DNA from: a virus
Taxonomy: Duplodnaviria; Caudoviricetes
IMG/VR virus record: IMGVR_UViG_3300020048_000120
Span: 4,883-68,882 of that record
Strand: one strand, 5' to 3'
DNA: 64,000 bases
Part shown: piece by piece, positions 1-64,000 of the stretch
How the letters are laid out: each line of letters starts with the position of its first letter
Position numbering within the stretch: position 1 is the stretch's first letter
The notes under the pieces: generated by a model
What the model saw: only the letters and a program-made list of their open reading frames with translations
The model's database searches: none
Told to the model about the DNA's origin: nothing
Made by a program: the position numbers and the translations under genes

Positions 1-310
1 GTTCTGGTATATGTAAATTGTATTCATTAATAACTGATTTGATTATATTAGTTAATAAAGAAGTGTGAGTTGATGACGATAATGGTTTACCTTTCAAAAT
101 AGTAGATACATGGTGTAATGGAGTAATGACGATATTAGGATATGCTCTAAATATATCCCAAAAATAAGATGAATATATAGTCTCTCTTTTTGTGACATTT
201 AAAATAGAGTTATCGTCAAACTTTAATCCAAAATGATCTGGTAGTTTAAAGAATAATTCACTTGTCTGACTAGCTAAAATATCTCTAACTGATATAATAA
301 TCTCATGCAT
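1..310 (-). CDS. Non-virion RNA polymerase beta'-like C-terminal subunit (phiKZ gp74-like), N-terminal part only; runs off the left edge
   Basis: Not in the ORF track. Hand translation from ATG at 310 (MHEIIISVRDILASQTSELFFKLPDHFGLKFDDN...) stays open to position 1 and overlaps the stop of the beta-like gene. gp74 follows gp71-73 in phiKZ-like phages. Confidence 0.6.
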   Translation of the reverse strand, partial: MHEIIISVRDILASQTSELFFKLPDHFGLKFDDNSILNVTKRETIYSSYFWDIFRAYPNIVITPLHHVSTILKGKPLSSSTHTSLLTNIIKSVINEYNLHIPE

Positions 311-1229
311 TTGATTCTTTGTCCTCAGGTTCATAAACTACTTTAAAACCAGCACATGAAAATACGTGTTGGATAAGGTTGATAGGTCTACTATTACCTA
401 AACTGATGTACTCCCTATCTACTACTTTATCTATGTTTGAGGGAACTGGAGCTGACAATATATTATGAACTATATTTCTCTGAGTAGCTGGATTATTAGA
501 GCGATCCATCATTTCAGCTATAGCTTCTCGTCCACAGTAACTTGCAAAAATACGACCTTCTGTTTCACCGATGCATCTAACAGGAGAATTTCTAAATGGA
601 TTAGAGAATTTTTCTGATTTAGTCATAGGTGATAATACACCGAAGTGCTGTAGTTTACCTGTTGAGACAGCTGACCAATCTTCGGCTGTCTTATCTAACA
701 ACATTAGATAGAATGGCGCTATTCTAACATTGTCTTTGGTAACTACGCGTTGCCCAGAACTACCAACATATGAGACAGGCCCAAATGTAGGTTTATGATG
801 CTTTTCAAGTTCTTTAACTACATCAACATAATTACGTTGATTATCTATAGGGCAATAAAGATATATGCCATCATTAAGAATATCAACTAGATGTTCAATA
901 CGTTCTTTAGCTGTAACAGTGTGCTTAAAGAAATAGTATTGTTTATCTGATACAATATTATAAAAATGTAGTAGGTAATCATATGCCTTATCTATTAAAC
1001 CATGGTCAAATTTTTCTAAAGCTTCAATCGTAATCTTATTATGAACATTTAATAGGTTTCTAATACCTACACTAACATCTCGTGCAGCTGCACCTAGATA
1101 TTGTTCATAAAGACGACCTATGTTCATACGAGCAACAGTAGATAGTGCATCCATTACAACATCAGCTCTATTACCGTTTTCGTCTATAGGCATATTCTCA
1201 GGTTCTTCAATTTTACAAATAACGCCCTT
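303..1229 (-). CDS. Non-virion RNAP beta-like subunit (phiKZ gp71-73-like), exon 2
   Basis: The frame extends upstream of the track's Met as KGVICKIEEPENMPIDENGNRADVVMDALSTVARMNIGRLYE, matching the RpoB motif KGVISKI.P.EDMP.DENG..VD.V.NPLG...RMNIGQ. Confidence 0.92.
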   Translation of the reverse strand, partial: KGVICKIEEPENMPIDENGNRADVVMDALSTVARMNIGRLYEQYLGAAARDVSVGIRNLLNVHNKITIEALEKFDHGLIDKAYDYLLHFYNIVSDKQYYFFKHTVTAKERIEHLVDILNDGIYLYCPIDNQRNYVDVVKELEKHHKPTFGPVSYVGSSGQRVVTKDNVRIAPFYLMLLDKTAEDWSAVSTGKLQHFGVLSPMTKSEKFSNPFRNSPVRCIGETEGRIFASYCGREAIAEMMDRSNNPATQRNIVHNILSAPVPSNIDKVVDREYISLGNSRPINLIQHVFSCAGFKVVYEPEDKESNA

Positions 1230-2500
1230 CGAAGGCCTTCAGTAGTGATCGTTAATCACTACCCGCAGCATAACCTGCAGCTGCATAATTTCTATGCAGA
1301 CTAGACTATATCTTCATCCTTCTTAAAAAGTTAGGATGTCTCCTATTTCGACCTCACTTGAGATCTACTCCATTCCTGGATAGTCGTTGAACGTTCTCCA
1401 CTGCTCGCGCATAGAGGAGCTTCGCTGCTGATTGCCCAATCTTTACATTTTTCAAACCATGGCTTTATCTTTCGATTAGCAGTGGTAGTAAAGCTCTAAG
1501 GGGTTTCCAGCAATTAAAGAGATTTTTTGTATCTGTATTACTACAGATAGGTGGCATGAGCATTTTAACTTTACTAATAAAACAATAATATACCAAAGTG
1601 TCGTTCGATATAATATTTTGAAACATGATATCACTCCCAACCATTAAAACCTTTTAAATATCTTAATAAGTAATCGTGGTATGGATCTTTATGATCGCAG
1701 TCTAAGAGTTCTAATACTTTCTCTTTTTCAAATCTTGTATCATTTAAAAACTTAGATAAATTATATAAAGACTGCTGTTTAGTAGTAACATTTAAAACAA
1801 ATATATCTATATCACAAAATAACGCCTCTTTAAGTCCAAATCCTCTTAAAATTCGTGATTTAAAAATATCATTATTTATAGATAAATCATTAAGCCATTC
1901 ATGCACTGGTTTAACTATATCGTCATGATTAACTTGTTGTTTAAATAATTTTGTATTTGCAAATTGCTCTCTAGGAGTGCTCCATTTACAATTTTCTTTA
2001 TAATATCCTTTATCACTATCAATTCTATCAATGGACGTATTATGTGGTCTTGGTCCCATGTCATTATAAAAGGCTTGAAAAGATTTAAGCCATTCATTAC
2101 AAACAGTAATACCGCGTTCTCCGTAGAGATAATATTTTCTAGCTTTTGGATTTCCGCAGCGTTGAATCATATTTTCCCAAGTACTATATTCTCTACTTCC
2201 ATTCATTCCGTGTTTAGTGGAAATCATTACTCGATAGCAACCACAACTTTTTATTTTGGATCTAATTAAATGACTCATTAGAACTTCTTTAACATTACCA
2301 CAGTCACATTGACAACTAAAAGTTCTACCATTTTTTGCAATAGGTAGTTCTTTAAGAACTGTAAGCATGTTAAATTTTTGTCCAATGGTTATGTGCAACG
2401 GTTTCATTTCATCGCTATTCCTTCTCATAAAATAGTTTTAGATCGACACATCTAAAACCTTGGTTTAAAATATTTTAGTAAAGTTAAAAACTTGTTATTT
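1230..2500 (-). mobile_element. Group I self-splicing intron (IA2-like) with homing endonuclease
   Basis: Minus-strand core elements: P AATTGCTGGAAA (~1501-1515), Q AATCAGCAG (~1425-1433), R GTTCAACGACTA (~1381-1392), S AAGATATAGTCTAG (~1301-1314). P7 is GACTA/TAGTC, with P7.1/P7.2 hairpins before the P3 3' strand. Exon 1 ends in U and the intron ends in G (1230). Removal restores ...LTDCSGG|KGVICK... Confidence 0.92.
1631..2428 (-). CDS. Intron-encoded HNH homing endonuclease
   Basis: CQCDCGN, KSCGC, YSTWENMIQRC, YGERGITVC.EW and SIDRIDSDKGY..ENCKW motifs of phage HNH endonucleases; lies inside the intron, 5' of the ribozyme core. Confidence 0.9.
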   Translation of the reverse strand: MRRNSDEMKPLHITIGQKFNMLTVLKELPIAKNGRTFSCQCDCGNVKEVLMSHLIRSKIKSCGCYRVMISTKHGMNGSREYSTWENMIQRCGNPKARKYYLYGERGITVCNEWLKSFQAFYNDMGPRPHNTSIDRIDSDKGYYKENCKWSTPREQFANTKLFKQQVNHDDIVKPVHEWLNDLSINNDIFKSRILRGFGLKEALFCDIDIFVLNVTTKQQSLYNLSKFLNDTRFEKEKVLELLDCDHKDPYHDYLLRYLKGFNGWE

Positions 2501-3697
2501 ACCACCAGAACAATCTGTTAATTTATAACCTATACCAGGAGTAATTTTATACTCAATAGTAAACTCAATTCTATATTCATCTATAGTATTTTTCCTATAA
2601 AGAAGTTTTAATGGTTGCTTAAGCTTCTTTTCATTATAATTTGTAATGGCTAAACTTTCAACTAATAATCTATGAAACTTAGGACTGATTTTTAGTTTAC
2701 TTTCACCAAATTTACGTTTTCTTTCATAACGAATTTGAGCTTCTGTATCCACTATATCTTGATGAAATTTAACAAATGCCCTATTATAACGTTCAATATG
2801 TGCAGTCATGTTTGCAGGTAACTGTCTATTGACACTATTGTTAGCAATAACTTTAATGTCAACTATTTTACCTTTACCTCCGCGAACATACGTACCTTTA
2901 TCAAATATATAATCTGGCTCCATTGTATCGTAAACACTCATTTCTACAGGCATAAGATCGTTATCATACGGCCTAACAATCATTAATAAACCATCTTCTC
3001 TAATATAGTCACCAATATCTGGAAAAGGTTTATAATTAAACTTACTGCCATATAGGTTTAATGGAAAATGAGTTGCACCAAATTCAATAGATCTAGTTTC
3101 AAATATATTAAAACTAAACTTATCTAATACATCTCTACAAATCATAACACCATCTTCACTGACAGATGGTAAAGACATGAACGCCATATTAACACTAGCA
3201 CCGTATTTGTAGTTTGTATTTTCACCTACACTACTACTATCAGCAAATACAGTATCTTTAGCTATATATGCCCCAGGTCTAAGTTGTGATAAAGTGTCTT
3301 TAAACTCATATTTAAATCCAAAAAACTGGTGATAGCTAGCAAAATACGGGATACTAATATAGTCAATCTCTTTAGTTGTCTCAGATTCGTATATCACTAT
3401 AGTTTCTGGATTAAAAGGTAATGAATCTATATCTATTCCTTTTGGATACCGATGAATGATCTTTATAATAAGACCATTCTCAGGCATCTTAACTGAAAAT
3501 GTATATTTACCAAATTCTTGTTCAACTCCAGTTTGTATTCTTTTCTCATCTGATCCATTGATAACTAAATGTTGAGCAAAATGATTACTAAACATATTAG
3601 ATCTAGAACTACTATTATGCATCGAAGCAAAATTTAGAGATTGAACTCCTAACATTTCTGCTGTTAGTTCGTTAACTGTGTTGTTCATGTGTAACAC
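2501..3697 (-). CDS. Non-virion RNAP beta-like subunit (phiKZ gp71-73-like), exon 1
   Basis: RpoB-like motifs (SSRSNMFSNH, SEDGVMI) ending GYKLTDCSGG, equivalent to GDK.AGRHGN; an in-frame TAA follows the predicted splice site by one codon. Confidence 0.92.
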
Positions 3698-3747
3698 CCT
3701 TTAAAAAAATAGTGGAATAAAACTTACTACAAATAAAGTATATATGC

Positions 3748-4113
3748 TTGTATTTTCTTTTAAATATTTCCTGGAGTAATAAAATGCAATTAAATGAATT
3801 AAGTGGTGTTATTGAAGATGTGTACTATGATTTAAATTTTATAATTATGTTAGAATCACATCTTACATATTTAAGAAGTAGTGAAACACTTAGATCTGTT
3901 GAAATAACTAGTTTCCAAGGTTATAAATGGGAAGGTGATTTATATGGTCTATTAGATGTAATAGGAATACAAAAAAAATATCACTATATAACTATGCGTG
4001 TTAATGGATATGATAGCAGTAGTGATTTTAAAGGTGATGTTGAATATTTATTAGTACCTGATTTCAATACAATAAATACATTAAAAAATATATTTCTTAC
4101 TAAAAGTAACTAA
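3748..4113 (+). CDS. Conserved small jumbo-phage protein
   Basis: Lone plus-strand ORF. The GDLYGLL...YHY.TMRVNG..SS.DF.GD...LLVPD pattern is recalled from phiKZ-like phages at this locus. Confidence 0.55.
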   Translation: MYFLLNISWSNKMQLNELSGVIEDVYYDLNFIIMLESHLTYLRSSETLRSVEITSFQGYKWEGDLYGLLDVIGIQKKYHYITMRVNGYDSSSDFKGDVEYLLVPDFNTINTLKNIFLTKSN

Positions 4114-4177
4114 ATGTGTTCCTAGCTGTAAAGGCTAGGAGCACATTTAGAACTATGTTTCAATTAATGATCCAACA

Positions 4178-5521
4178 TTATCTAGGTGGCAGATATGGTG
4201 GCTGTTGATACTGTGGCTGTTGCGGAGGGTACTGCGGAAGATACGGCGGCTGCAAATATTGCTGTGGCATTTGCTGTGGATACTGAGGCATTTGCTGTGG
4301 ATACTGCTGCGGCATCTGCTGTGGGTACTGTGGCATCTGCTGTGGGTACTGAGGCATCTGCTGTGGGTACTGAGGCATCTGCTGCGGGTACTGAGGCATT
4401 TGCTGAGGATATTGTTGCTGCACTAACTGAGGCAATAATTGGTTTGGCACATATGCCACAGTAGGTGTAGTTTGTACAATACTTTTAAAATCTAAACCTC
4501 GTTTAGTAACTTTTAACTCAGGCCGTTGTTGAGGCATATACTGCGGTTGCTGAGGTATAGGTTGCTGATACTGAGGTTGATATGGTTGTGGCTGATAAGG
4601 CTGTTCTATAGCTGCTGGAGCCTGTGCTATAGGCTTTAAAACATCATTATCGTCGTTAATGTTGCCATCATTACCATACTGCACAGGGATGCTTCTAATT
4701 TCTGGTAGTAGAGCATTTAAATCATCAAAATGTTCTAACCAATCAGAGTCAAATGTCAGCTTATCTGATTCATCAATATAATCTTTATACATTACAATTA
4801 TATCATTTAATCTAGATGCTATATTAGCAGCTGTTTTTAACAAAGCTGAAAGATAAGGGGCTACCTGTGAATTAGAACCAAAGTTATATTCTTCAGGATC
4901 ATCAATTGACGTGAATATAAACTGGAATAATTGCTTATAAGTTTCCTTATCCTTTACACGGATCTTCTCATGTTTCTCAGTTTTAAGAGAATCATAAAAA
5001 GGAAAACTTACTATACCTACTCTTGAAAATCTTTTACCATGATGAGTCCCACCCCTCTTTAAATAAATATTAACAAAAAGATTATCTGGTTTAATTTTAA
5101 TACCGGATACCATAGCACTAATAAAATTATGAACTGATTTTTCATCAGCATCTTTTATAATGGTTAATATTTCGGCTTGCTCGGGTGATAGCTTACTATG
5201 GTGTTCTGGAGAAGACACCATAACTAACAACTGTTGCGCTATTACCCCAAGTGTGAAATTCAGTCTGATATTAATAACATGCTTTAATTTCTTAATAACA
5301 TCAGACTCTCCTCTTAAAATGTTTTCAGTTAAAGGATGAAATATGATTTTCTCATCTTGATTAAAGTTTATAAGATTATTTTTAGTTGGTAAAACTAAAC
5401 GTGCACCATTTATTAATAAAGGTGTTCTTTTATCATCAAGTTTAGAACTAATATAACCTTGTTCATCGGCATCTAAACCAGAAAACTTCAGGATAGATGT
5501 ATAGATTTCTAATAACTTCAT
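4178..5521 (-). CDS. phiKZ gp70-like protein with Q/P/Y low-complexity C-terminal tail
   Basis: Syntenic between the PicA-like and beta-like genes; the C-terminus has seven YPQQMPQ units. Confidence 0.65.
   Translation of the reverse strand: MKLLEIYTSILKFSGLDADEQGYISSKLDDKRTPLLINGARLVLPTKNNLINFNQDEKIIFHPLTENILRGESDVIKKLKHVINIRLNFTLGVIAQQLLVMVSSPEHHSKLSPEQAEILTIIKDADEKSVHNFISAMVSGIKIKPDNLFVNIYLKRGGTHHGKRFSRVGIVSFPFYDSLKTEKHEKIRVKDKETYKQLFQFIFTSIDDPEEYNFGSNSQVAPYLSALLKTAANIASRLNDIIVMYKDYIDESDKLTFDSDWLEHFDDLNALLPEIRSIPVQYGNDGNINDDNDVLKPIAQAPAAIEQPYQPQPYQPQYQQPIPQQPQYMPQQRPELKVTKRGLDFKSIVQTTPTVAYVPNQLLPQLVQQQYPQQMPQYPQQMPQYPQQMPQYPQQMPQYPQQMPQQYPQQMPQYPQQMPQQYLQPPYLPQYPPQQPQYQQPPYLPPR
4262..4414 (-). 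repeat. 21-bp coding tandem repeat (YPQQMPQ x7)
   Basis: GGCAT(C/T)TGCTG(T/C/A)GG(G/A)TACTG units recur at 21-24 bp spacing on the + strand. Confidence 0.9.
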
Positions 5522-5532
5522 GTTCGATACTC

Positions 5533-7017
5533 CTATATGGTATCATTAATAAAATTTGAAGCCGATCTATTAGCTGTACTCTCACTAATGTTATTCATTA
5601 ATACTTCAAAATCATGAACAACGTTAAAGAAATTATCTTTATTAGTTGTCACTACTGGAGTTAACAGACCATCGCAAAATGATGGGGTTGTATATAATAT
5701 CGGAGGATTATTACCTATAGAAATATTAATAGTGGTGTCACCAAAAAGATCTACATTCATATCTAACATGTAAATATCTTGATTACCATAAGTAATGTCA
5801 TATAGAATTTCTTTCTCTAATCTCCGTTTAAACAACTCAAAATTGTTGGTTAAGTCTATATTAGTTAAACTCTTGGCGTCAATTATAACTGTATTCATTT
5901 GACCAGAATAATCGTGATTTGTTGATCTGAAATAAATCTTACTTATCATCAAATCCATCATGATAGCTGGAATAGAATTACTTAATATAGTTGCTACTAG
6001 AGTTTCTCTATCTGAACTTCCCCAGTAAGCTGTTTGTCCAGTTTGATGCAATTGGCTTATTTTTGTAGCACCTAGCGAAATGTAGTTAGTAACAGCAGCT
6101 ACATTAGGATCTAATCTTTCTAAAATATTAAATGTAAATGTAGTACTTGTACCTACTCCTTTTATAGTTGATATAGCTCTAATGAAAATATTTTCAAAAG
6201 CTGATGACTCATAAGAAAGATCCCTACATCTTGCCATGATGTCGGTATCATTCTGACCAAACTCAGCAAGCTTAACACCTGTTCTATAATCGTCAACAAC
6301 TTTAGCAATAAAGTTAGATGCTAGATTATTAGAACGATTACTACGAATAGTATCTCCAGTAAATTTAACTCTGGTATCATTTAATACCATGTTATTGGAG
6401 TGTGTATTATAAGCTGAATTTAAATAAGAACTTTGAATACCTGTAAAGATGTCTTGGGGGCGCATACTAAACATATCCACAGTTACCGATTGTTGCACTA
6501 TATTGCCATTGATTATATGTGCTGATTCAGTTACTATATCTCTAGACTGTATACCGTATGGCGTATACTGATTAGCTCTAGTTACCCTAATGTAGGAATT
6601 AATAATAAATTCCATAGTTGGGTCTATAGAACCATTATGTCCAACACCTAGATGGCTGGTATATCCCTGGAAGTAGTAAATAAAAGTACTACCAGTTCGA
6701 GTAACAACATTTACCTCCATCAAAAACCTAATACGACGTTCAGTCCAGCCATAAGGTATAGGGATAGTACCTTGTGGAGTGGCACTAGGTGTTAACATAT
6801 TAGTTGCTAATCCAGATAAAAGTGACCCAGTTATGGAGCCAGCAGTTGAGCTGTTAATTCTATCACTAATATTACCTAATGTCTGACCATCCATATAAGT
6901 CTGATAAGGTCTAGAAAACATAGGATTATATGTTCCTGTTTCTTGAAGCAATAATTTAACTATTTGAATAGTTTGCATTGCTGTATTTTGTTGTGCGTAC
7001 TCTTGATACTGTGACAT
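5533..7017 (-). CDS. picA: Probable phage-nucleus import factor (PicA/Imp1, phiKZ gp69-like)
   Basis: About 494 aa from the SD-preceded ATG at 7017, immediately downstream of the gp68-like gene; assignment rests mainly on synteny and size. Confidence 0.6.
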   Translation of the reverse strand: MSQYQEYAQQNTAMQTIQIVKLLLQETGTYNPMFSRPYQTYMDGQTLGNISDRINSSTAGSITGSLLSGLATNMLTPSATPQGTIPIPYGWTERRIRFLMEVNVVTRTGSTFIYYFQGYTSHLGVGHNGSIDPTMEFIINSYIRVTRANQYTPYGIQSRDIVTESAHIINGNIVQQSVTVDMFSMRPQDIFTGIQSSYLNSAYNTHSNNMVLNDTRVKFTGDTIRSNRSNNLASNFIAKVVDDYRTGVKLAEFGQNDTDIMARCRDLSYESSAFENIFIRAISTIKGVGTSTTFTFNILERLDPNVAAVTNYISLGATKISQLHQTGQTAYWGSSDRETLVATILSNSIPAIMMDLMISKIYFRSTNHDYSGQMNTVIIDAKSLTNIDLTNNFELFKRRLEKEILYDITYGNQDIYMLDMNVDLFGDTTINISIGNNPPILYTTPSFCDGLLTPVVTTNKDNFFNVVHDFEVLMNNISESTANRSASNFINDTI

Positions 7018-7046
7018 AATCAATTCCTTAATATAGTGACGATATA

Positions 7047-8582
7047 CTAGAGCCAAGACCTATTGCCTAGCTCTATAACTAATTTAGTCAATTCCGATTT
7101 TATATCGGGTTTAATCGGAATTCTACGACTACTCGTGCCAAAAACTTCCACTAACATTGATTCATGTGCTGTAGGTCTCCAGTTAAACATTGTTAGGTTA
7201 TCTGCAACTATATCTATAGATTTAGCTGCTAGATTTACTTCTTTACTGTCTAGCTTTTTATTATTTGCCAATCTTGTAAACGGATATAGTTTATCCAGTT
7301 CATCTGAAAGTTCTTTTGGTACTCTCATCTTTGAATCAACTGGCGAAATAACTAATTCACTATCTGAAATAACACAATATGACGATGCTATCAATGCTAG
7401 GTATTTATGCCCTCTAGACCAAAGTATAGCTTCTACTGCTCCTATAGCTTTTACTATAAGTGGTTTAGGTAAATACATTAAACCTTTAGGTGAGATAGCT
7501 CGTTTAAAAACCCATCTTAATAAAGTCATTTGAGGATCTAAAAGACGCTCATTTAACAATACAGAACTAGTTGTCTGACTTCTATTAAACATCTCCTCGT
7601 TTAAACCACATGTGATTTTACATGCGGTATTATACATGTTTAAAATACTAAACTCTAGCTCTACTATCTCACCAAGACTAATGTTAGTCTTATTTTTATA
7701 TCGTTCTAAAGAAGATATTTTTTCTCCATCATTAGTGGCTGAACTATCGAACTTCTTAAGCTTAACTATATTTTCAAAGTTATTATCAGTATTATGAATC
7801 TTCTGAATAATAAACTTATATAGAAAAGTAATAAGATGAGGTTCAGTATCTAATCCACGAATATCTCCAATACACAATCTTCTAATACAGACTAATGAAA
7901 GTAACCAATAATTAAAATCCTCTGAAGAAATACCATTTAAAGTATTATTAGGATTATAGTTATCTGCCCCAACATTGTGTTCAATATAAACACGTAGTTT
8001 TTCCATAGGAACAGAATATAAAATATCTGATTTGTTTAATAACTGGAATGCATAAAACTCCTTAAATAAAGATCCAGTATCTTGCCTTGTTAATGAAATA
8101 TATTCACCCCAAACCGGAACCATGCATCTAAGCGAAAGTGAAAGCGCTACTAATTTGCTATAGTCATATTTAGTATATGTCTTTTCACGAGTTCTATTAT
8201 TATCAATAGAATGTGTGTAGTCTATATCTATCCCTGTAGGTATACGAATATCCGACTTAAAGGAAACCCAATCTTGTATAGAATCAAGATTATGAAGACT
8301 TACAAGCTCAGCTGACTTAACAGTTAGATATTCAAATAACTCATTTTTATTCCAAACATTATCAAACCCTTCCTGTATTTCTTTATAGATAGTAAATATA
8401 CGATCTTTATGCTGTGAAGTTAAACTTTCCCAGTAAAGATTTATATACTCAAACACATCGTATTGTTTTTGAAAATTTTCTTTTCCAAAAACTGATACAG
8501 GAAAATGTAACTTTTCACCGTTGTGCTCAATAATTACTTCAGGACTACCACTTACTAATATTATATTAGCACTTGCTTTCAT
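7047..8582 (-). CDS. Non-virion RNAP fifth (sigma-like) subunit, phiKZ gp68-like
   Basis: 511 aa, in the conserved gp65-66-67-68-69-70-71 order; has its own ATATACTTTA promoter at 8614-8623. Confidence 0.65.
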   Translation of the reverse strand: MKASANIILVSGSPEVIIEHNGEKLHFPVSVFGKENFQKQYDVFEYINLYWESLTSQHKDRIFTIYKEIQEGFDNVWNKNELFEYLTVKSAELVSLHNLDSIQDWVSFKSDIRIPTGIDIDYTHSIDNNRTREKTYTKYDYSKLVALSLSLRCMVPVWGEYISLTRQDTGSLFKEFYAFQLLNKSDILYSVPMEKLRVYIEHNVGADNYNPNNTLNGISSEDFNYWLLSLVCIRRLCIGDIRGLDTEPHLITFLYKFIIQKIHNTDNNFENIVKLKKFDSSATNDGEKISSLERYKNKTNISLGEIVELEFSILNMYNTACKITCGLNEEMFNRSQTTSSVLLNERLLDPQMTLLRWVFKRAISPKGLMYLPKPLIVKAIGAVEAILWSRGHKYLALIASSYCVISDSELVISPVDSKMRVPKELSDELDKLYPFTRLANNKKLDSKEVNLAAKSIDIVADNLTMFNWRPTAHESMLVEVFGTSSRRIPIKPDIKSELTKLVIELGNRSWL

Positions 8583-8694
8583 GTTGTTTCCTCAAGAAGT
8601 TAACACTATCAAATAAAGTATATATAACTATAAACGAATAGACAGCCCTTACGACTTAACGTAAGGGCTGTCATTATTGTTTATATAGTGTTAA

Positions 8695-9342
8695 TTAAAA
8701 AACATCATCAAATTCTGATCCTTTTGGTGCAGGTGAACTAACAAAACTATCAGCGGACGGTTTAGCTGTTTGAGGTTGTGGAGGTTGTCTAAAAATACTA
8801 GCGTGAGATGTGATAATATTTCTCATAGCTTTAATTACGGCCATAGCTTGTAAAACAGAACCTTCTACTTCAGTAAATTGAGTACCGTCAGCATGGAAGA
8901 TTCTATGCCAGTCACTGATTTTAAATTCAAACTTAATCTTTGGACGATTATCTGAAAGAATACTAATCCAAACCATTCCAGTGTTGTCTTTACCAAACCA
9001 CAGTTCTGATGTTACTTTCTTATCTAACCTTTCTCCAGTGTCACTCCATGGCGTAGTGAAACATTCGAGTTTATATTTAAATGCATTATTATCCAAAATA
9101 CCTTTTTCAAAAAGATCTAAAAAGATAAGTGCTGTTTCTGGATTCATAGCGGCAGAAATAGCTCCACGATTAATGGTATCACTTGGAATATTAGTGTAAA
9201 CCGTAATACGTGGAGAACCTTCTCTTATATACCATGATAATTTACTACGTTTACCTTCAGCACCTGGTGCGTTCATAAACATAGCAAACTTTTCTAACTC
9301 ATTAATCTTTACTGCTGCTTGTGGTTTACTAATATCGTTCAT
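8695..9342 (-). CDS. chmC: Probable ChmC nucleic-acid-binding protein (phiKZ gp67-like)
   Basis: 215 aa gene directly upstream of the gp68-like gene, with a beta-rich core and a disordered acidic tail ending DDVF; assigned by synteny. Confidence 0.55.
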   Translation of the reverse strand: MNDISKPQAAVKINELEKFAMFMNAPGAEGKRSKLSWYIREGSPRITVYTNIPSDTINRGAISAAMNPETALIFLDLFEKGILDNNAFKYKLECFTTPWSDTGERLDKKVTSELWFGKDNTGMVWISILSDNRPKIKFEFKISDWHRIFHADGTQFTEVEGSVLQAMAVIKAMRNIITSHASIFRQPPQPQTAKPSADSFVSSPAPKGSEFDDVF

Positions 9343-9353
9343 TTTAAAATCCT

Positions 9354-10208
9354 TTAAAGTGATGTTAAGAAATTCAAAGAAAAAGTATCTTTCATACTAA
9401 GTTTTAAGTCTAGCAATACTTTAGCGTCCGTCGTCATTGCTGTCCAATCTCTAAGCTTAGCTATATCTACAATAGAACGTCTTAAAGATACAGGCATTGG
9501 ATGTATCAAAATTTTATCACCGAAAACTAATAGTAACCGTTTTATAAACGGAATATTAGAAAAATCTAAATCACCCAATGGCGAGTATTTAGTATACCAA
9601 AGATGTCTCTTCTTTAGTTTACCTGTATTGCTTTCTAACAGATCAAGAGTAGCAAAATTACTATAGCTAATCAGATCATAAGGTATGTGAGTTATAATTA
9701 TACTTTTTTCATTTTTAAACTTAGGCTTTATTTCTGAATCTAGTAAAAGGTGTTCATCTGTATCCTTATACAGAAGTTTTAAAGTCTGAATAAGTTTATA
9801 TGTATAAAACTTTTGAAAATCAGTTTTATCTTGTCTAAAAGTTATACCTTTTTTAGCAGTGTTAACTAAACGATTATATAGACAATAATAATAGATAGGT
9901 TTACATGTGCCACTTCCTTCTGTGGCAAAAAGACTATTAATAATATCTATTTCAAACTCCATGGTGTCTTTTAACTCATCAGGAGAAGCTGCTAAAAAAT
10001 CTTCTTTAGAAATAGATGTAGTTATATTTCTAAATAAAGTCATCAGGTTAATATAAATACTAGAGTAGTTTATAATATCTACTCTAGTAGGCATGTCTCT
10101 CGATGGATCGTAAACATCTGTTCTAGGTGTAAACAATGCTTCTAGTGCTATACCTGTTCCTATACTTAGAAAAAATGATGTTGTCTTTCTATCCGATAAC
10201 TCTGACAT
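9354..10208 (-). CDS. Conserved chimallivirus protein (phiKZ gp66-like)
   Basis: Syntenic after the SbcD-like gene; N-terminal SIGTGIALE and INL.TLFRN pattern. Confidence 0.5.
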   Translation of the reverse strand: MSELSDRKTTSFFLSIGTGIALEALFTPRTDVYDPSRDMPTRVDIINYSSIYINLMTLFRNITTSISKEDFLAASPDELKDTMEFEIDIINSLFATEGSGTCKPIYYYCLYNRLVNTAKKGITFRQDKTDFQKFYTYKLIQTLKLLYKDTDEHLLLDSEIKPKFKNEKSIIITHIPYDLISYSNFATLDLLESNTGKLKKRHLWYTKYSPLGDLDFSNIPFIKRLLLVFGDKILIHPMPVSLRRSIVDIAKLRDWTAMTTDAKVLLDLKLSMKDTFSLNFLTSL

Positions 10209-11338
10209 TAAATTGTTCCTTCCAGGACATTAGACAAGATAATTAATTTAGCACTATCTAGCATATGCTTTTTATTTATCTCATCTATCAATAATGGAAC
10301 TATGTTTGTCTTAGTTATAGTTATAGGTGTATAGTCGTTTTCAAAATTAACTGATACATCTTTAACTATAGGCTCATCGAAGTTTACTTTACTAAAATAA
10401 AACATTGGAAATTTTATTTTAAGTTCTTCGAACCCTATGAATATTGGATGTTCCATTTTAGCTTTGATTCTGATATAAGAATTATCTGGTAACTTAGATA
10501 AAACTTTAACGATGGTTTCTAATGATCTATCAATATCTAAAGATTTTAATTCTATAGTTTTAAAGATTCTGGCTTCTTTATTTTCTATAAAATTAAAACT
10601 ACTTTCTCCAGATTTAGATAAATAACAAACAATTCCACCTTTAGCTTCTTCTTCACCATGTGCTAATCTAGTAAAAGATCCTTGAGCAAGTATTCTATCG
10701 TAGGTACTAAATGAATGTATGTGGCCTACATTAATAAAGTATTTAGTAATAGATAAATAATCATCCTCATTATGAGTTTGAGTGCTATTAGGCGAATAAG
10801 GCATTTGATACTTAAAACCGCCATGCATAATAGTTATATCCACTTGCTCAAGATTGTTATCTTTTAAGAGCTGTTTAACTTGTTTAAAAGTTGTAACAGC
10901 ATCTGCTGTCCATTCATCTGGCAAATAAAGTATATGTAATTGTAAATCTTCAAGAAACTCTATAGAAAGTGTATCTATATATCTAAAATAAATTGGTATA
11001 GTACCTGTTTTAAGTATAGTATCTGCTATTTTAGACTGACCCCAATCATGGCTTGGAGTGCCTTCCAGTATACGTAGCACTATATCAAATCTATTACAAA
11101 AATTAAATAACCTAGATAACCAAATTATTATCTCGTGTACATCAATACTGGCAAAATCTAATAGACTATCAAATAAATCACCAGCAATAAAAATAATATC
11201 TAAATTACTAAATTGACTATTTATACTAAAATCATCAAAATATTTTGTAAGATTAGAAATAATTTCAGATGTCTTAACTTTTCTATGGCCAAAATGTATG
11301 TCTGATAGTACTAAGTATTTTAAGTCTTTAGTAATCAT
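10208..11338 (-). CDS. SbcD/Mre11-like metallophosphoesterase nuclease (phiKZ gp65-like)
   Basis: Calcineurin-like motifs SDIHFG, AGDLFD, EGTPSHD, HGGF and GHIH. Confidence 0.85.
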   Translation of the reverse strand: MITKDLKYLVLSDIHFGHRKVKTSEIISNLTKYFDDFSINSQFSNLDIIFIAGDLFDSLLDFASIDVHEIIIWLSRLFNFCNRFDIVLRILEGTPSHDWGQSKIADTILKTGTIPIYFRYIDTLSIEFLEDLQLHILYLPDEWTADAVTTFKQVKQLLKDNNLEQVDITIMHGGFKYQMPYSPNSTQTHNEDDYLSITKYFINVGHIHSFSTYDRILAQGSFTRLAHGEEEAKGGIVCYLSKSGESSFNFIENKEARIFKTIELKSLDIDRSLETIVKVLSKLPDNSYIRIKAKMEHPIFIGFEELKIKFPMFYFSKVNFDEPIVKDVSVNFENDYTPITITKTNIVPLLIDEINKKHMLDSAKLIILSNVLEGTI

Positions 11339-11347
11339 AATAATAAC

Positions 11348-11557
11348 CTATCTAGATAAATATTTACTTTGTAAATAATCAGCTAATAAAGGACAATCTA
11401 CATCATTACATACTTTACTATTTGAAAACTTACATTTTCCAATTACAGGATCATTTGATAATTCACATGAACTATTTTGTTCTACAGGAGTACTTTTAAA
11501 TTTTTTAAAAAAAAATACTATTTTGTTTTTAATAGACAACATCATCATTATCTTCAC
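11348..11557 (-). CDS. Small hypothetical protein
   Basis: 69 aa ORF filling the gap between co-oriented genes. Confidence 0.35.
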   Translation of the reverse strand: MKIMMMLSIKNKIVFFFKKFKSTPVEQNSSCELSNDPVIGKCKFSNSKVCNDVDCPLLADYLQSKYLSR

Positions 11558-12071
11558 TATTAGTAACTACATTAGTGGTCTTTGTTACAGTGTTTTGTAT
11601 TCCGTAATATTCCATGATAGACTTCCATCTGTCTGCATTATGAGTATTAATTTTAGGTTCTACACTTACATTAAATTTACTATCTAATGCATCGGCTAAA
11701 AATCTTTCACCTACTATAGCCATAGCAGAAGAACGTATTTCATAGTCACTAATAATCTCACTTAAAGAACTTGATGAATTATTATTAATAGGATCTATCT
11801 TAATAATACCTGTATCTAAAATAGGTGGGACAGTAAATAAAACATTACCTGTAATATCATCAATTACATCTACTTCGTTCATTGCTGTTCCAGCTATACC
11901 TACCCATGTACTTAATACAGTATTATCAGTAGTATCTTGGCCAGAAAAAAATGGTAAAAATGAATTTTTAAATATAGGTTCAGGGATAGTGGCGTTATAT
12001 TTCTTAGTAACTAATTCTTCATAAAAGAAATTAGTAGTTTCTTGCATATCTTTTTCACGGGGATTATTCAT
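11529..12071 (-). CDS. Conserved chimallivirus hypothetical protein
   Basis: IPE.IF...FLPFFSG...W..IAG.....VDV.D...G.VLFTVPP pattern recalled from the phiKZ-like core block. Confidence 0.55.
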   Translation of the reverse strand: MNNPREKDMQETTNFFYEELVTKKYNATIPEPIFKNSFLPFFSGQDTTDNTVLSTWVGIAGTAMNEVDVIDDITGNVLFTVPPILDTGIIKIDPINNNSSSSLSEIISDYEIRSSAMAIVGERFLADALDSKFNVSVEPKINTHNADRWKSIMEYYGIQNTVTKTTNVVTNSEDNDDVVY

Positions 12072-12146
12072 GATTGTCTCTTTAAAGTTAGGTTAATGCA
12101 GCACTCATTATATTAGTAGACATAATATTTAATTACAGGTAAAATA

Positions 12147-12176
12147 CCGCCAGCTATCGGTAGCTGGCGGTATTTT
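12147..12176 (-). terminator. Intrinsic terminator hairpin
   Basis: AATACCGCCAGCTA-TCGG-TAGCTGGCGGTATT palindrome flanked by A/T tracts. Confidence 0.75.
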
Positions 12177-12261
12177 ATTTCTACAAATGAAACTATTTAA
12201 TTAAAAACACGTATTACTTCACGATGGTCAAGAATATTACACTCATTGCTAGATAAATAGA

Positions 12262-15200
12262 TTATGTATAATATCTATCAAATATATAAACTGCACCGCC
12301 ATTTTGATAGCCGCCCATCATGGCACCAGGTCCTCCAACTACAAGATATCTACTATTAGGTGTCAAAGCTCCTATCAATGTACTAGGGTGGTATGGTAAA
12401 AATTTATCAGTGGTATAAAGCGTAGGTTGTTTTACCCATGCGCCATTAACTTTAAAGAACACGAAGTACGACGCCCCGTTAACTGAATTCACTGACGGAT
12501 ATTTTAGAACAATAATACAAGTTCCTGCAGCATCCACAAGTATAGAAGATCCAAAAGTGCCGTCAGTAATATCGGCACCTGCATCTAATTTAGCTTCTTG
12601 TAACCATGTTTCACCATCAAAAATAAATACATATACTCCCCCAGCGGTAATTACATTGCCTGTAGTAGATGAACCTATGACTAATTGTTCTCCACTAGCA
12701 TTAAATTTTAAATCTTTGCCGAAGTAGCCATTATTCTTTCTATCACCAGACACTATTATAGTTTCATATGCCCAGGTTGACCCATCGCGCCTATAAATGT
12801 ATGCAGCTCCTTCATTGTGAAACTCAGTAGTGGATGCATATGCATTACCCACTGCTACTCGTTGGCCTAATGCATCTATAGCAACTGAAATCTCAAAAGA
12901 ACCTCCGCCACTATATGGTATTTCAACATCATAAACTAAATTCCAACTTGTCCCATCAAAAGCGTATATTAATAATACATTATAAAACAATGATAACTGG
13001 CCAATATATGGGTCGTGCATACAGTTGCCAAGAATGGCCAAATAATTGCCATCTGTGCTTAATGCTTTCTTACTAGCACTAAAAAATGGTACGCCATAGT
13101 CTGCCGAAGTTATTATTGTTTGTACCAAAATCCAATTCATACTATCGGAAGGATCCCGTTTATATACAAAGATTTTATCATTAATGTCAGTAACTAATAG
13201 ATAAGAACCATCATAATTGAAAAATAAAGTTTTACTAAAATTTGTATTAGCCAATGGTGGTGATGCTGTTATTTTTTGTTCTAGTATCCAACTTATGCCA
13301 TTAAATTTATATATAAAAACCTTACCGCATTTCTCTATAACATCAACAAGTTCACTAGGGCGACCATCGCCATATTTTCTCTCAGTCCTAACAGCAGACT
13401 CTGTTAATGGCATATCTGGAGTTACTACTATAATCAGTGACTCTGTGGTGCCTACAGCTATTAGCAGGCCATCACCCGATACAGTTACACTCTGACCATA
13501 CCCAGTCCCAGTGCTTACAGTTGGGATAAGTTTAACAGTCTCAGTGTATGGTAAATATACTTCATTAGTAGTAAATTGAACTGAAGGGCTATATTCACCA
13601 TTAAAAATATCTTCATATACATATCTAACTCGTAAATAATAAACAGTATTGGCTAATAATCCAGTAATTATAGTTTTAGTGACAGACAACTTATCAGGAT
13701 ACAAACGCTTATATATAGCTACATCAGTTTCTGTAATAATAGTTACACCGGTAGTGAAATCTGAAGAGGTAGATAGTTCCCACTCTGATTTACTTAATGT
13801 TGCGATGTTCTGTATAGCAGTCGCTTCCACATACAATAATCTATTAATATCCATATTACTAGAAAGTAATATCTCAGGTATCGTTAATCCATGTGCAAAT
13901 ATATTACTGTACGGACTTACCTGGCCATCATCTAAGATAAAGCTGACCCTATAATAACGGCCATTGTGTTCAGAATTCGGCACATCATACTGATTCAAAT
14001 GGTTTGCTGGGAATACGATTACAGTAGGATCGGTGAAAGCAACGTCTGCTGAAACTTCACACTTAAGTTGATATGGTATAAGACTACCCGGCACTTTAGA
14101 TTTTACAGTGATTACCACCGATATATCAGAACCAGCGCCTGATATAAATGGCACCTCTATTTCAAAATATTCCTCAGTGCTCGGTGCATTTGCGTCAGGT
14201 TCTAGTATAAGTAAATTTCTATAGTAGTGTGGCTGAGCAAGATTACCGCTGCAAACTAATGTACTCCCATCATTACTTATAAATAATGCTGCAGAGAAAT
14301 GATCTGAAGGTGCGAAATAGTATGGTTTATTTTTACTATGCAGCGACCATGAATACCCAATCCTCACATATTTATTAAAATATTTATATGTCCCTAGATC
14401 TGTCGTTATAGAAGAATAAATAACAGAGCAGTCGTCATTTGTTGCATATAGCTGTCCTACAAGATGGTGCGATGGATCCTCATCAATTATATTATCTATT
14501 ACCTTCCAATCCTCCCCGTCTGGTGCAAATACTTGCAACACTTGGTGGTTAGGATAATCAATTAACACAGGCATATTAAATTGGTCTATTTCATGTTTAA
14601 TTAAGGTAATTGATGCTGGGATCACTAACAAAGATCCATCTGATGATATTTTAATATCTCCAAGACCAAACTCTCCCCAGTGTGTAGGTACCGCGGTAGA
14701 GCGGCATGTGCCGGAAAGCGTGTAGCCACCGAGGCCTCCACTATACACATAAACTGCCTTTTTAAGATCAACATTTAGAAAATGAGTACCTAACACATAA
14801 TGAGGCGCTGCTATTGCCAGTGTATTAGAGTCGCTAGCTATAGATACAGAATAACCGAAACTATTACTAAAATGCTGCCCTGCAATCACACCAAATTGCA
14901 GTGTATTTTCTCCTTCCGAAATAAAAAACGATTCCTCTTTTATTCTTTGTATAAATGTTATGTTTGTTAATACAGTAGTATCATAAACAAAGACAGCTCC
15001 AAAGTTTGAACAATCTGAATATGAACCATTGATAACTGATGGGTTATTTATGTAAGTGGGGCAACCTATTGCAAGTATTGTACCATCTCTATTTGTTGCA
15101 GCACAATGGTAGCCGATAGATTGATCACTATCATAGACAACTATTTCGGCTTTTTTTGACCATGTATTATTATTCTGATCTAGTTCATATGCTAAACATA

Positions 15201-16266
15201 TTTTGGTATATTCTAAAAAGATACTTAGGTTGGTGACTATAAATATTCTAGTTCCATCGAAATTTATAGCCACATCTTTATGAGTTAAATCAAAAACAAT
15301 ACTACTACTGTCCGATATTATATACCCTTCTCTTTCCCAAGAATTAGATACGTGTCTATGTATTATCAATCTAAACCCGCCGTTCCCCCATGAGATTTTG
15401 CTAACTATACATTTTCCATCACCAGATAATGCGAGAACGTCACTATAAGCACGAACTACTGCAGTTTCTTCAAAACCAGTAATGAGTGGGATAACAGTAA
15501 AAGAAACAATATTACTCCATGGACTTTCTAAGCGATTATTATCACGATATAGAGATCTAATAAAATATATTTTAGTCGATACTAACTCTTTCAAATACTG
15601 TTTGTCCAGAGACAACCAATCTACCACACACTCAAACTGTGCACCATATAAATCGAAAAACCCTACTCTATCATCAATATTGAAATTAGGCGAAGTAGAA
15701 ATTTCCCATACGGCGCTATCTTGAGTTGCTAAACTATTTCTACTAGTAAATCTAGTATTAATAATAGTGAACTTTCTGTCTATTTCGGGATCACCGGTGA
15801 CTGGCACAAGTATTGTTGGCGCATCAGGTGGGTATGATGACCCCGTAGGATCATCAGTAATGGGAAGCGTAACCACGACACTTACAAGTTGACAATTTAT
15901 AATAAATCCACCATTGCCCAATGTACCATCTGGGTAATATGTGATTTTATCTTCTTCTCTTTCACAATATCCGTTAATGCCAGTTATATTATAATCAGTA
16001 AATGAATCATAATTTAAAATATAAAGATCAACTGGCTCAGTTGGTGTTGTTGTATTAGGGCCTTCTATTATACTATATTTAGATAATACTTCGTCTGATA
16101 AATCTATAGTTAAAAGTTTGTCATAGACTGGTAAAGGATTATTATTAGAATCAACTGCAAACAATTCCACTGAGTCAGAAGTATTATTTTTAACAAGATA
16201 TAATTCATGTGATGATAATGTGTTAGGTAATTCTGTTACTTTATGTAGAGTAATTAGTTCGGTCAT
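12262..16266 (-). CDS. Large modular surface/fibre-like protein (Fn3-like plus beta-propeller repeats)
   Basis: Repeated FG.SV.IS.DG..LA.GA-like blades and two W(E)(I/L)STS.(N/D)F Fn3-like modules; N-terminal HKVTELP..L....LYL.K module shared with neighbours. Confidence 0.65.
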   Translation of the reverse strand: MTELITLHKVTELPNTLSSHELYLVKNNTSDSVELFAVDSNNNPLPVYDKLLTIDLSDEVLSKYSIIEGPNTTTPTEPVDLYILNYDSFTDYNITGINGYCEREEDKITYYPDGTLGNGGFIINCQLVSVVVTLPITDDPTGSSYPPDAPTILVPVTGDPEIDRKFTIINTRFTSRNSLATQDSAVWEISTSPNFNIDDRVGFFDLYGAQFECVVDWLSLDKQYLKELVSTKIYFIRSLYRDNNRLESPWSNIVSFTVIPLITGFEETAVVRAYSDVLALSGDGKCIVSKISWGNGGFRLIIHRHVSNSWEREGYIISDSSSIVFDLTHKDVAINFDGTRIFIVTNLSIFLEYTKICLAYELDQNNNTWSKKAEIVVYDSDQSIGYHCAATNRDGTILAIGCPTYINNPSVINGSYSDCSNFGAVFVYDTTVLTNITFIQRIKEESFFISEGENTLQFGVIAGQHFSNSFGYSVSIASDSNTLAIAAPHYVLGTHFLNVDLKKAVYVYSGGLGGYTLSGTCRSTAVPTHWGEFGLGDIKISSDGSLLVIPASITLIKHEIDQFNMPVLIDYPNHQVLQVFAPDGEDWKVIDNIIDEDPSHHLVGQLYATNDDCSVIYSSITTDLGTYKYFNKYVRIGYSWSLHSKNKPYYFAPSDHFSAALFISNDGSTLVCSGNLAQPHYYRNLLILEPDANAPSTEEYFEIEVPFISGAGSDISVVITVKSKVPGSLIPYQLKCEVSADVAFTDPTVIVFPANHLNQYDVPNSEHNGRYYRVSFILDDGQVSPYSNIFAHGLTIPEILLSSNMDINRLLYVEATAIQNIATLSKSEWELSTSSDFTTGVTIITETDVAIYKRLYPDKLSVTKTIITGLLANTVYYLRVRYVYEDIFNGEYSPSVQFTTNEVYLPYTETVKLIPTVSTGTGYGQSVTVSGDGLLIAVGTTESLIIVVTPDMPLTESAVRTERKYGDGRPSELVDVIEKCGKVFIYKFNGISWILEQKITASPPLANTNFSKTLFFNYDGSYLLVTDINDKIFVYKRDPSDSMNWILVQTIITSADYGVPFFSASKKALSTDGNYLAILGNCMHDPYIGQLSLFYNVLLIYAFDGTSWNLVYDVEIPYSGGGSFEISVAIDALGQRVAVGNAYASTTEFHNEGAAYIYRRDGSTWAYETIIVSGDRKNNGYFGKDLKFNASGEQLVIGSSTTGNVITAGGVYVFIFDGETWLQEAKLDAGADITDGTFGSSILVDAAGTCIIVLKYPSVNSVNGASYFVFFKVNGAWVKQPTLYTTDKFLPYHPSTLIGALTPNSRYLVVGGPGAMMGGYQNGGAVYIFDRYYT

Positions 16267-16278
16267 TATTATTTTCCT

Positions 16279-18270
16279 TTATTCAAAAATGTAAACTGAA
16301 CCACCAGACCATGCGTTAGGATCTGGATAAACATCTTTATAGTAAGCAGCAATAATAACCTTGCTACCTGAATCATCGAACGATAATGAATTTCCAAAAT
16401 AATCACGTCCTTCAAGATTGCTAGCTTTTAATTTATGTTTGTATGTTATATCAGCACCATCTCTACTAAAAATAAATACAGCACCATTTCCTGACCCACC
16501 GTTAGTTATATCTCCAACACCTAATACAGTACCATTCTTATTCATAGCTACTGAATATCCAAAATAATTTCCTAATTCAGGTTCAACTGAGTCAATAGTA
16601 CTTTCTAAATTCCACGATGTACCATTATATGCATAAATATAAACTTGTTCATTATCGTCATCGCCTATTAAAAAACAAGTACCTGTTTCATTTATAGCTA
16701 TACTAGTAAAATTAATTGTTACTCCATTTGTATCGTATAGCAAAGTAAACTCTTTAATCCAAGATCCATTTTTATATTTATACAATGTCATATCTTGATC
16801 GTATTGATTATTAAGAGAGTGTGTAGCTATAACAGTTAAACCATCACCACTAATAAACGTCTTTATAAAATTTACATTATCAGTTTCACTATAATCCAAA
16901 CTCCATGTTGTATCAGTTCGTTTATAAATCAATAATGTACTATAAGGCAATTCAACATCACTATCATATACAGTAAATACTATAGTTTTCCCATCGCTAT
17001 CCATAGCCACTGCCGGAGGTGAGTTACCCCAACCATCTGCTGGAATTCTTGTCTCCATTTCCCATATAGTACCAGTGCGTTTATATACATAAATATTACC
17101 TGGAGTACCATATTGACTGCTAAAATGAAAGCTAATGAATCTAGTTCCGGTGTTATCAATAGAAAGACTATGTCCGAACATTTCACCGTCAACTAATGTA
17201 TCTGGGTATATTATAGCTTCTTCTGTCCAACCTGTGGGCTCACGTCTATAAACGTATACAGTACCTATTTCCCATAAGTTTAAAGATTCATAACTTTTAT
17301 TATAGGCTGAAACAAAAACCCTACTTCCGTTTCCTGTCATTTCAACATCCCAGCCATAGTTATCGTACATATATCTATTACTGGCTATTAATATACCTGT
17401 TTCTGTAGTTGGTACGGATAAGCTTTTAGTAGTAAAACTAATTATATTACTCCAATCACTTACTCTATTGCCATCATCAAACCATCTACATCTAATATGA
17501 TAATTTGTTTCTGGCGATAGACTATCTGTAATTACTATATTGTTATCTTCATCTGTTTTTCTAATATTAAACATTTGACATTGTAATAGATTACCACTGT
17601 CATCTGAACTAACAGTACCAACTATGCTACTCGTACTAAAGTCTGAACTAGTTGCTATTTCCCAAATAGTCTTAGCATGTGTAGCTGTAACTAATTCACT
17701 ACTAAAGGCACTTATTATTACAGTGTGATCTATAATAACTTCAATTGCATTATTAGTTGGCGTTAATATGATAGGTGGATTTGGATTCATACTACGTTCA
17801 GTTATAGTAATATCTATAGTACGATTATTAATTATTATATTACCCAAACCTGATTCTATACTTGGATCAGGAAAATATTTAAAAGTAAATAAATTTAAAA
17901 ATTCTATAGTTCCTAAATCTGACGTAACATTATAAGTAGTATCTATATCAAAATTAGTTATAGTGTAAATACCAAATGACCGACTTACTACACTGGTTGG
18001 TCCAGATATAGTAGGATATCTTTCTCTATAAGTTTCGAGTTCACTATTAATAGTTGACATGATAGCATCAGTATTATAATGCAAATATGTATCAGTACCA
18101 TTTAAATCTGTAATGTTTATATTAAAATATGGTATTTCATTAGCATATAGATCGTCACATGAAAGATTACCACTAGTATCATTATTTGGTTTTAATAAAT
18201 ATAATGCATTCTTTTCTAAGGTAGCTGGTAATTCAGTTACCTTATGTATGGACATATTAGTATCGGTCAT
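16279..18270 (-). CDS. Modular surface/fibre-like protein (Fn3-like plus beta-propeller)
   Basis: Same architecture (WEIATSSDF; FGHSLSIDNTG; FGYSVAMNKNG; FGNSLSFDDSG). Confidence 0.65.
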   Translation of the reverse strand: MTDTNMSIHKVTELPATLEKNALYLLKPNNDTSGNLSCDDLYANEIPYFNINITDLNGTDTYLHYNTDAIMSTINSELETYRERYPTISGPTSVVSRSFGIYTITNFDIDTTYNVTSDLGTIEFLNLFTFKYFPDPSIESGLGNIIINNRTIDITITERSMNPNPPIILTPTNNAIEVIIDHTVIISAFSSELVTATHAKTIWEIATSSDFSTSSIVGTVSSDDSGNLLQCQMFNIRKTDEDNNIVITDSLSPETNYHIRCRWFDDGNRVSDWSNIISFTTKSLSVPTTETGILIASNRYMYDNYGWDVEMTGNGSRVFVSAYNKSYESLNLWEIGTVYVYRREPTGWTEEAIIYPDTLVDGEMFGHSLSIDNTGTRFISFHFSSQYGTPGNIYVYKRTGTIWEMETRIPADGWGNSPPAVAMDSDGKTIVFTVYDSDVELPYSTLLIYKRTDTTWSLDYSETDNVNFIKTFISGDGLTVIATHSLNNQYDQDMTLYKYKNGSWIKEFTLLYDTNGVTINFTSIAINETGTCFLIGDDDNEQVYIYAYNGTSWNLESTIDSVEPELGNYFGYSVAMNKNGTVLGVGDITNGGSGNGAVFIFSRDGADITYKHKLKASNLEGRDYFGNSLSFDDSGSKVIIAAYYKDVYPDPNAWSGGSVYIFE
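18190..18270 (-). repeat. 81-bp direct repeat, copy A (5' end of gene)
   Basis: Matches 19767-19847 with 2 mismatches; encodes MTDTNMSIHKVTELPATLEKNALYLLK. Confidence 0.9.
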
Positions 18271-18296
18271 CTTGTATTTCCTTTTTCATATATAAT

Positions 18297-18710
18297 TTAA
18301 CTGTTAATTATAGAGATTATTTTTTCTATAGTTGTGTCAACTATATGTAACATTTTACCAACTACGTGTTCTTTACCATTTTTATCTGTAAATTTAATAT
18401 ATATACTTATTTGACCTTTACTGGGTTCCTCTATATTAGGTACTTCAGATACTTCTACTAATACTTTATCGAAATATCTACTGAAATATAAATATAAAGT
18501 TTGTTGAGTTAAAGTAACTGTTTGATTTATATCTTTTTGTGTCTCTAATAATATCCATGGTAATGAACTTATAGATTTATGATAGATATAACTTTGAGAA
18601 TAATCTGATAAAAAAAACCAACTAAGTAAATAATCACATATTTTCATTGGACTAGATACCCAACCATCTTCTGATAAAGTAGGGCATTTAAATGTATCTG
18701 TCGACATCAT
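18297..18710 (-). CDS. Conserved chimallivirus small protein (possible baseplate wedge/gp25-like)
   Basis: PTLS..GWV.....I.DYLL..FF.SDYSQS pattern recalled from phiKZ-like core genes. Confidence 0.5.
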   Translation of the reverse strand: MMSTDTFKCPTLSEDGWVSSPMKICDYLLSWFFLSDYSQSYIYHKSISSLPWILLETQKDINQTVTLTQQTLYLYFSRYFDKVLVEVSEVPNIEEPSKGQISIYIKFTDKNGKEHVVGKMLHIVDTTIEKIISIINS

Positions 18711-18728
18711 ATTAGTTTCCTTAATATA

Positions 18729-19847
18729 TTAACTATCTTGAGAATAAATTTCTATATTAGTTATAATAGCATCATATAAACCACTGTCAGCAGAATCTAA
18801 CATAATGTATTCTATTTGAGGACCAGCTATTATCATAGTGTCAATCCATGTACCGACATCTCTTGGTGGAAAATAATCCCAACCTATACTTGGACTAGAC
18901 TGACCGTCTACTACAGTATAACTAATTCTTATCTCTATAGCATTTAAATCTAACAATGCTTGTTTAGGAACTATGGCGTCGCCTATGCTACTAAATCCAA
19001 TATATGTATTGTTAACATAAGCAGCGTCTCCAGGTGACCAATATGTTGTTCCCATTACTGTTTTCCATGAAAAAACAGGACCAATAACTGTTGGTTCCAT
19101 GACAGTTTTAAAGCTTACAAGTTCATTTGTTAAATCACTATGATTATCAGTATCGCTGTAGTAAACAGCTGATATAATATACTTAGTATTAAATAATAAA
19201 TCTGATAAAGTTATAGTGGTTAAATCACCAGAGTCAATTGTTCTAAAATCATTTATTAGAATATTATTATCTAAATAACTTATATTCCAAATAGTTTTAC
19301 TATGTGTATAATAGTTATCTTTTTCTGATGAAAATTCACTTAAAGTAATAGTTACAGGACCATCTACTAAACTATTTTCAATAGGACCAGATACTAGAGT
19401 TGGTTTAAATATAACTGGTTCTTGTACCGATAATATTACTTTACGATCATTTATTAAAAAATCGACTTCCCCTATTATTTCACCTGGATTATATATTATC
19501 TCATTATTTTCAATATTAATTGTACCATTACTAGCGGTTATTGTATAATCTATAGATGAAGAATAATCGGTAATAGTAAATCTTGTATCTGCGTTATATG
19601 GTATTTCAAAAAAATTACTAACTGGTCTACTTAATGCTGGTAATGTTGCTCGTCTTATTTCAAATGCTACTCTAGTATCATTTAGAGTAATTATAGGACT
19701 AGATGCACTGTATTGCTTATTAGCATCTTTATCTATTACTATTAAATTAGCATTTTCATTATTATCTTTTAATAAATATAATGCATTCTTTTCTAAAGTA
19801 GCTGGTAATTCAGTTACCTTATGTATGGACATATTAGTATCAGTCAT
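18729..19847 (-). CDS. Modular surface protein with shared N-terminal module and Fn3-like domain
   Basis: First 27 aa identical to the 16279-18270 protein; HSKTIWNIS Fn3-like segment; different C-terminus. Confidence 0.6.
   Translation of the reverse strand: MTDTNMSIHKVTELPATLEKNALYLLKDNNENANLIVIDKDANKQYSASSPIITLNDTRVAFEIRRATLPALSRPVSNFFEIPYNADTRFTITDYSSSIDYTITASNGTINIENNEIIYNPGEIIGEVDFLINDRKVILSVQEPVIFKPTLVSGPIENSLVDGPVTITLSEFSSEKDNYYTHSKTIWNISYLDNNILINDFRTIDSGDLTTITLSDLLFNTKYIISAVYYSDTDNHSDLTNELVSFKTVMEPTVIGPVFSWKTVMGTTYWSPGDAAYVNNTYIGFSSIGDAIVPKQALLDLNAIEIRISYTVVDGQSSPSIGWDYFPPRDVGTWIDTMIIAGPQIEYIMLDSADSGLYDAIITNIEIYSQDS
19767..19847 (-). repeat. 81-bp direct repeat, copy B
   Basis: See copy A at 18190-18270. 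Confidence 0.9.
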
Positions 19848-19857
19848 TTAAATTCCT

Positions 19858-20346
19858 TTATTGTTTAAACATGTAAACATCATCTACCATTAACCCATAT
19901 TGACCATAGCCGTAGCTGTATCTTTGTAATAAAACAGTGTGAGTACCGGCTGTAAGTGATATATTATTTAGTGTTTGAACGGTTTTAGCATTAGGTTGTC
20001 CAACTAAAGTACCGATATGTACACCGTCTATATAGACTAATAAACTTCTATTAGGACTATAAACTAAATTAAGAGTAGCAGATAGATAAGCCACGCAATC
20101 ATCATATACCTCGAACGTTTGTGAAAATGAATCACTATTCCACAATACAATATACCAACCACCTTCTGGATATGTGTACCAACCAGGATTGGGAGCATAG
20201 CAGTGTGCTCCATCGTGCAGTGTCCAATGATCAACTAATTTTGTAGGATTATCTGCGTTGCCACGATTATCAAATTTATTATTTAATAAAAACGCTGTTT
20301 GTGGATCACGATGTCCACTATTTTGTGCTATCATACTGTGTATCAT
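19858..20346 (-). CDS. Small beta-sandwich (carbohydrate-binding-like) protein
   Basis: Aromatic-rich sequence with VYIDGV..G and ISLTAGTHTV patterns typical of jelly-roll modules. Confidence 0.45.
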   Translation of the reverse strand: MIHSMIAQNSGHRDPQTAFLLNNKFDNRGNADNPTKLVDHWTLHDGAHCYAPNPGWYTYPEGGWYIVLWNSDSFSQTFEVYDDCVAYLSATLNLVYSPNRSLLVYIDGVHIGTLVGQPNAKTVQTLNNISLTAGTHTVLLQRYSYGYGQYGLMVDDVYMFKQ

Positions 20347-20436
20347 TTTGATTTCCTTTTAATGTCATTAAATCATATGATATCGAACAAAAAAAAAGAA
20401 CTCTCACTGCTGTGACGGCAATGAGAGTTCTATCTA

Positions 20437-21063
20437 TCATTGATAAATGGAGGTAGGGTCTGAATCAGCTTCCATAAATAATTTAGCTAATTCCCAATTA
20501 CTAAGTATAGTAAACTGCTCATCAACTAAAAGATCTCTATCTCCCTCATGAAGTTCTTCTATATAAGTTTTAGATACCCAGTCTAACGGACTGTCTGGAT
20601 CATCTATAACTTGAATAACCCCATTCATTACTCTTCTATAATCGTAATGATCATCTTTCACCATACCTGGTTCAACATCATAGTATGTATCTGAATAACC
20701 ATCACATTTTTGTTTTTGATACTGTTCACGAATATATGGATTAGCCATCATATATCGCTGCATCATCGGCTGTGCCGTTCTCAATTCGTCTAAAGATTCT
20801 AACGGAACTATGTCATTAGGATGAAATAAACCCTTTGCCATACGAACCGCATTTCTAGCTAATCTAATAGCATTAGAATCGTTGACTTTATTATAAATAT
20901 TTCTAGACGCCTCTATGAAACTTCTTCCTACATCATTTAATGTAGAGTTAAAGTTACTTAATTGCGCTAAAATGTAATTTTGATTCATCACATTTTGTTC
21001 TGGAAATACTAAATAGTCGAAACTACTAGGAGATTCAGCATTTATTACATTGATTGAACTCAT
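20437..21063 (-). CDS. Conserved chimallivirus hypothetical protein
   Basis: MQRYMMANP..R..Y....CDGYSD.Y.D..PG.V...HYDYRRVMNG pattern, in the core block after the beta'-like gene. Confidence 0.6.
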   Translation of the reverse strand: MSSINVINAESPSSFDYLVFPEQNVMNQNYILAQLSNFNSTLNDVGRSFIEASRNIYNKVNDSNAIRLARNAVRMAKGLFHPNDIVPLESLDELRTAQPMMQRYMMANPYIREQYQKQKCDGYSDTYYDVEPGMVKDDHYDYRRVMNGVIQVIDDPDSPLDWVSKTYIEELHEGDRDLLVDEQFTILSNWELAKLFMEADSDPTSIYQ

Positions 21064-21081
21064 ACCTACTCTCCTTAATAA

Positions 21082-21456
21082 TTATTCCGTTTTAACGTCT
21101 CGTAGCTCCATGTTCTCTACATTTAATACACCATTTTCATCTAGAGAAAAACTACTCATATCTAAAGTAGCATCAATAATAACTCGCTCATCTAAAATAT
21201 GACCAGGTAGCTCATTAACACGAGCAAAGTTAAGTTCCATTGTATCTGAAGTAAAATTAAGTTCCTTTGTTTCTGAAGGTTGTTGTTCATTTTCAAAAAC
21301 CTTAATGAGTTTATCAACTAAATATTCTGTTTCCTCTTCTGGTGTTTGATTTGACTCTTGTGATTCCATACTAACACCATTTTGATTAATAACAGACAAA
21401 ATATCAGCCAAGCTTGCGCCAGGCTTGTTAGCATCTGTAGCTGAGGTATTTTCCAT
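21082..21456 (-). CDS. Acidic hypothetical protein
   Basis: 124 aa ORF co-oriented in the operon. Confidence 0.55.
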   Translation of the reverse strand: MENTSATDANKPGASLADILSVINQNGVSMESQESNQTPEEETEYLVDKLIKVFENEQQPSETKELNFTSDTMELNFARVNELPGHILDERVIIDATLDMSSFSLDENGVLNVENMELRDVKTE

Positions 21457-21483
21457 GATTGTAGTTCCTTTAACTTTAAAAAA

Positions 21484-22896
21484 TTATGTAGCTGATAACC
21501 AATTACCCATACTAATAATAACTGGTTTAGGTATTGCTATATTATTAGTTACACCATGTATATCTCCTAATTGCAATATATTGAATTTAGGTGCTAGACC
21601 AGCCCATTTAGCATCCATAAAATTATCTAATCCAATTGAAACATTTACAGCATCTCCATCGAAATCGGCATTAGGAGCTTTTACGATTAAAATACTGATA
21701 GAAATCGTATGGTCCTTTGGATCAGTTTTAAAACGAGTTATTTTAACTCTTTGTGCAGATCCTTGTAACAAACTTGGGTTTCTTTGTAGTATACAAAATA
21801 AACCATTAGAAGAACTTTCTGATATAAGCTCCTTTAACAATGTATCTAATAATGGATGATACTTTTCAACATGCCCTAATAATAGACCAATCGCTGAATT
21901 TATATCCATACCTAATTTCAAAAGTTTATTAAGAAGATGAGGCCTAAATGCTGATATTCCTATTCCCCAAGGAACATATATTTCATCATGGTTATGTTCA
22001 TCAGTTATAGAAGAAATAACCGCTCTAAATGAAAAGTTAGTACGAGTTCCAAATATATGCTTCCTAAATTGACCTGGTTTAGGAGATAAATTTGTTTTAT
22101 AATAATTTTCATAGAACTCAGCAAGTTTATAAATAGCCTTAGCTGTTCTATTTTCTTTTACTCGTAAACTTTGATCGTGGAAATTTCTATCTATTGATAC
22201 TAGCATCTCAATAGCATCAACAGCATCCAAGATAATTGGATCTACATATATACCAACGTTAGTCTTTTCAACTATTAATAAAGACTTATTTGGTAAAGGT
22301 ATGTAGTCTGAGAAAATATGATCTCTATTATTCTCTATCAAAGATCTTAAATAATCTATCTTACCAGTTTTCAAAGAAAATGCTTTTAAAGAAAACAAAT
22401 ACTCCATTATAGTATCAAAGTTTTCTACAAAGTTATTGTAACCTCTTTGCATACCTGATTCTATTATCTTGTTAACAACAACTGGTTGTTTAGTTGTAGT
22501 TCGATATGAAGTATCAGTTAACCAATGTATAACATTAAAACCAGTTTTTGTAAATCTAGTTTTAAGCATAAGCCAAATAATTGGACTTATGAGTTTAGAT
22601 ACGCCTACTGGCTTTCTAAACCAAATAGTTGGTTCAATGTTAGTTTCCACTGTAGACTTCACTATGGAGTTACAATATTCACATTTAACTCCAACAGAAA
22701 ACTCCCCTTTAGTAACACCACAACGACACGATGGCAGTAACGCTATCATGTCACCAGTATACCTTGTTGTTATTAATTCTTTTATTTTCTCTTTATCTTC
22801 TTCAGAATTATTACTTAAATCATTTATCACTATAGGCGGTTCCGATAGCGAATGAAATAACTCATTAAAATTAATTAACTTCTGAAAGACTGGCAT
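21484..22896 (-). CDS. Non-virion RNAP beta'-like N-terminal/catalytic subunit (phiKZ gp55-like)
   Basis: Zn finger CRCG...CEYC, FRAVIS, QRNPSL and the catalytic NADFDGD motif, all in one uninterrupted ORF. Confidence 0.93.
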   Translation of the reverse strand: MPVFQKLINFNELFHSLSEPPIVINDLSNNSEEDKEKIKELITTRYTGDMIALLPSCRCGVTKGEFSVGVKCEYCNSIVKSTVETNIEPTIWFRKPVGVSKLISPIIWLMLKTRFTKTGFNVIHWLTDTSYRTTTKQPVVVNKIIESGMQRGYNNFVENFDTIMEYLFSLKAFSLKTGKIDYLRSLIENNRDHIFSDYIPLPNKSLLIVEKTNVGIYVDPIILDAVDAIEMLVSIDRNFHDQSLRVKENRTAKAIYKLAEFYENYYKTNLSPKPGQFRKHIFGTRTNFSFRAVISSITDEHNHDEIYVPWGIGISAFRPHLLNKLLKLGMDINSAIGLLLGHVEKYHPLLDTLLKELISESSSNGLFCILQRNPSLLQGSAQRVKITRFKTDPKDHTISISILIVKAPNADFDGDAVNVSIGLDNFMDAKWAGLAPKFNILQLGDIHGVTNNIAIPKPVIISMGNWLSAT

Positions 22897-22898
22897 AA

Positions 22899-23282
22899 TT
22901 ACTCCTCGAAACGATCAATCATTCGTTGTACTATTTCATTTGACACATCATGTACGTTTTTATAAACACCATTAGCCACTATTATGGTAACATTATAACC
23001 GTACTTTTTAGCCAAAATTAAATAGTCCTCATATTCCCACTTTCTAGTGAACGTATTGCTAATTACTATATCGTGATTCTGTGACATAATAATACTAGCA
23101 AACTTTTTACACCAGGCGTGAGCATCACGGACTTTATTAGAGTCAAATGCATAGTTGGAATCAGCTGTTAAAAAATACATATCAGCTTCAACATGCACGT
23201 ACCCTTTCTCTAGCGCGTAATTATTAGCTAGTGTCGATTTACCAGAACCTGGTATACCTCTTATGATAAGTAATTCTTTCAC
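22899..23282 (-). CDS. P-loop kinase/ATPase (AAA_33, polynucleotide-kinase-like)
   Basis: IIRGIPGSGKST Walker A, HVEADMYF, SNTFT and HDV motifs. Confidence 0.8.
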   Translation of the reverse strand: MKELLIIRGIPGSGKSTLANNYALEKGYVHVEADMYFLTADSNYAFDSNKVRDAHAWCKKFASIIMSQNHDIVISNTFTRKWEYEDYLILAKKYGYNVTIIVANGVYKNVHDVSNEIVQRMIDRFEE

Positions 23283-23327
23283 ATTGCCCTCCTAGAGCTT
23301 TAAAGAAAAATGGTGATTAATATCATA

Positions 23328-23358
23328 TAAAGTATATATTGCTGTAAAGTATTAGAAA
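23328..23358 (-). promoter_or_regulatory. Bipartite phage promoter TTTCTAA-N14-ATATACTTTA
   Basis: One of about 15 leftward copies, all upstream of minus-strand units. Confidence 0.75.
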
Positions 23359-23406
23359 AAAAAAACATTCGATAACTTGAATGTTTTTTCTACTAAAGTC
23401 TTAAAA

Positions 23407-24012
23407 TCACGGAGCTTTCGGCGGAGGATCTACACCTTCACTTGTCTCTGAAGGTGGAGGCGGAGGTGGTGATCGTAATTCAGTCGACATACTTTCTTCA
23501 AACAAAAACGGATTAAAGTTTGTTTGCCGTTGTTGCTCTTGATACTGCTGCTTGTGGTTCATGGACTGTGTGTACTGTGGCGGATATTGCGGAGCCATCT
23601 GTTGAGGATACTGTGGTTGCGGTTGTTGATGATATTGTGGTTGAGGCTGTTGAGGATACTGTACCGGTTGGAAATAAGCCGGCATAGGAATTTGTTGAGG
23701 GTATTGAGGATATTGCGGGTATTGAGGCTGTTGAGGTTGAGGGCGCTTAGGGCGACGAGTACCACTACCTTTATAAGAAGTAGGATCATTATAAATATGC
23801 TTTTCTAATAGATTCTTGATAGACTCATCAAGAATTTCTGTCTTAGAAGCTAGGCTTATTTGCTCTGAACTAATTCTTGAAAGTTTTTCTATAAACTCTC
23901 TATAAAGACTTAAAGAAAAAGCATTAAGATCTTGTATTTTTTTAGAGATCGCATCACGCTCTTCTACAAATACCTTTATCATTAGTGCTTCTTCTGAAAT
24001 ACTTACCGTCAT
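23407..24012 (-). CDS. Q/P/Y-rich low-complexity protein directly downstream of chimallin
   Basis: Likely start MTVSISEE at 24012 (AAGGA SD); coiled N-terminus, then QQPQYPQYPQQ repeats and a poly-P tail. Confidence 0.65.
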   Translation of the reverse strand: MTVSISEEALMIKVFVEERDAISKKIQDLNAFSLSLYREFIEKLSRISSEQISLASKTEILDESIKNLLEKHIYNDPTSYKGSGTRRPKRPQPQQPQYPQYPQYPQQIPMPAYFQPVQYPQQPQPQYHQQPQPQYPQQMAPQYPPQYTQSMNHKQQYQEQQRQTNFNPFLFEESMSTELRSPPPPPPSETSEGVDPPPKAP

Positions 24013-24081
24013 TTTAATTTCCTTTTTATTAATAAAAAAATATATCACACCAACTTTGCAGTTGGTGTGATATTATTAAAT

Positions 24082-25950
24082 TTACCAGCGGAATGACTGA
24101 CCGCTATGATTTCCAGCAAAGTTCTGCTGATAACCATAGACACCACCATTTTGGAAAGACTGCGATGGCGTTAATAATGCGGCACTAGCAAATGATGCAA
24201 CACCTCGCATGTTGCTAATATCGCTACCAGATAGCGGAGTGTTAACCCTAATAGGTAGTCCAGAATCTCGGATACCTTGTGAAAGTGCTTCCATGAAAGT
24301 AGAACTAAAGGTTACTCGTTCAGCGAATCCAGTGAAGTTAGCTGTTTCGTTTGTTAACGCAACTATCATTTTCTTACGAACTGCTAACCGCAATGCCTGC
24401 GGGTATTGAGCCCGTAGAAATGTATCTGACCATTCACGAATTGCCACAGGATTTCGTTCACCAACTATATTACAAACAGCCAGGTAGTCAATGTCACGGA
24501 TATCACGTTTAATACCTGAACGATCTGTCCAGGTTCCGAGGTGAATCCGATTACCTGGATCAGCAAACATAGGAGAACCCATGCTAAAATGACGACTAAA
24601 TACGCCATTCGTTAACTGGTCAGCTGCTGCATAAATAGAACTATATGCAGATTGTGAACCATTTGCAGCCGACGCAAAAATCGATGTGTACCATGTCTGC
24701 GGTCCATACTCAGGACAATCAAGACTAACTATTAACCTTGCCTGAATCAGCGCTGAAACTAATTGCCCTAGGTCCTCAAGTTTAAAACTGTCGGCCTTGG
24801 TGTCGATACGAGTACCGACACCTGTTGGTTCATTGGCTATATTGGCTTCAATATTTAAAGCACCAATATCGTTAATGTCAATCTCACCACCCTGACCGAT
24901 TGTAGGCCTGAATGTTTGAATCCAATTGGAGTTATCATTTAACGATAATGAAGTCGCTAATGCCAGCAATACTGATCCAATAGTATAACTAAAATTAGAC
25001 TCCAAATTGGTGATCACAAGCCGTGCCACATACTTCTGTGTGGGCGCGTATTGCTGTGGCGCGTATGGGTTAAAACCATTCATAGGCGATATTGGATTCC
25101 AAAGTAAATCAACGAAAGCAGAAGCTTCAGCGACTTTTACATCTTTGTCTCCTGCGTTCAATGAGGTATACTTTCCTTGTCCAGCATTATTTTTTTTCGA
25201 TTCAAATTGTAGCAATATATCGCTACGCATTGGTGCCCCAACAGCATCTTGGATCTGTTGTCTATTAAAACCAACGTTAATAGACATAGTGCTATCATGA
25301 GCCGCCATAGCCAAATTTACATCATGGAAGCCCGGAGTGCGTGCTTCTAATTCAGTCCCACACGCTAATCCAGCGTTCAATGCTAGACGGTGAACTGCGT
25401 ATTTATCGTCAGGGTTAAATGACGATGGTACAACAGTGCCGTCCACTGTAAACCATGGCCCAACTGGGAATGCTTTTCTAACTCTGTCCGTTGCTTTACG
25501 AATTAGATCGTTATCCAAAGCATCTGAAGTTACTCTCATAACTTCTACCTGCTGGTTGGCTATATTATCAATTACCGGTGTAACTTTCTCTCCAGTAGCC
25601 TCAATTAAGATAATGTGATAAGCTACCCCAACATCAGGGGCGGCTTTCTGACGTAGAGCCACTATAATACAGCTGAATGCCAGTGACGGCTCAACAGTCG
25701 TATCCATGTCGATAAGCGCAATTTCTACGCCATCATTGGCTTGTTTATAAACTTCTAACAATGAAGTTTTCAATTTGTTATACACCTCCGAGCCTAGCCC
25801 CTTTGGGATAGGTGCAGCCATCAGGCCGGTGTTGTGAAATGACCATGTACTGGCTTGTTGCGGCCTTTGTTGATTCACCGTTTGATTAGCTTGACCTTGG
25901 TTGGCCTGAGCTTGGTTGTAATTCTGACTTCCTTTATTTACAATAGCCAT
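24082..25950 (-). CDS. chmA: Chimallin, major phage-nucleus shell protein (phiKZ gp54-like)
   Basis: 622 aa with segments matching recalled chimallin sequence (DAVGAPMRSDI, DIGALN, RIDTKA..F....GQL, LGTW....KRDIRDIDYLA, FTGFAERVTF...F.EAL); upstream of the gp55-like gene. Confidence 0.92.
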   Translation of the reverse strand: MAIVNKGSQNYNQAQANQGQANQTVNQQRPQQASTWSFHNTGLMAAPIPKGLGSEVYNKLKTSLLEVYKQANDGVEIALIDMDTTVEPSLAFSCIIVALRQKAAPDVGVAYHIILIEATGEKVTPVIDNIANQQVEVMRVTSDALDNDLIRKATDRVRKAFPVGPWFTVDGTVVPSSFNPDDKYAVHRLALNAGLACGTELEARTPGFHDVNLAMAAHDSTMSINVGFNRQQIQDAVGAPMRSDILLQFESKKNNAGQGKYTSLNAGDKDVKVAEASAFVDLLWNPISPMNGFNPYAPQQYAPTQKYVARLVITNLESNFSYTIGSVLLALATSLSLNDNSNWIQTFRPTIGQGGEIDINDIGALNIEANIANEPTGVGTRIDTKADSFKLEDLGQLVSALIQARLIVSLDCPEYGPQTWYTSIFASAANGSQSAYSSIYAAADQLTNGVFSRHFSMGSPMFADPGNRIHLGTWTDRSGIKRDIRDIDYLAVCNIVGERNPVAIREWSDTFLRAQYPQALRLAVRKKMIVALTNETANFTGFAERVTFSSTFMEALSQGIRDSGLPIRVNTPLSGSDISNMRGVASFASAALLTPSQSFQNGGVYGYQQNFAGNHSGQSFRW

Positions 25951-26033
25951 TTTACCACTCCTAAAAATTACAATAAAAAATTACACTAGTTGTTTAGCTA
26001 AAACACCAGTAGCCCACTGGAAGGTACATCACA

Positions 26034-26064
26034 TAAAGTATATGTGGTTAATTGTTGGTAGAAA
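26034..26064 (-). promoter_or_regulatory. Bipartite promoter driving chmA
   Basis: TTTCTAC-N14-ATATACTTTA on the minus strand. Confidence 0.7.
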
Positions 26065-26310
26065 CGGTTTTTTTATTTTATTTCAGTAGATGAAATAAAG
26101 TATCCTCCTAACTTACTTACCTGACAATAAGTCAAGTAAGGATTAGAGAAGTTCTTTCCCATCATATATACATAATAATTATTTTTTTCACAGATTTTAT
26201 AAATTAAAAATACTGTCAATAATTATCTAATAAATGTTAGGTAAATAGTATGACTGTTACATCCAAAGTTACACCTACGAATTTCTTAATAAACCTAACG
26301 TAAAGAAATT

Positions 26311-27408
26311 ATGTATTCAATATTCAGTACTATAGACACAGATAATTCAGCTATATCAATACCTTCCGAATATAATCAAATACGCGATACTTATCAAAAT
26401 GAAGTAAACTCGATTATTAACTACTATAATAATAGAGTCTTTTCTGTTAAAAGTAATCATGTATTGTGCAAGCTATTAAATCTATCAACTCCTTCTATTA
26501 CTTACACTATAGAACGATATATGCAAATAGCTGATACTCGCTCACCTTATATTGGGAAGATATTTAATTTTACAAGTGAAATAAATGTTGGCAAATTTCA
26601 TAAAGGAATCTTTTACGGACCAGATGTAGAAGAAATAATTTATTCAACATCAGAGTATATTAATCCATTTGAACTTATACCAAATTGGAAAAAAATAGAA
26701 GCAGTTAAAGTACTATACCATCCGTTCAGTAATATGAACTTATTATTACCTAATGGATTTAAACATAGTACTGAAAAGGGAACAGCATTTATAGGTATTA
26801 ATATAGAGTTATTATTATTACAGTATAGATGTTTTATGATAGAACAAAATAATAAATTAGCTAATCAAGCTGGTAATGATGTTAGTATATTAAGTCATAG
26901 ACATTTTGTTCATATGTATGTTTTACCTAATATGATAAAAAGTCATATAGATATGGTTTTGTTAAATAGGTTAATGAATATTTTTTATGGTGCTCCTATG
27001 GGGGGCGATATTAAAAAACATCCATTTCATATTTCAGACTATAGTAATAAACTAGACAATGTATTAGAACTAGTTATAAAGAGATTAAAAAATAATAGTA
27101 GGCCATATCAACATCTATTAAAAAATATACCAAGTGTATTTAATAAAAATATGCAAGTTAGTTTAGTAATGCCTGATATGGCACAGACTAGACAAGTTTG
27201 GTGGAGTTTAGTTTTAAGTAGAATAAAGATAATGAAATTCTTAATAGATATAGGCGGTGTAGCTGGTATACGAAACAATAGAATGCATATCAATAAACTA
27301 CAAGTAACTATTAAACATTTAATAGAAGAAAATGTCATAGAAGCTATGTTACCAACTGATCTTTATTTTGACACTATTGAAACATTAAAGGATATATTAA
27401 AAATATGA
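26311..27408 (+). CDS. Conserved phiKZ-like protein (probably virion-associated)
   Basis: 365 aa, divergent from chmA as in phiKZ-like phages; no catalytic motif recognised. Confidence 0.55.
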   Translation: MYSIFSTIDTDNSAISIPSEYNQIRDTYQNEVNSIINYYNNRVFSVKSNHVLCKLLNLSTPSITYTIERYMQIADTRSPYIGKIFNFTSEINVGKFHKGIFYGPDVEEIIYSTSEYINPFELIPNWKKIEAVKVLYHPFSNMNLLLPNGFKHSTEKGTAFIGINIELLLLQYRCFMIEQNNKLANQAGNDVSILSHRHFVHMYVLPNMIKSHIDMVLLNRLMNIFYGAPMGGDIKKHPFHISDYSNKLDNVLELVIKRLKNNSRPYQHLLKNIPSVFNKNMQVSLVMPDMAQTRQVWWSLVLSRIKIMKFLIDIGGVAGIRNNRMHINKLQVTIKHLIEENVIEAMLPTDLYFDTIETLKDILKI

Positions 27409-28217
27409 GTATACTTACTAAAGCATTAGATAATATTAAGTTCACTATACCTATAGAAGTGCTTAATATAGCATTTAGAGATACACTACAAAACTGGAGA
27501 CAAGCACCTGTTAGTTTAGATGATTTAATAATGACTAAAATTATTAAACCTAGGGTACTTGTCGATACTAATTTAGTTGGTGGAGTAACTGTTCTAGTTT
27601 CATTAGAAGGTGTACAACCCAGATTTGTTGATAATTATGCTGTCTTATATGAAGTACCGGCAGAAAAAATAATGTATAGAGAGATTATATCTGTTCTATC
27701 TGTTAGTTATCTACCAGTAAGTGGGACATACGGTACATTAGGTAATAGTATAGGTAATGTATTAACTACTAATGATGTTAGCTCAGCTGCACAGAGAGTA
27801 AGTAACTCATTTGCTAATATACCTGTTACATCTACAGCAACTGTAGATTTAGTTGGATATAATACTATTCTTATTAGAGACCAACAAAGAGTAACTAGTA
27901 ATTATCAATTAAGATGTGTATTGGCTAATGAAGAAAATCTTAATAATATAAATCCTAGATCATATTTAGCATTTGCAAAACTATGTGAATTAGCTGTTAA
28001 AGCTTATATATACAATACTTTAATTATATCTATAGATAAAGCTTATTTAGTAGGTGGTCAAGAATTAGGTGCCATTAAAAATTATGTGGATAATTTAAGT
28101 GACTCTAATGAAATGTATAATACTTATTTAAGAGAAGTATGGCAGGCTACTGCTTTTATGAATCAAACTCAAGCTTATAGTAGATTTATAAAAGTACAAA
28201 TAAGTCCAGGTATTTAA
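27405..28217 (+). CDS. Conserved phiKZ-like protein (probably virion-associated)
   Basis: Translationally coupled to the previous gene; I.KAL..IKF.IP.EVL..AF N-terminus recalled from phiKZ-like structural proteins. Confidence 0.55.
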   Translation: MSILTKALDNIKFTIPIEVLNIAFRDTLQNWRQAPVSLDDLIMTKIIKPRVLVDTNLVGGVTVLVSLEGVQPRFVDNYAVLYEVPAEKIMYREIISVLSVSYLPVSGTYGTLGNSIGNVLTTNDVSSAAQRVSNSFANIPVTSTATVDLVGYNTILIRDQQRVTSNYQLRCVLANEENLNNINPRSYLAFAKLCELAVKAYIYNTLIISIDKAYLVGGQELGAIKNYVDNLSDSNEMYNTYLREVWQATAFMNQTQAYSRFIKVQISPGI

Positions 28218-28235
28218 TTAAAAGAAAAAAAAAAT

Positions 28236-28268
28236 ATCGCACACTAGCTTATTAGGCTAGTGTGCGAT
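28236..28268. terminator. Terminator hairpin between convergent genes, conserved-loop family
   Basis: ATCGCACACTAGC-TTATTAG-GCTAGTGTGCGAT with an A-tract on the left. Confidence 0.8.
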
Positions 28269-28275
28269 TTTGATC

Positions 28276-28707
28276 TTACTTCCAATTCCATTGATCAGCT
28301 GGAACCAACAACTGAACTCTTTCATTAGTAGAAAGATCTACCCAAATAACTAGCGTACCATCTCTTAGTTCCCTAGCCCTCACATCTGGAATTTCAGAGA
28401 TGATTACGCCACGCTTTTCCACATCTTGGCAAGCCTTTACAACTTCCACTTGCCACTGAAAGTATGCTTGATCTGACAGCGTCACATCATCGAGTCGGTC
28501 CTCAGTCGACTCTTTAAGACGCTTAATAATAGCAGATCTTAATGTTTTCTTATCTGGGTAATAACCCAATAAGTCTCCAATGAACGGACATCGTCCATCG
28601 AGATTAAAAACATTTTTCAAGATCAAACCGTTATCTTTCAAAAATACCACACGCGCTGTCACCGCGTGCGAAACGTTGTGCCTTATTTTCAGGTTAACTT
28701 CAGACAT
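28276..28707 (-). CDS. Hypothetical protein in GC-rich island
   Basis: Likely start MSEVNL at 28707, 2 bp after the previous stop. Confidence 0.6.
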   Translation of the reverse strand: MSEVNLKIRHNVSHAVTARVVFLKDNGLILKNVFNLDGRCPFIGDLLGYYPDKKTLRSAIIKRLKESTEDRLDDVTLSDQAYFQWQVEVVKACQDVEKRGVIISEIPDVRARELRDGTLVIWVDLSTNERVQLLVPADQWNWK

Positions 28708-28709
28708 GA

Positions 28710-30767
28710 TTACACCCACTCGGCGATGTTCTGCCCACATGTGGGACATATCTCACAGTCTGGATTTACTTCTGCGTCACAATGTTCACAGAAGACACCC
28801 GAACCTTCCATTAAGGCGTTGGTAGCAACAGCCGGAACTTCAGCCGCTGCTTGTTTGACCGCTTCCCGCATGGAAGCTCTAACTGCCTTTCCCGAAACAT
28901 TATTCTCGCTCTTGACTAAGAGCTTGACTTTATGTGCGTCGGTATATGACAAATTAAAGCTGCATTTGGGTGCCATCTTTGTGGAGCCGTCGGCACCATA
29001 CATCGCCACTTCTTGCGTGACGCCATAATTGGTATCCCCGATATAGACTTTCTCTACACCTAAGACACCAACCACAGCTTTCGCAGCCATGTGGTTCAGC
29101 TTGGCGACTATACTACTGTGTGCTGAGTGTGACTCTATTGAGTCTAGCACAATAGCTGTGCCTTTCTCAGAGCGCCAGACAAACGTGGCACCCACAATAG
29201 TGGACCCTTTAAACACGGCCCACAGCCCAGCGTCGCCCTCTTGCCAGGTCTGTCTGGCACACGATGCCGCTGCACCATATAGATGCATACAGCAATTAAC
29301 CAAACGTCCGGCGATTGGTGCCAATGTATCACCAGAGTCTAACTGGCGAATAGAGTAATCGCCCAACTCTATACCGTCTTTTCCACCTGGAGCAGGTGTA
29401 CCGATGAAGCTCTTTGGTTGAGTTGCAAACAGTTGAGCATATAACTCATACTCGTAATCCGGCAGGTCATGTTCTGCCTGAAAACCTGCTAACCTAACCC
29501 TTGAAGGACAACTTTCAAGTGCCGCCATAAAATCAGCTTTAGTTTCAGGGACACCATTGTTTACCATTTCTATTTCAGCAAACATCGCTGAGTATTTAAT
29601 GGTGGTCGGTGCTCTTAATACTAACTCACCCCATTTGGGGCTTATAGTATTAGACCCCAATATGAATTGACCGGCATCGTGAATGTTTCTGTGTTGGCTT
29701 ACAAACTTATTTAACGCCGTTGTATTGGCACCAAATAAACGGGTTAAGTTAATACACGCCAATATGTTGGCATCATTCTCCCAGTCTAGCTTTTTTACTA
29801 AACCGGTTAATGTTGCCAGCTTTAAAGTCAGCGGGTCAATCTCCAGTACACCAACTGGGTAATTTTGCCGCTTCATTGAATAACTAAAGAATGACGGTAC
29901 TGTTTTCACCCACCTCCTTTGGTTTCTAATAGCTTCCGGCATAAAGCCTTCAGCTACCCGAGTGCCACGCTGCGCTACCTTGACTGCTCCCCAGTCAAGG
30001 TCTCTAATGCGTATTGTGCCGGTGGTTGACTCGGCCACCAGATTTACGGAGGCCCAACGTAAATTGGCTGACAGTCTCCCAATTGATGCTATAGCCTTAC
30101 GGCTATAACGGTCATTGAAGAGTTGGTGCTTCTGCAACCAAGCATATCCTTTCAGATAATTCTTGGTCCACTCGGGCGCGTCACCTTTCCTGACGCTGTT
30201 ATAATTATTCATTTTTGAAACTGAATTGTGATTTCTCACTAGTACGAAGAACTTCTCACTGGGCTTACACCCAGACAGAAACCAATACTTCTTGACATCA
30301 TGGGGACTCAGTCCGTAGTGGCCCTCTGAGTCCCAACCCCCGTTTAGGGTCTCTACTCTCGCCGATGTTAACTTCTTTTCCCCCCAAAGGCCGTTACGGC
30401 CCTTTAAGGCCTTCTCGGCCCATACAAAGGCCATGGGGTCGATATCGACCCCGTTGTTCTCTGTTAATGGATAAAGAGCCGGCCAATAGACCAACCCTAT
30501 TTTTTTGGCCCATCTTTTTAGATAGGCCTTTTTCAAAGCTTTCTTTATATTCTCCCTCGGGACTCCGACCCAAACCCTGGCCTCAACATCATAATACACC
30601 TCCCCATATGCACCGGCTGCTCTAACCGCCTGCTGCTTCTCCATAAAACTTTCGCCGCCTATCCTGTAGGCGGCCTTCAGTATTCTCAATGATTTTTGAA
30701 CTGGCAGAACCAGTTCATCCATTTCATATTTAGTGATTTCGTTCATATTGCGAATGTTTTTGTCCAT
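28710..30767 (-). CDS. 685 aa early-type protein with C-terminal acetyltransferase/PcfJ-like region and Zn ribbon
   Basis: GRLVNCCMHLYG.A.SC, ATFVWR and IVLDSIES motifs; CEHC-x8-CPTC at the C-terminus; own promoter and structured leader. Confidence 0.55.
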   Translation of the reverse strand: MDKNIRNMNEITKYEMDELVLPVQKSLRILKAAYRIGGESFMEKQQAVRAAGAYGEVYYDVEARVWVGVPRENIKKALKKAYLKRWAKKIGLVYWPALYPLTENNGVDIDPMAFVWAEKALKGRNGLWGEKKLTSARVETLNGGWDSEGHYGLSPHDVKKYWFLSGCKPSEKFFVLVRNHNSVSKMNNYNSVRKGDAPEWTKNYLKGYAWLQKHQLFNDRYSRKAIASIGRLSANLRWASVNLVAESTTGTIRIRDLDWGAVKVAQRGTRVAEGFMPEAIRNQRRWVKTVPSFFSYSMKRQNYPVGVLEIDPLTLKLATLTGLVKKLDWENDANILACINLTRLFGANTTALNKFVSQHRNIHDAGQFILGSNTISPKWGELVLRAPTTIKYSAMFAEIEMVNNGVPETKADFMAALESCPSRVRLAGFQAEHDLPDYEYELYAQLFATQPKSFIGTPAPGGKDGIELGDYSIRQLDSGDTLAPIAGRLVNCCMHLYGAAASCARQTWQEGDAGLWAVFKGSTIVGATFVWRSEKGTAIVLDSIESHSAHSSIVAKLNHMAAKAVVGVLGVEKVYIGDTNYGVTQEVAMYGADGSTKMAPKCSFNLSYTDAHKVKLLVKSENNVSGKAVRASMREAVKQAAAEVPAVATNALMEGSGVFCEHCDAEVNPDCEICPTCGQNIAEWV

Positions 30768-30878
30768 GCTATTTCTCCATACCTCCGATGGAACCCCGAG
30801 GAGCAGGTATACGGCTAACGTTAGCCTAATGCAAAGACTGCACTATATAAAGTATATATGACTGAGATTTTTTAAAAA
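30768..30878 (-). promoter_or_regulatory. Promoter plus structured 5' leader, family B copy 1
   Basis: ATATACTTTA at 30848-30857; hairpins GGCTAA/TTAGCC and ATACCT/AGGTAT; GGAG SD. Confidence 0.7.
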
Positions 30879-30938
30879 ATTAAAAGAAGAATAAAAAAAA
30901 ATATCACCAACCAAGCTTGCTAGGCTTGGTTGGAATTG

Positions 30939-31412
30939 TTAGTCTGGTTCTTCCAGACCGGATGACAGTAGAGTTTCGTACCACTTTAACCTGTGGTCCG
31001 AGGTTTTATGGGAAATTACTTTTACTCGCCCATCCCGCTGCCATTTGAGCAGCATTGCGGCTAATGGTTCTATGAACTCTGACGTTTCCGCCCCGTTATA
31101 GCCCCATATGCCACCTCTGCGGCCGACCCATGACGCTGTTAGAGTTTTGGAGGTTGATACCTCCAACGTCAGTTTCCCCCCGTAGGGGGTATGCCATGAA
31201 ACATCACGACCTTCTAAACCAGTAATTAGGTCACCAAGAAATTTCTCAGCCCCACCAAAGTGGTCAAAGACGCGTTTTCTAAAATCAAGTGCCGGGACCT
31301 GCTCATGAAATTTATTATTCTTTATTTCCTCCTCGGCCCATTTCACTACCAGGTTTTTAACTTCTACTACTTCGTTGTTTTTCAGGTTTTTAACTTCTAC
31401 TGTGAATTCCAT
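30939..31412 (-). CDS. Hypothetical protein in GC-rich island
   Basis: Likely start MEFTVEVK at 31412 (GGAG SD); the track's longer start lies inside the leader. Confidence 0.6.
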   Translation of the reverse strand: MEFTVEVKNLKNNEVVEVKNLVVKWAEEEIKNNKFHEQVPALDFRKRVFDHFGGAEKFLGDLITGLEGRDVSWHTPYGGKLTLEVSTSKTLTASWVGRRGGIWGYNGAETSEFIEPLAAMLLKWQRDGRVKVISHKTSDHRLKWYETLLSSGLEEPD

Positions 31413-31531
31413 TACAAATCTCCATACCCCAGATAGAACCCCGAGGAGCGGGCATACGGCCAAAGGTGGCCTGATAAAACATTCGTATGTTATATCCTAT
31501 AAAGTATATATGAGTGAGATTCTTTTAGAAA
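31413..31531 (-). promoter_or_regulatory. Promoter plus structured 5' leader, family B copy 2
   Basis: Homologous to 30768-30878, with compensatory stem changes. Confidence 0.7.
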
Positions 31532-31564
31532 CAGGTTAGCTAAAAAAAAATAATTCTTTCTAGT

Positions 31565-31698
31565 GTAAAAAAAAAACTGCCGCAAAGACTATGAGATTAT
31601 CATTTTTGTCTTTGCGGCAGGACAGCTTCTTCAATTAGCAATTGAACGTCTAGGAGCCGCTCAAGTGCACGATAGTATAGTTTTACTTTTACTATCAT
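31565..31698 (-). ncRNA. Candidate sRNA of about 130 nt (or leaderless 32-aa peptide)
   Basis: Bounded by a perfect bipartite promoter (31700-31730) and a 13-bp terminator stem plus U-tract (31567-31620); two internal hairpins. Confidence 0.5.
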
Positions 31699-31802
31699 AT
31701 AAAGTATATATGATTATATTAGTTTAGAAACGGGTTTTAAATTTTAAATAAAAAATAGACTAAAGTCATATACCACTAGCTTAAGTAGCTAGTGGTATAT
31801 TG

Positions 31803-32225
31803 TTATTTACTATCGTTAAACTTTATCAATTTAGGACTACAACTAGATGGCTCAATTCCGGTCATCTGGTCTGGACCATATTGTATTGAACGCTCATATC
31901 TATCTTTACAATGTTCAGTCGAACATGACTTAGTTACATTAGGTAACCACTGCATGTTAGTAATAGTATCACATCCACCACACGCTAGTGGAATAACATG
32001 ATCTATACTCCAATCTGGACAAGCTCCAATAGACTCTCCAGTTGATGGACATGGGTACATTTTCTTAAAATAAACTAACTGCATATAATTTCTTTTTATT
32101 TCACCTGATGCAGTTCTAGGAACAAATCCACAAAACTTATCATCTGTAAATAATTCTGTTCTATCAAATCCATAAACTGGTAATGAATTAAATAAAAGAA
32201 CAATTAATAATGTTACAATTTTCAT
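31803..32225 (-). CDS. HNH nuclease with predicted signal peptide
   Basis: CPSTG....ACPDWSIDHVIPLACGGCD.ITNMQWL HNH motif; N-terminus MKIVTLLIVLLFNSLPVYG resembles a Sec signal. Confidence 0.75.
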   Translation of the reverse strand: MKIVTLLIVLLFNSLPVYGFDRTELFTDDKFCGFVPRTASGEIKRNYMQLVYFKKMYPCPSTGESIGACPDWSIDHVIPLACGGCDTITNMQWLPNVTKSCSTEHCKDRYERSIQYGPDQMTGIEPSSCSPKLIKFNDSK

Positions 32226-32238
32226 ACTAACTCCTTAA

Positions 32239-32475
32239 TTAAGAATTTCTATCTAGTCTACTAGCTATCATTTGCTTAGCTGTCATATTATCAGCATTAA
32301 TTAATTTCTCATAAAAATCAATATCCTCAGGATCTATGATAGAAAGAAACATAAATAAAGCAAAATCTTTACCTAAAGTTGTTGTATTATCTTTAGGTTT
32401 AAAATATTGGAAATGGCTACCTTTAAAAACTACTGTCATTTTATTCTCTATGCAAAATAGAACCATATCATACAT
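32239..32475 (-). CDS. Small hypothetical protein
   Basis: 78 aa co-oriented ORF. Confidence 0.45.
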   Translation of the reverse strand: MYDMVLFCIENKMTVVFKGSHFQYFKPKDNTTTLGKDFALFMFLSIIDPEDIDFYEKLINADNMTAKQMIASRLDRNS

Positions 32476-32525
32476 AAAGAAAAAAAAACCAGTAGTTTAT
32501 TAAGCTACTGGTGATTATACTAGTC

Positions 32526-33257
32526 TTAAAGTATCTGCAATATACTATTAGGTATATCTTCGTCTACTGATATTTCGGGTCGAAAAGAATCTACCAAGAC
32601 TGGATAATTTTTAGTCATCCAATCTAGATGATTATTCATCATATAAATATATCCATTATAAGCCATCCATTCTGGATTTTTCTCGACCATTAGTTCTGGA
32701 TCTTCATCGTACATTAAATCTGGGTGATGTCTAATCATCCAGTCTGGACGATTATGAGCCATCCAGTCTGGATGATTTTCAGCCATCCAGTCTGCTCTAT
32801 TAATTACCATCCATTCTTCTCTATTATTTACCATCCATTCTGGATTAAAGTATGCTACCCATTCAGGAAAAGCGTCAGCTATAACTTCTGGATCATTGAT
32901 AGAAATCCATTCTTTGCGATTATCTACCATCCATTCTGGAATAACTTGCATCATTAATCTAGGGTAATTATTAGCCATCCATACTTTTTTATTATTTACC
33001 ATCCAAAGTATACGTTGTGTAACCATCAGGTCTGGATGAATTTTAGCCATGAGATCTGGATAGTTTTTTGACATCCAGGCTGTGCAGTTCTCAGCCATCC
33101 AGTACTGATATCTATTAACCATCCAATGAGGTTCATTAATAGCCATCCAACCTGGTTGATTTTCTGCCATCCATTTAGGGTTAGTAAGTGCTAACCATTT
33201 AGGATTAATTTTAAATATCTTTTCTAACTGCTCTTGTGATAGTTCAGTAACTTTCAT
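32526..33257 (-). CDS. Trp/Met/Asn octapeptide-repeat protein
   Basis: About 25 tandem PxWMxxNx units; AGGAG SD and own promoter (33296-33326). Confidence 0.75.
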   Translation of the reverse strand: MKVTELSQEQLEKIFKINPKWLALTNPKWMAENQPGWMAINEPHWMVNRYQYWMAENCTAWMSKNYPDLMAKIHPDLMVTQRILWMVNNKKVWMANNYPRLMMQVIPEWMVDNRKEWISINDPEVIADAFPEWVAYFNPEWMVNNREEWMVINRADWMAENHPDWMAHNRPDWMIRHHPDLMYDEDPELMVEKNPEWMAYNGYIYMMNNHLDWMTKNYPVLVDSFRPEISVDEDIPNSILQIL

Positions 33258-33393
33258 TTCATTCTCCTAGTAAGATAAAAAGACATTACATCATATAAAG
33301 TATATGTTACCATAAAGCATTAGAAAAAATAAACCGGTAGTTTGTTAGACTGCCGGTCTACTTATATTCTAGTCTAAGAGCTAAAAAGTTAAA

Positions 33394-35514
33394 TTAATAT
33401 CCTACCTCGCTTATAAGCATCTCATGTTTAGGGAAATATCCTAATGATTGTAAAATAATCCTATTAGGTAAAGTTAAATCTAATACTATCTTCTTTATAT
33501 TAATAACTGATTTAATTTCTTCAGGTATACCAAAAGAAGTTATATAAGATATAGATATATAGATAGTAGGTAAATCTGTTTTATCATATTTAATTAACCA
33601 AGAACTAAGTCTAGTAGCTAATTCTTTATCTTCTATATTAGCTAACCATTCTTTTACACCTGTTATATTTAATACAGTTGTTGGTATCTTGATAACCGTA
33701 TAAGGCGGTGGAGATATACTACCGTATTTATCTGCAAATATATCTACCCAAAATAAATGATGTAAGTATGGTGACATAGCTTCACCTCTAGCATATGCTT
33801 CAGGTTGCTTTACTTTTGATTTTTTATAGTATTCTACTTCTCCATTTAAAAGAGATTTTTGAATATTTCTTTCTATGGAAGCCAAATCTTTAAGTTCATC
33901 TATTATAGATATTTTTTCCCCTCTCATAACTGTGGCTAATATATTATCCATTTTTTTACTAGAAGCTTCTATAAGACTCTTAGGTGATGCACTATTTTTT
34001 AAATGCACTCCTTTTTGTTCTCTATCTAATTCTTTAAACACACTACCTTCTTTAACCATAATACATGTATAGTAATGTTTAGATACAGAAGTTTGTGCAA
34101 ATACAGGAAATACAAATTCTGGCTTTAATTGTATATCGTAAAGTTTACTACGTTCTACACTAATGTTAGCTGAAAACATAGCCAATATATGTGCCATACA
34201 TTGTGTAGATAAATACATTATAGAACCAGATAATGCAAAGGCTTCATCATGAAATACTAATTTACCAAAATACCAGATTACCCATTCATCCATAGCAAAC
34301 ATAGTACTATCTGTATCCGATACTACTACTGTTCTTCTTATCATATTACGTATAAATGCTGTACCAGATGGAGTATTTTTAGTTAGAAATATATTTTCTA
34401 TAAAATCTCTATATTTCATAATTACATTTATAACATTTAAAGAAGTCGCTGCTATGGTATTTACTTGTTCTGGCATTATTTTACTATAGTCTTTTCCTAT
34501 ACCTCTTGTTTCTAATAAACAAATTTGATGAACATAATTAATAATAGAACTATCTATAGACTTTAATGTAGCTAAAGGATCTGGAACAACTACATCTGTA
34601 ATTTTACTACTTAATTCTGTTAAGAAAGTTCTAACGAAAGATTCATTATGTAATCTAATATGATAAAGATCGCTTATATAAACTATAGCTGCTCTTTCTA
34701 CGTCTTCTAGATTTAATATAAAACTATGTATTTTATTAAAAGCATTTCTATCTCTCCAATAAAGATCAGTTGAATATAGTATACAAGATTCTGTTTCTTC
34801 TATGGATGGATATTTTAAATTATATTTAGTTATTATATTTCTAAAGGATTCTTTATCTAGAGAACTAGTTATATTTATAATATCGTAAAGAGTTACATCT
34901 GGATTTCTATAATGTCTATTACCTGAAATAATCTTTTCATTACTAGCATTACCTAATGAACTAACTGTTCTAGTTATAGATGTTAATGTACTGTGTGCTG
35001 TTGGATTATGTAAAATAGTCCCTTCACTAGCAAATCCTCCAGATGCTCCGTTACTATAAAGTTTATGATTAGCTTGTTCGTTATCTTTAGCTATAAAAAG
35101 ATCTATTTGTTTATTAGCTTTAGCTATAGCCGCTTCTATTTTTACTTTACTTCTAATACGTGTACTATTAAGAATAAAATTAACTAGTAATGATGGTTTA
35201 ACACTACTTTGTAAATATGTTGTAAAAGTTGGAGCTAAAATTTCATTTTCAGAAACTACTGTATTTATATAGTTACTTAAAAAGCAACTAGTTTTCTTTT
35301 TATCGCCATTAGTATCTCGTTGATAATAATGTACTATTGGATCAGCCGCATTAATTACTTTATTTTTTATACCTTTTATTATAAATTCTTTACATTCTTC
35401 TATATTTTTACCGGACATTTTAGATAAGTAAAAACTATTTTGACCCACATATTGATGTAATGGGCTAATGTCGCGTTTATAAAATTCAGTAGGTCTAAGA
35501 AATATATTTTCCAT
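33394..35514 (-). CDS. Family B DNA polymerase, catalytic subunit (phiKZ gp50-like)
   Basis: Motif B-like EQANHKLYSNGASG and motif C-like VVSDTDST; VSKHYY. Confidence 0.85.
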   Translation of the reverse strand: MENIFLRPTEFYKRDISPLHQYVGQNSFYLSKMSGKNIEECKEFIIKGIKNKVINAADPIVHYYQRDTNGDKKKTSCFLSNYINTVVSENEILAPTFTTYLQSSVKPSLLVNFILNSTRIRSKVKIEAAIAKANKQIDLFIAKDNEQANHKLYSNGASGGFASEGTILHNPTAHSTLTSITRTVSSLGNASNEKIISGNRHYRNPDVTLYDIINITSSLDKESFRNIITKYNLKYPSIEETESCILYSTDLYWRDRNAFNKIHSFILNLEDVERAAIVYISDLYHIRLHNESFVRTFLTELSSKITDVVVPDPLATLKSIDSSIINYVHQICLLETRGIGKDYSKIMPEQVNTIAATSLNVINVIMKYRDFIENIFLTKNTPSGTAFIRNMIRRTVVVSDTDSTMFAMDEWVIWYFGKLVFHDEAFALSGSIMYLSTQCMAHILAMFSANISVERSKLYDIQLKPEFVFPVFAQTSVSKHYYTCIMVKEGSVFKELDREQKGVHLKNSASPKSLIEASSKKMDNILATVMRGEKISIIDELKDLASIERNIQKSLLNGEVEYYKKSKVKQPEAYARGEAMSPYLHHLFWVDIFADKYGSISPPPYTVIKIPTTVLNITGVKEWLANIEDKELATRLSSWLIKYDKTDLPTIYISISYITSFGIPEEIKSVINIKKIVLDLTLPNRIILQSLGYFPKHEMLISEVGY

Positions 35515-35613
35515 GATATGCTCTGCTAAGGTTAGTCACTTAATAACAGCTCAAGAAAAAAAAAATACCGGCAGCCTAATAAGTTGCCGGTATATGTGTT
35601 CTTCATTAAACCG

Positions 35614-35871
35614 CTATGATGAACTTTTAATTTTTTTAGAGATGACTTCTAACTCTTCACCCCATAGAAATTGTTGACCTTTATTAATTTCTTCTAGAAC
35701 AATATTGAAATCGTCTAGATCAAGTTTATCTAAAGGATAGAATGTCTGACCATCCCATACTGACAAACCAAAAATCATATCTTTCGATATGACAATATGG
35801 CCATTGTTGAAACAGCCTTCCCCATTAGAGAAGATTGAAGTACCGATATTTCTGCAAAGATTTAAATCCAT
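35614..35871 (-). CDS. Small hypothetical early-type protein
   Basis: Likely start MDLNLCR at 35871 after AGGAGG SD. Confidence 0.55.
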   Translation of the reverse strand: MDLNLCRNIGTSIFSNGEGCFNNGHIVISKDMIFGLSVWDGQTFYPLDKLDLDDFNIVLEEINKGQQFLWGEELEVISKKIKSSS

Positions 35872-35973
35872 ATAGCCTCCTAGACTAATTAAGAGTAAAT
35901 ACAACATTTAGCGAAAACTAAACATTTACATACTCTATCATGTAAAGTATATACGGTTATAATAACTTAGAAA
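35872..35973 (-). promoter_or_regulatory. Promoter plus structured 5' leader, family A copy 1
   Basis: TTTCTAA-N14-ATATACTTTA, nested stems with TTTTCG loop, then CTAGGAGGCTA SD. Confidence 0.75.
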
Positions 35974-35978
35974 AAAAA

Positions 35979-36007
35979 ATACCAGCAGCTTATTAGGCCG
36001 CCGGTAT
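35979..36007 (-). terminator. Terminator hairpin, conserved-loop family
   Basis: ATACCAGCAGC-TTATTAG-GCCGCCGGTAT; its U-tract runs into the next promoter's TTTCTAA box. Confidence 0.7.
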
Positions 36008-36015
36008 ATATAGTA

Positions 36016-36342
36016 CTATTGGAGTAACATTAAGATTTCATCTGAAACACTTTTATTAGTGTCAGATAATTCCTCAATATTTTTCATAATTTCTGGATAG
36101 TTTTTCAATACCCATTCTTTACGATTTTCCATCATCCAGCAGGGATTAGACATCATCATCCAATCTGGACGAATATCTGCCAACCAGTGTGGATTATTAT
36201 ACATCAACCACTCTGGATAATTAACTGCCATCCACTCGGTTCTGTTGCTAGCTACCCAATTAGGGTGATTTAATGCTAGCCAATTTATGTGGATTTCAGC
36301 TATCTTTTCTAACTGCTCTTGTGATAATTCTTTTATTTTCAT
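36016..36342 (-). CDS. Shorter paralog of the octapeptide-repeat protein
   Basis: MKIKELSQEQLEKI N-terminus and PxWM repeats shared with 32526-33257. Confidence 0.75.
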   Translation of the reverse strand: MKIKELSQEQLEKIAEIHINWLALNHPNWVASNRTEWMAVNYPEWLMYNNPHWLADIRPDWMMMSNPCWMMENRKEWVLKNYPEIMKNIEELSDTNKSVSDEILMLLQ

Positions 36343-36346
36343 TGGA

Positions 36347-36712
36347 CTAGAGAACAGACATATATATCTTTTTAGTTGCATAATACATCACTAATTTACA
36401 TTTATCACACTTACAATTAGTTTTCTGTCTGTAAAGCGTTCCGTGTCTCATATCCGAAAAGTTGTTAGTCAGTAATAAATTGCTTAATTCATTGTTTAAT
36501 ATATTAAAGTCTTTATGAATAACTCTACTTTTCTTATCAATAAATCTAGCCTTATCTACTGTTTTAAGATATCTTGCGTAAGTCATAGTAGTCTTACTTC
36601 CATCTTTTTTAACTATAGATACTATGTAGTAAAATCTTCCTTTATTATTTATTAAATAAACGTTTGCCTTTTTCCACAAGTCGGTAAATGGTGGTTGTAT
36701 AACAAGTTTCAT
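36347..36712 (-). CDS. Degenerate HNH-like protein with Cys-rich tail
   Basis: YARYL...VIHKDFNILNNELSNL resembles HNH_3; CKCDKC. Confidence 0.5.
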   Translation of the reverse strand: MKLVIQPPFTDLWKKANVYLINNKGRFYYIVSIVKKDGSKTTMTYARYLKTVDKARFIDKKSRVIHKDFNILNNELSNLLLTNNFSDMRHGTLYRQKTNCKCDKCKLVMYYATKKIYMSVL

Positions 36713-36815
36713 AATAGCCTCCTAGACTAAATTAGAACACATGCAACATCTAGCGAAAACTAGATATTCATATACTCTATCATCTAAAGTATATACAGCT
36801 ATAATATTTTAGAAA
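36713..36815 (-). promoter_or_regulatory. Promoter plus structured 5' leader, family A copy 2
   Basis: Homologous to 35872-35973. Confidence 0.75.
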
Positions 36816-36878
36816 CAAAAAAACTACATACACCAACAATGGTGTATGTATGTGATTGGAATATTTTAGAAATATGTA

Positions 36879-38114
36879 TTACGGTTTAAGTGTAAAGTTT
36901 ACTAAATCACATGCGGTTTTCATGTTGTTTCTAGAGCTAATAAACGAAGAAGCTACTGTATCGCTTGTTATGTCGGCCAGATGAATCATTAGTTTCATAA
37001 GGGCAAGTGCTGGAAGATGCTTGTATAAATGGCTACTTAAAACATTGCTATTAAGAACATGGTATTTATTAATTAATGAATGCATTGGTTTATATGAAAC
37101 TAATAATACAGAAACGTCATCTAAAATTTTATTAAGATCTTTTATTGAACCATTTTTAATAGTTAGTTTATCGACTGGTCTTTTAACTCCGCTATTAACG
37201 AACTCTATACTATATTTTCTATAATTCTTTTTTATTGATTTAACATCTGTTTTATCAACTAAACCCTTTTTAGCTTCATTTTTCACTATCTTACCCATCC
37301 CTAAAAAATGAGAACTTGAAAAATAATTAATATCATTATCACTATTAACTTCTTTCATGTTAATTTCTTTGCTAACATTAGTCATAAAATCTATTAATAT
37401 ATTAAAATTATTTATTAGTCTAGTATCAAAATCAAATAATATCTTAAGATTAAGTTCCTCCAATCTTAAATCAGATAAAAATTTTGTAGACAATGTATTA
37501 AAAGATGATAAAATATTAACCGTTTCGGTGAATTTTTTCTGATACTCACTAATAGATGTAATATATTTACTATTGTCATATGAGTAATATTTAGAATGAT
37601 TAAGTTTTAGTTCCGTATCATCTTTAATACCACTTTCATTAATTCTTTGTTTTAAAATAGATACTATTTTAGCTTGTGAATCAATAAAAGTGGTAATATA
37701 TCCTATTGTGTTAGAAATATTACTTAACATTTTACTTATGCCTTTACTTATACCTAATATTACTGAAGATATTGAATCACCAATACCTTCTAACGCAACA
37801 TAAGGATCATTTATATTTTCTAATGATGGAAATAACTGATTTATATTATAAGAACTTCCATTTAAAGAAGTATTAATTTCATTTTTTAAATCATTAACAT
37901 CTTCTAAAGAGATAATCTTTCTTTTTTTAAGATTTTCATACTTTACTGAAATTCCTTCTATAAATATAATAGTTGCTTCTAATGATACGATTTCACTAGC
38001 AGTTATATTGTTACTTATATTTATATTTTCTACTAAATCATTATCGTTAAGTTCTTCTAAAGCTACAGTATAATTGTAGGTGTTTTGAAAATCCTGCATT
38101 AGTTTTCTAGCCAT
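36879..38114 (-). CDS. Probable internal head protein with propeptide
   Basis: Five S/A-L-E motifs in the first ~110 aa (VALE, VSLE, ISLE, PSLE, VALE), the prohead-protease cleavage signature of phiKZ-like head proteins. Confidence 0.6.
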   Translation of the reverse strand: MARKLMQDFQNTYNYTVALEELNDNDLVENINISNNITASEIVSLEATIIFIEGISVKYENLKKRKIISLEDVNDLKNEINTSLNGSSYNINQLFPSLENINDPYVALEGIGDSISSVILGISKGISKMLSNISNTIGYITTFIDSQAKIVSILKQRINESGIKDDTELKLNHSKYYSYDNSKYITSISEYQKKFTETVNILSSFNTLSTKFLSDLRLEELNLKILFDFDTRLINNFNILIDFMTNVSKEINMKEVNSDNDINYFSSSHFLGMGKIVKNEAKKGLVDKTDVKSIKKNYRKYSIEFVNSGVKRPVDKLTIKNGSIKDLNKILDDVSVLLVSYKPMHSLINKYHVLNSNVLSSHLYKHLPALALMKLMIHLADITSDTVASSFISSRNNMKTACDLVNFTLKP

Positions 38115-38272
38115 GTTTTTTTTTCCTTAAATTTAATAGTTAAAAATCTGTACCATAGTATAAATAACTAATTAAAATATTTTAGAAACAAAAAAAAACT
38201 ACATACACCAAAAATGGTGTATGTAGCTAAGGCAAGACTTTTTATTAAAAATATCTGATAAGATAACTTAGG

Positions 38273-38346
38273 TGGGCCCACACAGACTCGAACTGTGGAC
38301 CAAAGGATTATGAGTCCTCTGCTCTAACCAACTGAGCTATAGGCCC
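38273..38346 (-). tRNA. tRNA with CAU anticodon, Ile2 (lysidine)-type; CCA not encoded
   Basis: Clean cloverleaf GGGCCTA...GGACT-CAT-AATCC...GTTCGAG...TGGGCCCA followed by CCT; resembles bacterial ileX. Confidence 0.85.
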
Positions 38347-38385
38347 ACCTAAGTTATCTATATCTAATACATCAATTATTTTTTT

Positions 38386-38625
38386 TTATTCATCTAAATC
38401 AACAGTTGGTAAATCTTTCCATATTAGTTTTTTTACAACATAAGTAGCTGAAGTATCCATTCCTTCTGCTATAAATCCACCTTGCAACACTAGTGTTCCG
38501 TCTAATTTTGTAGCTAACCTAAAGTTAGATGGAGTGTCACTAATAATGACACTAGATCCTTTATATGGAACTGTATTAAATTGGGCACTACCTGAATCTG
38601 AACTTGTCGACGGTGTGAGTGACAT
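38386..38625 (-). CDS. Small hypothetical protein, paralog of the next gene
   Basis: Shares FRL..KLDGTLVLQGGF...W.DLPTVDL with 38627-39001. Confidence 0.65.
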   Translation of the reverse strand: MSLTPSTSSDSGSAQFNTVPYKGSSVIISDTPSNFRLATKLDGTLVLQGGFIAEGMDTSATYVVKKLIWKDLPTVDLDE

Positions 38626-38626
38626 G

Positions 38627-39001
38627 TTAATCCTCTAAATCAACAGTTGGTAGGTCTTCCCATGTTAATCCCCCTTTAGTATAACGACCATTTTCATCCA
38701 TCTCCTTCCACTCAAACCCACCTTGCAACACTAGTGTTCCGTCTAACTTCTTACCTAATCTAAAAGTAGTTGGTGCATTACTGCTAGCTCTAGATGAGTA
38801 TTTACTAGGAAGTGTAAGAAATGTACCACCAGTTAAATCTGAGCCAAATACTGTTGGCGTTGTAATTGTCGCGTCAGAAGGAACTGTGGTAAGATTTGAA
38901 GTATGTTTACTTTCATCTATTTGAGCCACATAGATAGTTTCACCACAGCCAACTATCTCATTTAAACCTGAACCTAATACTGTCGATGCTGTAATAGTCA
39001 T
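38627..39001 (-). CDS. Small hypothetical protein in tRNA cluster
   Basis: Likely start MTITAS at 39001 (AGGA SD); C-terminal module duplicated in the next gene. Confidence 0.65.
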   Translation of the reverse strand: MTITASTVLGSGLNEIVGCGETIYVAQIDESKHTSNLTTVPSDATITTPTVFGSDLTGGTFLTLPSKYSSRASSNAPTTFRLGKKLDGTLVLQGGFEWKEMDENGRYTKGGLTWEDLPTVDLED

Positions 39002-39083
39002 GTCGTTCCTTTCTAAAAAATAATAATAATGATAACTATAAATATTAAATCTATGATTATCATTAGTCCATTTGCACATGAAT

Positions 39084-39159
39084 TGGTGGGACCGGAAAGA
39101 GTTGAACTTTACATTCTTGGCTTTATGAGAACCCTACTTCACCGTTAAGCTACAGTCTC
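39084..39159 (-). tRNA. Degenerate tRNA with CAU anticodon (Met-like), CCA encoded
   Basis: 76 nt, CT-CAT-AA loop, GTTCAAC T-loop, ACCA end; one mismatch each in the acceptor, anticodon and T stems. Confidence 0.6.
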
Positions 39160-39233
39160 AAATTTCTGTACTATTAAATAAATGGTGCCTGGGATCGGAC
39201 TCGAACCGACATGCCTTACGGCGAGGGATTTTA

Positions 39234-39824
39234 CTTACCACTTCAATTTTCATTGCCATTATAAAGGTATAATGTTTGTGGTCTGGACTATGCTATCGCC
39301 ATATTGAGAAAAAACACAATAAGTAGCTAGATACTCATGCTTTTCAAATATATTTTCTCAACTTAGGCATTCCGTCTCTAGTCTCTACACCTTCCTTAAA
39401 CTAGCAATTATACCGACTATGGAGTTAACCTCTAGTTGCTAGAATTATTGGTCTCTATTAAGGCTTGGCTCGGCGTTAGCGTGTACGATTGGAAGAGTAC
39501 TATTCCGCGTTATTGAAATGGGTAATTACTCCATCCGTTAACAGTTCTTGAGTTAAGGCTAAACTTCTACCCTTAAACCCTCACTCTCTACATTCTTTTT
39601 AATCATCGTATTTAGCGTTCGCCGAATTTACGGAAATACTACTAACGTCTTTCGATTGAGTTGTTACGCCAATAAGTTAATAACAGGGAGTAAGAGTCGA
39701 ACTTACATGAAGAGTCGTGGCATTGATCATCTTCTTACCATGTGCCGTTAGCGTCTACCGTTCCGCCATCCCTGTTAATAACTTACTGACTACCAACTCA
39801 TTTTTCGCTAGTGACCCATTTAAA
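39234..39824 (-). ncRNA. ORF-less group I intron in tRNA-Leu
   Basis: P1 GACU/GGUC with U.G at the splice site; P AAATTCGGCGAAC, Q AACGCCGAGCCAAG, R GTAGAGACTA, S GCATAGTCCAG; P3 TTCCGT/ACGGAA; P7 GACTA/TAGTC; terminal G at 39234. Confidence 0.9.
39673..39785 (-). ncRNA. tRNA-like domain nested in the 5' part of the intron
   Basis: ACAGGGA/TCCCTGT acceptor, TG-GCG-GAACGGTAGA-CGC D arm, GTAAG-TTCGACT-CTTAC T arm; no canonical anticodon arm and no CCA; acceptor extended by about 10 bp. Confidence 0.75.
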
Positions 39825-40233
39825 AGTCCCTTGTGTATACCAAATTTCACCACCCAGGCAAAACACCTTAGATAAATATATTCGACAAAATATACGTATC
39901 ATATTGTCATTACAGCCAAGTGTGGAACTGTAATCAAGACTACAAATTATTAATGTTACCTTCCAAACCAATAATTAAATTAAGGAGGAAATCTAATTAC
40001 CGGCCCTACATGGTTTTAGTATAACAAAAATAACCTTAGCCATTCTACATTTAATTTTGAGCGTTAGTCTTACCGTCAACCCGATACAACTTATTACCTG
40101 TCTTCGATAAAGCATATCTGCCTTAACAACAGTTGGGCGCGTCTCAAACTATTAAATAAGGATATAGCTTCATACTTAACTAGGTTTAGTAACCTTGCAA
40201 GTAAACATACCTAAACTAAGTAGAAGCTATAAC

Positions 40234-40310
40234 TGGTCCACCGAGCGGGGTTCGAACCCACAACTTATACCTTAGAAGGGTATTACTCTATCCAATTGAG
40301 TTATCGGCAG
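40234..40310 (-). tRNA. tRNA-Arg(UCU)
   Basis: 77 nt cloverleaf, ATACC-CT-TCT-AA-GGTAT anticodon arm, GTTCGAA T-loop and ACCA end. Confidence 0.92.
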
Positions 40311-40574
40311 AAAAAATAGTATTTATGTAAGCTTGATGTTCTAAGCAACTTCTTACTCTCGTAACTTAGTACAGGAGAGCACTGTTATCAAGCCTACAAA
40401 AATACTACTTAATTTTACTACAAGTGTAATCAAAAACTTGCTTATTTTTAATTAACATAGATAATCCTACATAGTTGCACGCTTCCTCTGAAATCACAGG
40501 GTAGTGTACTATGTTGTTAGATATCAAGTATACTATTAATAAGTACATTTTTATTTCCAATGTTTTATAATCAA

Positions 40575-40800
40575 CGTTTGAAGCCGGAGTCGAACCGACA
40601 AGCTTATTAGCGATAATAAATATTTTAATTAAGAGGCTCTTCATCATATATAGGTAACCTTGCCAGAATATCCTATATAGATTCTATTTACCTAAACCCG
40701 TGGCATGGTTTAACGTCGATTTAGGTACCTATTTAATTCTTATTTACTATTGTGTTTACCTATATATACAACACACTGTATATAATTTCACCATTCAAAC
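40575..40800 (-). ncRNA. 226-nt RNA closed by a tRNA-like acceptor stem and T arm
   Basis: 5' GTTTGAA-TG-GTGAAAT and 3' GTCGG-TTCGACT-CCGGC-TTCAAAC-G; internal long-range helix ATATAGGTAA/TTACCTATAT. Confidence 0.55.
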
Positions 40801-40811
40801 GTTTTTATAAA

Positions 40812-40992
40812 TTTAATACAACTAAGAGTCAATAACTACCCCATGCGTCGTTATCATTAACGCACGATACACTGCTAAAATCACACTCTATCACTAGTAA
40901 TGATACAGCATATGGCGAACAACCATATATCATTGTCTAGGTCAGGCGATAACGATTATTCTTAGTCTGGCTGCAGCTACCATTGTATTAAA
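40812..40992 (-). ncRNA. Candidate pseudoknotted structured RNA
   Basis: 10-bp closing stem, 7-bp second stem, two hairpins and an 8-bp loop-to-upstream pairing; starts just downstream of the promoter box at 41004-41013. Confidence 0.55.
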
Positions 40993-41084
40993 CTTATTAC
41001 ATATAAAGTATATATGTGTAAACTATGCTTTAAAAAGGTTTTTTGCTTCATCTCTCATACTATACAAGGAGATGAATATTTTTT

Positions 41085-41381
41085 TCACATGTCATATAAA
41101 CTATTTAAAAGTTCTAAAAACTCCTTTCTCTCAAACCATGCTGTAGAAAGATTTTTATTACCTATAGCATTAAAAAGTTTATTGGCTTTCTTACATGAAC
41201 CATTAGACCCAGCCACAAACGTGACAACACCATCACCATGAACAGTAATAGTATATAATACAGTATATTCTACATGATTAAGTTTTCTTAACTTTTTAAT
41301 CAATTTTTTAGTAGGTACACTGTTTATTAAACCTATATATTTATTACCTAATTCAACAGTCTTAATGATCATAAATTTCAC
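41085..41381 (-). CDS. Hypothetical protein
   Basis: 98 aa co-oriented ORF. Confidence 0.5.
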   Translation of the reverse strand: MKFMIIKTVELGNKYIGLINSVPTKKLIKKLRKLNHVEYTVLYTITVHGDGVVTFVAGSNGSCKKANKLFNAIGNKNLSTAWFERKEFLELLNSLYDM

Positions 41382-42102
41382 TCCTTAATAAAGTATTTTC
41401 AACAATAAAATCAAATAAAGGTACTTCTGTTAAAACATGGTCCCAAAACTCTATGTTATTTCTAGCCATAGTAAACAAATTATTTCTTAGTGTAACAGAT
41501 AACTCGGTTATTGTATTAATATCTAATTTATCTTTATTTAAACATTGAAGTTGGTTTTTCAATAAATCAATATCTTCATTTTTAATTCTAACAAAAATAT
41601 TGTTTATTTCTTTACTTTGTTTAACTGGATCCCGTAGTGAAAGTAAAATCATATTAACGACTAAAGGACAAGTATAGAAACTTGTAAAATAATACCAAGC
41701 AAGTTCAGCTGAAGTTAAGTAAGAAGGAAAATCAAATTTTATTACATTATATTTTCTACTAGATATAGTTTCTAGATACTTTTTATTAGATGATATAACA
41801 GCTAAATATGCTACCTCGTTATTAATAACATCTAAAAAACTAACATCGAATTCTAAATCTAATATATAGATTATAGCTTTAGATAAAAACATTTCATTTG
41901 ATTTTTTAATTTCTGTTTTAGTTATAAGAGTATCTGTTTTATCTAATAGTTTAGTTTTTATTAATTTGTATATTACATCATGATTTTCAACAGAGCTAAT
42001 GGGAGAATACTTAGCACTATCTCCCAGTTCTTGGTACGCTGCTAAAGCGGCACAGTGACCTATTACTGTATCACTATACAAAACATGCATTGTAGATTTC
42101 AT
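41362..42102 (-). CDS. Hypothetical protein with DHH-phosphoesterase-like N-terminus (degenerate)
   Basis: HVLYSD.VIGHCAALAAY and IYILDL resemble the DHH/DHHA1 fold without the full metal-binding motif. Confidence 0.4.
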   Translation of the reverse strand: MKSTMHVLYSDTVIGHCAALAAYQELGDSAKYSPISSVENHDVIYKLIKTKLLDKTDTLITKTEIKKSNEMFLSKAIIYILDLEFDVSFLDVINNEVAYLAVISSNKKYLETISSRKYNVIKFDFPSYLTSAELAWYYFTSFYTCPLVVNMILLSLRDPVKQSKEINNIFVRIKNEDIDLLKNQLQCLNKDKLDINTITELSVTLRNNLFTMARNNIEFWDHVLTEVPLFDFIVENTLLRSEIYDH

Positions 42103-42123
42103 GATATGTCTCCAAATTAAATA

Positions 42124-42537
42124 TTAAGTTACTACTGTGATAGTGTAATTAATAAATCCATATGAATTAAGAGCATCTCTAATAACAGTAATGTCGCTAA
42201 CAGATGCAGTATTTAACATTACTTGTATTTTAATATTATCAACAACAACAATGGAACCCATATTAATCCATTGATCAGCTAATACAAAAACTTGATTTGA
42301 TTCAGATTTAAAGATAAAATATTCACACGCTTCTGGTGCATCTGGTGTACCTATCGGCAATAGTGGATAAATAGTTCTAAATTTTAAATCTATGTTTTCA
42401 TATGTAAGTGCCGTTGAATAATCACAAATAGCTATTAATTTAGCGTTAATTACACTAGTGCCTAATATAGCGTCTGCGTTAGTATCAAATGTAAAAACTT
42501 TACCTATTTTTAAATCACTTCTAGTGCTAGTAGGCAT
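42124..42537 (-). CDS. Conserved phiKZ-like small protein
   Basis: FDT.A.AILG......AKL.AI.DY.TA.....I......IYP.LP.GTPD pattern recalled from the phuZ-downstream block. Confidence 0.55.
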   Translation of the reverse strand: MPTSTRSDLKIGKVFTFDTNADAILGTSVINAKLIAICDYSTALTYENIDLKFRTIYPLLPIGTPDAPEACEYFIFKSESNQVFVLADQWINMGSIVVVDNIKIQVMLNTASVSDITVIRDALNSYGFINYTITVVT

Positions 42538-42973
42538 ATATATCCTCCTCGGATAAAGTTACTGGGTCGTTAAGAACAAAATAAAGTACGATATAATCGT
42601 CTTTAATATCATGTAATAAATGATATGTGTTGTTTGAAATAATACTTTTGTTAGCTACAGTGAAAGCTAAATTCATCCCAAATTCTTTAATAGCTGTAGC
42701 AAATAAATCACTATTATTCATTAAATCTGGAATATGTCTAAAGTACTCCATTTGTGGTATTTGTGACAGATAGTAAACAAAATTTGGTATACTACCATTA
42801 AGTATACGTAAAATTTGTGTAGTAGATTCCTTATATATAAAATCTATAGTTTCATAATAAGTTTGTTTTGATCTATATTTACTACCATCGTTATATGGGA
42901 CTATGGACATAATAATACTTTTAAAATTACGTCCATAGCTTTCTAAGTCTAAAACTAAATAGTTCGTTTGCAT
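42527..42973 (-). CDS. Hypothetical protein
   Basis: Overlapping, co-oriented ORF in the phuZ operon. Confidence 0.55.
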   Translation of the reverse strand: MQTNYLVLDLESYGRNFKSIIMSIVPYNDGSKYRSKQTYYETIDFIYKESTTQILRILNGSIPNFVYYLSQIPQMEYFRHIPDLMNNSDLFATAIKEFGMNLAFTVANKSIISNNTYHLLHDIKDDYIVLYFVLNDPVTLSEEDIYAY

Positions 42974-43335
42974 ATAAGATACTCAAAAATAACTGTATCT
43001 GGTAATTCTAAAGTTATAGACTTTAAAATACCATTATCATTATTATTAAAATTGTCAGCATATTTATCAGCTATCAAATTTAATAAAACAGTTATGTCTA
43101 TTATTAAATCAGCTATCGTGATGTCACTATATGTTTCCTCATTTAACATCGACATATCAAGTAAAAAATAATCTGTATATAATTTACTTGTGGTTGGATT
43201 TTTGAATATCTCACATAAGTCACTGCTTAAACTATATAAAGGTAAATTATTCTCCTTTAATAATTTATATAAACAAGAATTATATATGTTGATATTCAGC
43301 TTATTATAGATAACTAAAAGCCTGATGTCTGACAT
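42955..43335 (-). CDS. Hypothetical protein
   Basis: Overlapping, co-oriented ORF. Confidence 0.5.
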   Translation of the reverse strand: MSDIRLLVIYNKLNINIYNSCLYKLLKENNLPLYSLSSDLCEIFKNPTTSKLYTDYFLLDMSMLNEETYSDITIADLIIDITVLLNLIADKYADNFNNNDNGILKSITLELPDTVIFEYLICKRTI

Positions 43336-43661
43336 TTTTCTAGAACTATAGATGTACTATCTAACCATAATTTGAATACATAGATGTCAGAGTCATCATC
43401 TAAAATATTTTTAGCTATACATCTATAGATGTCCTCAATAATAAGTTCATAAAAAGTTTCCATTAGAGAATTAAACTCTATATTTCTATATTCTAGTTGA
43501 TCCCAAAATATAGAATTATCTGAGTATGCATCAGATGAGAGTATAGCCTCTATTATTTGACTTAAAGGAAAATCTCTATAAAGATCATAAAGTGATGACC
43601 AACTACTCCATGTTACTATAACTTCTCTAAAATCTATAATATAAATAGTGTTACTTTTCAT
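43314..43661 (-). CDS. Hypothetical protein
   Basis: Overlapping, co-oriented ORF. Confidence 0.5.
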   Translation of the reverse strand: MKSNTIYIIDFREVIVTWSSWSSLYDLYRDFPLSQIIEAILSSDAYSDNSIFWDQLEYRNIEFNSLMETFYELIIEDIYRCIAKNILDDDSDIYVFKLWLDSTSIVLEKCQTSGF

Positions 43662-43679
43662 AAGTTAAAGCTCCTATAG

Positions 43680-44333
43680 TTAAGTACTCTCCTCATGCTG
43701 TAATCTATACCACTCATATATTCTGAAGTCAATTGTCTTTTCTATAAGTAAAGTAGTTCCTTTAACTTTATAAAAATAAATATGCCAATTGTCTTTGTTT
43801 ACAAAAACCATAACTTGATCTAAAAGTTTTTCAAATATAGTTGAGAACTCGTCTGTATATAATAGTTCTCTATATTCTGGTTTAATAAACTCTTCTAATT
43901 TGTAATTGAAATTAGAAACATGTGTATATGACGATAATGTATTCAGATACTTTATCACTACAGCTATGGCTACTTTAATCGGTATCACTGGGATAGTAGG
44001 TTTTGATTTAAAATACTTTTGTTTTGTTTTTAAATCATTTTTTCCTATAATAACTTTTCCACCTGCGTCAACTATAGCTTCATTTAACTGAAATATATTA
44101 GCAAATGTTGTTATTTCATGACCAGACATTAAATATTTAGTTTCTGGATAGTAAACAGTTCCCAATCGAAGTATTGGTTCTAAACTACCTACTAAATATA
44201 TACCTTTGTCAGGGGAAACAAGTGTATCCGAATATCGAGAAATATCACTATTTAAGACAACTTCTAAAATGTCTATAGCTATAACCTCTTTATTGGTTCT
44301 CAGTAATTCTGATAAACTTATAATGTCGGTCAT
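43680..44333 (-). CDS. Conserved phiKZ-like hypothetical protein
   Basis: 217 aa, tightly packed in the operon. Confidence 0.55.
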   Translation of the reverse strand: MTDIISLSELLRTNKEVIAIDILEVVLNSDISRYSDTLVSPDKGIYLVGSLEPILRLGTVYYPETKYLMSGHEITTFANIFQLNEAIVDAGGKVIIGKNDLKTKQKYFKSKPTIPVIPIKVAIAVVIKYLNTLSSYTHVSNFNYKLEEFIKPEYRELLYTDEFSTIFEKLLDQVMVFVNKDNWHIYFYKVKGTTLLIEKTIDFRIYEWYRLQHEEST

Positions 44334-44334
44334 A

Positions 44335-44688
44335 TCATAAATCTCCTTTAGCTATGATAACACTATCGCCAGCTACTAATACTTTAATAATCTCATTGTC
44401 ATAAATAACAATTCTATTATTAATAAATTTAGAATTTACCATAACTTCTATTGTTTTACCTATCTCTGTGTAATAAATAGCATTATATATATCATGTTTA
44501 TAATGATCCATACAACGCTTGCCTGGAACTTTGTTAACAACAGTACTAACTGCTTCTTTTATTAACCAATCATATAAATCCTCATAACTATCATTAAATA
44601 ATAAATAGGTACTCGCTAAATGTTGAAAAGTTCTTTTGTAATACTCTTTACAGTCAGCTATAGAAATAACAACCAGGCTATATGACAT
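44335..44688 (-). CDS. Hypothetical protein
   Basis: 117 aa with GAGGA SD. Confidence 0.55.
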   Translation of the reverse strand: MSYSLVVISIADCKEYYKRTFQHLASTYLLFNDSYEDLYDWLIKEAVSTVVNKVPGKRCMDHYKHDIYNAIYYTEIGKTIEVMVNSKFINNRIVIYDNEIIKVLVAGDSVIIAKGDL

Positions 44689-44730
44689 ATATACGTCCTC
44701 TTAAGTCCAGCATATTATGATCATCTATTA

Positions 44731-45273
44731 TTAATAAATAACACCATTTGATTTTAAGTTTAATACAACTGCTTTTGAAAAATAAACAACAGATTCTTTA
44801 TTATTTTCATATGCAATTTTACAGATATCATACGTTTTCCATTTTGATTCTAGATAGCGTATAGACAAACCATCTAATGAAACAGAATATTTAGCTAGTT
44901 CAATAAAAGTATCACTAGGGGTTCGTGGAACATATTTTAATGCATAAGTATTGTTACTTAAAGCCATTTTACAAAACTCTGGAGTTCTATCTTCTAAAGG
45001 AATGTGTGTTAGTAGTAGTCCATTTTCTAAAAGAACCTTAGTTAACATATCTTCTGTTTGATATTTTTTAGGAATAAATTTTATAGAATTGATATTAGAT
45101 TTTAGAGCAATCAAACATCTTTCTAATGTCCTCTCATTATAAGGTACAAATTCTAATACCATGCCATTCTTACTTAATTTGGTATTTATTTCAATAAATT
45201 CATTGTCTCTTTTCTTACAAAATAATTCTGAATAATTAACAATAGCTTGCATGCCATTTGGTTTTATATACAT
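44731..45273 (-). CDS. DUF4116-like helical repeat protein
   Basis: Repeated L.FVP...RT.E.C..AL..N...L.YVP units. Confidence 0.7.
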   Translation of the reverse strand: MYIKPNGMQAIVNYSELFCKKRDNEFIEINTKLSKNGMVLEFVPYNERTLERCLIALKSNINSIKFIPKKYQTEDMLTKVLLENGLLLTHIPLEDRTPEFCKMALSNNTYALKYVPRTPSDTFIELAKYSVSLDGLSIRYLESKWKTYDICKIAYENNKESVVYFSKAVVLNLKSNGVIY

Positions 45274-45346
45274 TTCAAATCTCCAATAAAAAAAATCACC
45301 ATAGAGGCCAAGTTAGGCCTCTATGGTGTATTTAGACACTATAAAA

Positions 45347-46318
45347 TTATAATACTAAACCATCTTCTGTAGAGGCTACATTTCCTGAAATGATAGATTT
45401 AGGGTTAATCATTTTACGAGTTTCATCATATACCGCTATCTTATTATTTAACTCACCGACAACTGAGTTAAAAAATCCAGATATTAGACATGCGTGTATA
45501 GGCATCTCTACCATACTCGAGTCCTTAACAAAATCAGGAATATAACCGGTAGCCTGATACTCTACTGGTACATTACTATCGTGAGTTTCAGACTCTGACG
45601 CTAAAGTAACTAAAGATATTAAGTGAGTTCCTTTTACCAACTCAATTTCCTTACTATAAAAATCAAGGAACGTTAATTTAGCTGGGAACGAAGTAACCTT
45701 GTGATAGTTTAACCAATTATTAAGGTCTGCACTATCTAACTCTCTATTAAAACCACTAAATATAGTTGCTAATAGAACAATGGTTGATTGAACTTCGCTG
45801 TCAACCATTCCGCGCGGTTTAGCGTTAGTATTTTCACGATAGAAAATATTAACTGGCTTACCACGTTTTTGTGAAATGGACTCGTACGACTTCAGAGTAT
45901 TTAGCGTGTTTTCAGTTTCAATACGTGACCCACTGCTACCAACAAGAATTACGATAACTAATTCGTCTCTGGAAAGTAGCTCACTGACTAACACTGGTCC
46001 AATAACGTTTCCAGTACCGCCGCCGCCGCTGTGTACAACAATGTTAATGTTCCCTGGTTTAAACTTATGTAAGATAGATTTTGACTCTTCATATAATGTT
46101 TGATAGTTGCTAGTTCGTAACTTACCAGAACCATCAACATTATCTACCTTATAAATCATTTCAACTGGAAGAGCATTAATCTTATTGCTCTCGCTTGTGT
46201 CTATGAACGCAGTTTCAAGTATAGCAAAACCCTCAGTTTCCTTACCTGAGTTTTTTACGAAATGGCTGACTACATTTGTTGCCATACCACCACACGCATA
46301 TAAACGCAGTGTATTCAT
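45347..46318 (-). CDS. phuZ: PhuZ phage tubulin
   Basis: LYACGG, DTS.SN, GSGKLR and HSGGGGTG tubulin signature; short acidic tail EDGLVL. Confidence 0.95.
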   Translation of the reverse strand: MNTLRLYACGGMATNVVSHFVKNSGKETEGFAILETAFIDTSESNKINALPVEMIYKVDNVDGSGKLRTSNYQTLYEESKSILHKFKPGNINIVVHSGGGGTGNVIGPVLVSELLSRDELVIVILVGSSGSRIETENTLNTLKSYESISQKRGKPVNIFYRENTNAKPRGMVDSEVQSTIVLLATIFSGFNRELDSADLNNWLNYHKVTSFPAKLTFLDFYSKEIELVKGTHLISLVTLASESETHDSNVPVEYQATGYIPDFVKDSSMVEMPIHACLISGFFNSVVGELNNKIAVYDETRKMINPKSIISGNVASTEDGLVL

Positions 46319-46535
46319 TTTTAATCCTTTAAATTAAGTTGACTAACGGAAAATGGGTAATTCTAACACGCATTGTATTTCCTATATACTATGTATGTTC
46401 TAATAAAGTATATGTAGCTATAATAGTTTATAAACCACAATATCTCTATATTTTATATAATTTACCTATCTAATTAAAGATTTTCTACATTAGGTCCTGT
46501 AGAAAATCTGCTATAATATATCTGCCATTACATGC

Positions 46536-46988
46536 TACTAATAAATACTAGCCACTAAGCACATGGATAATCAAAAGATCCATGTGCTAGTATACTCAAA
46601 AAAAAAAACACGCCATAGAACCTGAAGGTTTTTTCTCATACTATTTATACTACGCCAGTATTTTTTTCACAGATATCTCGTTCTCTGTGACATACGTTTA
46701 CGTATAGACACAGAATCTTAGTAAATCGAGATCGATTAGTTCCTAATCTCAGAATGTTGTATCGGTTTATAGTCTGTCTACGCTACGCTACGTCATACTA
46801 TAAACCTCAGATTTTCTGTGAAAAAAATACTTACTACCCTTATCATACGGAAGTTCTCTTTTTATATTTATCTTTGTTTATCTAGTCCATTACCTATAAT
46901 AGGTAAGAATGCTATTTCTTTTTTCTGAATATACTAGCACATGGATCTTTTGATTATCCATGTGCTTAGTGGCTGGTATTTATTAGTA
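46536..46988. repeat. Nested inverted repeats in divergent intergenic region
   Basis: 63-bp arms (46536-46598 / 46926-46988, 2 mismatches), each with an internal 10-bp hairpin, enclosing a perfect 16-bp IR (46658-46673 / 46815-46830). Confidence 0.9.
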
Positions 46989-47157
46989 AGTAATATAATG
47001 TGAGAGTTAAATAGAAAGTATGCTAGTTATATAGTATTATAATAATTTATTATAATACAGACCATTAAGATAGTAAGAGAAAGCTGTAGTTGACTTTAAA
47101 TTATTGCACAATTTTTTCTATCGAATTTTTTAACATTGTAATAATAAGGATTATATC

Positions 47158-47724
47158 ATGTCAATTTTTAACTTATCGTTAGATGAAAGTAAACCAGCTG
47201 TAGTATTAGATGAAACAAATGAAAATGTATCGCCTACACACATAAACGGAAATAAATCTACATCTGATACAGTTGTAACTGACGATAATGTACGTGTGGA
47301 TAAAACTGGTGTAAATAAAGAAAGTAGTGAAAAAGGTAATATAGTATTAGATGGTCCATTAAGTTCTGTTTATACTAAAGCATTAAATATGGCATTATCT
47401 AATGAAGGTATGGCTGCTACTATATTTGTAAATGGAGAAGACACAGCTAAAAAAAAGATACTGGAAGAAGAAACTGAAGGTGTCTATGTATATTGTTGTA
47501 ATGGTGATGATTTAGCTAAAGATGATGTCGGTAAAATAGATAAAAGATTACATTTAGCTTTAGATAGTAAAAGATTTAAAAATAGAATAGTTGCTATAGA
47601 ATGTAATAACGTTATAACAGATCAGATAGGGCTTTTAAACAACATAAGTACTCTATCTGGAGCAACTGTATGTTTCGATCGTAAAACTGCTTTAAACGCC
47701 ATTAGAAGCTCTTTATCTAGATGA
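47158..47724 (+). CDS. Conserved phiKZ-like protein (probably virion)
   Basis: Disordered acidic N-terminus, then IVLDGPLS.VYTKALN. Confidence 0.55.
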   Translation: MSIFNLSLDESKPAVVLDETNENVSPTHINGNKSTSDTVVTDDNVRVDKTGVNKESSEKGNIVLDGPLSSVYTKALNMALSNEGMAATIFVNGEDTAKKKILEEETEGVYVYCCNGDDLAKDDVGKIDKRLHLALDSKRFKNRIVAIECNNVITDQIGLLNNISTLSGATVCFDRKTALNAIRSSLSR

Positions 47725-47734
47725 AGGAATTATT

Positions 47735-48967
47735 ATGATAGTTACATTAGCACAAATATTTGATAAGCATTTCTTAGGAGTTAAGTTTAATAATAAATTA
47801 GCTAAATTGTTATATGGATATCAACTCGATTATATAAATCAAAATAAAGAATATCTAGAGTTTTACGGTGGTAATTTATTAGGAGTACAAGTTATACGTT
47901 TTAAAGATAGTGATGTTATTAAGTTATTTGATAATGTGTTATCAGTTGACTATTTTGCATTAGAAGAAGATTTTAATACTGTCACTACTATAAATCTAAC
48001 TTATAAAATATCTGGCGATTTATTTAATCAAACTATCATGTATTTATTGCATAGATTTTTAATAAGTAAGGAACTAACTGATAATGAAAAAAATAGAGCT
48101 TTATATGATATCGCTCTTATATTTTTCTATAGATGTATAGCTGCTTTATCTAGTTATTATTTTAGATATCCTGCTGATCCTAAAATAGCTCAAGCTGCTT
48201 ATGCTAAATTAAGTAACAAGTTTATTATTAAACAATTAGGATCTTGGAATAAAGTTATGGATTATAGAGCTAAAGCTCTTATAGACAAACAAGGTATACA
48301 CTATAAAAATTTGATTAAGTTTAATGATGATGATACTATTGTATATGCTATAAATGATTCACAAGGTCGTATACGTGATTTAGTTAAGAACTATTATAGA
48401 GAATTTAATAAAGTTCATGTTTCTGGTGATGGTGTTGGAACTACTTCTAGTGTTGTAAAGAATGAAGATGGTGAAGATAGTATTAAAGAAAAAACAAAAT
48501 CTGTAGAAGCTTATGATGTGTATATGCAAAATGCTATTATAGATAAAAATACATTTATTAATAATGAGCTTATTACTCTAATAAGTAAAATAAATAGTAA
48601 TAGTAGTTTTAGGATTATTAAACATACATTAGAGTGGATGTTTGAAAATCATAGTAACATAATCCATAATAAACTTATACATGAATTTATGCATTTAGTT
48701 ATAATACATAGCTTTTATTTAATACAGAATAATATAGGCATATCTCACTTAAATGACTACCAACATATTTTAGGTAATCTTAAAAATCTATATCTATCTA
48801 CTAGATCTAATGATAAGGATCTTTTAAGGATACGTGAAATAGGTGAGAAAATAGTTTTACTAGCTAATGCTAAAGCTAACAAAGGATTAGTATCATCTAC
48901 TAGAACAAGTATTATTCTTTATATTGTACTAAGAGCACTAGTTGGAAGGTCTAGAAATAACGTGTAA
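47735..48967 (+). CDS. Conserved phiKZ-like virion/structural protein
   Basis: 410 aa; FYGGNLLGV..IRF and K.LIKQLGSW patterns, upstream of terminase. Confidence 0.6.
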   Translation: MIVTLAQIFDKHFLGVKFNNKLAKLLYGYQLDYINQNKEYLEFYGGNLLGVQVIRFKDSDVIKLFDNVLSVDYFALEEDFNTVTTINLTYKISGDLFNQTIMYLLHRFLISKELTDNEKNRALYDIALIFFYRCIAALSSYYFRYPADPKIAQAAYAKLSNKFIIKQLGSWNKVMDYRAKALIDKQGIHYKNLIKFNDDDTIVYAINDSQGRIRDLVKNYYREFNKVHVSGDGVGTTSSVVKNEDGEDSIKEKTKSVEAYDVYMQNAIIDKNTFINNELITLISKINSNSSFRIIKHTLEWMFENHSNIIHNKLIHEFMHLVIIHSFYLIQNNIGISHLNDYQHILGNLKNLYLSTRSNDKDLLRIREIGEKIVLLANAKANKGLVSSTRTSIILYIVLRALVGRSRNNV

Positions 48968-48998
48968 TCCTATGAAGTATAGTTTCTAGGAGTACAGC

Positions 48999-49385
48999 GT
49001 GTTTAAGCGTATTTTACTGAATGTATTATTATTTTATAAAGGCATACGATTTTATAAAACAGATAGAGCTCTAAGAACAAAAGAATTTAAAAAAGCAGTT
49101 TTTAAAACACATGAAAACCACATTTTAGAATTCTATGTTTATAAAGAGAATATGGATAATTTAGTTTTAATAAGAGGCAGAATAAAACATATTACGGAAG
49201 TTGTCTATATCATCCAATTAAAGATAACAGATGACTTACCGTTATTTTTTAGTGAGTATAATAATCTTAAAATATTATTTAGTAGTAATTCACTATTTGA
49301 AATAGATCAAGATTATATAGCTAACATACTTTTAAACGTTTATATAGAATTTTTATTGAATGAAATTAAGAATAGAAAGGATTAA
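48999..49385 (+). CDS. Hypothetical protein
   Basis: GTG start after AGGAG SD. Confidence 0.5.
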   Translation: MFKRILLNVLLFYKGIRFYKTDRALRTKEFKKAVFKTHENHILEFYVYKENMDNLVLIRGRIKHITEVVYIIQLKITDDLPLFFSEYNNLKILFSSNSLFEIDQDYIANILLNVYIEFLLNEIKNRKD

Positions 49386-49393
49386 TACTTATT

Positions 49394-51529
49394 ATGACTA
49401 TATTATTTTTTGAAGATTGGGATAAATACCCGAATGCTATAGTAGACACTAAAACAAGAAATAATAGTTTTTTAAGAATGAGTAGTCTTTATAAAAATAT
49501 GGGTATAAAAAACCATGCTTTTATATTACAACTACATGATCAAAGTTTACAAGGTGTCGATCCATTTGATCCTAATTTAACTATAGATCAAAAAATAGAT
49601 ATAGCTGTAGAGTGTAAAAATAATTTCTTTTATTTTGTTAGAGAAATAGCAAGATCTCCAGATGGTTCATATTCTAACCCTATTAGCTTTAAAGCTAATA
49701 GGGGTAATATGGCCTTATATTGGTTATTCTTAAATCATGTTATGACTATTTTAGTACAAATAAGACAAACAGGTAAATCATTTTCTATAGATGTAATGAT
49801 GACTTATCTACTAAATATAGGTTGTACAAATACTATTTTAAGTCTACTCACTAAAGATGATACTCTTAGAGCTCGTAACCTAGAAAGATTAAAAAAAATA
49901 GAATTAGAACTACCACATTACCTTAAACAAAGAACAAAAAATGATATAGGTAACACAGAAGAATTACGTATTAAATCTATGGATAATACTTATATAGGAT
50001 ATCTACCTAATAAATCACCTAAGATGGCGGAAAGAGTTGGCAGGGGTGGAACTAGTCCTATATTTGAAATAGATGAGGCCGCATATATATCTAATATAGC
50101 TATATCTTTACCAGCTATTTTAGCTAGTGGTACAGCTATTAGAGATATATCTAGACAACAAAACACTCCATATGGTACTATATTAGCAACTACTGCTGGT
50201 AAAAAAGATGATCCAGATGGTAGATATGTATATAATCTATTAAGTGATTCAGCTATATATTCAGATTTATTTTTAGATGCAGCTAATGTAGACGAACTAT
50301 ATAAATTAATAGCTAGAAACTCACCAAAAGGTCTTGTGCAAGTTAATTGTACATTTAGTCATAGACAGTTGGGTTATACTGACGAATGGCTTAAAAATGC
50401 TATGCAAGCTGCTAAAGCAGAAGGTGATGCGGCTGAACGAGATTTTTTAAACATGTGGACTTCTGGTACACAACTATCACCACTTTCAATACCTATTAGT
50501 AAATCTATAAGAGATTCACAAAATAGTGATTATAGTAATGAGATAACTTCACCGTATGGTTATATAACTAGATGGTTTATAAAGTTAAATGAAATTAAAC
50601 AAAGAATGAGTATCAGTCATTATACTTTAGGAGTAGATTCTAGCGATGCTGTTGGTGGTGATGATATAGCTATTATTTTAAGAGATATAAAAACTGGTGA
50701 AGTTTTAGCAGCTGGTAATTATAATGAAACTAATCTAATAACTTTTTCAGAATGGTTAGCTAATTGGTTAATTACTTATGAAAATATAACTCTTATTATA
50801 GAACGTAGATCTACAGGAGCTATGATAATAGATTACTTATTATTAATGTTACCTAATAAAGGAATAGATCCATTTAAACGGATATATAATAAAGCTGTTC
50901 AAGAAGCTGAAGAATTTCCTGAAAGATTTAAAGAAATTAGTAGACCGATGTTTAGTAGAAGTGCTGACATATATGTTAGATATAAAAAGTTATTTGGTTT
51001 TGCTACTTCAGCAACTGGAGCTACAAGTAGATCAGAACTCTATAGTGTAACTCTACTTAACGCAGCCAAGTTAACCGGTAGTTTAGTTAAAGATCCTAAA
51101 ACTATAGATCAGATATTAAGTTTAGTTGTTAGAAATGGTAGAGTTGATCATACTGAAGCTGGTAATGACGATCTATGTATAGCTTGGCTACTTAGTTTTT
51201 GGATCATGAGTCAAGGTAAGAATGTTATTTTTTATGGTATTAATAGTAGAGATATTTTATCTTTAAATAGACCTATAGATGCTTTAAGTGATCCTATAGC
51301 TAAATATGATCATGAAAGAAATCTAAGATTAAAAATAGAGATAGAAAGATTAGTCGAAGCTATTAAATTAGAGAGAGATGATTATTTGGTTTCTAGATAT
51401 GAACGAAAACTATTGTCACTAGCCAATGATTTAATAGAAGCAGATAAACAATCACTATCTGTCGATAATCTAATACTGACATTAAGAGATGAACGCAAAG
51501 CTAATAGAAATAATTTTAGAAGATATTAA
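49394..51529 (+). CDS. terL: Terminase large subunit (phiKZ gp25-like)
   Basis: Walker A IRQTGKS, Walker B IFEIDEAAY, ATTAG motif III, nuclease LGVDSSD and NDDL motifs. Confidence 0.92.
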   Translation: MTILFFEDWDKYPNAIVDTKTRNNSFLRMSSLYKNMGIKNHAFILQLHDQSLQGVDPFDPNLTIDQKIDIAVECKNNFFYFVREIARSPDGSYSNPISFKANRGNMALYWLFLNHVMTILVQIRQTGKSFSIDVMMTYLLNIGCTNTILSLLTKDDTLRARNLERLKKIELELPHYLKQRTKNDIGNTEELRIKSMDNTYIGYLPNKSPKMAERVGRGGTSPIFEIDEAAYISNIAISLPAILASGTAIRDISRQQNTPYGTILATTAGKKDDPDGRYVYNLLSDSAIYSDLFLDAANVDELYKLIARNSPKGLVQVNCTFSHRQLGYTDEWLKNAMQAAKAEGDAAERDFLNMWTSGTQLSPLSIPISKSIRDSQNSDYSNEITSPYGYITRWFIKLNEIKQRMSISHYTLGVDSSDAVGGDDIAIILRDIKTGEVLAAGNYNETNLITFSEWLANWLITYENITLIIERRSTGAMIIDYLLLMLPNKGIDPFKRIYNKAVQEAEEFPERFKEISRPMFSRSADIYVRYKKLFGFATSATGATSRSELYSVTLLNAAKLTGSLVKDPKTIDQILSLVVRNGRVDHTEAGNDDLCIAWLLSFWIMSQGKNVIFYGINSRDILSLNRPIDALSDPIAKYDHERNLRLKIEIERLVEAIKLERDDYLVSRYERKLLSLANDLIEADKQSLSVDNLILTLRDERKANRNNFRRY

Positions 51530-51550
51530 CATTAGATGAAAAAAAAAAAT

Positions 51551-51579
51551 AAACCGGCAGCTTGTTAGGCTGCCGGTTT
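51551..51579. terminator. Terminator between convergent genes, conserved-loop family
   Basis: AAACCGGCAGC-TTGTTAG-GCTGCCGGTTT. Confidence 0.8.
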
Positions 51580-51588
51580 ACTTACTCG

Positions 51589-51834
51589 CTATGATTTAAC
51601 ATAGCGCTCATTCCGAGCTTTCCACAACTCGGGATTTTCTGCGTCTATCTTTCTCCGTGTTACCGACGCCGTTATAGCGTCGCGTACCATAGTACCAACC
51701 TCTGATACTACTGCTGTGAATTCTGACGCTTCGCATTCAATATTCAATTCAAGATTCTCCAACTTGCCACTTTCACTAGTATCTTTCGAGCCTTTGGCAA
51801 AGTCTAAACCTGACATTTTCAGTGTAAATTTCAT
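51589..51834 (-). CDS. Small hypothetical early-type protein
   Basis: AGGAGG SD within a family A leader. Confidence 0.6.
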   Translation of the reverse strand: MKFTLKMSGLDFAKGSKDTSESGKLENLELNIECEASEFTAVVSEVGTMVRDAITASVTRRKIDAENPELWKARNERYVKS

Positions 51835-51940
51835 GATAGCCTCCTAGGCTAGTTAAGAACATAGCTGCATCTAACGATATGTTAGACATCTGTATGTTCT
51901 ATCCTATAATGTATATATGACTGAGATTTTTTAAGAACAG
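51835..51940 (-). promoter_or_regulatory. Promoter plus structured 5' leader, family A copy 3
   Basis: Variant box ATATACATTA; stems AGAACATA/TATGTTCT and ATGTCTAA/TTAGATGC; CTAGGAGGCTA SD. Confidence 0.65.
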
Positions 51941-51998
51941 GAAAGCTAAAAAACAAAAAAAATAACCCCCGCTTATTAGGCGGGGGCGAGAACTTCTA

Positions 51999-52397
51999 CT
52001 ATTTAACCTCTACTAAAAAATCTTTCAATAAAATACCTATATTTGGTTCGCCCTCAAATTCTCCTATTGTTGCATTCATATTACTCGGTGTCATTATACC
52101 CTTTCCAACAAGAATTTCCATCAGACTATTACATGGTGTATTCTGTACATAGACACCATTATTATTTACGTATCTTTCAAATACAACCACTGTTCCGACT
52201 GGCGTCCCGATCAATAAGATTTTCCGTCCTTTCGGGCAGACTGACGCCATTACCACACCAGATTTTAGTGGAGTTTTCACAGCTCCACTCAGATACTCGC
52301 CGCCATCACTCCATGATGAATTGTATTCCATCTTTTCTGCATAATGGTACACTTCTTCAAAACGTTCAGACATAGAGTTAATAGTTTTTCTTATCAT
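51999..52397 (-). CDS. Hypothetical early-type protein
   Basis: GRKILLIGT.VG.VVVFERY pattern recalled in other jumbo phages; promoter variant at 52470. Confidence 0.55.
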   Translation of the reverse strand: MIRKTINSMSERFEEVYHYAEKMEYNSSWSDGGEYLSGAVKTPLKSGVVMASVCPKGRKILLIGTPVGTVVVFERYVNNNGVYVQNTPCNSLMEILVGKGIMTPSNMNATIGEFEGEPNIGILLKDFLVEVK

Positions 52398-52517
52398 ATC
52401 GTCATCCTAAGACAGTGTGTAAATCATACACTACCCAGCAGCGCCAGATATAATATATGTTTTATCTTATAAAGTATTTATGACTGAAATTTTTTGCTAA
52501 CGGTGTTTGTTCTCTAA

Positions 52518-53234
52518 CTAGTCCAGTGACTTATCCATTATCCTAGCATGTGTAAAACCACGTTCTATAGCTTTTGATCCTAATTCTGTAACATTAATTA
52601 AAGATAGGTCAGTAATGGTTTTTATTAAAACTGGATCACCTGGAGAGTAAGCTATTAATTTATCATCAGAATCAATAACGGCAACAGTGTATTTTTTAGT
52701 TAAACAGATATCTTCACTATACTCAGTAAAGGCCGTTATTAGATTATTATATAATTTGTATGTAATAATAGAATCTGGATTTATTTCTACATGCGTAGAC
52801 TCAGAACCAAGGTCATTAGTAATATAACCTTTATGACCTTCTAAAATATATTTACAATCATAAGGTTTCCATTCTGCATTTTTTAAAAGACTAATAGTGT
52901 ATTCTAATAAATTGTCCTCATTTGGAAAATGATCTTTAAATAATCTTCCCCAAAATTCTTCATCAGTTGCCTTTAATTTTTCAATACTATTATAAACAGC
53001 TAAAGAAGCAATATATTCTTCAGTTAACATATAATCTTTAACTACCTGTTGAAAATCTAAACGATCTAAAACATGGCCTATAAAACACGGTTCACTAGGT
53101 TCGCCATCAATAATACTAACTGACCAAAGCATTATTCCATTTACATAATAGTGAATAATTTCGTCAGTAAAGTTTACACTATAAAGTATTTTCATTTTTA
53201 TCTCTTTAAAAAAAAAATATAACCTAGCCAGCAC
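52518..53234 (-). CDS. Hypothetical protein
   Basis: True start probably MKILYSV (about 53195), after the terminator hairpin. Confidence 0.55.
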   Translation of the reverse strand: MLARLYFFFKEIKMKILYSVNFTDEIIHYYVNGIMLWSVSIIDGEPSEPCFIGHVLDRLDFQQVVKDYMLTEEYIASLAVYNSIEKLKATDEEFWGRLFKDHFPNEDNLLEYTISLLKNAEWKPYDCKYILEGHKGYITNDLGSESTHVEINPDSIITYKLYNNLITAFTEYSEDICLTKKYTVAVIDSDDKLIAYSPGDPVLIKTITDLSLINVTELGSKAIERGFTHARIMDKSLD

Positions 53235-53254
53235 GAAGCTAGCTAGGTTAAGAC

Positions 53255-54049
53255 TTATGCCGCTAAGATATAGCTTTTATTACTCTCTCTAATATACCTT
53301 TCCACCCCTGGAATATTAGAATAGATCACGGTTCCATTAGTTGATGTAGATGAATTCACATAATACTTATGTGAAAACAACATAATCCGAAGAGCTATAT
53401 ACCAGCTCTCATCATTGTAATGCGATTGTAGCACCGTTAAGTATCTGTCGTCCAATACTACAGAACCAGCAGATACTTTTTCTCTCATCTGGTCTTTTAC
53501 TAACGCCACCACTTTATGATACTCTTCAGTATCTTGTGATGACGGTATACCTACGTAATACTCAGTATTTTTTCTAATGGTCGATAAAGCCATCATTAGA
53601 TTTTTATAAACAGTCACTACATCGTACAGAGATGTAGTTGGTTTATAAAAATTAGATATTTTCATATCAAGTGTCTTATATTTACCATAATCAATACCAT
53701 AAAACTCACAGAGACTTTTTATCAGACTATCTGGAGTTTTTCGTTTAGAAAAATACTCTCTAATTCCCTTTGTCATTCTGTTCATTACTCCAAAATGAAC
53801 AACTGCCTCTTTATTGTTAATTCTGGTACACATGCCCGATTTCCATTTCTCAGGCACACCGATGAAGACTGCTTGTGAATATTTCAGTCTATCATTATAA
53901 TCAATATTATGGTAATCTAAACAAATCGCATCTGATTTCAGTTCAGTCTGCAAAATAGCTGCAGCCATAACAGTTGTTAGATCAAACTTGTTGTACACAA
54001 TTAATGCGGTCATGATATAAGTTCCTTTCAATAAATGGGTAAATTCCAT
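53255..54049 (-). CDS. Hypothetical protein, weak DHH-fold resemblance
   Basis: Likely start MTALIVY; D..T.MAAAIL N-terminus; promoter at 54051-54060. Confidence 0.5.
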   Translation of the reverse strand: MEFTHLLKGTYIMTALIVYNKFDLTTVMAAAILQTELKSDAICLDYHNIDYNDRLKYSQAVFIGVPEKWKSGMCTRINNKEAVVHFGVMNRMTKGIREYFSKRKTPDSLIKSLCEFYGIDYGKYKTLDMKISNFYKPTTSLYDVVTVYKNLMMALSTIRKNTEYYVGIPSSQDTEEYHKVVALVKDQMREKVSAGSVVLDDRYLTVLQSHYNDESWYIALRIMLFSHKYYVNSSTSTNGTVIYSNIPGVERYIRESNKSYILAA

Positions 54050-54123
54050 ATAAAGTATATGTCTATATAATACTTTACAAAGGGGATTGACTTGTACAAG
54101 TCAATCCCCTTGTATTCTTTCAG

Positions 54124-55815
54124 TTATCTATATACAATCATTGCCGCCATAGATAATATTAGTTGTATATTATTTGTTTCTTTAATAAATTTAATAAATA
54201 TTGTTTTAAGGTTTGATATATTAGTGCCTATATTTAAATCTGAATTCCAATCATTTATAGTAAATTTTGCATCTATAGTATTACCGTAAACTATACTAAA
54301 ATGTGTAGGCATAATTGGAGATACTTCATTAGTTAAATTTACCATAGGTTTAGTATTTAAATAAACTCTATTTATCCAATCTGAAAAATTAGTTATTCCT
54401 GATGAGATATTAACACTACTACTAGTACTTATAGCAAATAATCCGTCATTATAATTTACTTCATCCATATCGCCGTTAGTTGATACAAGCCAAGGTGTTA
54501 CAGCATGTGAACCAATACTGTTATCAGAACCACGTCTAATTAAATTTATAACAACGTTTTGCACATGAATAAAATTAGCAAAAGAAAAAGAGATATCTTG
54601 TAAATTAATAAAAACCGTTTTAGCTTGTATATGTCCATATAACTTAGGATTAAATGACCCAGTATTTGAACTCCATGATACTAATGATGTTACATCAAAA
54701 ATGATATTTCTATCTAAGTTTAATAGCCACCATTTCATTAAATAACCTTCGCTAGTATTTTGCCATACAGGATATCCAAATAATTTAACAGCGTAACTAT
54801 TATTAGGATTAACTGTGACCAAGTTATAAGGAGCTGTTATACTAGAATTAAATGAACCACCAGTGCTATATGAAACTTCATTTGATGATAAAGTATAATT
54901 TAACACTAAATCTACTTTTTGTCCAACTATAGAAGCTAAATATTGATCTAAACCAAACATTGTAAATTTAGTTCCATTTACAGGTAATGTAATACTGCTA
55001 CCATCTGAATAGTGGACTGTTCCCATTAAGTTAAGAGCATTGATAGGTACATTTAATGGAAAATTAATAATTCTGTCATCTGTAGGTGACATAAACGCAC
55101 ATGTAGCTGTTATACCAGTTATATACTTAGTTGATATATTTACTGAACGTATGAACGTAGTGTTTTCTACTAAAAATTGTTGTTTAGTTACAACGTGTCC
55201 ATCGTCACTATAAACTACAGCAGTTATTATTTCTCCATCTAATAAGTCTTCAGTAGTATGACAGACAGTCATGCATTTAACAGAATAATTAATATGATTA
55301 TCAACAATAACCATTTCTAATGGAACTGAAGTAGATACTATATTATAACTACCATCGTATACTCTAGATATTACTTCACCAGTCGAACTTAAATCAGATC
55401 CTCTAAATAACTTAGCATAAGACGACATAGTTCCAGGTATTAAAAATCTTATATCCACAGCTAAAACATGAGGAGTAACAGATTTATCTATATAAACTCT
55501 ATATGTGTTTGTTAACTGACCTGGACCAACACCTAGTAAACGATCTGTTTCAGATAGAACAGTAGAACTATCTAAAGCTCTTATTTCTCTAAGAGTTGGT
55601 ATAAGTGTAACATAATCTAAAGATTCAACTATATAAACTGTAAATGTCTCAGCTTCTATAACGTAATCATTAACTTTAGGGACATATTTATTTCTACCAG
55701 CTTCGCCCATCCAGATCTCATGCATACCCCATATACACCATCTAGCATTTTCTTGATATATTGGGACTATGCCATCTGAGCCAGCACTACCATTATTATT
55801 GACATTATCAGTCAT
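54124..55815 (-). CDS. Virion structural protein (phiKZ gp26-like, baseplate region)
   Basis: Conserved gp26-27-28 / gp29-30 divergent arrangement; G.N.YVPKVND motif. Confidence 0.65.
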   Translation of the reverse strand: MTDNVNNNGSAGSDGIVPIYQENARWCIWGMHEIWMGEAGRNKYVPKVNDYVIEAETFTVYIVESLDYVTLIPTLREIRALDSSTVLSETDRLLGVGPGQLTNTYRVYIDKSVTPHVLAVDIRFLIPGTMSSYAKLFRGSDLSSTGEVISRVYDGSYNIVSTSVPLEMVIVDNHINYSVKCMTVCHTTEDLLDGEIITAVVYSDDGHVVTKQQFLVENTTFIRSVNISTKYITGITATCAFMSPTDDRIINFPLNVPINALNLMGTVHYSDGSSITLPVNGTKFTMFGLDQYLASIVGQKVDLVLNYTLSSNEVSYSTGGSFNSSITAPYNLVTVNPNNSYAVKLFGYPVWQNTSEGYLMKWWLLNLDRNIIFDVTSLVSWSSNTGSFNPKLYGHIQAKTVFINLQDISFSFANFIHVQNVVINLIRRGSDNSIGSHAVTPWLVSTNGDMDEVNYNDGLFAISTSSSVNISSGITNFSDWINRVYLNTKPMVNLTNEVSPIMPTHFSIVYGNTIDAKFTINDWNSDLNIGTNISNLKTIFIKFIKETNNIQLILSMAAMIVYR

Positions 55816-55829
55816 TTAAAACCTCTTAT

Positions 55830-58466
55830 TTAATAATATGAAAAAACAAATGAAGATTTTATATCCACAAGATTCTTACTATACAGCCTATTAACATTAA
55901 GTAAAAACCAATAATGACTATAGTTTAAATTTTTAACTGTATCTAAGTTATGTGGAACTATAAAAACATAATCATGGTCTAGCGTAGTTGAAGATATAGG
56001 ATCAAATTCTAACAAATACTCATATGGTTTACATATATTAATTATTTGATTATCAGATAGTGTTTTATCTATATCTTCGTTATCTATAATACCTTCTATT
56101 AGATCATTTGTAATATTAGCTATAAAAGGACTAACTAAAGGATATTTAGCTTCTATACTACTGATACCATCTCTAACAGACTGAGGTTTATACAACGTTA
56201 AATAATCACTAATTTCATTATCTATATCTATAGATTTTTGTCTTTCTTCATATGTATTACCATTTACTAAATGTCTAAAAGGTACTACCACATCTTTTAT
56301 TTGATAAGGTTGTCCATTTAAACTATTTATAATACTTATGCCGTTATGTTCTTCTGAAAATTTAACATCTGATCTATGTTTAATACCACCGTTTACAGTT
56401 ATACGTAATACTTTATCATCTCTAATATCATGTTTTTTATTATTAGATAAAAATCCATGTTCTATAAATCCATGGTCTTCTATTTCATCCATTTTTAAAT
56501 CACTAGTACAAAAACCAGTAAATCTAACTACAACTTTTTGTATATTTGTATTAGCTGGCTGTGTTAAGAAATTTCTATTATTTATATAAACTTTAGGAAA
56601 TACAATAGTATAATCTAAATCACGTATAAGAGATTTTCCATTTAACCATATGTCTAATTCACCAAATGGAATAGGTAAAGTTACATTAATATAATTTCCA
56701 TTTATTAAAACTTCTTCACTTAATGTAAAGAATAAACAACCACTAACTTCTGTTAGATCAATTGTATAATGTAAAAATGTTCTATCTGAAATAACCATAA
56801 AGTAAGCATTAGTTACAGATCCATTATTTTTTAAAACACCATTTACAACATTATAATTATTAGTATTTGTAACATCTATCCAACTATTATCAGATGTTCC
56901 ATTAACTAGATGGGATAGATAAACTCTATAATTATTATTTATAGGTAGTGTTATATTATTAGTTCCAAAAAATACATCTGGCCTATAAGTACCTTTACCA
57001 TATATAGCTTCCACCATAGTGGTTAGAGAATTTCTAGCATAATAATAAGTATCTAAATCATAATAATTTGATTCTAGTAACTCACCATTAGCATTATATT
57101 CAAATGCGGTAAAGTTATTACATAAACCTATTGGTACTATAGCTAATTGTCTATTAGAATCTAAAATAGTTTTAGTTGGAGTTTCACCTAATATCTTTGA
57201 TATAGCATTATAACCATAAGCATCTTTAATTAAATCTATATTTATATCTGAATATTTAGCAGACATAAGTGTAGTATAGCCAGACATCTCTAAATTTTCA
57301 GCTTTCCAAACACTGACCGTACTGTTAGTTCCAGTCATAGCTGCAACTATTAAAGAATCATTTAATTTATATAGTTCAAATATCCTGTTATTTTCAAAAC
57401 ATAGAGCTCTATCATATCCAGAACGTCTTATTTTTACTTCTACCCTAAAGTTAGATGTAGTTACGGCAGTATAATTAAAGTTTGAATATTTAGAAGTTAC
57501 AACACTACTCACTTTATTAGATATAGTATTAACTCTATTTACAATAATACTATAATCTCTATGAGTCAACATTCTATGTGATTTTAAACTATTTCTATTA
57601 TAATAATATCCTAGAGAATGATAACCACCAGTTTTAATTCCTTCTCTAACTATATCTATTTCTATATCATCGTGATAATCTATAGTATTTACAGTTCCAG
57701 CATAGTGAAGTATGTATTTATTAGTTTGATCTTTAATACTAGTGAATGTTTTTAAGTTCTTTACAGTAAATGTAGCAACATGTTTCACACTACTATCATA
57801 AACAAACTCCACTATATCGTCATTTTTTATATTATCGACACTTAACTTATTTACTTTAAAACCGTTTACATAAGTAAATACATAACCATATGTTTTAGCT
57901 TTATATGTGTTGTAAAGAGCTATTATAGCTGTTCTGTCTGCTGTTTTTTCAATGATATCACCAGTTGAAAAAATCATATCGTCATTTGAATTTGAATTAT
58001 ATAAAGAAGATTTAAAAAATGCATTTGTATATAATCTTAAATAAATATCTTCAGTTTCAAAATTAATGGATAATCTTTTATCTGTAGGTATAGCTATAAT
58101 TAAATCACGTTCTTTACTAAAGAAATAATAAGAATTGAATCTAGGAACATATGCTCCTAAATCAGTATATAGTATAGCTATTAAATTACTAGTAGTCATA
58201 GCTGTGCTAAACGAAGTCCATTTTTCATCATACCAACTAGGACCTATTTTTAACAAACCTATAAACCTTGGATGTACCTGACCTACATTATAAACATGAT
58301 ACCTTATTCCTTTAGTTGGTAGATCTATAGTTCTTTCCATCAACTTAAAAATATTGATAGAACCAACTGGTTTAGTTATCTTGTGTGCCTTTATAATAAA
58401 TTCATTATCTTGTTTTGGATTACACCATATATTTTTAATAGCATGATCTAAAAGATATTTGTACAT
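55830..58466 (-). CDS. Virion structural protein (phiKZ gp27-like)
   Basis: 878 aa; L..HA.KNIWCNP.QD N-terminus; synteny. Confidence 0.7.
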   Translation of the reverse strand: MYKYLLDHAIKNIWCNPKQDNEFIIKAHKITKPVGSINIFKLMERTIDLPTKGIRYHVYNVGQVHPRFIGLLKIGPSWYDEKWTSFSTAMTTSNLIAILYTDLGAYVPRFNSYYFFSKERDLIIAIPTDKRLSINFETEDIYLRLYTNAFFKSSLYNSNSNDDMIFSTGDIIEKTADRTAIIALYNTYKAKTYGYVFTYVNGFKVNKLSVDNIKNDDIVEFVYDSSVKHVATFTVKNLKTFTSIKDQTNKYILHYAGTVNTIDYHDDIEIDIVREGIKTGGYHSLGYYYNRNSLKSHRMLTHRDYSIIVNRVNTISNKVSSVVTSKYSNFNYTAVTTSNFRVEVKIRRSGYDRALCFENNRIFELYKLNDSLIVAAMTGTNSTVSVWKAENLEMSGYTTLMSAKYSDINIDLIKDAYGYNAISKILGETPTKTILDSNRQLAIVPIGLCNNFTAFEYNANGELLESNYYDLDTYYYARNSLTTMVEAIYGKGTYRPDVFFGTNNITLPINNNYRVYLSHLVNGTSDNSWIDVTNTNNYNVVNGVLKNNGSVTNAYFMVISDRTFLHYTIDLTEVSGCLFFTLSEEVLINGNYINVTLPIPFGELDIWLNGKSLIRDLDYTIVFPKVYINNRNFLTQPANTNIQKVVVRFTGFCTSDLKMDEIEDHGFIEHGFLSNNKKHDIRDDKVLRITVNGGIKHRSDVKFSEEHNGISIINSLNGQPYQIKDVVVPFRHLVNGNTYEERQKSIDIDNEISDYLTLYKPQSVRDGISSIEAKYPLVSPFIANITNDLIEGIIDNEDIDKTLSDNQIINICKPYEYLLEFDPISSTTLDHDYVFIVPHNLDTVKNLNYSHYWFLLNVNRLYSKNLVDIKSSFVFSYY

Positions 58467-58478
58467 GCTATGATTCCT

Positions 58479-59453
58479 TTATTGAAAATTTTCAAAAGTT
58501 AATAGTTCTGTAGCTATAGATAATTCATTTTTTATCATATTAAGATAATTGCGATTAAACTCAACAGCACCACCATTCTTACCATATCTTTCAGCTATGC
58601 GATAGATAGTACTATTTTTATATGTGCGTTCATTTATAGCAGTATAAACAATAGCTATCCAAGTAGGAGGATGTTCTATAGCAACAGACATAATCTCTTT
58701 AGCATTTGCTCCATACCAACTATTTTTTACAATAGTCAATAAAACAGCCAAGTTAAAATCTTTTAATCTGACGTTTTCAACTATAGTACTTATATTTTTA
58801 CAGTAGTCGTTAACATCATTTATTGGTGTTATCATATCAAATATTTTAAAGATAAAGTCACTTGGTGCTTTAACTGCCTTTATTGTATGGATAGCCATTT
58901 TCTGTTTAGTATCTTCATCAAATGTACTTTCTTCATTAAACAAAGATTGATAATAGTAACTGGTGATAATGGCAACAGTTGTTTGATCTTTAAAATCTAA
59001 CGCATATATCTTAGAAATAGCTTCAGACAACCATGATGCAAATACTATTCCGGCAAATGACAAACTATTTTTTATTTGAGTTGTACCATCGCTCAACCAT
59101 AATAGATTTAATATAGCTCTACTTTTGGCAAAATTATATTCGGTTAAATTTTTTATACCTTTATCAATATCACCTATACTAGAATCTTTTTTTATAAATA
59201 ATCTTAAATCAGTAAATAGATAATTCTTTTTTTGAAAATTATAAATAGATATTGGATGGGTAAATAAAGGTATATCTGACTCATTATCTAAAATTCCAGT
59301 AATGAAACCAGGTGTAATACCATTGCTATCTTTTACATCTAGTCTAGTAACGCCACCCTGTTTAATAATAGATTCTTTTATCGCATCTATTATATTTGTA
59401 GTAATAAATATAGAACCAACTGTGGTATGATAACTATCTTTAAATATAGACAT
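58479..59453 (-). CDS. Virion structural protein (phiKZ gp28-like)
   Basis: 324 aa, divergent from tail sheath; A.EHPPTW motif. Confidence 0.65.
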   Translation of the reverse strand: MSIFKDSYHTTVGSIFITTNIIDAIKESIIKQGGVTRLDVKDSNGITPGFITGILDNESDIPLFTHPISIYNFQKKNYLFTDLRLFIKKDSSIGDIDKGIKNLTEYNFAKSRAILNLLWLSDGTTQIKNSLSFAGIVFASWLSEAISKIYALDFKDQTTVAIITSYYYQSLFNEESTFDEDTKQKMAIHTIKAVKAPSDFIFKIFDMITPINDVNDYCKNISTIVENVRLKDFNLAVLLTIVKNSWYGANAKEIMSVAIEHPPTWIAIVYTAINERTYKNSTIYRIAERYGKNGGAVEFNRNYLNMIKNELSIATELLTFENFQ

Positions 59454-59498
59454 CTTGTACTCCTAATTGTCAATCTTTAGTTTTTAAGGAAAAAAAAC

Positions 59499-61565
59499 AT
59501 GGCTAATCAAATTGTTAATGCAGCACCTATGGTTATAGATTACGGAACTCAAGATCTGAGTACTCGTCTTCTGCCACGGGAACCGGAATTTATTCCACAA
59601 CATCTACCTAAATTTTTTATTTATGCTCAAAAAGGTCCTACTGAACCTCAATTAGTTGTTGGATCAGAACGAGATCGTATTTATGGAACTGAAACTTTTA
59701 ACCTACGCGGTAAATTTGCAAACCACGCCACCGTATTTGCAAATTTAGTAAATGCTGAAGGTAATTCATGTATGCTGCAACGTGTTGTGCCAGATGATTC
59801 TGGTGAAGAGGCACAGATGACTATTTCGTTATCTGTTACTTCAGCAAATATTGATCTATATGAACGTGCGGCTAATGGTTCTCTTCTTTTAGATTCCAGT
59901 GGTACTCCTATAATTAAAACAGTTTCAGGTGCCCCTCAATCTACTAGCGGTTATAAAATTAAATTTATTGTCTCTAATGATTATAGTGATGGAACTGTAA
60001 CTACGTCAGGTAGTACAACAACATATCCTATTTTTAGTTTTAAAACTAGCAGCATAGGTGAATACGGTAATAACTCAGGTGTTAGAATTTGGGCTCCTAT
60101 TCAAACACCTACTAAAGCTATGCCTACTAAAATGATGAAGGCATATAAAGCATACCCCTACTTTATTTCCGTAGTCAATCGTACAGATAATACAGCTCCT
60201 TTAAAAGTAGTTGAAACTTTATTTGGTGAACAACAAATAATGTGTTCATTTAAAGCTGGTGTATTAGATCCAATTACTGATAAACAAATTAATATTAATG
60301 ATATTTTTATTAATAGTTATCAGAATTTAAATGATCTTCGGTATCCAAAAGTCTTCGGTGAGTTTAAAGATTTTATTGCTTTTGAAGAAAACATTGATAA
60401 TATTGTTGGTTTATTTTATGCTAAAGAAATAGCACATTCTAATACCGCGTATAGTGATTTTAAATCTGGTGTAGATGCAGATGCAAATGAAAAACATTTG
60501 TTTAATTTTGTTAGCTGCGTATCTTCATTTGGTGCTCCTTATCATAGCGTTATTTTTATCGACGATGCTGATTCTGTTAGATTAACTGAATATAGTACCG
60601 TATTTGCTAGAGGTGGTCAAGACGGTACTATTAACGATGAAAAGTTTGCTGTTTTAGTTAAAAATGAAATGGAAGCTTATCTAAATCCAGATAACTTTGT
60701 TCAAGAACTAGCAGTTAATGTTGAATCTATTATTTATGACTCAGGATTTCCGTTAGCTACTAAGTATTCTTTGTGTTCTTTTATAGCTAATCGTAAAGAT
60801 ACTTTTGTAGTGTTAGCTACGCACACTGTTGGAGAGAATGTTTTAGAAGCATCAGAAGAACATTCTATTGCTATTGCGTTACGTACACGTTTACAGATGT
60901 ATCCTGAATCTGATTACTTTGGTACTCCTGTTATGCGTGGCATGATCGTTGGTAGATCTGGTAAATTACGTAATAGTCAATATACTAAATTCTTACCCTT
61001 AACAGCTGAAGTAGCTATTAAGTCAGCTAAATATATGGGTGCTGGAAACGGTAGCTGGAAAAATGGTTCTCATTTTGATGGTGCGCCAGGTAGTATTGTA
61101 AACTACATGACCGATATTAATATTACTTGGGTTTCCACTTCTAGTCGTAATAGAAATTGGGACGTAGGTCTTAATTGGGTACAATCTTATGATCGCAGAT
61201 CGTATTTCTTCCCTGCATTAAAAACAGTATACGATAATGATACATCTGTTCTTAATAGCTACTTTACGGCCTTAGCTATTTGTCAGATTAATAAAGTTTC
61301 ACATGCGGCATGGCGTGAATTTACAGGTGTTTCACATCTTACCAATGCACAACTTGCTGATCGTGTAAACCAATTTGTGATAGCTCGTACTCAGAAGAGA
61401 TTCGATGAAAGATTTGTAATCGTTCCAGATACTCTGTATACTGATATGGACTTATTACGTGGTTTTAGCTGGACTTTACCAGTCAAGATTTATGCGCCTA
61501 ATATGAAGACCGTCATGACGACTTATGTTCAGGCTTATAGAATTGAAGATTTACAAACAGCTTAA
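59499..61565 (+). CDS. Tail sheath protein (phiKZ gp29-like)
   Basis: 688 aa; PQHLPKF, GG.DG and YDSGF motifs; C-terminal LRG.SWTL.VKIYA.NMKTV. Confidence 0.9.
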   Translation: MANQIVNAAPMVIDYGTQDLSTRLLPREPEFIPQHLPKFFIYAQKGPTEPQLVVGSERDRIYGTETFNLRGKFANHATVFANLVNAEGNSCMLQRVVPDDSGEEAQMTISLSVTSANIDLYERAANGSLLLDSSGTPIIKTVSGAPQSTSGYKIKFIVSNDYSDGTVTTSGSTTTYPIFSFKTSSIGEYGNNSGVRIWAPIQTPTKAMPTKMMKAYKAYPYFISVVNRTDNTAPLKVVETLFGEQQIMCSFKAGVLDPITDKQININDIFINSYQNLNDLRYPKVFGEFKDFIAFEENIDNIVGLFYAKEIAHSNTAYSDFKSGVDADANEKHLFNFVSCVSSFGAPYHSVIFIDDADSVRLTEYSTVFARGGQDGTINDEKFAVLVKNEMEAYLNPDNFVQELAVNVESIIYDSGFPLATKYSLCSFIANRKDTFVVLATHTVGENVLEASEEHSIAIALRTRLQMYPESDYFGTPVMRGMIVGRSGKLRNSQYTKFLPLTAEVAIKSAKYMGAGNGSWKNGSHFDGAPGSIVNYMTDINITWVSTSSRNRNWDVGLNWVQSYDRRSYFFPALKTVYDNDTSVLNSYFTALAICQINKVSHAAWREFTGVSHLTNAQLADRVNQFVIARTQKRFDERFVIVPDTLYTDMDLLRGFSWTLPVKIYAPNMKTVMTTYVQAYRIEDLQTA

Positions 61566-61595
61566 TGTCTAATTAATTTAATAAAGGGAATTTTA

Positions 61596-62474
61596 ATGTC
61601 ACGTATTACTGAAGCGATTTTAGGCGATAAAGCATTTGGTGTAGGATCTAAACAACCTATGTTAGATCTAACACACGGTGGTCAGGGTGGTTATACTAAT
61701 GTATTAACCGAATGGGTTAGTAATCAAGCTTATCGTAGAACTAATTTAATACCTATTTTATTAGAAGCACCTAAGTTTTTTACTTTAATGCCACAACCTG
61801 ATAAATGGGTTCAAACCTTAAAATCATTAATAGAACTACATAGTAGAACTATTGAAGGTTTTACTTCTGGTTTGACTGTTGAATTTGATGAGCATCCTAT
61901 TGGTGGTGCTGGTGAAATGCAGCAAGAGTATACTGATGTTAAAAGAGCGCGCTCTGAACCATCTTTTACTTTTGTTGAAAAATATGGAATGCCTATTCAG
62001 ACCTTCTTATATAATTACATCACCTACGGAATGATGGATCCAGATACTAAATATGCTTTAGTTGGTACTTTAGATAAGTCTAAAGTTCCTTCAGATCTAT
62101 TAGCAGATTGGAACACATTTAGTATGTTGTTAATTGAACCAGATCCTACTCAAAGAAAAGTAGTTAAATCTTGGGTAACGACCAACTGTATGCCTAAGGG
62201 TACTGGTGAAATTATCGGCAAACGCGATCTTTCTAGCGCTAGCGAAATACTTACTTTAACTATTGAGTTTACTGGTATTACTCAATTTAATTTAGGTAGT
62301 AATGTTTTTGCACAGAAAATATTAGATGCTATTAATTTGACTAATGCTAATCCGTATCTTCGTCCTTCGTTTATTCAAGATATTGATAAAGATGTTAGTG
62401 CGGCCACTAAAGGTTATAAAAAAGGTGTAGAAGATTTAGGTTCATCTGCATTACCTGGTGTAGCAAAAACGTAA
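61596..62474 (+). CDS. Tail tube protein (phiKZ gp30-like)
   Basis: 292 aa following the sheath; EKYG.PIQ.FL..YI.YGM.DP.TK. Confidence 0.88.
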   Translation: MSRITEAILGDKAFGVGSKQPMLDLTHGGQGGYTNVLTEWVSNQAYRRTNLIPILLEAPKFFTLMPQPDKWVQTLKSLIELHSRTIEGFTSGLTVEFDEHPIGGAGEMQQEYTDVKRARSEPSFTFVEKYGMPIQTFLYNYITYGMMDPDTKYALVGTLDKSKVPSDLLADWNTFSMLLIEPDPTQRKVVKSWVTTNCMPKGTGEIIGKRDLSSASEILTLTIEFTGITQFNLGSNVFAQKILDAINLTNANPYLRPSFIQDIDKDVSAATKGYKKGVEDLGSSALPGVAKT

Positions 62475-62482
62475 AAAAAAAA

Positions 62483-62518
62483 ATAACCCACTGCAGTTGT
62501 AGCTGCAGTGGGTTATTA
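62483..62518. terminator. Bidirectional terminator
   Basis: AATAACCCACTGCAG-TTGTAG-CTGCAGTGGGTTATT between convergent genes. Confidence 0.8.
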
Positions 62519-62527
62519 CTATGTTTC

Positions 62528-62983
62528 TTATTTCAATTTCTCTGTTGCCAGTTCAGCAATCTCTGCACGAATTTGCCGGAATGACGTTGACTTCTTAATC
62601 GACTTAACATCGTATACTGCCCTCAGATCCCCAGTCTTAATGACCGTCGGTGAATCAGGTGTCCGATTGTTGTGATACTCACGAGTACGATCAAGCGAGT
62701 AAGAGATCTCATTACGCCCCATAGGAACGCTCAGAGTGGCCTTTTTCAGGCTTTTATCCTCAGCCATGGCCTCTACTGCCAACTTACCAAACAAACTCCC
62801 TCCAGCAGCGATAAAATCGCTGTTGTAACTCTCCACCTTCGTCACAACTTCTTTCGATAAATCTGACGGCAGGTGTTTGAAATACGAATCTTCGCTAGCT
62901 TTGAATCCACTAGCTTTTTCATATTCAAAATCACCTTCCATGGAGGTGATCAAATTTTTCACGCTGTCTTTTAAATCTTTCAT
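62528..62983 (-). CDS. Conserved phiKZ-like hypothetical protein
   Basis: 151 aa, visibly GC-elevated. Confidence 0.6.
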   Translation of the reverse strand: MKDLKDSVKNLITSMEGDFEYEKASGFKASEDSYFKHLPSDLSKEVVTKVESYNSDFIAAGGSLFGKLAVEAMAEDKSLKKATLSVPMGRNEISYSLDRTREYHNNRTPDSPTVIKTGDLRAVYDVKSIKKSTSFRQIRAEIAELATEKLK

Positions 62984-63010
62984 GATATAATCCTTTAAAT
63001 GTAAATTTAA

Positions 63011-63418
63011 TTAAATCTTTTTACCATTTGCTTTCTTACGGTTTTCCAGTTTGTGGTCTGGACGTTTTGTGTTATAATCCAATTTGTCGATTATAGCACC
63101 CGCAAGATCTAGTTCCATTGCCCCAGACAAATCAGCGATACGTATTACTGCATCAGCTAATTCAACCTCAAACATTTTCCTAGTTTTTAGATGATCATCC
63201 ATAAGATCTTTTCGATGACCCTCTAGAGCTTCTGCTATTTCACTAACGATAAGCATAAGCTTACTAGCTATATGTTCATGGCTCATTGACAGCCTTTCTC
63301 CAGTATGGAGATCGTTCCACCAACCAGCCTCTTTAGAGGCAGTATGGCATTTCTTAACTAGACCATCTAAACCATAGATGATCTCTTTGTTGCTCGCTCC
63401 ATCAAATCCATACCCCAT
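63011..63418 (-). CDS. MazG-like nucleoside-triphosphate pyrophosphohydrolase
   Basis: KLMLIVSEIAEALEGHRK...EVELADAVIRIADL motif. Confidence 0.85.
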   Translation of the reverse strand: MGYGFDGASNKEIIYGLDGLVKKCHTASKEAGWWNDLHTGERLSMSHEHIASKLMLIVSEIAEALEGHRKDLMDDHLKTRKMFEVELADAVIRIADLSGAMELDLAGAIIDKLDYNTKRPDHKLENRKKANGKKI

Positions 63419-63485
63419 TTTACCTTCCTTTACTAAAAATAGATAGCTTTCACTACCTAAATTATAAAGCCCTCTAATTAAAAAA

Positions 63486-63857
63486 CTACAGTTTTTGGAT
63501 TTTATTCCTTTCCATCAATTTTTTCAACTCACTAACTAAAATATCTTTCACTAGTTCATTATCCATGTCTTTAATTCTACAGTAACATGTATCTACATCA
63601 TCTGACATAGGCCACCAAAACGTAGAATAATGCTCTATATTTGAAAATGCTACTATATGTGTAGCTCTATCAATTATAATCAGTTCTCCGTTATTTATAA
63701 TTACAATTGAATTTAATTCAGGAAACCCTCCTATATTGTTCAACACGCTAATAATGTCGTCATCATGAGATAGCTTCTTTATATCGGCAGAGTCTACAAA
63801 ATACCGTTTAACTAATCCATAATCGGACAACTTATCTAAGTATCTATTTGAATTCAT
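63486..63857 (-). CDS. Hypothetical protein
   Basis: 123 aa with GAGGT SD. Confidence 0.5.
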   Translation of the reverse strand: MNSNRYLDKLSDYGLVKRYFVDSADIKKLSHDDDIISVLNNIGGFPELNSIVIINNGELIIIDRATHIVAFSNIEHYSTFWWPMSDDVDTCYCRIKDMDNELVKDILVSELKKLMERNKIQKL

Positions 63858-63886
63858 TTCACTACCTCTTTCATATGAAAAAATAC

Positions 63887-64000
63887 TTATTTAATAATAC
63901 ACCAGTCTTTTGCTAACATATCCTTTATACTAGGATTCCATGGCCATGTAATGTAAGGAACATTATCGCCATTTGAATAAAACTCTAACTCTAGATAAGG
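63887..64000 (-). CDS. DUF2829/Tad2-like protein, C-terminal 37 aa only (runs off the right edge)
   Basis: Not in the ORF track; hand translation PYLELEFYSNGDNVPYITWPWNPSIKDMLAKDWCIIK* carries the W.PS..D(M/L)LA.DW signature. Confidence 0.7.
   Translation of the reverse strand, partial: PYLELEFYSNGDNVPYITWPWNPSIKDMLAKDWCIIK

What the first reader, a model, noticed from the sequence alone, without database searches (positions are those of the whole stretch)
38199..41013. A roughly 2.8-kb promoter-to-terminator RNA operon dominated by non-coding structure
Seen, in transcription order from the promoter at 41004: pseudoknot RNA, tRNA-mimic, 71-nt junction, tRNA-Arg, long hairpin, intron-split tRNA-Leu with nested mimic, degenerate tRNA(CAU), two paralogous mini-ORFs, tRNA-Ile2, terminator (38199-38230). 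I found no second promoter box inside. Inference: one precursor processed into many small RNAs, a possible tRNA-replacement and decoy module against tRNA-targeting defences.
Basis: inference. Interest (0 to 1): 0.7.

Follow-up and report, generated by a model that had tools for sequence, protein, structure and literature searches.

The report
Phage tRNA operon, intron-split tRNA-Leu
A giant nucleus-forming phage, probably of Moraxella, has one 2.8-kb unit that makes the tRNAs for the codons it over-uses most; that supply role is ordinary, but its tRNA-Leu is split by a self-splicing intron that carries a tRNA look-alike.

Summary
Window 41036-38197 (minus strand) is bounded by a phage-specific two-part promoter motif and a strong terminator. 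No complete second promoter lies inside.

It contains:
- tRNA-Arg(UCU);
- tRNA-Leu(UAA), split by a 591-nt group I intron;
- a low-scoring tRNA(CAU);
- tRNA-Ile2(CAU);
- two paralogous small ORFs;
- two anticodon-less tRNA-Leu look-alikes. One sits on a 20-bp stalk in intron helix P2. The other stands alone upstream.

The '71-nt junction' could not be reproduced. The 'pseudoknot RNA' is only weakly supported.

The best reading is an ordinary phage tRNA supply operon. ATA, AGA and TTA rank 1st, 2nd and 4th of 61 codons by phage/host usage ratio. The Ile2 gene is 75/76 identical to Moraxella chromosomal tRNA, anticodon arm included. That argues against a nuclease-proof replacement tRNA. The decoy idea has no support: both look-alikes lack an anticodon arm, A73 and CCA.

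Two related phages keep a syntenic cluster, but with introns in different tRNAs. At least 18 other uncultured viral contigs carry group I introns in tRNA genes.

Earlier AI notes of this scan reported tRNA-like inserts in phage group I introns on other DNA. No relatives of the look-alikes were found, so their function stays open.

The parts
41003..41036 (-). Phage-specific two-part promoter: upstream half TTTTTAAA (41036-41029) and core ATATACTTTAT (41013-41003)
   Evidence: The core has 12 exact copies, all on the minus strand and mostly just upstream of genes. Most copies have TTTCTAAA 13-14 nt upstream; here the spacing is 15 nt.
40812..40992 (-).
   Evidence: Perfect helices of 7 bp or more are enriched (P about 0.002-0.01). 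Folding z is only -1.7. No Rfam match. No homologues.
40575..40800 (-). Free-standing tRNA-Leu look-alike. It has a 7-bp acceptor stem (10 bp with its flanks), a D arm with an inserted hairpin, a T arm, and a 128-nt branched arm in place of the anticodon loop. No CCA; discriminator G.
   Evidence: Model R1 gives 21.6 bits, E 4e-6, aligning only the exon-like parts. Folding z -3.0, 0 of 80 shuffles as stable. Stems listed. Not a tRNA or tmRNA by ARAGORN or Rfam.
40314..40410 (-). Long hairpin (24-nt arms, 88% complementary) ending 3 nt before tRNA-Arg
   Evidence: repeat I1; window z -5.7.
40234..40310 (-). tRNA-Arg(UCU), CCA encoded
   Evidence: ARAGORN. Rfam 58.3 bits. 86% identical over 56 nt to the tRNA-Arg of relative L006. 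75% identical to the Moraxella gene.
40163..40231 (-). Long hairpin starting 3 nt after the CCA of tRNA-Arg
   Evidence: Minimum-energy fold of segment D, z -4.0.
39966..40005 (-). 16-bp hairpin with the loop UCCUCCUU (anti-Shine-Dalgarno-like)
   Evidence: Minimum-energy fold. The significance of the loop sequence was not tested.
39825..39859 (-). tRNA-Leu(UAA) exon 1: acceptor strand, D arm and anticodon stem up to U33
   Evidence: The joined exons are called tRNA-Leu(taa) by ARAGORN.
39234..39824 (-). Group I intron, 591 nt, no ORF. Internal guide GGUC at 39816-39813. P3 at 39635-39630 with 39375-39370. P4 at 39624-39620 with 39475-39471. P7 at 39383-39379 with 39290-39286. Terminal G (omegaG) at 39234. 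The large inserts lie in P2, P5, P6 and P8.
   Evidence: Rfam RF00028 gives a partial core match, 18.1 bits, E 0.039. Custom model R1 gives 55-68 bits, E 1e-19 to 8e-22. Shared blocks are read against alignment A2.
39670..39788 (-). P2 extension: a 20-bp stalk (90% complementary) carrying a tRNA-Leu-like cloverleaf (39775-39682). The cloverleaf has an acceptor stem, a D arm with GG and a T arm, but no anticodon arm or CCA; discriminator U.
   Evidence: repeat I3; z -5.0; 29 bits, E 1e-8 to 9e-11.
39183..39233 (-). tRNA-Leu(UAA) exon 2: U34 to CCA, with the long variable arm and T arm
39084..39159 (-). Low-scoring tRNA(CAU), with an A2-C71 mismatch and a weak T stem; CCA encoded; Met or Ile2 undecided
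   Evidence: ARAGORN. Rfam 38.6 bits against a cut-off of 29. 76% identical to a tRNA-Met of Cronobacter phage GAP32. No Moraxella counterpart.
38627..39001 (-). Small ORF 1 (124 aa), with AGGAA before the ATG
   Evidence: No family in Pfam or PHROGs.
38386..38625 (-). Small ORF 2 (79 aa), paralogue of ORF 1, with GAGGA before the ATG; it starts 1 nt after the stop of ORF 1
   Evidence: 52% identity, E 2e-22. dN/dS 0.70 overall and 0.55 in the C-terminal half. No homologues in 5.8 billion proteins.
38261..38359 (-). tRNA-Ile2(CAU), 38346-38271, enclosed by a perfect 18-bp leader-trailer stem that extends the acceptor stem by 11 bp
   Evidence: Rfam 70.4 bits. The full-length E. coli matches listed are annotated tRNA-Ile. 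75/76 identical to Moraxella chromosomal tRNA, whose flanks do not pair. Inverted repeat I2.
38197..38228 (-). Intrinsic terminator: 14-bp stem, 4-nt loop, T run
   Evidence: Window z -5.5. A further TTTCTAAAATAT promoter-like box follows at 38188.

Best explanation
This is the tRNA transcription unit of an uncultured phiKZ-like, chimallin-encoding jumbo phage whose host is probably Moraxella.

HOW IT WORKS. A phage-type promoter at about 41036-41003 drives one precursor of about 2.8 kb, which ends at the terminator at 38228-38197. Processing releases four tRNAs: Arg(UCU), Leu(UAA), a CAU tRNA of unclear identity, and Ile2(CAU, read as AUA after lysidine modification). Processing is inferred to use host RNase P, 3' trimming enzymes, and RNase III or E at the long hairpins and leader-trailer stems.

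WHAT IT IS FOR. The tRNAs supply decoders for AGA, UUA and AUA, the codons the A/T-rich phage over-uses most relative to its host.

THE INTRON. tRNA-Leu becomes functional only after a 591-nt group I intron splices itself out. This intron belongs to a family of compact (about 200-nt) tRNA-Leu(UAA) introns found in many uncultured viral contigs. Here it is enlarged by peripheral inserts.

THE LOOK-ALIKES. One insert is an anticodon-less tRNA-Leu-like cloverleaf on a 20-bp stalk in P2. A second tRNA-Leu-like RNA lies upstream. I read both as tRNA-Leu-derived leftovers or accessory domains produced by intron- and endonuclease-driven rearrangement of the cluster. They are not decoders or decoys.

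WHAT IS SHOWN AND WHAT IS INFERRED. Shown from sequence: the elements, their family membership, the synteny and the codon match. Inferred: the single transcript, self-splicing, the processing enzymes, the lysidine modification, the host, and the lack of function of the look-alikes.
For: BOUNDARIES. The promoter motif and the terminator bracket the unit, with no complete promoter inside it.

tRNAs. Three tRNAs are found directly. The fourth appears after joining the exons in silico.

INTRON. The custom model gives 68 bits, E 8e-22. Blocks shared with nine viral tRNA-Leu introns include GAGCCAAGC, AAGGUGUAGAGACUAG and AUAGUCCAGACCACAAAC...AGUGGUAAG. Rfam gives a partial core match.

CLADE CONTEXT.
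- 11 of 20 related records hold group I introns, up to 9 per record.
- Relative L006 has an intron-split tRNA-Leu(UAA) (Rfam 62 bits), a tRNA broken by an HNH gene, and a tRNA-Arg-like stretch that ARAGORN and Rfam do not call and that I read by eye as a decayed copy. All lie upstream of its DNA polymerase.
- Relative L008 has introns in tRNA-Arg(UCU) and tRNA(CAU) instead.
- Both relatives place a PP-loop (TilS-like) gene, or by-eye ORF, next to the cluster (one search read by eye).

CODON MATCH. In the phage, AGA is 58% of Arg codons, TTA 54% of Leu and ATA 52% of Ile. The phage/Moraxella usage ratios are ATA 9.1x (rank 1 of 61), AGA 4.1x (rank 2) and TTA 2.9x (rank 4).

HOST. The Ile2 gene is 75/76 identical to Moraxella tRNA. 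Its 30-mer is found exactly in 5 genomes, all Moraxella, out of 185,579 species.

PHAGE TYPE. Divergent family B polymerase and a weak, below-cut-off match (17 bits against a cut-off of 27) to phiKZ internal head proteins; chimallin.
Against: - There are no RNA data.
- Rfam's own group I model reaches only 18 bits against a cut-off of 50.
- The junction is shifted by one base relative to the family. If the 5' cut falls after U34, the product would have an 8-nt anticodon loop.
- The J8/7 segment differs from the family consensus.
- The look-alikes keep perfect 7-bp acceptor and 5-bp T stems and fold far better than shuffles. That fits retained function better than decay.
- The host assignment rests on one captured tRNA gene.
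- About 1 kb of spacer with z of -4 is unexplained.
Confidence: 0.75

Rival explanations
1. Anti-defence module. The tRNAs replace host tRNAs destroyed by tRNA-targeting nucleases, and the tRNA look-alikes act as decoys that soak up those nucleases.
For: Phage tRNAs are known to counter tRNA-cleaving defences (PMC10264068, PMC11555353, found). The Arg, Leu and low-scoring CAU tRNAs diverge from the Moraxella genes: 75%, 79-81% and no match. The look-alikes keep a tRNA elbow, with an intact T loop and GG in the D loop.
Against: The Ile2 tRNA has the host's exact anticodon arm, so it gains no resistance. The set of isoacceptors is predicted by codon usage alone. Both look-alikes lack the anticodon stem-loop that anticodon nucleases recognise, and they lack A73 and CCA. 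No tRNA repair ligase is present in the 69-kb fragment, which is inconclusive at 25% completeness. No conservation of the look-alikes was found anywhere.
Confidence: 0.1
2. Carrier-intron reading. The P2 tRNA-like domain and the upstream look-alike are functional small RNAs. RNase P and 3' trimming enzymes cut them out of the spliced intron or the precursor. Alternatively, the P2 domain recruits a tRNA-binding protein that helps folding or splicing.
For: Strong predicted structure: z -5.0 and -3.0. Perfect acceptor and T stems that differ from tRNA-Leu at several pairs on both strands while staying paired. The 'tRNA on a stalk' design is shared with the genuine tRNA-Ile2. Earlier AI notes of this scan describe tRNAs or cut-down tRNAs in loops of phage group I introns in other genomes (not checked here). 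Lak phage tRNA introns are predicted to encode a tRNA (10.1101/356790). From memory: phage T4 makes two stable tRNA-like RNAs of unknown function from its tRNA cluster, and mitochondrial LeuRS and TyrRS assist group I splicing.
Against: No second example of either element was found, so there is no covariation evidence. Eighteen or more other viral tRNA introns of this kind, and the relatives' introns, carry no such insert. Both elements lack A73 and CCA. Broken tRNAs, and one stretch I read as a decayed tRNA, do exist in the sister cluster of L006.
Confidence: 0.2
3. Decayed locus. The tRNA-Leu is a pseudogene whose bloated intron no longer splices, and the unit is drifting debris around two or three working tRNAs.
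For: The intron is three times the family size. Rfam scores it below its cut-off. The junction is shifted by one base and J8/7 deviates from the family. The CAU tRNA at 39159-39084 has stem mismatches.
Against: Both exons are intact and join into a canonical 86-nt tRNA-Leu with A73 and CCA. All the large inserts lie in peripheral loops, while the core blocks stay nearly identical to the family. TTA is the phage's main Leu codon, at 46 per 1000, so the tRNA is needed.
Confidence: 0.1

Closest known systems
Phage T4 tRNA gene cluster (8 tRNAs plus stable 'species 1 and 2' RNAs, made from polycistronic precursors); recalled from memory, not tested here
   Same: Clustered phage tRNAs transcribed together, with small ORFs and mobile endonuclease genes in or near the cluster. 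It also has extra stable RNAs with tRNA-like ends and unknown function.
   Different: T4 tRNA genes have no introns. There is no sequence similarity. Here the look-alikes are tRNA-Leu-derived and one sits inside an intron.
Group I intron in the anticodon loop of tRNA-Leu(UAA) of cyanobacteria and plastids; also tRNA-Ile(CAU) of Azoarcus (PMC3984707, PMC13168695)
   Same: Same gene and same loop. It has P1 with a U-G pair, a terminal G, and a P3-P9 core. The core signatures GAGCCAA and GGUGYAGAGACU match what I recall of the plastid trnL intron.
   Different: It lies in a phage. It is 591 nt against about 200-250 nt. The junction is U33|U34 instead of U34|A35. It has a tRNA-like insert in P2. 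Kinship to the cellular introns was not tested here; only kinship to viral copies was.
Compact tRNA-Leu(UAA) group I introns in IMG/VR viral contigs (alignment A2: L116, L138, L157, L164, L175, L181, L186, L196, L198)
   Same: 68-bit match to their model. The J6/7-P7 and P7'-P9 blocks are nearly identical. All sit in phage tRNA clusters.
   Different: They are 195-210 nt long with no nested tRNA-like domain. Their junction is U34|A35.
'Enigmatic' tRNA introns of Lak megaphages, one predicted to encode a tRNA (Devoto et al., 10.1101/356790)
   Same: A phage tRNA gene interrupted by an insert that itself looks like a tRNA.
   Different: The paper's passages read here name no intron class for the Lak inserts, which it calls 'enigmatic'. 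Here the tRNA-like part is a side arm of a bona fide group I intron.
Phage tRNAs that evade tRNA-targeting defences (PMC10264068; PMC11555353)
   Same: Phage-encoded tRNAs expressed during infection.
   Different: Those cases rest on anticodon-loop differences from the host tRNA, or on rescue of a specific cleaved tRNA. Here Ile2 has the host's anticodon arm, and codon usage predicts the set.

Membership tests
Group I intron | Conserved catalytic core (P3-P8, with both P7 strands and J6/7) | tested here: met
   The custom model built from 9 viral tRNA-Leu introns gives 55-68 bits, E 1e-19 to 8e-22. Rfam RF00028 alone reaches only 18.1 bits, E 0.039, below its cut-off of 50.
Group I intron | P1 helix with a U-G pair at the 5' splice site, and a terminal G at the 3' end | tested here: met
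   Read from the sequence: exon GACU (39828-39825) pairs with GGUC (39816-39813), and U33 pairs with G. G39234 aligns with the family's terminal G. The alternative cut after U34 is not excluded.
Group I intron | Guanosine-dependent self-splicing | not testable with these tools
   This needs an in vitro splicing assay or RNA-seq.
tRNA-Leu(UAA) anticodon-loop intron lineage | Insertion between U34 and A35 | tested here: not met
   The model alignment shows one extra U after the terminal G. The junction that yields a 7-nt loop is U33|U34. Relative L006 has its intron at 31|32.
tRNA (for the two look-alikes) | Complete cloverleaf with a 7-nt anticodon loop, detectable by tRNA models | tested here: not met
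   No ARAGORN call. No Rfam tRNA match at E up to 10. The anticodon arm is replaced by 37 nt in the nested element and by 128 nt in the upstream one.
tRNA-Leu (for the two look-alikes) | Discriminator A73 and a 3' CCA (the A73 rule for bacterial LeuRS is recalled from memory) | tested here: not met
   The nested element is followed by UAUU and the upstream one by GUUG. The real tRNA-Leu has ACCA.
tmRNA (for the upstream look-alike) | tRNA-Ala-like ends with a G3-U70 pair, a tag reading frame and pseudoknots | tested here: not met
   ARAGORN finds no tmRNA. Rfam tmRNA gives 8.6 bits against a cut-off of 47, on the T arm only. Pair 3-70 is U-A.
tRNA-Ile2 (lysidine tRNA), 38346-38271 | CAU anticodon on an Ile2-type body | tested here: met
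   The full-length E. coli matches listed are annotated tRNA-Ile. C4-G69 and C5-G68 are present in the sequence; I recall these as TilS determinants.
tRNA-Ile2 (lysidine tRNA), 38346-38271 | Lysidine synthetase (TilS) available | tested here: inconclusive
   No PP-loop gene is present in the 69-kb fragment, which is 25% of the genome. Relative L006 has a PP-loop gene beside its cluster, and L008 has a similar ORF there by eye. A host TilS is expected, since the tRNA is 75/76 identical to the host gene.
Nuclease-evading phage tRNA | Anticodon-loop or stem differences from the host isoacceptor | tested here: not met
   For Ile2 the single difference from Moraxella lies in the D loop. The anticodon loops of the Arg and Leu tRNAs were not compared base by base.
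Single transcription unit (operon) | One promoter, one terminator, and one continuous transcript | tested here: inconclusive
   The motif and terminator positions fit. No transcript data were available.

The most novel reading that the evidence does not exclude
The group I intron of tRNA-Leu acts as a carrier for a functional, anticodon-less tRNA-Leu look-alike mounted on a stalk in P2, and a second free-standing look-alike is made from the same precursor. These tRNA-shaped RNAs are cut out by tRNA-processing enzymes and act on a tRNA-binding factor: a processing enzyme, a synthetase that helps splicing, or a host defence protein that recognises the tRNA elbow.
Probability: 0.2. Interest if true: 0.8.

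Novelty: new variant of a known kind. Interest (0 to 1): 0.55.

Why it matters
A 2014 review stated that every phage group I intron then known sat in a protein gene, despite the many phage tRNA genes (PMC3984707). I found no paper in the searched library that describes a group I intron in a phage tRNA gene.

Here a jumbo-phage clade carries such introns in tRNA-Leu, tRNA-Arg and tRNA(CAU), in different genes in different members. At least 18 further uncultured viral contigs do the same. So tRNA genes are a regular home for mobile introns in large phages.

The locus gives:
- a clean, testable self-splicing substrate;
- a rare case where a captured host tRNA names the probable host (Moraxella) of an uncultured nucleus-forming phage;
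- a sharp example of codon-supply logic.

The nested tRNA-like arm and the second look-alike would matter more if they prove functional. Phage T4's tRNA-cluster 'species 1 and 2' RNAs have, as far as I recall, no assigned function.

Tried and rejected

SEARCHES FOR CLOSE RELATIVES THAT FOUND NOTHING USEFUL.
- The flanking proteins and the polymerase gave no close relatives in IMG/VR.
- Megablast against phage records hit only the tRNA-Ile2 segment.
- The whole region compared with polymerase-linked loci and 5 related records matched only tRNA-Arg.
- Exact-pattern scans of metagenome contigs for the upstream look-alike and for the nested element gave 0 hits.
- Look-ups by sequence in this scan's own findings returned only this window.

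OTHER NEGATIVE RESULTS.
- ARAGORN in intron mode did not call the split tRNA-Leu and gave one spurious tRNA-Gln.
- The sigma-70 promoter scan is at chance: 14 found against 17 expected. It is irrelevant for a phage with its own RNA polymerases.
- The upstream look-alike is not a tmRNA or any other known RNA family.
- The small ORFs have no Pfam or PHROG family, no homologues, and an uninformative Atlas result.
- No RNA ligase or TilS gene is in the fragment. This is inconclusive, because only 25% of the genome is held.
- No tRNA or tRNA-like insert is present in the relatives' other group I introns or in other viral tRNA-Leu introns.

The idea that the look-alikes are LeuRS substrates was considered and dropped, because they have no A73 and no CCA.

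Full report
WHAT THE WINDOW IS

The window is 64 kb of a 68.9-kb IMG/VR viral contig, estimated 25% complete. It encodes:
- the divergent family B DNA polymerase of phiKZ-like phages (33394-35514, PF20286, 661 bits);
- a protein next to the finding with a weak, below-cut-off match to phiKZ internal head proteins (17 bits against a cut-off of 27);
- chimallin (24082-25950, PF25677, 113 bits) and a weak, below-cut-off tubulin match.

So this is a nucleus-forming jumbo phage. No isolated phage is closer than 39% polymerase identity. The nearest uncultured relatives reach 58-59%.

BOUNDARIES OF THE UNIT

The sigma-70 scan is at chance. A phage-specific motif is not.
- ATATACTTTAT occurs 12 times exactly, always on the minus strand. 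There are 32 matches at up to 1 mismatch against 12.9 expected; no shuffle reaches 32.
- Most copies have TTTCTAAA 13-14 nt upstream and lie just before genes.
- One copy is at 41013-41003, with TTTTTAAA 15 nt upstream.
- The only related site inside the unit (40117, one mismatch) lacks the upstream half.
- The unit ends at a 14-bp hairpin plus T run, 38228-38197. A further TTTCTAAAATAT box follows it.
- G+C rises to 0.30-0.42 inside the unit, against 0.21-0.30 outside.

THE CANONICAL tRNAs

ARAGORN and Rfam find three: tRNA-Arg(UCU) at 40310-40234, a weak tRNA(CAU) at 39159-39084 (38.6 bits), and a strong tRNA(CAU) at 38346-38271 (70.4 bits).

The full-length E. coli matches listed for the strong one are annotated tRNA-Ile. 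Its 30-mer spanning the anticodon arm to the T stem occurs exactly in only 5 of 185,579 species genomes, all Moraxella. The whole gene is 75/76 identical to theirs. It is therefore a recently captured host tRNA-Ile2, and Moraxella is the probable host.

The other tRNAs are not host-like. Arg is 75% identical, the Leu 3' exon 79-81%, and the weak CAU tRNA has no match.

THE SPLIT tRNA-Leu

Exon 1 (39859-39825) and exon 2 (39233-39183) have perfectly matching acceptor and anticodon stems. Joined in silico, they are called tRNA-Leu(taa), 86 nt, with A73 and CCA.

Evidence that the 591-nt insert is a group I intron:
- It gives a partial Rfam group I match over P3-P7 (18 bits, E 0.039).
- A 15-nt core motif recovered 119 or more viral loci. 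About 18 of these are tRNA genes split by compact group I introns inside phage tRNA clusters.
- A covariance model built from nine such tRNA-Leu genes scores the window's intron plus exon 2 at 55-68 bits, E 1e-19 to 8e-22.
- The core blocks are nearly identical to the family. The extra length lies in the P2, P5, P6 and P8 loops.

One extra U follows the terminal G. A 7-nt anticodon loop therefore requires splicing at U33|U34, which the short P1 and P10 pairings allow. This is my reading of the sequence.

RELATIVES

- 11 of 20 related records carry group I introns, up to 9 per record.
- L006 (49% polymerase identity) has, upstream of its polymerase: an intron-split tRNA-Leu(UAA) with the intron at 31|32 (Rfam 62 bits); a 5' fragment of a tRNA-Leu-like gene followed by an ORF with no Pfam match; a tRNA split by an HNH endonuclease gene (PF13392); tRNA-Arg(UCU); a tRNA(CAU); a terminator; and a PP-loop (TilS-like) gene. 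It also has a tRNA-Arg-like stretch that ARAGORN and Rfam do not call, which I read by eye as a decayed copy.
- L008 has introns in tRNA-Arg(UCU) (150 bits to the same model) and in tRNA(CAU). By eye, an ORF with the PP-loop SGG-DS motif follows its terminator (not scanned against Pfam).

So the Leu/Arg/CAU module is syntenic in the clade, while intron occupancy and gene integrity vary. That is the signature of mobile introns and endonucleases.

FUNCTION OF THE tRNAs

In 28 long ORFs, AGA is 58% of Arg codons, TTA 54% of Leu and ATA 52% of Ile. I compared this with 26 long ORFs from the Moraxella loci. The phage/host usage ratios are ATA 9.1x (rank 1 of 61 codons), AGA 4.1x (rank 2) and TTA 2.9x (rank 4). 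Rank 3 is ACT, which I take (textbook wobble rules, not tested here) to be read by the tRNA that also reads ACC, so it needs no dedicated tRNA. Codon supply therefore predicts the set exactly.

THE tRNA LOOK-ALIKES

- Five of the eight perfect T-arm hairpins on the minus strand of the 64-kb window lie in this 2.8 kb. Each has a 7-bp acceptor partner.
- The nested element (39775-39682) has an acceptor stem, a tRNA-Leu-type D arm with GG, and a T arm. It has no anticodon arm. It sits on a 20-bp stalk that forms the outer part of P2.
- The upstream element (40800-40575) aligns to the exon parts of the tRNA-Leu model. It has a hairpin inserted in the D loop and 128 nt in place of the anticodon loop and intron.
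- Both fold much better than shuffles: z -5.0 and -3.0.
- Neither has A73 or CCA.
- No homologue of either was found anywhere, so conservation cannot be judged.

Given the broken tRNAs, and the stretch I read as a decayed tRNA-Arg, in L006, I favour tRNA-Leu-derived leftovers or accessory intron domains. The intact stems keep a functional reading alive, at about 0.2.

OTHER PIECES

- Long hairpins bracket tRNA-Arg within 3 nt on each side.
- tRNA-Ile2 is enclosed by a perfect 18-bp leader-trailer stem that the Moraxella gene lacks. By eye, L006's tRNA-Leu has a similar 12-bp leader-trailer extension (sequence; not computed). These stems are plausible processing sites; this is an inference.
- The 5' leader (40992-40812) has more perfect helices than chance, but an unremarkable folding energy.
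- The two small ORFs have Shine-Dalgarno-like motifs, are 52% identical and have dN/dS of 0.55-0.70. They have no relatives.

LITERATURE AND EARLIER NOTES

- A 2014 review says all phage group I introns then known were in protein genes (PMC3984707).
- The Lak megaphage paper reports unexplained ('enigmatic') tRNA introns, one predicted to encode a tRNA.
- Papers on tRNA-targeting defences describe escape through anticodon-loop changes (PMC10264068) or through rescue by specific phage tRNAs (PMC11555353).
- Earlier AI notes of this scan describe tRNAs or cut-down tRNAs inside phage group I introns on other DNA. I did not verify them.

VERDICT

The unit is best read as a codon-supply tRNA operon invaded by a mobile group I intron. 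The decoy and replacement reading is not supported. The nested and free-standing tRNA-Leu look-alikes remain unexplained.

Noticed in passing
window 38261-38359, and L205-L209: The tRNA-Ile2 gene is 75/76 identical to a chromosomal tRNA of Moraxella (M. bovoculi and four Moraxella sp.). An exact 30-mer hits only Moraxella among 185,579 species. This names a probable host for an uncultured nucleus-forming jumbo phage.
   Followed up: yes
window 38261-38278 / 38342-38359; L006 about 2573-2925: A perfect 18-bp leader-trailer inverted repeat encloses tRNA-Ile2, pairing GGU with the discriminator and CC. The Moraxella gene lacks it. By eye, tRNA-Leu of L006 has a similar 12-bp extension. It may be a clade-specific processing signal.
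   Followed up: partly
window 39966-40005: A 16-bp hairpin displays the loop UCCUCCUU, which resembles the anti-Shine-Dalgarno end of 16S rRNA. A chance match is not excluded.
   Followed up: no
window 1281-1589 (minus strand): A second, canonical group I intron (Rfam 90.9 bits) lies between ORFs 303-1193 and 1631-2428.
   Followed up: partly
window, 12 sites from 3743 to 54060 (minus strand): A two-part phage promoter motif, TTTCTAAA-N13/14-ATATACTTTAT, has every copy leftward. A variant with only the upstream box (TTTCTAAAATAT) occurs at 38188, 36872 and 36815.
   Followed up: yes
L008 2224-2845: Relative L008 has group I introns in tRNA-Arg(UCU), junction U34|C35 (150 bits to the tRNA-Leu intron model), and in tRNA(CAU). 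By eye, a PP-loop (TilS-like) ORF follows the cluster. The same intron family appears to move between tRNA genes that share a CUU context.
   Followed up: partly
L006 2036-3800: Relative L006 has a tRNA-Leu intron at position 31|32, with an A-U rather than a U-G pair at the splice site. It also has a 5' tRNA-Leu-like fragment followed by an ORF with no Pfam match, and a tRNA split by an HNH endonuclease gene (PF13392) that lacks the 3' anticodon-stem strand.
   Followed up: partly
L102, L137, L153, L170, L174, L178, L191, L204: IMG/VR viral contigs hold group I introns in tRNA genes that appear by eye not to be tRNA-Leu (CAU and possibly Thr- or Lys-type anticodon loops). Phage tRNA introns seem widespread, yet I found no paper in the searched library that describes them.
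   Followed up: partly
window 24082-25950 and 45347-46318: A chimallin homologue (113 bits) and a weak, below-cut-off tubulin (PhuZ-like) match are present. If the phage nucleus excludes host enzymes, self-splicing would suit tRNA maturation there. This is speculation.
   Followed up: partly
window 4311-4400 (plus strand): A tandem 21-nt repeat (GGCATCTGCTGTGGGTACTGA-like, at least 3 copies) was seen in the k-mer listing.
   Followed up: no

Follow-up and report, generated by a model that had tools for sequence, protein, structure and literature searches.

The split tRNA-Leu(UAA) gene described here lies within a minus-strand tRNA cluster (Table 1) in a 64-kb stretch of viral DNA with a GC content of approximately 30%, hereafter called the window. 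The source record of the window is a 68.9-kb IMG/VR virus record, approximately 25% complete according to CheckV. The window encodes a PhuZ tubulin and a phiKZ-type DNA polymerase, and the closest cultured relative of the polymerase was that of Bacillus phage AgentSmith with just 39% identity, the remaining relatives being phiKZ-like phages. As the polymerase is so distant from its best cultured relative, the window is part of a distant, uncultured chimallivirus-like (phiKZ-like, PhuZ-encoding) jumbo phage.

Table 1. Features of the split tRNA-Leu(UAA) gene, its intron and their surroundings in the window
Feature	Position	Strand	Basis or remark
PhuZ tubulin	45347-46318	minus	
tRNA-Arg(UCU)	40310-40234	minus	tRNA cluster
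tRNA-Leu(UAA) exon 1, 35 nt, 3' end ...GGGACU (U33)	39825-39859	minus	joined-exon ARAGORN call; exon 1 of homologs likewise ends ...GACT
P1: exon GACU (39828-39825) / internal guide GGUC (39816-39813), U.G at 5' splice site	39813-39828	minus	sequence reading
Group I intron, 591 nt, IC3-like, ORF-less	39234-39824	minus	P1 U.G, terminal G, core strings, nhmmer homologs
Branched P2: outer helix CUAGCG (39811-39806) / CGUUAG (39647-39642)	39642-39811	minus	framework conserved, helices covary
P2.1 base, 5' strand GAGUUGGUAGUC	39788-39799	minus	in nearly all homologs; closing helix covaries
Hypervariable P2.1 tip: rod (12 bp, U.U mismatch, 9 bp) and cloverleaf	39671-39787	minus	predicted fold, homolog comparison
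tRNA-Leu-like cloverleaf, 93 nt, acceptor ACAGGGA/UCCCUGU (7 bp)	39683-39775	minus	predicted fold
D arm GCGGAACGGUAGACGC, Leu type	39751-39766	minus	17/19 positions as in tRNA-Leu genes of related contigs
Enlarged central ("anticodon") arm	39719-39746	minus	predicted fold
T arm GUAAG-UUCGACU-CUUAC	39690-39706	minus	sequence pattern
P2.1 base, 3' strand GGCGUAACAACUC	39658-39670	minus	conserved in homologs; covariation
Distal 2-bp stem of P2 with GAAA tetraloop, UCGAAAGA	39655-39648	minus	family framework
Catalytic core P3-P9, terminal G at 39234	39234-39636	minus	sequence reading, Rfam, homologs
tRNA-Leu(UAA) exon 2, 51 nt, start UAAAAUCCCU, end CCA	39183-39233	minus	joined-exon ARAGORN call
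tRNA-Met	39159-39084	minus	tRNA cluster
150-aa ORF	between tRNA-Met 39159-39084 and tRNA-Met 38346-38271		tRNA cluster
tRNA-Met	38346-38271	minus	tRNA cluster
Strong terminator-like hairpin	38228-38197		end of tRNA cluster
phiKZ-type DNA polymerase	33394-35514	minus	

When the two exons were joined on the minus strand (39859-39825 and 39233-39183), ARAGORN recognized an 86-nt tRNA-Leu(taa) with an encoded CCA, in agreement with an earlier reading of the window made from the letters alone (the sequence-only reading), which had claimed such a gene in two exons. Neither ARAGORN nor Rfam made a call on the unspliced locus. The sequence permits two splice registers, after ACU or after ACUU, and the intron was placed between U33 and U34 because of the rule that the last base of the intron is G. 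The exons of homologous introns were mapped with our own script, and the homolog L135 confirmed the U33/U34 site, as its first intron base is C (GGGACT followed by CAATATGGGTCAC at the 5' junction, and GGTAAG followed by TAAAATCCC at the 3' junction). The window's intron is not inserted between U34 and A35, the classical Leu.3Ug site. In the nomenclature of Williams 2020 (bioRxiv 10.1101/2020.01.27.920355), it corresponds to position 2 with U-1 and terminal G, and the classical cyanobacterial/plastid tRNA-Leu intron to position 3.

Judged from its sequence elements, the intervening 591 nt is a group I intron of the bacterial tRNA type (IC3-like), which would presumably be removed by self-splicing. 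P1 was also predicted in the MFE fold of the whole precursor, and UUUA and UAAA could pair as P10. Besides the S-like GATAGCATAGTCCAG, the intron contains the core strings AACGCCGAGCCAAGC and AAGGTGTAGAGACTAGAGACGGAAT, which we take to be almost identical to the corresponding strings in the IC3 introns of Azoarcus and Anabaena. P3 is UUUCCGU/ACGGAAU with AAA as J3/4, P4 (UUCGGCG/CGCCGAG) lies around a P5 extension of approximately 145 nt, P6 is located on CCAAGCC, and P8 is a 71-nt hairpin. P7 is GACUA/UAGUC, with its 5' strand within AAGGUGUAGAGACUAGAG and its 3' strand within GAUAGCAUAGUCCAG, and P9 is CCAC/GUGG with a GAAA loop. The intron ends in ...GUGGUAAG (UAAG) with the terminal G (omega-G), and this end is conserved among the homologs. 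On both strands, ORFs overlapping the locus are at most 57 aa long. The earlier claim of an ORF-less group I intron with a P1 U.G pair, a terminal G and the core strings was thus upheld, the longest ORF being 57 aa. The Infernal check proposed along with it gave a sub-threshold match, as Rfam Intron_gpI (RF00028) scored 18.1 bits (E 0.047) against a gathering score of 50 and covered P3-P4-P6-P3' only. This low score was attributed to the large inserts, which break the model. The short homolog L144, which matches the 3' domain of the window's intron (nhmmer E = 7e-11), scored 53.4 bits with the same model, above the cut-off of 50.

Approximately 60 homologous introns were recovered from viral and metagenome contigs. 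The scan of viral contigs with AAGGTGYAGAGACTMGA gave 119 loci, and 64 of 120 segments were mappable, mostly as tRNA introns of approximately 190-215 nt; the stricter string TTTCCGTAAATTCGGCGAA (P3-J3/4-P4) gave 9 viral and 51 metagenome loci. By nhmmer, most of the intron length was aligned with L273 (1e-42), L233 (3.5e-42), L246 (1e-40), L284/L232/L254 (approximately 1e-38) and L135 (3e-35). Most introns of the family follow ...GACU of tRNA-Leu(UAA) exons within tRNA clusters, and the lineage is found mainly in phage-like tRNA clusters; L233 shares a 208-kb contig with L064, a relative carrying the phiKZ-type polymerase. The strands of P3, P4, P6, P7 and P9 were alignable across more than 40 homologs, among which P3 and P4 are uninformative as support because the search pattern fixed both. 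When the whole locus was searched against GenBank phages at the DNA level, the only match was a 51-nt T-arm stretch of Xanthomonas phages, and it was uninformative. The window's DNA polymerase alone, as the query for related loci, found nothing, and an alignment-based polymerase search gave 80 jumbo-phage loci, but neither nhmmer nor blastn detected this intron at a distance of up to 10 kb from the polymerase in any of them. The tRNA region is not syntenic among the jumbo-phage relatives.

The family shares a P2 framework, GGGUCAC-UAGCG-AAAAAU-GAGUUGGUAGUC-(tip)-GGCGUAACAACUCAA-(U/G)(CGAAAG/GGAAAC)-CGYUAGUAGUA-UUUCCGU, in which P2 forms a three-way junction of an outer helix, a 2-bp hairpin capped by GAAA and a conserved side arm, here named P2.1. 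Compensatory changes among 18 distinct frameworks were found both in the outer helix of P2 (CG/UA, UA/CG/AU, AU/UA and AU/GC) and in the closing helix of P2.1 (AU/CG, GC/AU and UA/AU/GC). The tip of P2.1 is hypervariable, being 6-158 nt long and distinct in sequence in each of 33 distinct family members. The smallest tips (6-9 nt) are those of L146, L260 and L231 (9 nt in L231), and L135 is devoid of the side arm, its P2 being a plain 8-bp helix capped by GAAA. The tRNA-like module nested at this tip in the window's intron was found in none of the approximately 60 homologous introns, and the closest of them (L273, L233, L246, L135 and L231) have unrelated or very small tips at the P2.1 position, which argues for a lineage-specific insertion at a hypervariable tip. 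Since no two members share a tip sequence, the side arm is absent from L135 and the tip of L231 measures only 9 nt, the module is dispensable for the family. Its restricted occurrence could simply mean that the module is young.

RNAfold predicted a four-way cloverleaf for the nested domain (39775-39683), which folds independently within the MFE structure of the whole precursor. Its elements follow the order ACAGGGA / UG / GCG-GAACGGUAGA-CGC / central arm / 12 unpaired nt / GUAAG-UUCGACU-CUUAC / UCCCUGU, and it retains U8, A14, the D-loop GG, U54-U55-C56, A58 and G53-C61. The domain therefore possesses the 7-bp acceptor, the D arm with GG, the UUCRANN T loop and the G53-C61 pair of a cloverleaf, and lacks the 5-bp anticodon stem with a 7-nt loop of a tRNA. 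The central arm is GGCA-CA-UGGU-(AAGAAGAUG)-AUCA-A-UGCC, consisting of GGCA/UGCC and UGGU/AUCA (4+4 bp), an internal loop and a 9-nt loop. The acceptor has no free ends, leader, discriminator or CCA, and both of its strands run on as a paired rod. According to the sequence-only reading, P1 and P3 flank a tRNA-like fold that has a Leu/Ser-type D arm, a canonical T arm, an acceptor of 7 bp and no CCA, all of which could be read in this segment, whereas the anticodon region that it had called scrambled proved to be the 8-bp hairpin described above. It had also proposed that the acceptor is extended by approximately 10 bp; the extension is present, but its length is different, comprising 2 bp, a U.U mismatch and 12 bp before the conserved internal loop and the 6-bp closing helix at the base of P2.1. 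Its proposed check by ARAGORN succeeded for the joined exons and not for the nested domain, which gave no ARAGORN call and no match with the Rfam tRNA model (RF00005) at E up to 10.

Combined into one pattern, the D arm and T loop occurred once in the window and in none of 100 shuffled sequences, and the exact pattern of the nested D and T arms had no match in viral contigs. The cloverleaf alone was unexceptional in stability (z = -0.71), and only the version bearing the rod was unusually stable (z = -4.07). Global alignment of the module with the spliced tRNA-Leu(UAA) of its host gene gave 56 identities, with the difference concentrated in the anticodon loop, which is approximately 13 nt longer in the module; the nested D region matches the host exon at 13 of 19 positions. 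A single internal deletion was sufficient for ARAGORN to call the module as a tRNA (48 of 800 variants). The expanded central arm contains UGGUAAG (39740-39734), a 7-mer identical to the 3' terminus of the intron. The chance of this match, which was spotted post hoc, was estimated at approximately 0.002-0.005, and it may be a coincidence or the remnant of a collapsed intron of the same family.

Three relatives harbor independent complete cloverleaves, in P8 (L252 and L268) or in P6 (L244). The P8 module of L252 (334-442) is composed of ACAUACA, UG, CCG-AAACUUGGUAUA-CGG, a long central arm (9-nt loop), GAAGG-UUCAAAU-CCUUC and UGUAUGU; that of L268 occupies positions 273-377, and the P6 module of L244 (2312-2384) was itself reported by ARAGORN as tRNA-???. 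All three have U8, the D-loop GG, a UUCRANN T loop and G53-C61, and none has a 7-nt anticodon loop. These modules lend indirect support to the idea of the sequence-only reading that intact D and T loops reflect selection on the elbow. T-arm-like hairpins were also present in smaller P8 junctions (L232/L284, L253/L242 and L257). In 24 kb of unique intron sequence, a UUCRANN loop on a stem of 5 bp was found 8 times in the sense strand, whereas the antisense strand had none and shuffles gave 0.2. The tRNA clusters of other intron-bearing contigs (L174, L216 and L176) contain free-standing Leu-type tRNA-like genes of 108-122 nt. The retention of the elbow and the loss of the 7-nt anticodon loop in every complete module fit selection for a non-decoding tRNA shape. 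The same pattern also fits a tolerance filter, in which a tRNA joins its own ends and few other inserts are acceptable at the tip. As a separate observation, phage tRNA clusters offer many potential donors of tRNA modules. A GAUGA or box C-D-like motif shared by the central arms of the modules was considered and rejected, as its geometry is unlike that of a K-turn; a 5-mer common to three stretches of approximately 50 nt is expected approximately 0.1 times by chance.

The reading that best accounts for what was directly observed, namely the exons, the core, the family, the variable tip and the likeness to tRNA-Leu, is that a functional intron capable of self-splicing carries at its periphery a cassette derived from tRNA-Leu, which would fold on its own and act neither as a decoder nor as a catalytic part. 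We assign this reading a probability of about 50%, the splicing, the fold in vivo and the absence of a trans-acting role being its presumptive elements. On this reading, an IC3-type group I intron with no ORF would split the tRNA-Leu(UAA) gene of a phiKZ-like jumbo phage directly after U33, the splicing of the intron being presumably autocatalytic. The tip of the P2.1 side arm in this lineage would take any insert, and in the window's phage it would hold a cassette originating from a tRNA-Leu(UAA)-type sequence, with a complete cloverleaf and all elbow-forming nucleotides. The cassette would be sealed by the continuation of the acceptor helix (approximately 21 bp), and approximately 13 additional bases in the anticodon loop would abolish decoding, so that it may be a passenger or a structural cap at the helix tip. 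As a tRNA unites its own 5' and 3' ends and folds by itself, it could be placed at a helix tip without disturbing the ribozyme. A purely passive passenger is disfavored by the four independent modules with flawless helices and an elbow, all devoid of a 7-nt anticodon loop, and by the sense-strand excess of T-arm-like hairpins. Both patterns hint that the tRNA shape has been selected, perhaps to serve a partner. The sub-threshold Rfam score of the intron and the unexceptional stability of the isolated cloverleaf also count against the preferred reading.

We regard it as possible, albeit on the unlikely side, that the module is a selected tRNA mimic acting in trans. Through its sealed elbow it might recruit a tRNA-binding factor, for which a chaperone or T-arm-modifying enzyme, LeuRS serving as splicing cofactor and RNase P are examples; or it might instead titrate a host tRNA-directed defence protein or give rise to a stable tRNA-like RNA freed from the excised, possibly circular, intron. 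Such a mimic would better account for the recurrence of complete cloverleaves at three peripheral sites of one family, with flawless helices, the elbow kept and central loops always non-canonical, and for the enrichment of T-arm-like hairpins on the sense strand; the free-standing tRNA-like genes in the tRNA clusters of other intron-bearing contigs point in the same direction. LeuRS is a known group I splicing cofactor and serves as a precedent. Further precedents are provided by the splicing cofactor CYT-18 (PMC4275181) and by the tRNA-like domains of YrlA (PMC4201824). However, the module of the window shows no conservation, having no ortholog among the homologous introns, and no candidate for a partner gene was identified within the window. 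The continuous acceptor would moreover suit neither RNase P/Z nor a synthetase well, and easy release by RNase P/Z is disfavored because the sealed acceptor has no leader, discriminator or CCA. The use of the module as a decoy for anticodon nucleases was rated unlikely, since the central loop resembles no anticodon loop. In a related form, which we consider rather doubtful, the lineage would repeatedly gain and keep sealed tRNA modules, either with the elbow as a selected protein handle or with the excised intron as a stable tRNA mimic. Candidate partners of such a handle are a modification enzyme or chaperone, a synthetase, RNase P and a phage factor.

It is less probable again, and in our view unlikely, that the module is a young neutral pseudogene, that is, a copy of tRNA-Leu(UAA), possibly once host to an intron of the same family, which was put into a tolerant loop by illegitimate recombination and has yet to decay. 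The confinement of the module to this phage among approximately 60 homologs, the rapid turnover of the tip, the likeness to tRNA-Leu(UAA) and the UGGUAAG of the expanded loop agree with such an origin. On the other hand, every helix is perfectly paired, relatives have analogous intact modules at other sites, and the rod prolongs the acceptor in register with the conserved P2.1 arm, which would be unexpected for a random insertion. A chance resemblance or mis-assembly, with no real tRNA-like fold or intron, might be suspected from the silence of Rfam and ARAGORN on the nested domain and from the weak Rfam score of the intron, but is essentially refuted by the 0/100 shuffles with the D-arm and T-loop pattern, the 7/7 acceptor stem adjoining the T arm, the presence of U8, GG and G53-C61, the many homologs with covariation and the exact joining of the exons into a tRNA.

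Group I introns in tRNA-Leu genes have become a textbook example, whose outer arms are regarded as sites of plain hairpins, tetraloop contacts or endonuclease genes. Compared with the bacterial IC3 tRNA introns (cyanobacterial/plastid Leu.3Ug, Azoarcus tRNA-Ile and fMet.2Ug; Williams 2020, bioRxiv 10.1101/2020.01.27.920355), the window's intron is similar in U(-1).G, the terminal G, the tRNA-Leu(UAA) host gene type, GAAA in L2 and L9, and the lack of an ORF. It differs from them in its length of 591 nt instead of approximately 200-250 nt, the branched P2, the conserved P2.1, the large P5 extension, the phage host and the tRNA-like tip, and from the classical Leu intron in being inserted one base earlier. 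As with homing-endonuclease ORFs and other optional inserts of group I peripheral loops, the insert occupies a tolerant tip, varies in presence from one close relative to the next and is not required by the core, but it is a tRNA-derived structured RNA, not a protein gene. The tRNA introns of Lak megaphages have been described as "enigmatic", and one of them "itself may encode a tRNA" (Devoto et al. 2019, PMC6784885, Fig. 4). Both cases involve a huge phage and an intron-bearing tRNA gene with a tRNA-like sequence in the intron; the Lak introns are unclassified with no group I core reported (PMC6784885), whereas the tRNA-like piece of the window is a peripheral arm of a full group I ribozyme.

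The Y RNA families in Rfam gave no match to the locus at E up to 10. In YrlA, the rod is attached at the position of the anticodon stem and the acceptor is closed, whereas in the window's module the rod prolongs the acceptor stem and the central arm is closed, and the module is embedded in an intron, not free-standing. The YrlA-type Y RNAs of bacteria and phages have a rod joined to a tRNA-like domain (Chen et al. 2014, PMC4201824), and share with the module the long rod, the mimicry of the T arm, D arm and acceptor, and the absence of a usable anticodon (PMC4201824). No paper describing a tRNA-like domain within a group I intron came up in full-text literature searches, and the tRNA-shaped module is a real, apparently undescribed add-on of such an intron.

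A defined intron family of phage-like tRNA clusters bears whole tRNA-shaped folds on tolerant tips at three different sites. If the modules are only passengers, they would illustrate the capture and shuffling of self-contained RNA folds as ribozyme cassettes. If they are selected, they would represent a new class of embedded tRNA mimic in phages, with a bearing on tRNA-directed host defences, tRNA processing in nucleus-forming phages and protein-assisted ribozyme folding. Should the elbow be a handle or the intron a mimic, the intron would carry a second functional RNA and would not be a purely selfish insert. The family alignment supplies natural pairs with and without a module for the comparison of splicing.

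Many Rfam-level group I introns of related jumbo phages were of another kind (approximately 300 nt) and were unhelpful. One of these (L088) received an unconfirmed tRNA-Ser call in the intron mode of ARAGORN, and tRNA hosts for the others were not found. The long-period repeats of L252 and L268 were examined by script, and L252 turned out to be an exact 549-nt head-to-tail concatemer of the intron of one relative alone, as expected for an excised full-length intron circle.

Homologs of the tRNA-Leu(UAA) group I intron carried tRNA-shaped modules on arms other than P2.1. Complete cloverleaves were found in the P8 or P6 arm of three homologous introns on viral or metagenome contigs. Their sequences were all different, and canonical T loops and a D-loop GG were present in all three, while a 7-nt anticodon loop was found in none of them. 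In five further homologs (L232, L284, L253, L242 and L257), P8 was capped by smaller junction modules with one or two T-arm-like hairpins, such as UGCAG-UUCGAAU-CUGCG and UGUGG-UUCGAAU-CCACA.

Positions of the tRNA-like features on other contigs and of the second group I intron of the window
Feature	Position	Strand	Context
Complete tRNA-like cloverleaf	L252:334-442		P8 of homologous intron
Complete tRNA-like cloverleaf	L268:273-377		P8 of homologous intron
Complete tRNA-like cloverleaf	L244:2312-2384		P6 of homologous intron
Free-standing tRNA-like gene	L174:6487-6597	+	Leu-type D arm, canonical T arm
Free-standing tRNA-like gene	L216:8491-8598	-	Leu-type D arm, canonical T arm
Free-standing tRNA-like gene	L176:6627-6748	+	Leu-type D arm, canonical T arm
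Second group I intron	window 1281-1589	-	between ORFs 303-1193 and 1631-2428; Rfam 90.9 bits

Two of the cloverleaf-bearing introns occurred as repeats. The contig L252 (JGI20216J20342_1118588) was, over positions 1-1459, an exact head-to-tail repeat of the homologous intron alone, without exons, having a period of 549 nt and no mismatch among 910 compared bases; at the repeat junction, ...GUGGUAAG was directly followed by UUAUUGGGUCAC. Such a pattern would be expected if a full-length intron circle had been assembled. The repeat in L268 was similar but inexact, with a period of about 663 nt and approximately 40-100 additional bases at the junction.

The P2.1 arm had at its base an asymmetric internal loop, GUAGUC/GGCGUAA (window 39788-39793 and 39664-39670, minus strand), that was nearly invariant throughout the intron family and probably acts as a motif for tertiary contact or for protein binding. 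Inserts of 20-90 nt were located in the P1 loop of L273, L286, L245, L289 and L261, upstream of GGGTCAC, where they separated the guide sequence from the 5' splice site. As several members carried such inserts, P1 is a further variable site of the family. The heptamer UGGUAAG, with which the tRNA-Leu(UAA) intron of the window ends (39240-39234), also occurred in the expanded central loop of the module nested in that intron (39734-39740, minus strand); the match may have arisen by chance, or may be what is left of another intron of this family that collapsed there.

The viral contigs with the free-standing tRNA-like genes also harbored IC3 tRNA introns, and the genes themselves lay within tRNA clusters. 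These genes were 108-122 nt long, with a central region of 60-75 nt, the D arm UGGCGRAAUGGUAGACGC and a 7-bp acceptor of AGUCAGG or AGUCUUG. ARAGORN made no call for any of the three.

The second intron of the window passed the Rfam threshold. The downstream part of the gene it splits weakly matched RNA polymerase Rpb2 domain 6 (22.2 bits, narrowly below the cut-off of 23.4 bits), and the intron looks to be inserted in a phage multisubunit RNA polymerase beta-like gene. Among 50 jumbo-phage records related through the phiKZ-type DNA polymerase, 27 (G003, G004, G005, G020 and G042 among them) had at least one Rfam-level group I intron, with up to nine per contig, frequently arranged in tandem over a span of no more than a few hundred bases.

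Follow-up and report, generated by a model that had tools for sequence, protein, structure and literature searches.

The minus strand of the window, by which we mean the 64 kb analysed out of a 68.9-kb IMG/VR viral contig, carries a 226-nt element in which a Leu-type tRNA shell of class II is complete but twice interrupted by inserts. This element may well be the gene of a tRNA-shaped, putative non-coding RNA, a divergent variant of the phage class represented by T5 RNA1, a reading to which we assign about an even chance. The case for it, in our judgement evenly poised, rests on the undamaged state of the shell despite two insertions, a seamless 10-bp helix at the site of the larger one, a structured insert, the setting in an RNA operon, and the precedent provided by the class. 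Stable tRNA-shaped RNAs encoded in phage tRNA clusters, such as RNA C and RNA D of T4 or RNA1 and RNA2 of T5, have been known for decades, and to our knowledge no function is known for any of these four RNAs.

The source phage is a phiKZ-like, nucleus-forming jumbo phage, as documented by genes for chimallin, a divergent family B DNA polymerase, PhuZ, and an RNA polymerase beta subunit, the latter split by a group I intron; the record is estimated to cover ≈ 25% of the genome. The phage is uncultured. Its DNA polymerase shares only 39% identity with that of the closest cultured relative, and the best match of its PhuZ in a search of 5.8 billion proteins reached 59% identity. The phage is otherwise gene-dense, but the 2.8-kb stretch around the element is almost entirely non-coding and structured, and hardly any ORF is present from position ≈ 41000 down to a strong terminator. 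A structured leader, the element, several tRNAs and long hairpins follow one another along the minus strand (Table 1), including a tRNA-Leu(UAA) gene whose group I intron contains a nested tRNA-like module. The terminal CCA is encoded by three of the four genuine tRNAs of the operon and is absent from the element, where UUG follows the discriminator G73.

Table 1. Features of the minus-strand RNA operon, in order of transcription, and of the 226-nt element, in order from its RNA 5′ end (window positions; P, pair probability in the unconstrained fold).
Feature	Position	Strand	Remark
Structured leader/RNA upstream of the element	40812-40992	−	first in transcription order
226-nt element	40800→40575	−	RNA 5′ end at 40800, 3′ end at 40575; follows the leader
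Long hairpin		−	between element and tRNA-Arg(UCU)
tRNA-Arg(UCU)		−	followed by a second long hairpin
tRNA-Leu(UAA)	39185-39853	−	split by a group I intron of ≈ 590 nt
Weak tRNA(CAU)		−	3′ of the split tRNA-Leu(UAA)
Two small paralogous ORFs		−	between the weak and the good tRNA(CAU)
Good tRNA(CAU)		−	last member listed before the terminator
Strong terminator	38228-38197	−	3′ end of the RNA operon
80-aa ORF	40405-40647	−	overlaps the element
Flanking AAC	40801-40803	−	pairs with GUU, adds 3 bp to the acceptor stem
Acceptor stem, 5′ strand GUUUGAA	40794-40800	−	RNA positions 1-7; mean P 0.95
U8 G9 and Leu-type D arm	40752-40793	−	GUG, AAAU + 22-nt hairpin + UAGGUAAA, CAC
Perfect 22-nt hairpin	40763-40784	−	8 bp, 6-nt loop; P 0.88
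A26 and 5′ strand of the 10-bp "anticodon" helix	40741-40751	−	AUAGU + AAAUA; P 0.95-0.97
Insert of ≈ 112 nt	40629-40740	−	helix AAUUAA/UUAAUU, then three-way junction
UUAAAA	40623-40628	−	likely remnant of Leu(UAA) anticodon loop positions 33-38
3′ strand of the 10-bp helix	40613-40622	−	UAUUU + AUUAU
Class II variable region C-GCU-AAUA-AGC-UU	40600-40612	−	P 0.87
T arm GUCGG-UUCGACU-CCGGC	40583-40599	−	P 0.93
Acceptor stem, 3′ strand UUCAAAC, and G73	40575-40582	−	

The element retains the entire upper body of a leucine tRNA. Its acceptor stem consists of seven perfect base pairs, GUUUGAA/UUCAAAC, which the flanking trinucleotides extend, and the T arm is present with its sequence as described in a first-pass annotation of this DNA; the end pairing noted there was likewise seen, on the minus strand. 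All 23 shell pairs are intact and of standard type, and the tertiary nucleotides U8, A14, A15-U48, G18G19, A21, G53, U54-U55-C56, A58 and C61 are all found, with G18G19 supplied by UAGGUAAA and U48, the last U of the variable region, able to pair with A15. In other words, the element agrees with a canonical tRNA in its acceptor, D and T arms and in the universal tertiary nucleotides. The D stem comprises three base pairs, GUG/CAC, and it is because this stem closes, and because anticodon stem and variable arm are both kept, that the element is to be described as a whole class II shell with two insertions.

This description departs in part from the earlier one, in which ≈ 170 nt of helices were thought to replace the anticodon arm. 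The replaced portion amounts to ≈ 128 nt and concerns the anticodon loop only, with the stem AUAGU/AUUAU and the variable arm GCU-AAUA-AGC retained. The TATATACA/TGTATATA hairpin that had been counted among the replacing helices does exist, but closure of the D stem makes it an insertion within the D loop, located between U17 and G18. On the other hand, the long-range stem ATATAGGTAA/TTACCTATAT proposed at the same time has an ensemble probability of ≈ 0, because its 3′ strand pairs locally. The second insertion is held by the anticodon stem, which is doubled in length to a 10-bp helix and encloses an A, the ≈ 112-nt insert and UUAAAA. The three-way junction of this insert carries two hairpins, whose loops bear AUGCCACG and GGCAAGGUUAC. 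A canonical anticodon arm, in which a stem of 5 bp would carry the anticodon in a 7-nt loop, is absent from the element.

Folding of the element without constraints gave a minimum free energy of −52.4 kcal/mol (z = −2.8), with the acceptor, T, variable and anticodon helices formed at probabilities between 0.87 and 0.97, and the 3-bp D stem at only 0.25. The region of the insert (40613-40750) was more stable than its shuffles (z = −2.85, 1/200). A scanner that demanded a T arm, a 7-bp acceptor stem, U8 and a D stem with GG returned four tRNA-related sites in the window, namely the 226-nt element, the element nested in the intron, the split tRNA-Leu and one tRNA, and no match at all in 60 dinucleotide shuffles.

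Neither a tRNA nor a tmRNA, Y RNA or group I intron was called at the element by ARAGORN or by Rfam (E ≤ 10, 301 nt), where the latter returned noise only (rli37 and a snoRNA). Could the element nevertheless be a real tRNA from which unconventional introns are removed, decoding as Leu(UAA) or, with a UUA anticodon, as a "stop-reading" tRNA? With introns allowed, ARAGORN reported nothing at the element at default settings; at the 80% threshold it proposed an 86-nt tRNA(UUA) with a 142-nt intron. This solution speaks for such a tRNA, as do the unusual sites of group I introns in related phages and two members of the Leu-shell family discussed below (L335 and L322), which regain a perfect CUUAAAA arm if ≈ 50 nt are taken out. 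The 86-nt solution was rejected, however; it loses the canonical D arm with its GG loop, shows U-A instead of U.G at the 5′ site, and lacks the terminal G. In a systematic excision test, the D-loop hairpin was taken out together with each second segment that could be chosen, and the resulting 59,850 variants were scored by ARAGORN. Thousands of them were accepted as tRNAs with arbitrary anticodons, which shows a sound shell and no preference for any one excision. None of these two-segment variants gave a unique or clean anticodon arm, no single excision restored a clean one, and the Leu(UAA) solutions carried two mismatches in the stem.

The requirements of self-splicing are likewise wanting: a group I core would not fit into an insert of ≈ 112-128 nt, no P3-P9 core was recognized (no match to Intron_gpI in Rfam), the 5′ site lacks U.G, and the UUAAAA remnant is not preceded by a terminal G. 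With these features taken together, self-splicing is not credible, in line with the earlier statement that a group I core is missing. A bulge-helix-bulge motif was not found in the element, and no genes for RtcB, TROVE or a CCA-adding enzyme were seen in the 68.9-kb record, which represents about a quarter of the genome. A spliced, decoding tRNA is hence a reading we consider highly improbable. The tRNA-Leu(UAA) genes that group I introns interrupt in cyanobacteria, in plastids and in the window itself share with the element the isoacceptor shell and the anticodon-loop region as the place of insertion, but differ from it in precisely the core, the U.G and the terminal G.

The first-pass annotation had suggested tmRNA and Y RNA as analogues in topology, and these turned out not to be the nearest ones. 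It is true that the tRNA-like domain of tmRNA and the YrlA Y RNAs resemble the element as non-decoding RNAs which mimic the upper body of tRNA and on which tRNA enzymes act. However, G3.U70 is a requirement of tmRNA, which lacks a D stem and contains a reading frame for a tag; in the element position 3-70 is U3-A70, in agreement with the absence of G3.U70 reported at first pass, a tag ORF is missing, ARAGORN found no tmRNA, and the tmRNA model RF00023 reached 8.6 bits on the T arm only. YrlA is permuted and ends in a Ro-binding stem, the opposite of the topology found here, where the ends form the acceptor stem; no Y RNA family of Rfam matched, and no TROVE (Ro60) gene occurs in the 68.9-kb record. 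The Rfam scan recommended for these two families thus called neither of them. The overlapping 80-aa ORF, raised at first pass as a coding alternative, lacks a ribosome-binding site and found no homologue in a search of 5.8 billion proteins, and it was rejected as a gene. A search of the window for complementary targets yielded three 14-mers only (E = 0.04 each), which are not convincing.

The relationship to tRNA-Leu is close. The segment UGGUGAAAUU is identical in the tRNA-Leu(UAA) gene of the window, whose 5′ end lies 722 nt downstream of the element, in agreement with the likeness to this neighbor claimed earlier for the D side. Between the two, 10 of the 23 stem pairs differ and every one of them still pairs, while the loops are conserved, a pattern that speaks for the reading as a tRNA-shaped RNA. 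The element would derive from tRNA-Leu, as had been proposed, a derivation supported by the Leu-type character of every arm of the shell, by scores of 33-41 bits which a search model of the whole element (R1) gave on tRNA-Leu(UAA) genes of related phages, and by the UUAAAA that adjoins the 3′ strand of the stem, likely the leftover of positions 33-38 of the Leu(UAA) loop. The 5′ junction of the insert matches the start of the group I intron in the neighboring tRNA-Leu at 12 of 18 positions, a value reached in 48 of 5000 shuffles (p ≈ 0.01), whereas the similarity score of the whole insert to this intron was attained in 20 of 300 shuffles and is borderline and not significant. As judged from these remnants, the most economical origin, and a likely one, would be duplication of an intron-bearing tRNA-Leu(UAA) gene and loss of the core from the intron of the copy.

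From such an origin the element might have emerged as a dead gene, i.e., a duplicated tRNA-Leu(UAA) that lost, by deletion, the catalytic core of the group I intron in its anticodon loop and with it the capacity to be spliced and to decode, later received the D-loop palindrome, and now drifts without function. The traces of ancestry just described are compatible with this view, and so are the missing anticodon arm, the lack of orthologues, G73 without CCA, and the composition of the shell, which has drifted toward the AT content of the genome (39% GC versus 45-54% in the three called tRNAs). Furthermore, tRNA clusters in this phage clade are full of introns and insertions, and a working tRNA-Leu(UAA) at a distance of 722 nt makes a second copy redundant. 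A neutral relic that has taken up at least two insertions should, however, show point damage; instead, the 23 pairs and all tertiary nucleotides have survived, while by contrast the called tRNA at 39084-39159 in the same operon has six non-standard pairs. In addition, a 10-bp helix runs seamlessly through the junction, where no loop scarred by insertion is seen, the core motif of the group I intron is gone entirely, and T5 RNA1, which shares the anatomy of the supposed relic, is nonetheless a stable RNA found in 487 genomes. We regard a dead gene as possible and on the unlikely side.

The search for orthologues, which the first-pass annotation had called for by blastn and nhmmer, remained without result in 50,697 phage records and in loci anchored on PhuZ. 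More specifically, blastn of 1.7 kb against these records gave no match, an exact 24-mer spanning T arm and acceptor stem did not recur in viral contigs, and an exact 21-mer was not found in 185,579 prokaryote genomes. The neighboring ORFs (246 and 411 aa) and the DNA polymerase, used as anchors, led to no relatives that were close enough. By alignment of PhuZ, 62 related viral contigs were retrieved (L002-L063), in which blastn and nhmmer matched tRNA-Leu shells only; the same was true of the tRNA regions of relatives when searched by blastn, nhmmer and R1. Application of R1 to 50 of these jumbo-phage contigs returned nothing, with a weak first-look filter that also missed tRNA-Leu genes of 41 bits, and for this reason 755 kb of the nearest relatives were searched directly, where again only tRNA-Leu shells matched. 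A scan with the two loop sequences AUGCCACG...GGCAAGGUUAC as anchors produced 112 metagenome matches and 2 viral ones, a number expected by chance, and none of them was element-like. The element is a singleton in the collections searched, in which the nearest known phage is a distant one (59% identity in PhuZ), and as a consequence its insert is without comparative support from covariation.

The design as such is far from unique. Viral contigs were scanned for a Leu-type D loop followed by a T loop 70-100 nt later, a spacing incompatible with a normal tRNA-Leu and also with a pair of adjacent tRNAs, and at least 117 loci were obtained, compared with ≈ 1 expected. After a pairing pre-filter, which left only 9 of the 117 listed loci without a passing element, the matches listed comprised 108 instances with paired acceptor and T stems, at least 98 of them distinct. 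These 98 Leu-shell RNAs measure 110-150 nt; ARAGORN called none of them a tRNA, no Rfam family matched them in this analysis, and no motif is common to their inserts. Pairing in the three helices of the shell amounts to 98.7% over a set of 41 diverse members, and 12 of the 15 pairs show compensatory changes (0/500 shuffles; ≈ 40% paired in slid controls). A called tRNA is present within 1 kb of just 28 of the 98 listed RNAs, so that location in a tRNA cluster does not define the class.

By its architecture, the element qualifies for this class; by its details, it is an outlier. It has the Leu-type acceptor/D/T shell, its anticodon arm is split by an unrelated insert, and it is not callable as tRNA; retention in related phages, as might be expected of a member, was not observed for it in the 50 related records and the 755 kb of nearest relatives. 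Among the 98 listed members, 74 have A73 where the element has G73. The D loop of the family (GAAUUGGUAGA) is uninterrupted and of a nearly invariant GGAAUUGGUAGA type, whereas that of the element reads AAAU..UAGGUAAA and is split by the 22-nt hairpin, which occurs in none of the other listed members. Most members have lost both the anticodon stem and the variable arm, which the element keeps, and its insert is much larger than theirs and the element itself AT-rich.

A model of the Leu-shell family (R2) aligned with the element from end to end (model positions 1-131, E = 2e-4), at a score of 23.9 bits that lies below the 28-41 bits of ordinary tRNA-Leu genes and therefore reports on the Leu shell, not on membership. 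The same model gave 40.7 bits for the intron-nested element of the same operon and 43.5 bits for an element of 140 nt in the complete genome of a related jumbo phage. The suggestion made at first pass, that the element and the nested one form a small family of anticodon-less tRNA mimics, was therefore right in kind and too modest in extent, the family being a very large one in phages.

Among known systems, one of the closest is found in phage T5, whose record annotates rna1 (NC_005859, 30501-30644) as a "tRNA-like stable RNA with unknown functions", in addition to RNA2, RNAI, RNAIII and RNAIV. The sequence of T5 RNA1 displays a Leu-type shell in which an insert of ≈ 40 nt separates the CUUAAAA loop, itself intact, from the 5′ strand of the anticodon stem, and full-length copies are present in 487 phage records, down to ≈ 75% identity; the CUUAAAA remnant recurs in L335 and L322. 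T5 RNA1 and the element have in common U8-G9, a 3-bp D stem, a D loop with GG, T arm and acceptor stem, a retained variable arm, an insert placed 5′ of the residual Leu(UAA) anticodon loop, a location in a phage tRNA cluster on the strand of the tRNAs, and the fact that tRNA finders do not call them. Their inserts show no sequence homology. In the 144-nt T5 RNA1 the insert of ≈ 40 nt is followed by the whole CUUAAAA, compared with ≈ 112 nt and UUAAAA only in the 226-nt element, which, unlike T5 RNA1, has the stem doubled to 10 bp, the extra hairpin in the D loop, and G73. Conservation is the other point of contrast: T5 RNA1 is retained in hundreds of records, whereas the element has no known orthologue.

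A further counterpart is rnaC (species 1 RNA) of T4, a stable RNA of a phage tRNA operon in which an acceptor-like stem and a T arm surround a large internal domain. Its 3′ end forms a canonical T arm, CCGGG-UUCGAAU-CCCGG, next to the acceptor-like stem; in contrast to the element, the D arm is missing and two U.U mismatches interrupt the stem. Homology between the two was not detected, as R1 found nothing in the T4 locus and R2 assigned 17 bits to rnaC. The role of rnaC is still listed as unknown in reviews (PMC3014915, PMC9697503). Viewed together, T5 RNA1 and RNA2 and T4 RNA C are nearer analogues of the element than tmRNA or Y RNA.

What would such an RNA experience in the infected cell? 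The element would be co-transcribed with the neighboring tRNAs in the minus-strand operon ending at the terminator, and might be excised by the enzymes of tRNA maturation, with RNase P cutting at G1 and 3′ trimming after G73, perhaps followed by addition of CCA; this is suggested because an acceptor/T-arm minihelix with its elbow is what these enzymes read. It may then accumulate as a stable, non-decoding RNA of ≈ 226 nt, in which the shell would serve as a chassis for processing and stability, in the manner of an engineered tRNA scaffold, and the 128-nt three-way-junction domain would be the working cargo. Another interpretation retains the processing and dispenses with the product. The shell would act in cis as punctuation for RNase P and RNase Z between the RNA at 40812-40992 and the downstream tRNAs, and the excised piece would have no role. 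An acceptor/T-arm minihelix is sufficient for RNase P, the element sits amid structured segments of one transcription unit, and other members of the operon have leader-trailer stems, such as the 18-bp stem enclosing the tRNA at 38271-38346. A mere mark of this kind, however, has no need for an intact D arm, a Levitt pair, a variable arm, a 128-nt domain or a D-loop hairpin, and cleavage sites are already provided by the real tRNAs. We hold this interpretation to be improbable.

Returning to a stable RNA product, one may ask whether it could be charged. E. coli LeuRS can dispense with the anticodon and the variable arm, but it requires A73, A15-U48 and properly placed G18G19, and G73 acts as an antideterminant (PMC9976931). 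Under these rules, charging of the element by LeuRS appears unlikely; G73 and the D-loop hairpin both argue against leucylation. An engineered counterpart exists in the tRNA scaffold, which combines the acceptor stem, T arm and D arm of a tRNA with an insert in the anticodon stem; the chimera is processed and stable in bacteria, where the tRNA machinery of the cell protects it (PMC3753655). As in the element, the anticodon stem-loop of this construct of Ponchon and Dardel is the insertion site and is held as a hairpin, but the scaffold is man-made and speaks only to the feasibility of the mechanism considered here.

Along these lines, we tentatively put forward, as a possibility that we rate below probable, that the element is a natural "tRNA scaffold", a copy of an intron-bearing tRNA-Leu(UAA) turned into a carrier, with a functional three-way-junction cargo. 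The upper body would recruit RNase P, the 3′-end enzymes and the tRNA-modifying enzymes and protect the RNA from decay, while G73 and the D-loop hairpin would exclude it from LeuRS and from the ribosome; the 128-nt cargo could, for example, capture a host protein or RNA as a decoy or sponge. If this is true, the class as a whole, i.e., T5 RNA1 and hundreds of unannotated relatives, would have arisen from tRNA-Leu genes with anticodon-loop insertions that are no longer removed, and in the present case UUAAAA and the intron-like junction point to an ancestor of this kind, an intron-bearing tRNA-Leu(UAA). Should the RNA be expressed, it would offer a test case for the role of the shell, be it processing and stability, charging, or action as a decoy. 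With respect to design, the element extends the Leu-shell theme to the setting of a jumbo phage, to a larger cargo, and to a second site of insertion in the D loop.

The tRNA-like module nested in the group I intron of the window's tRNA-Leu(UAA) is carried by a 20-bp stem and scores 40.7 bits (E 3e-9) with the model of the Leu-shell family, i.e., phage RNAs that combine a Leu-type acceptor/D/T shell with unrelated inserts; ordinary tRNA-Leu genes also reach 28-41 bits with this model. The homologous intron in L064, a related complete genome, has a different short hairpin at the equivalent place and, judged from this sequence comparison, the nested module therefore looks like an insertion into the peripheral loop of the intron.

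Of the three copies of AUGCCACG found in the window (0.5 expected; 0/100 shuffles), two fall within the domains that this module and the 226-nt candidate have in place of an anticodon arm. A second short motif, GCAAGGUUAC, is common to the hairpin following tRNA-Arg and one apical loop of the candidate's insert. Among the matches listed, neither motif recurred across the wider Leu-shell family, a set of viral-contig loci (L229-L345) comprising at least 98 distinct elements. For the 98 members among the matches listed, the bases 3' of the discriminator are CAA in 38 and CUA in 12, with CCA in only 5, and 28 of these 98 have the acceptor AGUCAGG in common.

Coordinates of RNA features and motifs in the window and in related jumbo phages (L-numbers)
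Feature	Location	Strand	Remark
tRNA-like module	window 39682-39775	-	within group I intron of tRNA-Leu(UAA) 39185-39853 (-)
Homologous intron	L064 11000-11830		
AUGCCACG	window 39716-39723, 40699-40706, 60936-60943	all -	motif count
GCAAGGUUAC	window 40190-40201, 40655-40666		shared loop/hairpin motif
Leader-trailer stem	window 38261-38359	-	encloses tRNA(CAU) 38271-38346
140-nt Leu-shell RNA	L064 6901-7041	-	family model 43.5 bits; complete 245-kb relative
94-95-nt tRNA-like RNA	L066 3407-3501	-	conserved with L068
94-95-nt tRNA-like RNA	L068 9531-9624	+	conserved with L066
Intron-bearing tRNA-Leu(UAA)	L065 4586-4916	-	group I intron, Rfam
Intron-bearing tRNA-Leu(UAA)	L066 4738-5045	-	group I intron, Rfam
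Intron-bearing tRNA-Leu(UAA)	L067 4561-4886	+	group I intron, Rfam
Apparently split tRNA, acceptor GGGCCUA	L047 13923-14191	+	halves apparently ~195 nt apart
Second split tRNA	L067 5102-5763	+	

The Leu-shell RNA of L064 features a 9-bp extra arm and a hairpin containing CUCAUGA. Another tRNA-like RNA, kept in two related phages, combines a 12-bp extended acceptor-like stem, a small D-like hairpin and a canonical T arm with a long middle arm that lacks an anticodon loop; it received no tRNA call, and its score with the Leu-shell model is only 13.5 bits.

In the tRNA-Leu(UAA) genes of three relatives, the group I intron (Rfam, 60-84 bits) lies outside the anticodon loop: it separates position 25 from position 26, immediately 3' of the D stem, and the 3' exon holds the entire anticodon stem-loop. 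For bacterial tRNA introns, one survey gives only anticodon-loop sites (bioRxiv 10.1101/2020.01.27.920355).

The leader-trailer stem around the window's tRNA(CAU) is perfect over 18 bp and may possibly serve as a double-strand processing site. In L047, one tRNA appears to be split into two halves, with a complete tRNA-Met in the intervening stretch; the second split tRNA, in L067, is interrupted by 560 nt of inserted sequence that includes a long open frame. In the tRNA region of L064, 90 nt (9271-9360, minus strand) resemble positions 2126-2215 of bacterial 23S rRNA (63.6 bits).
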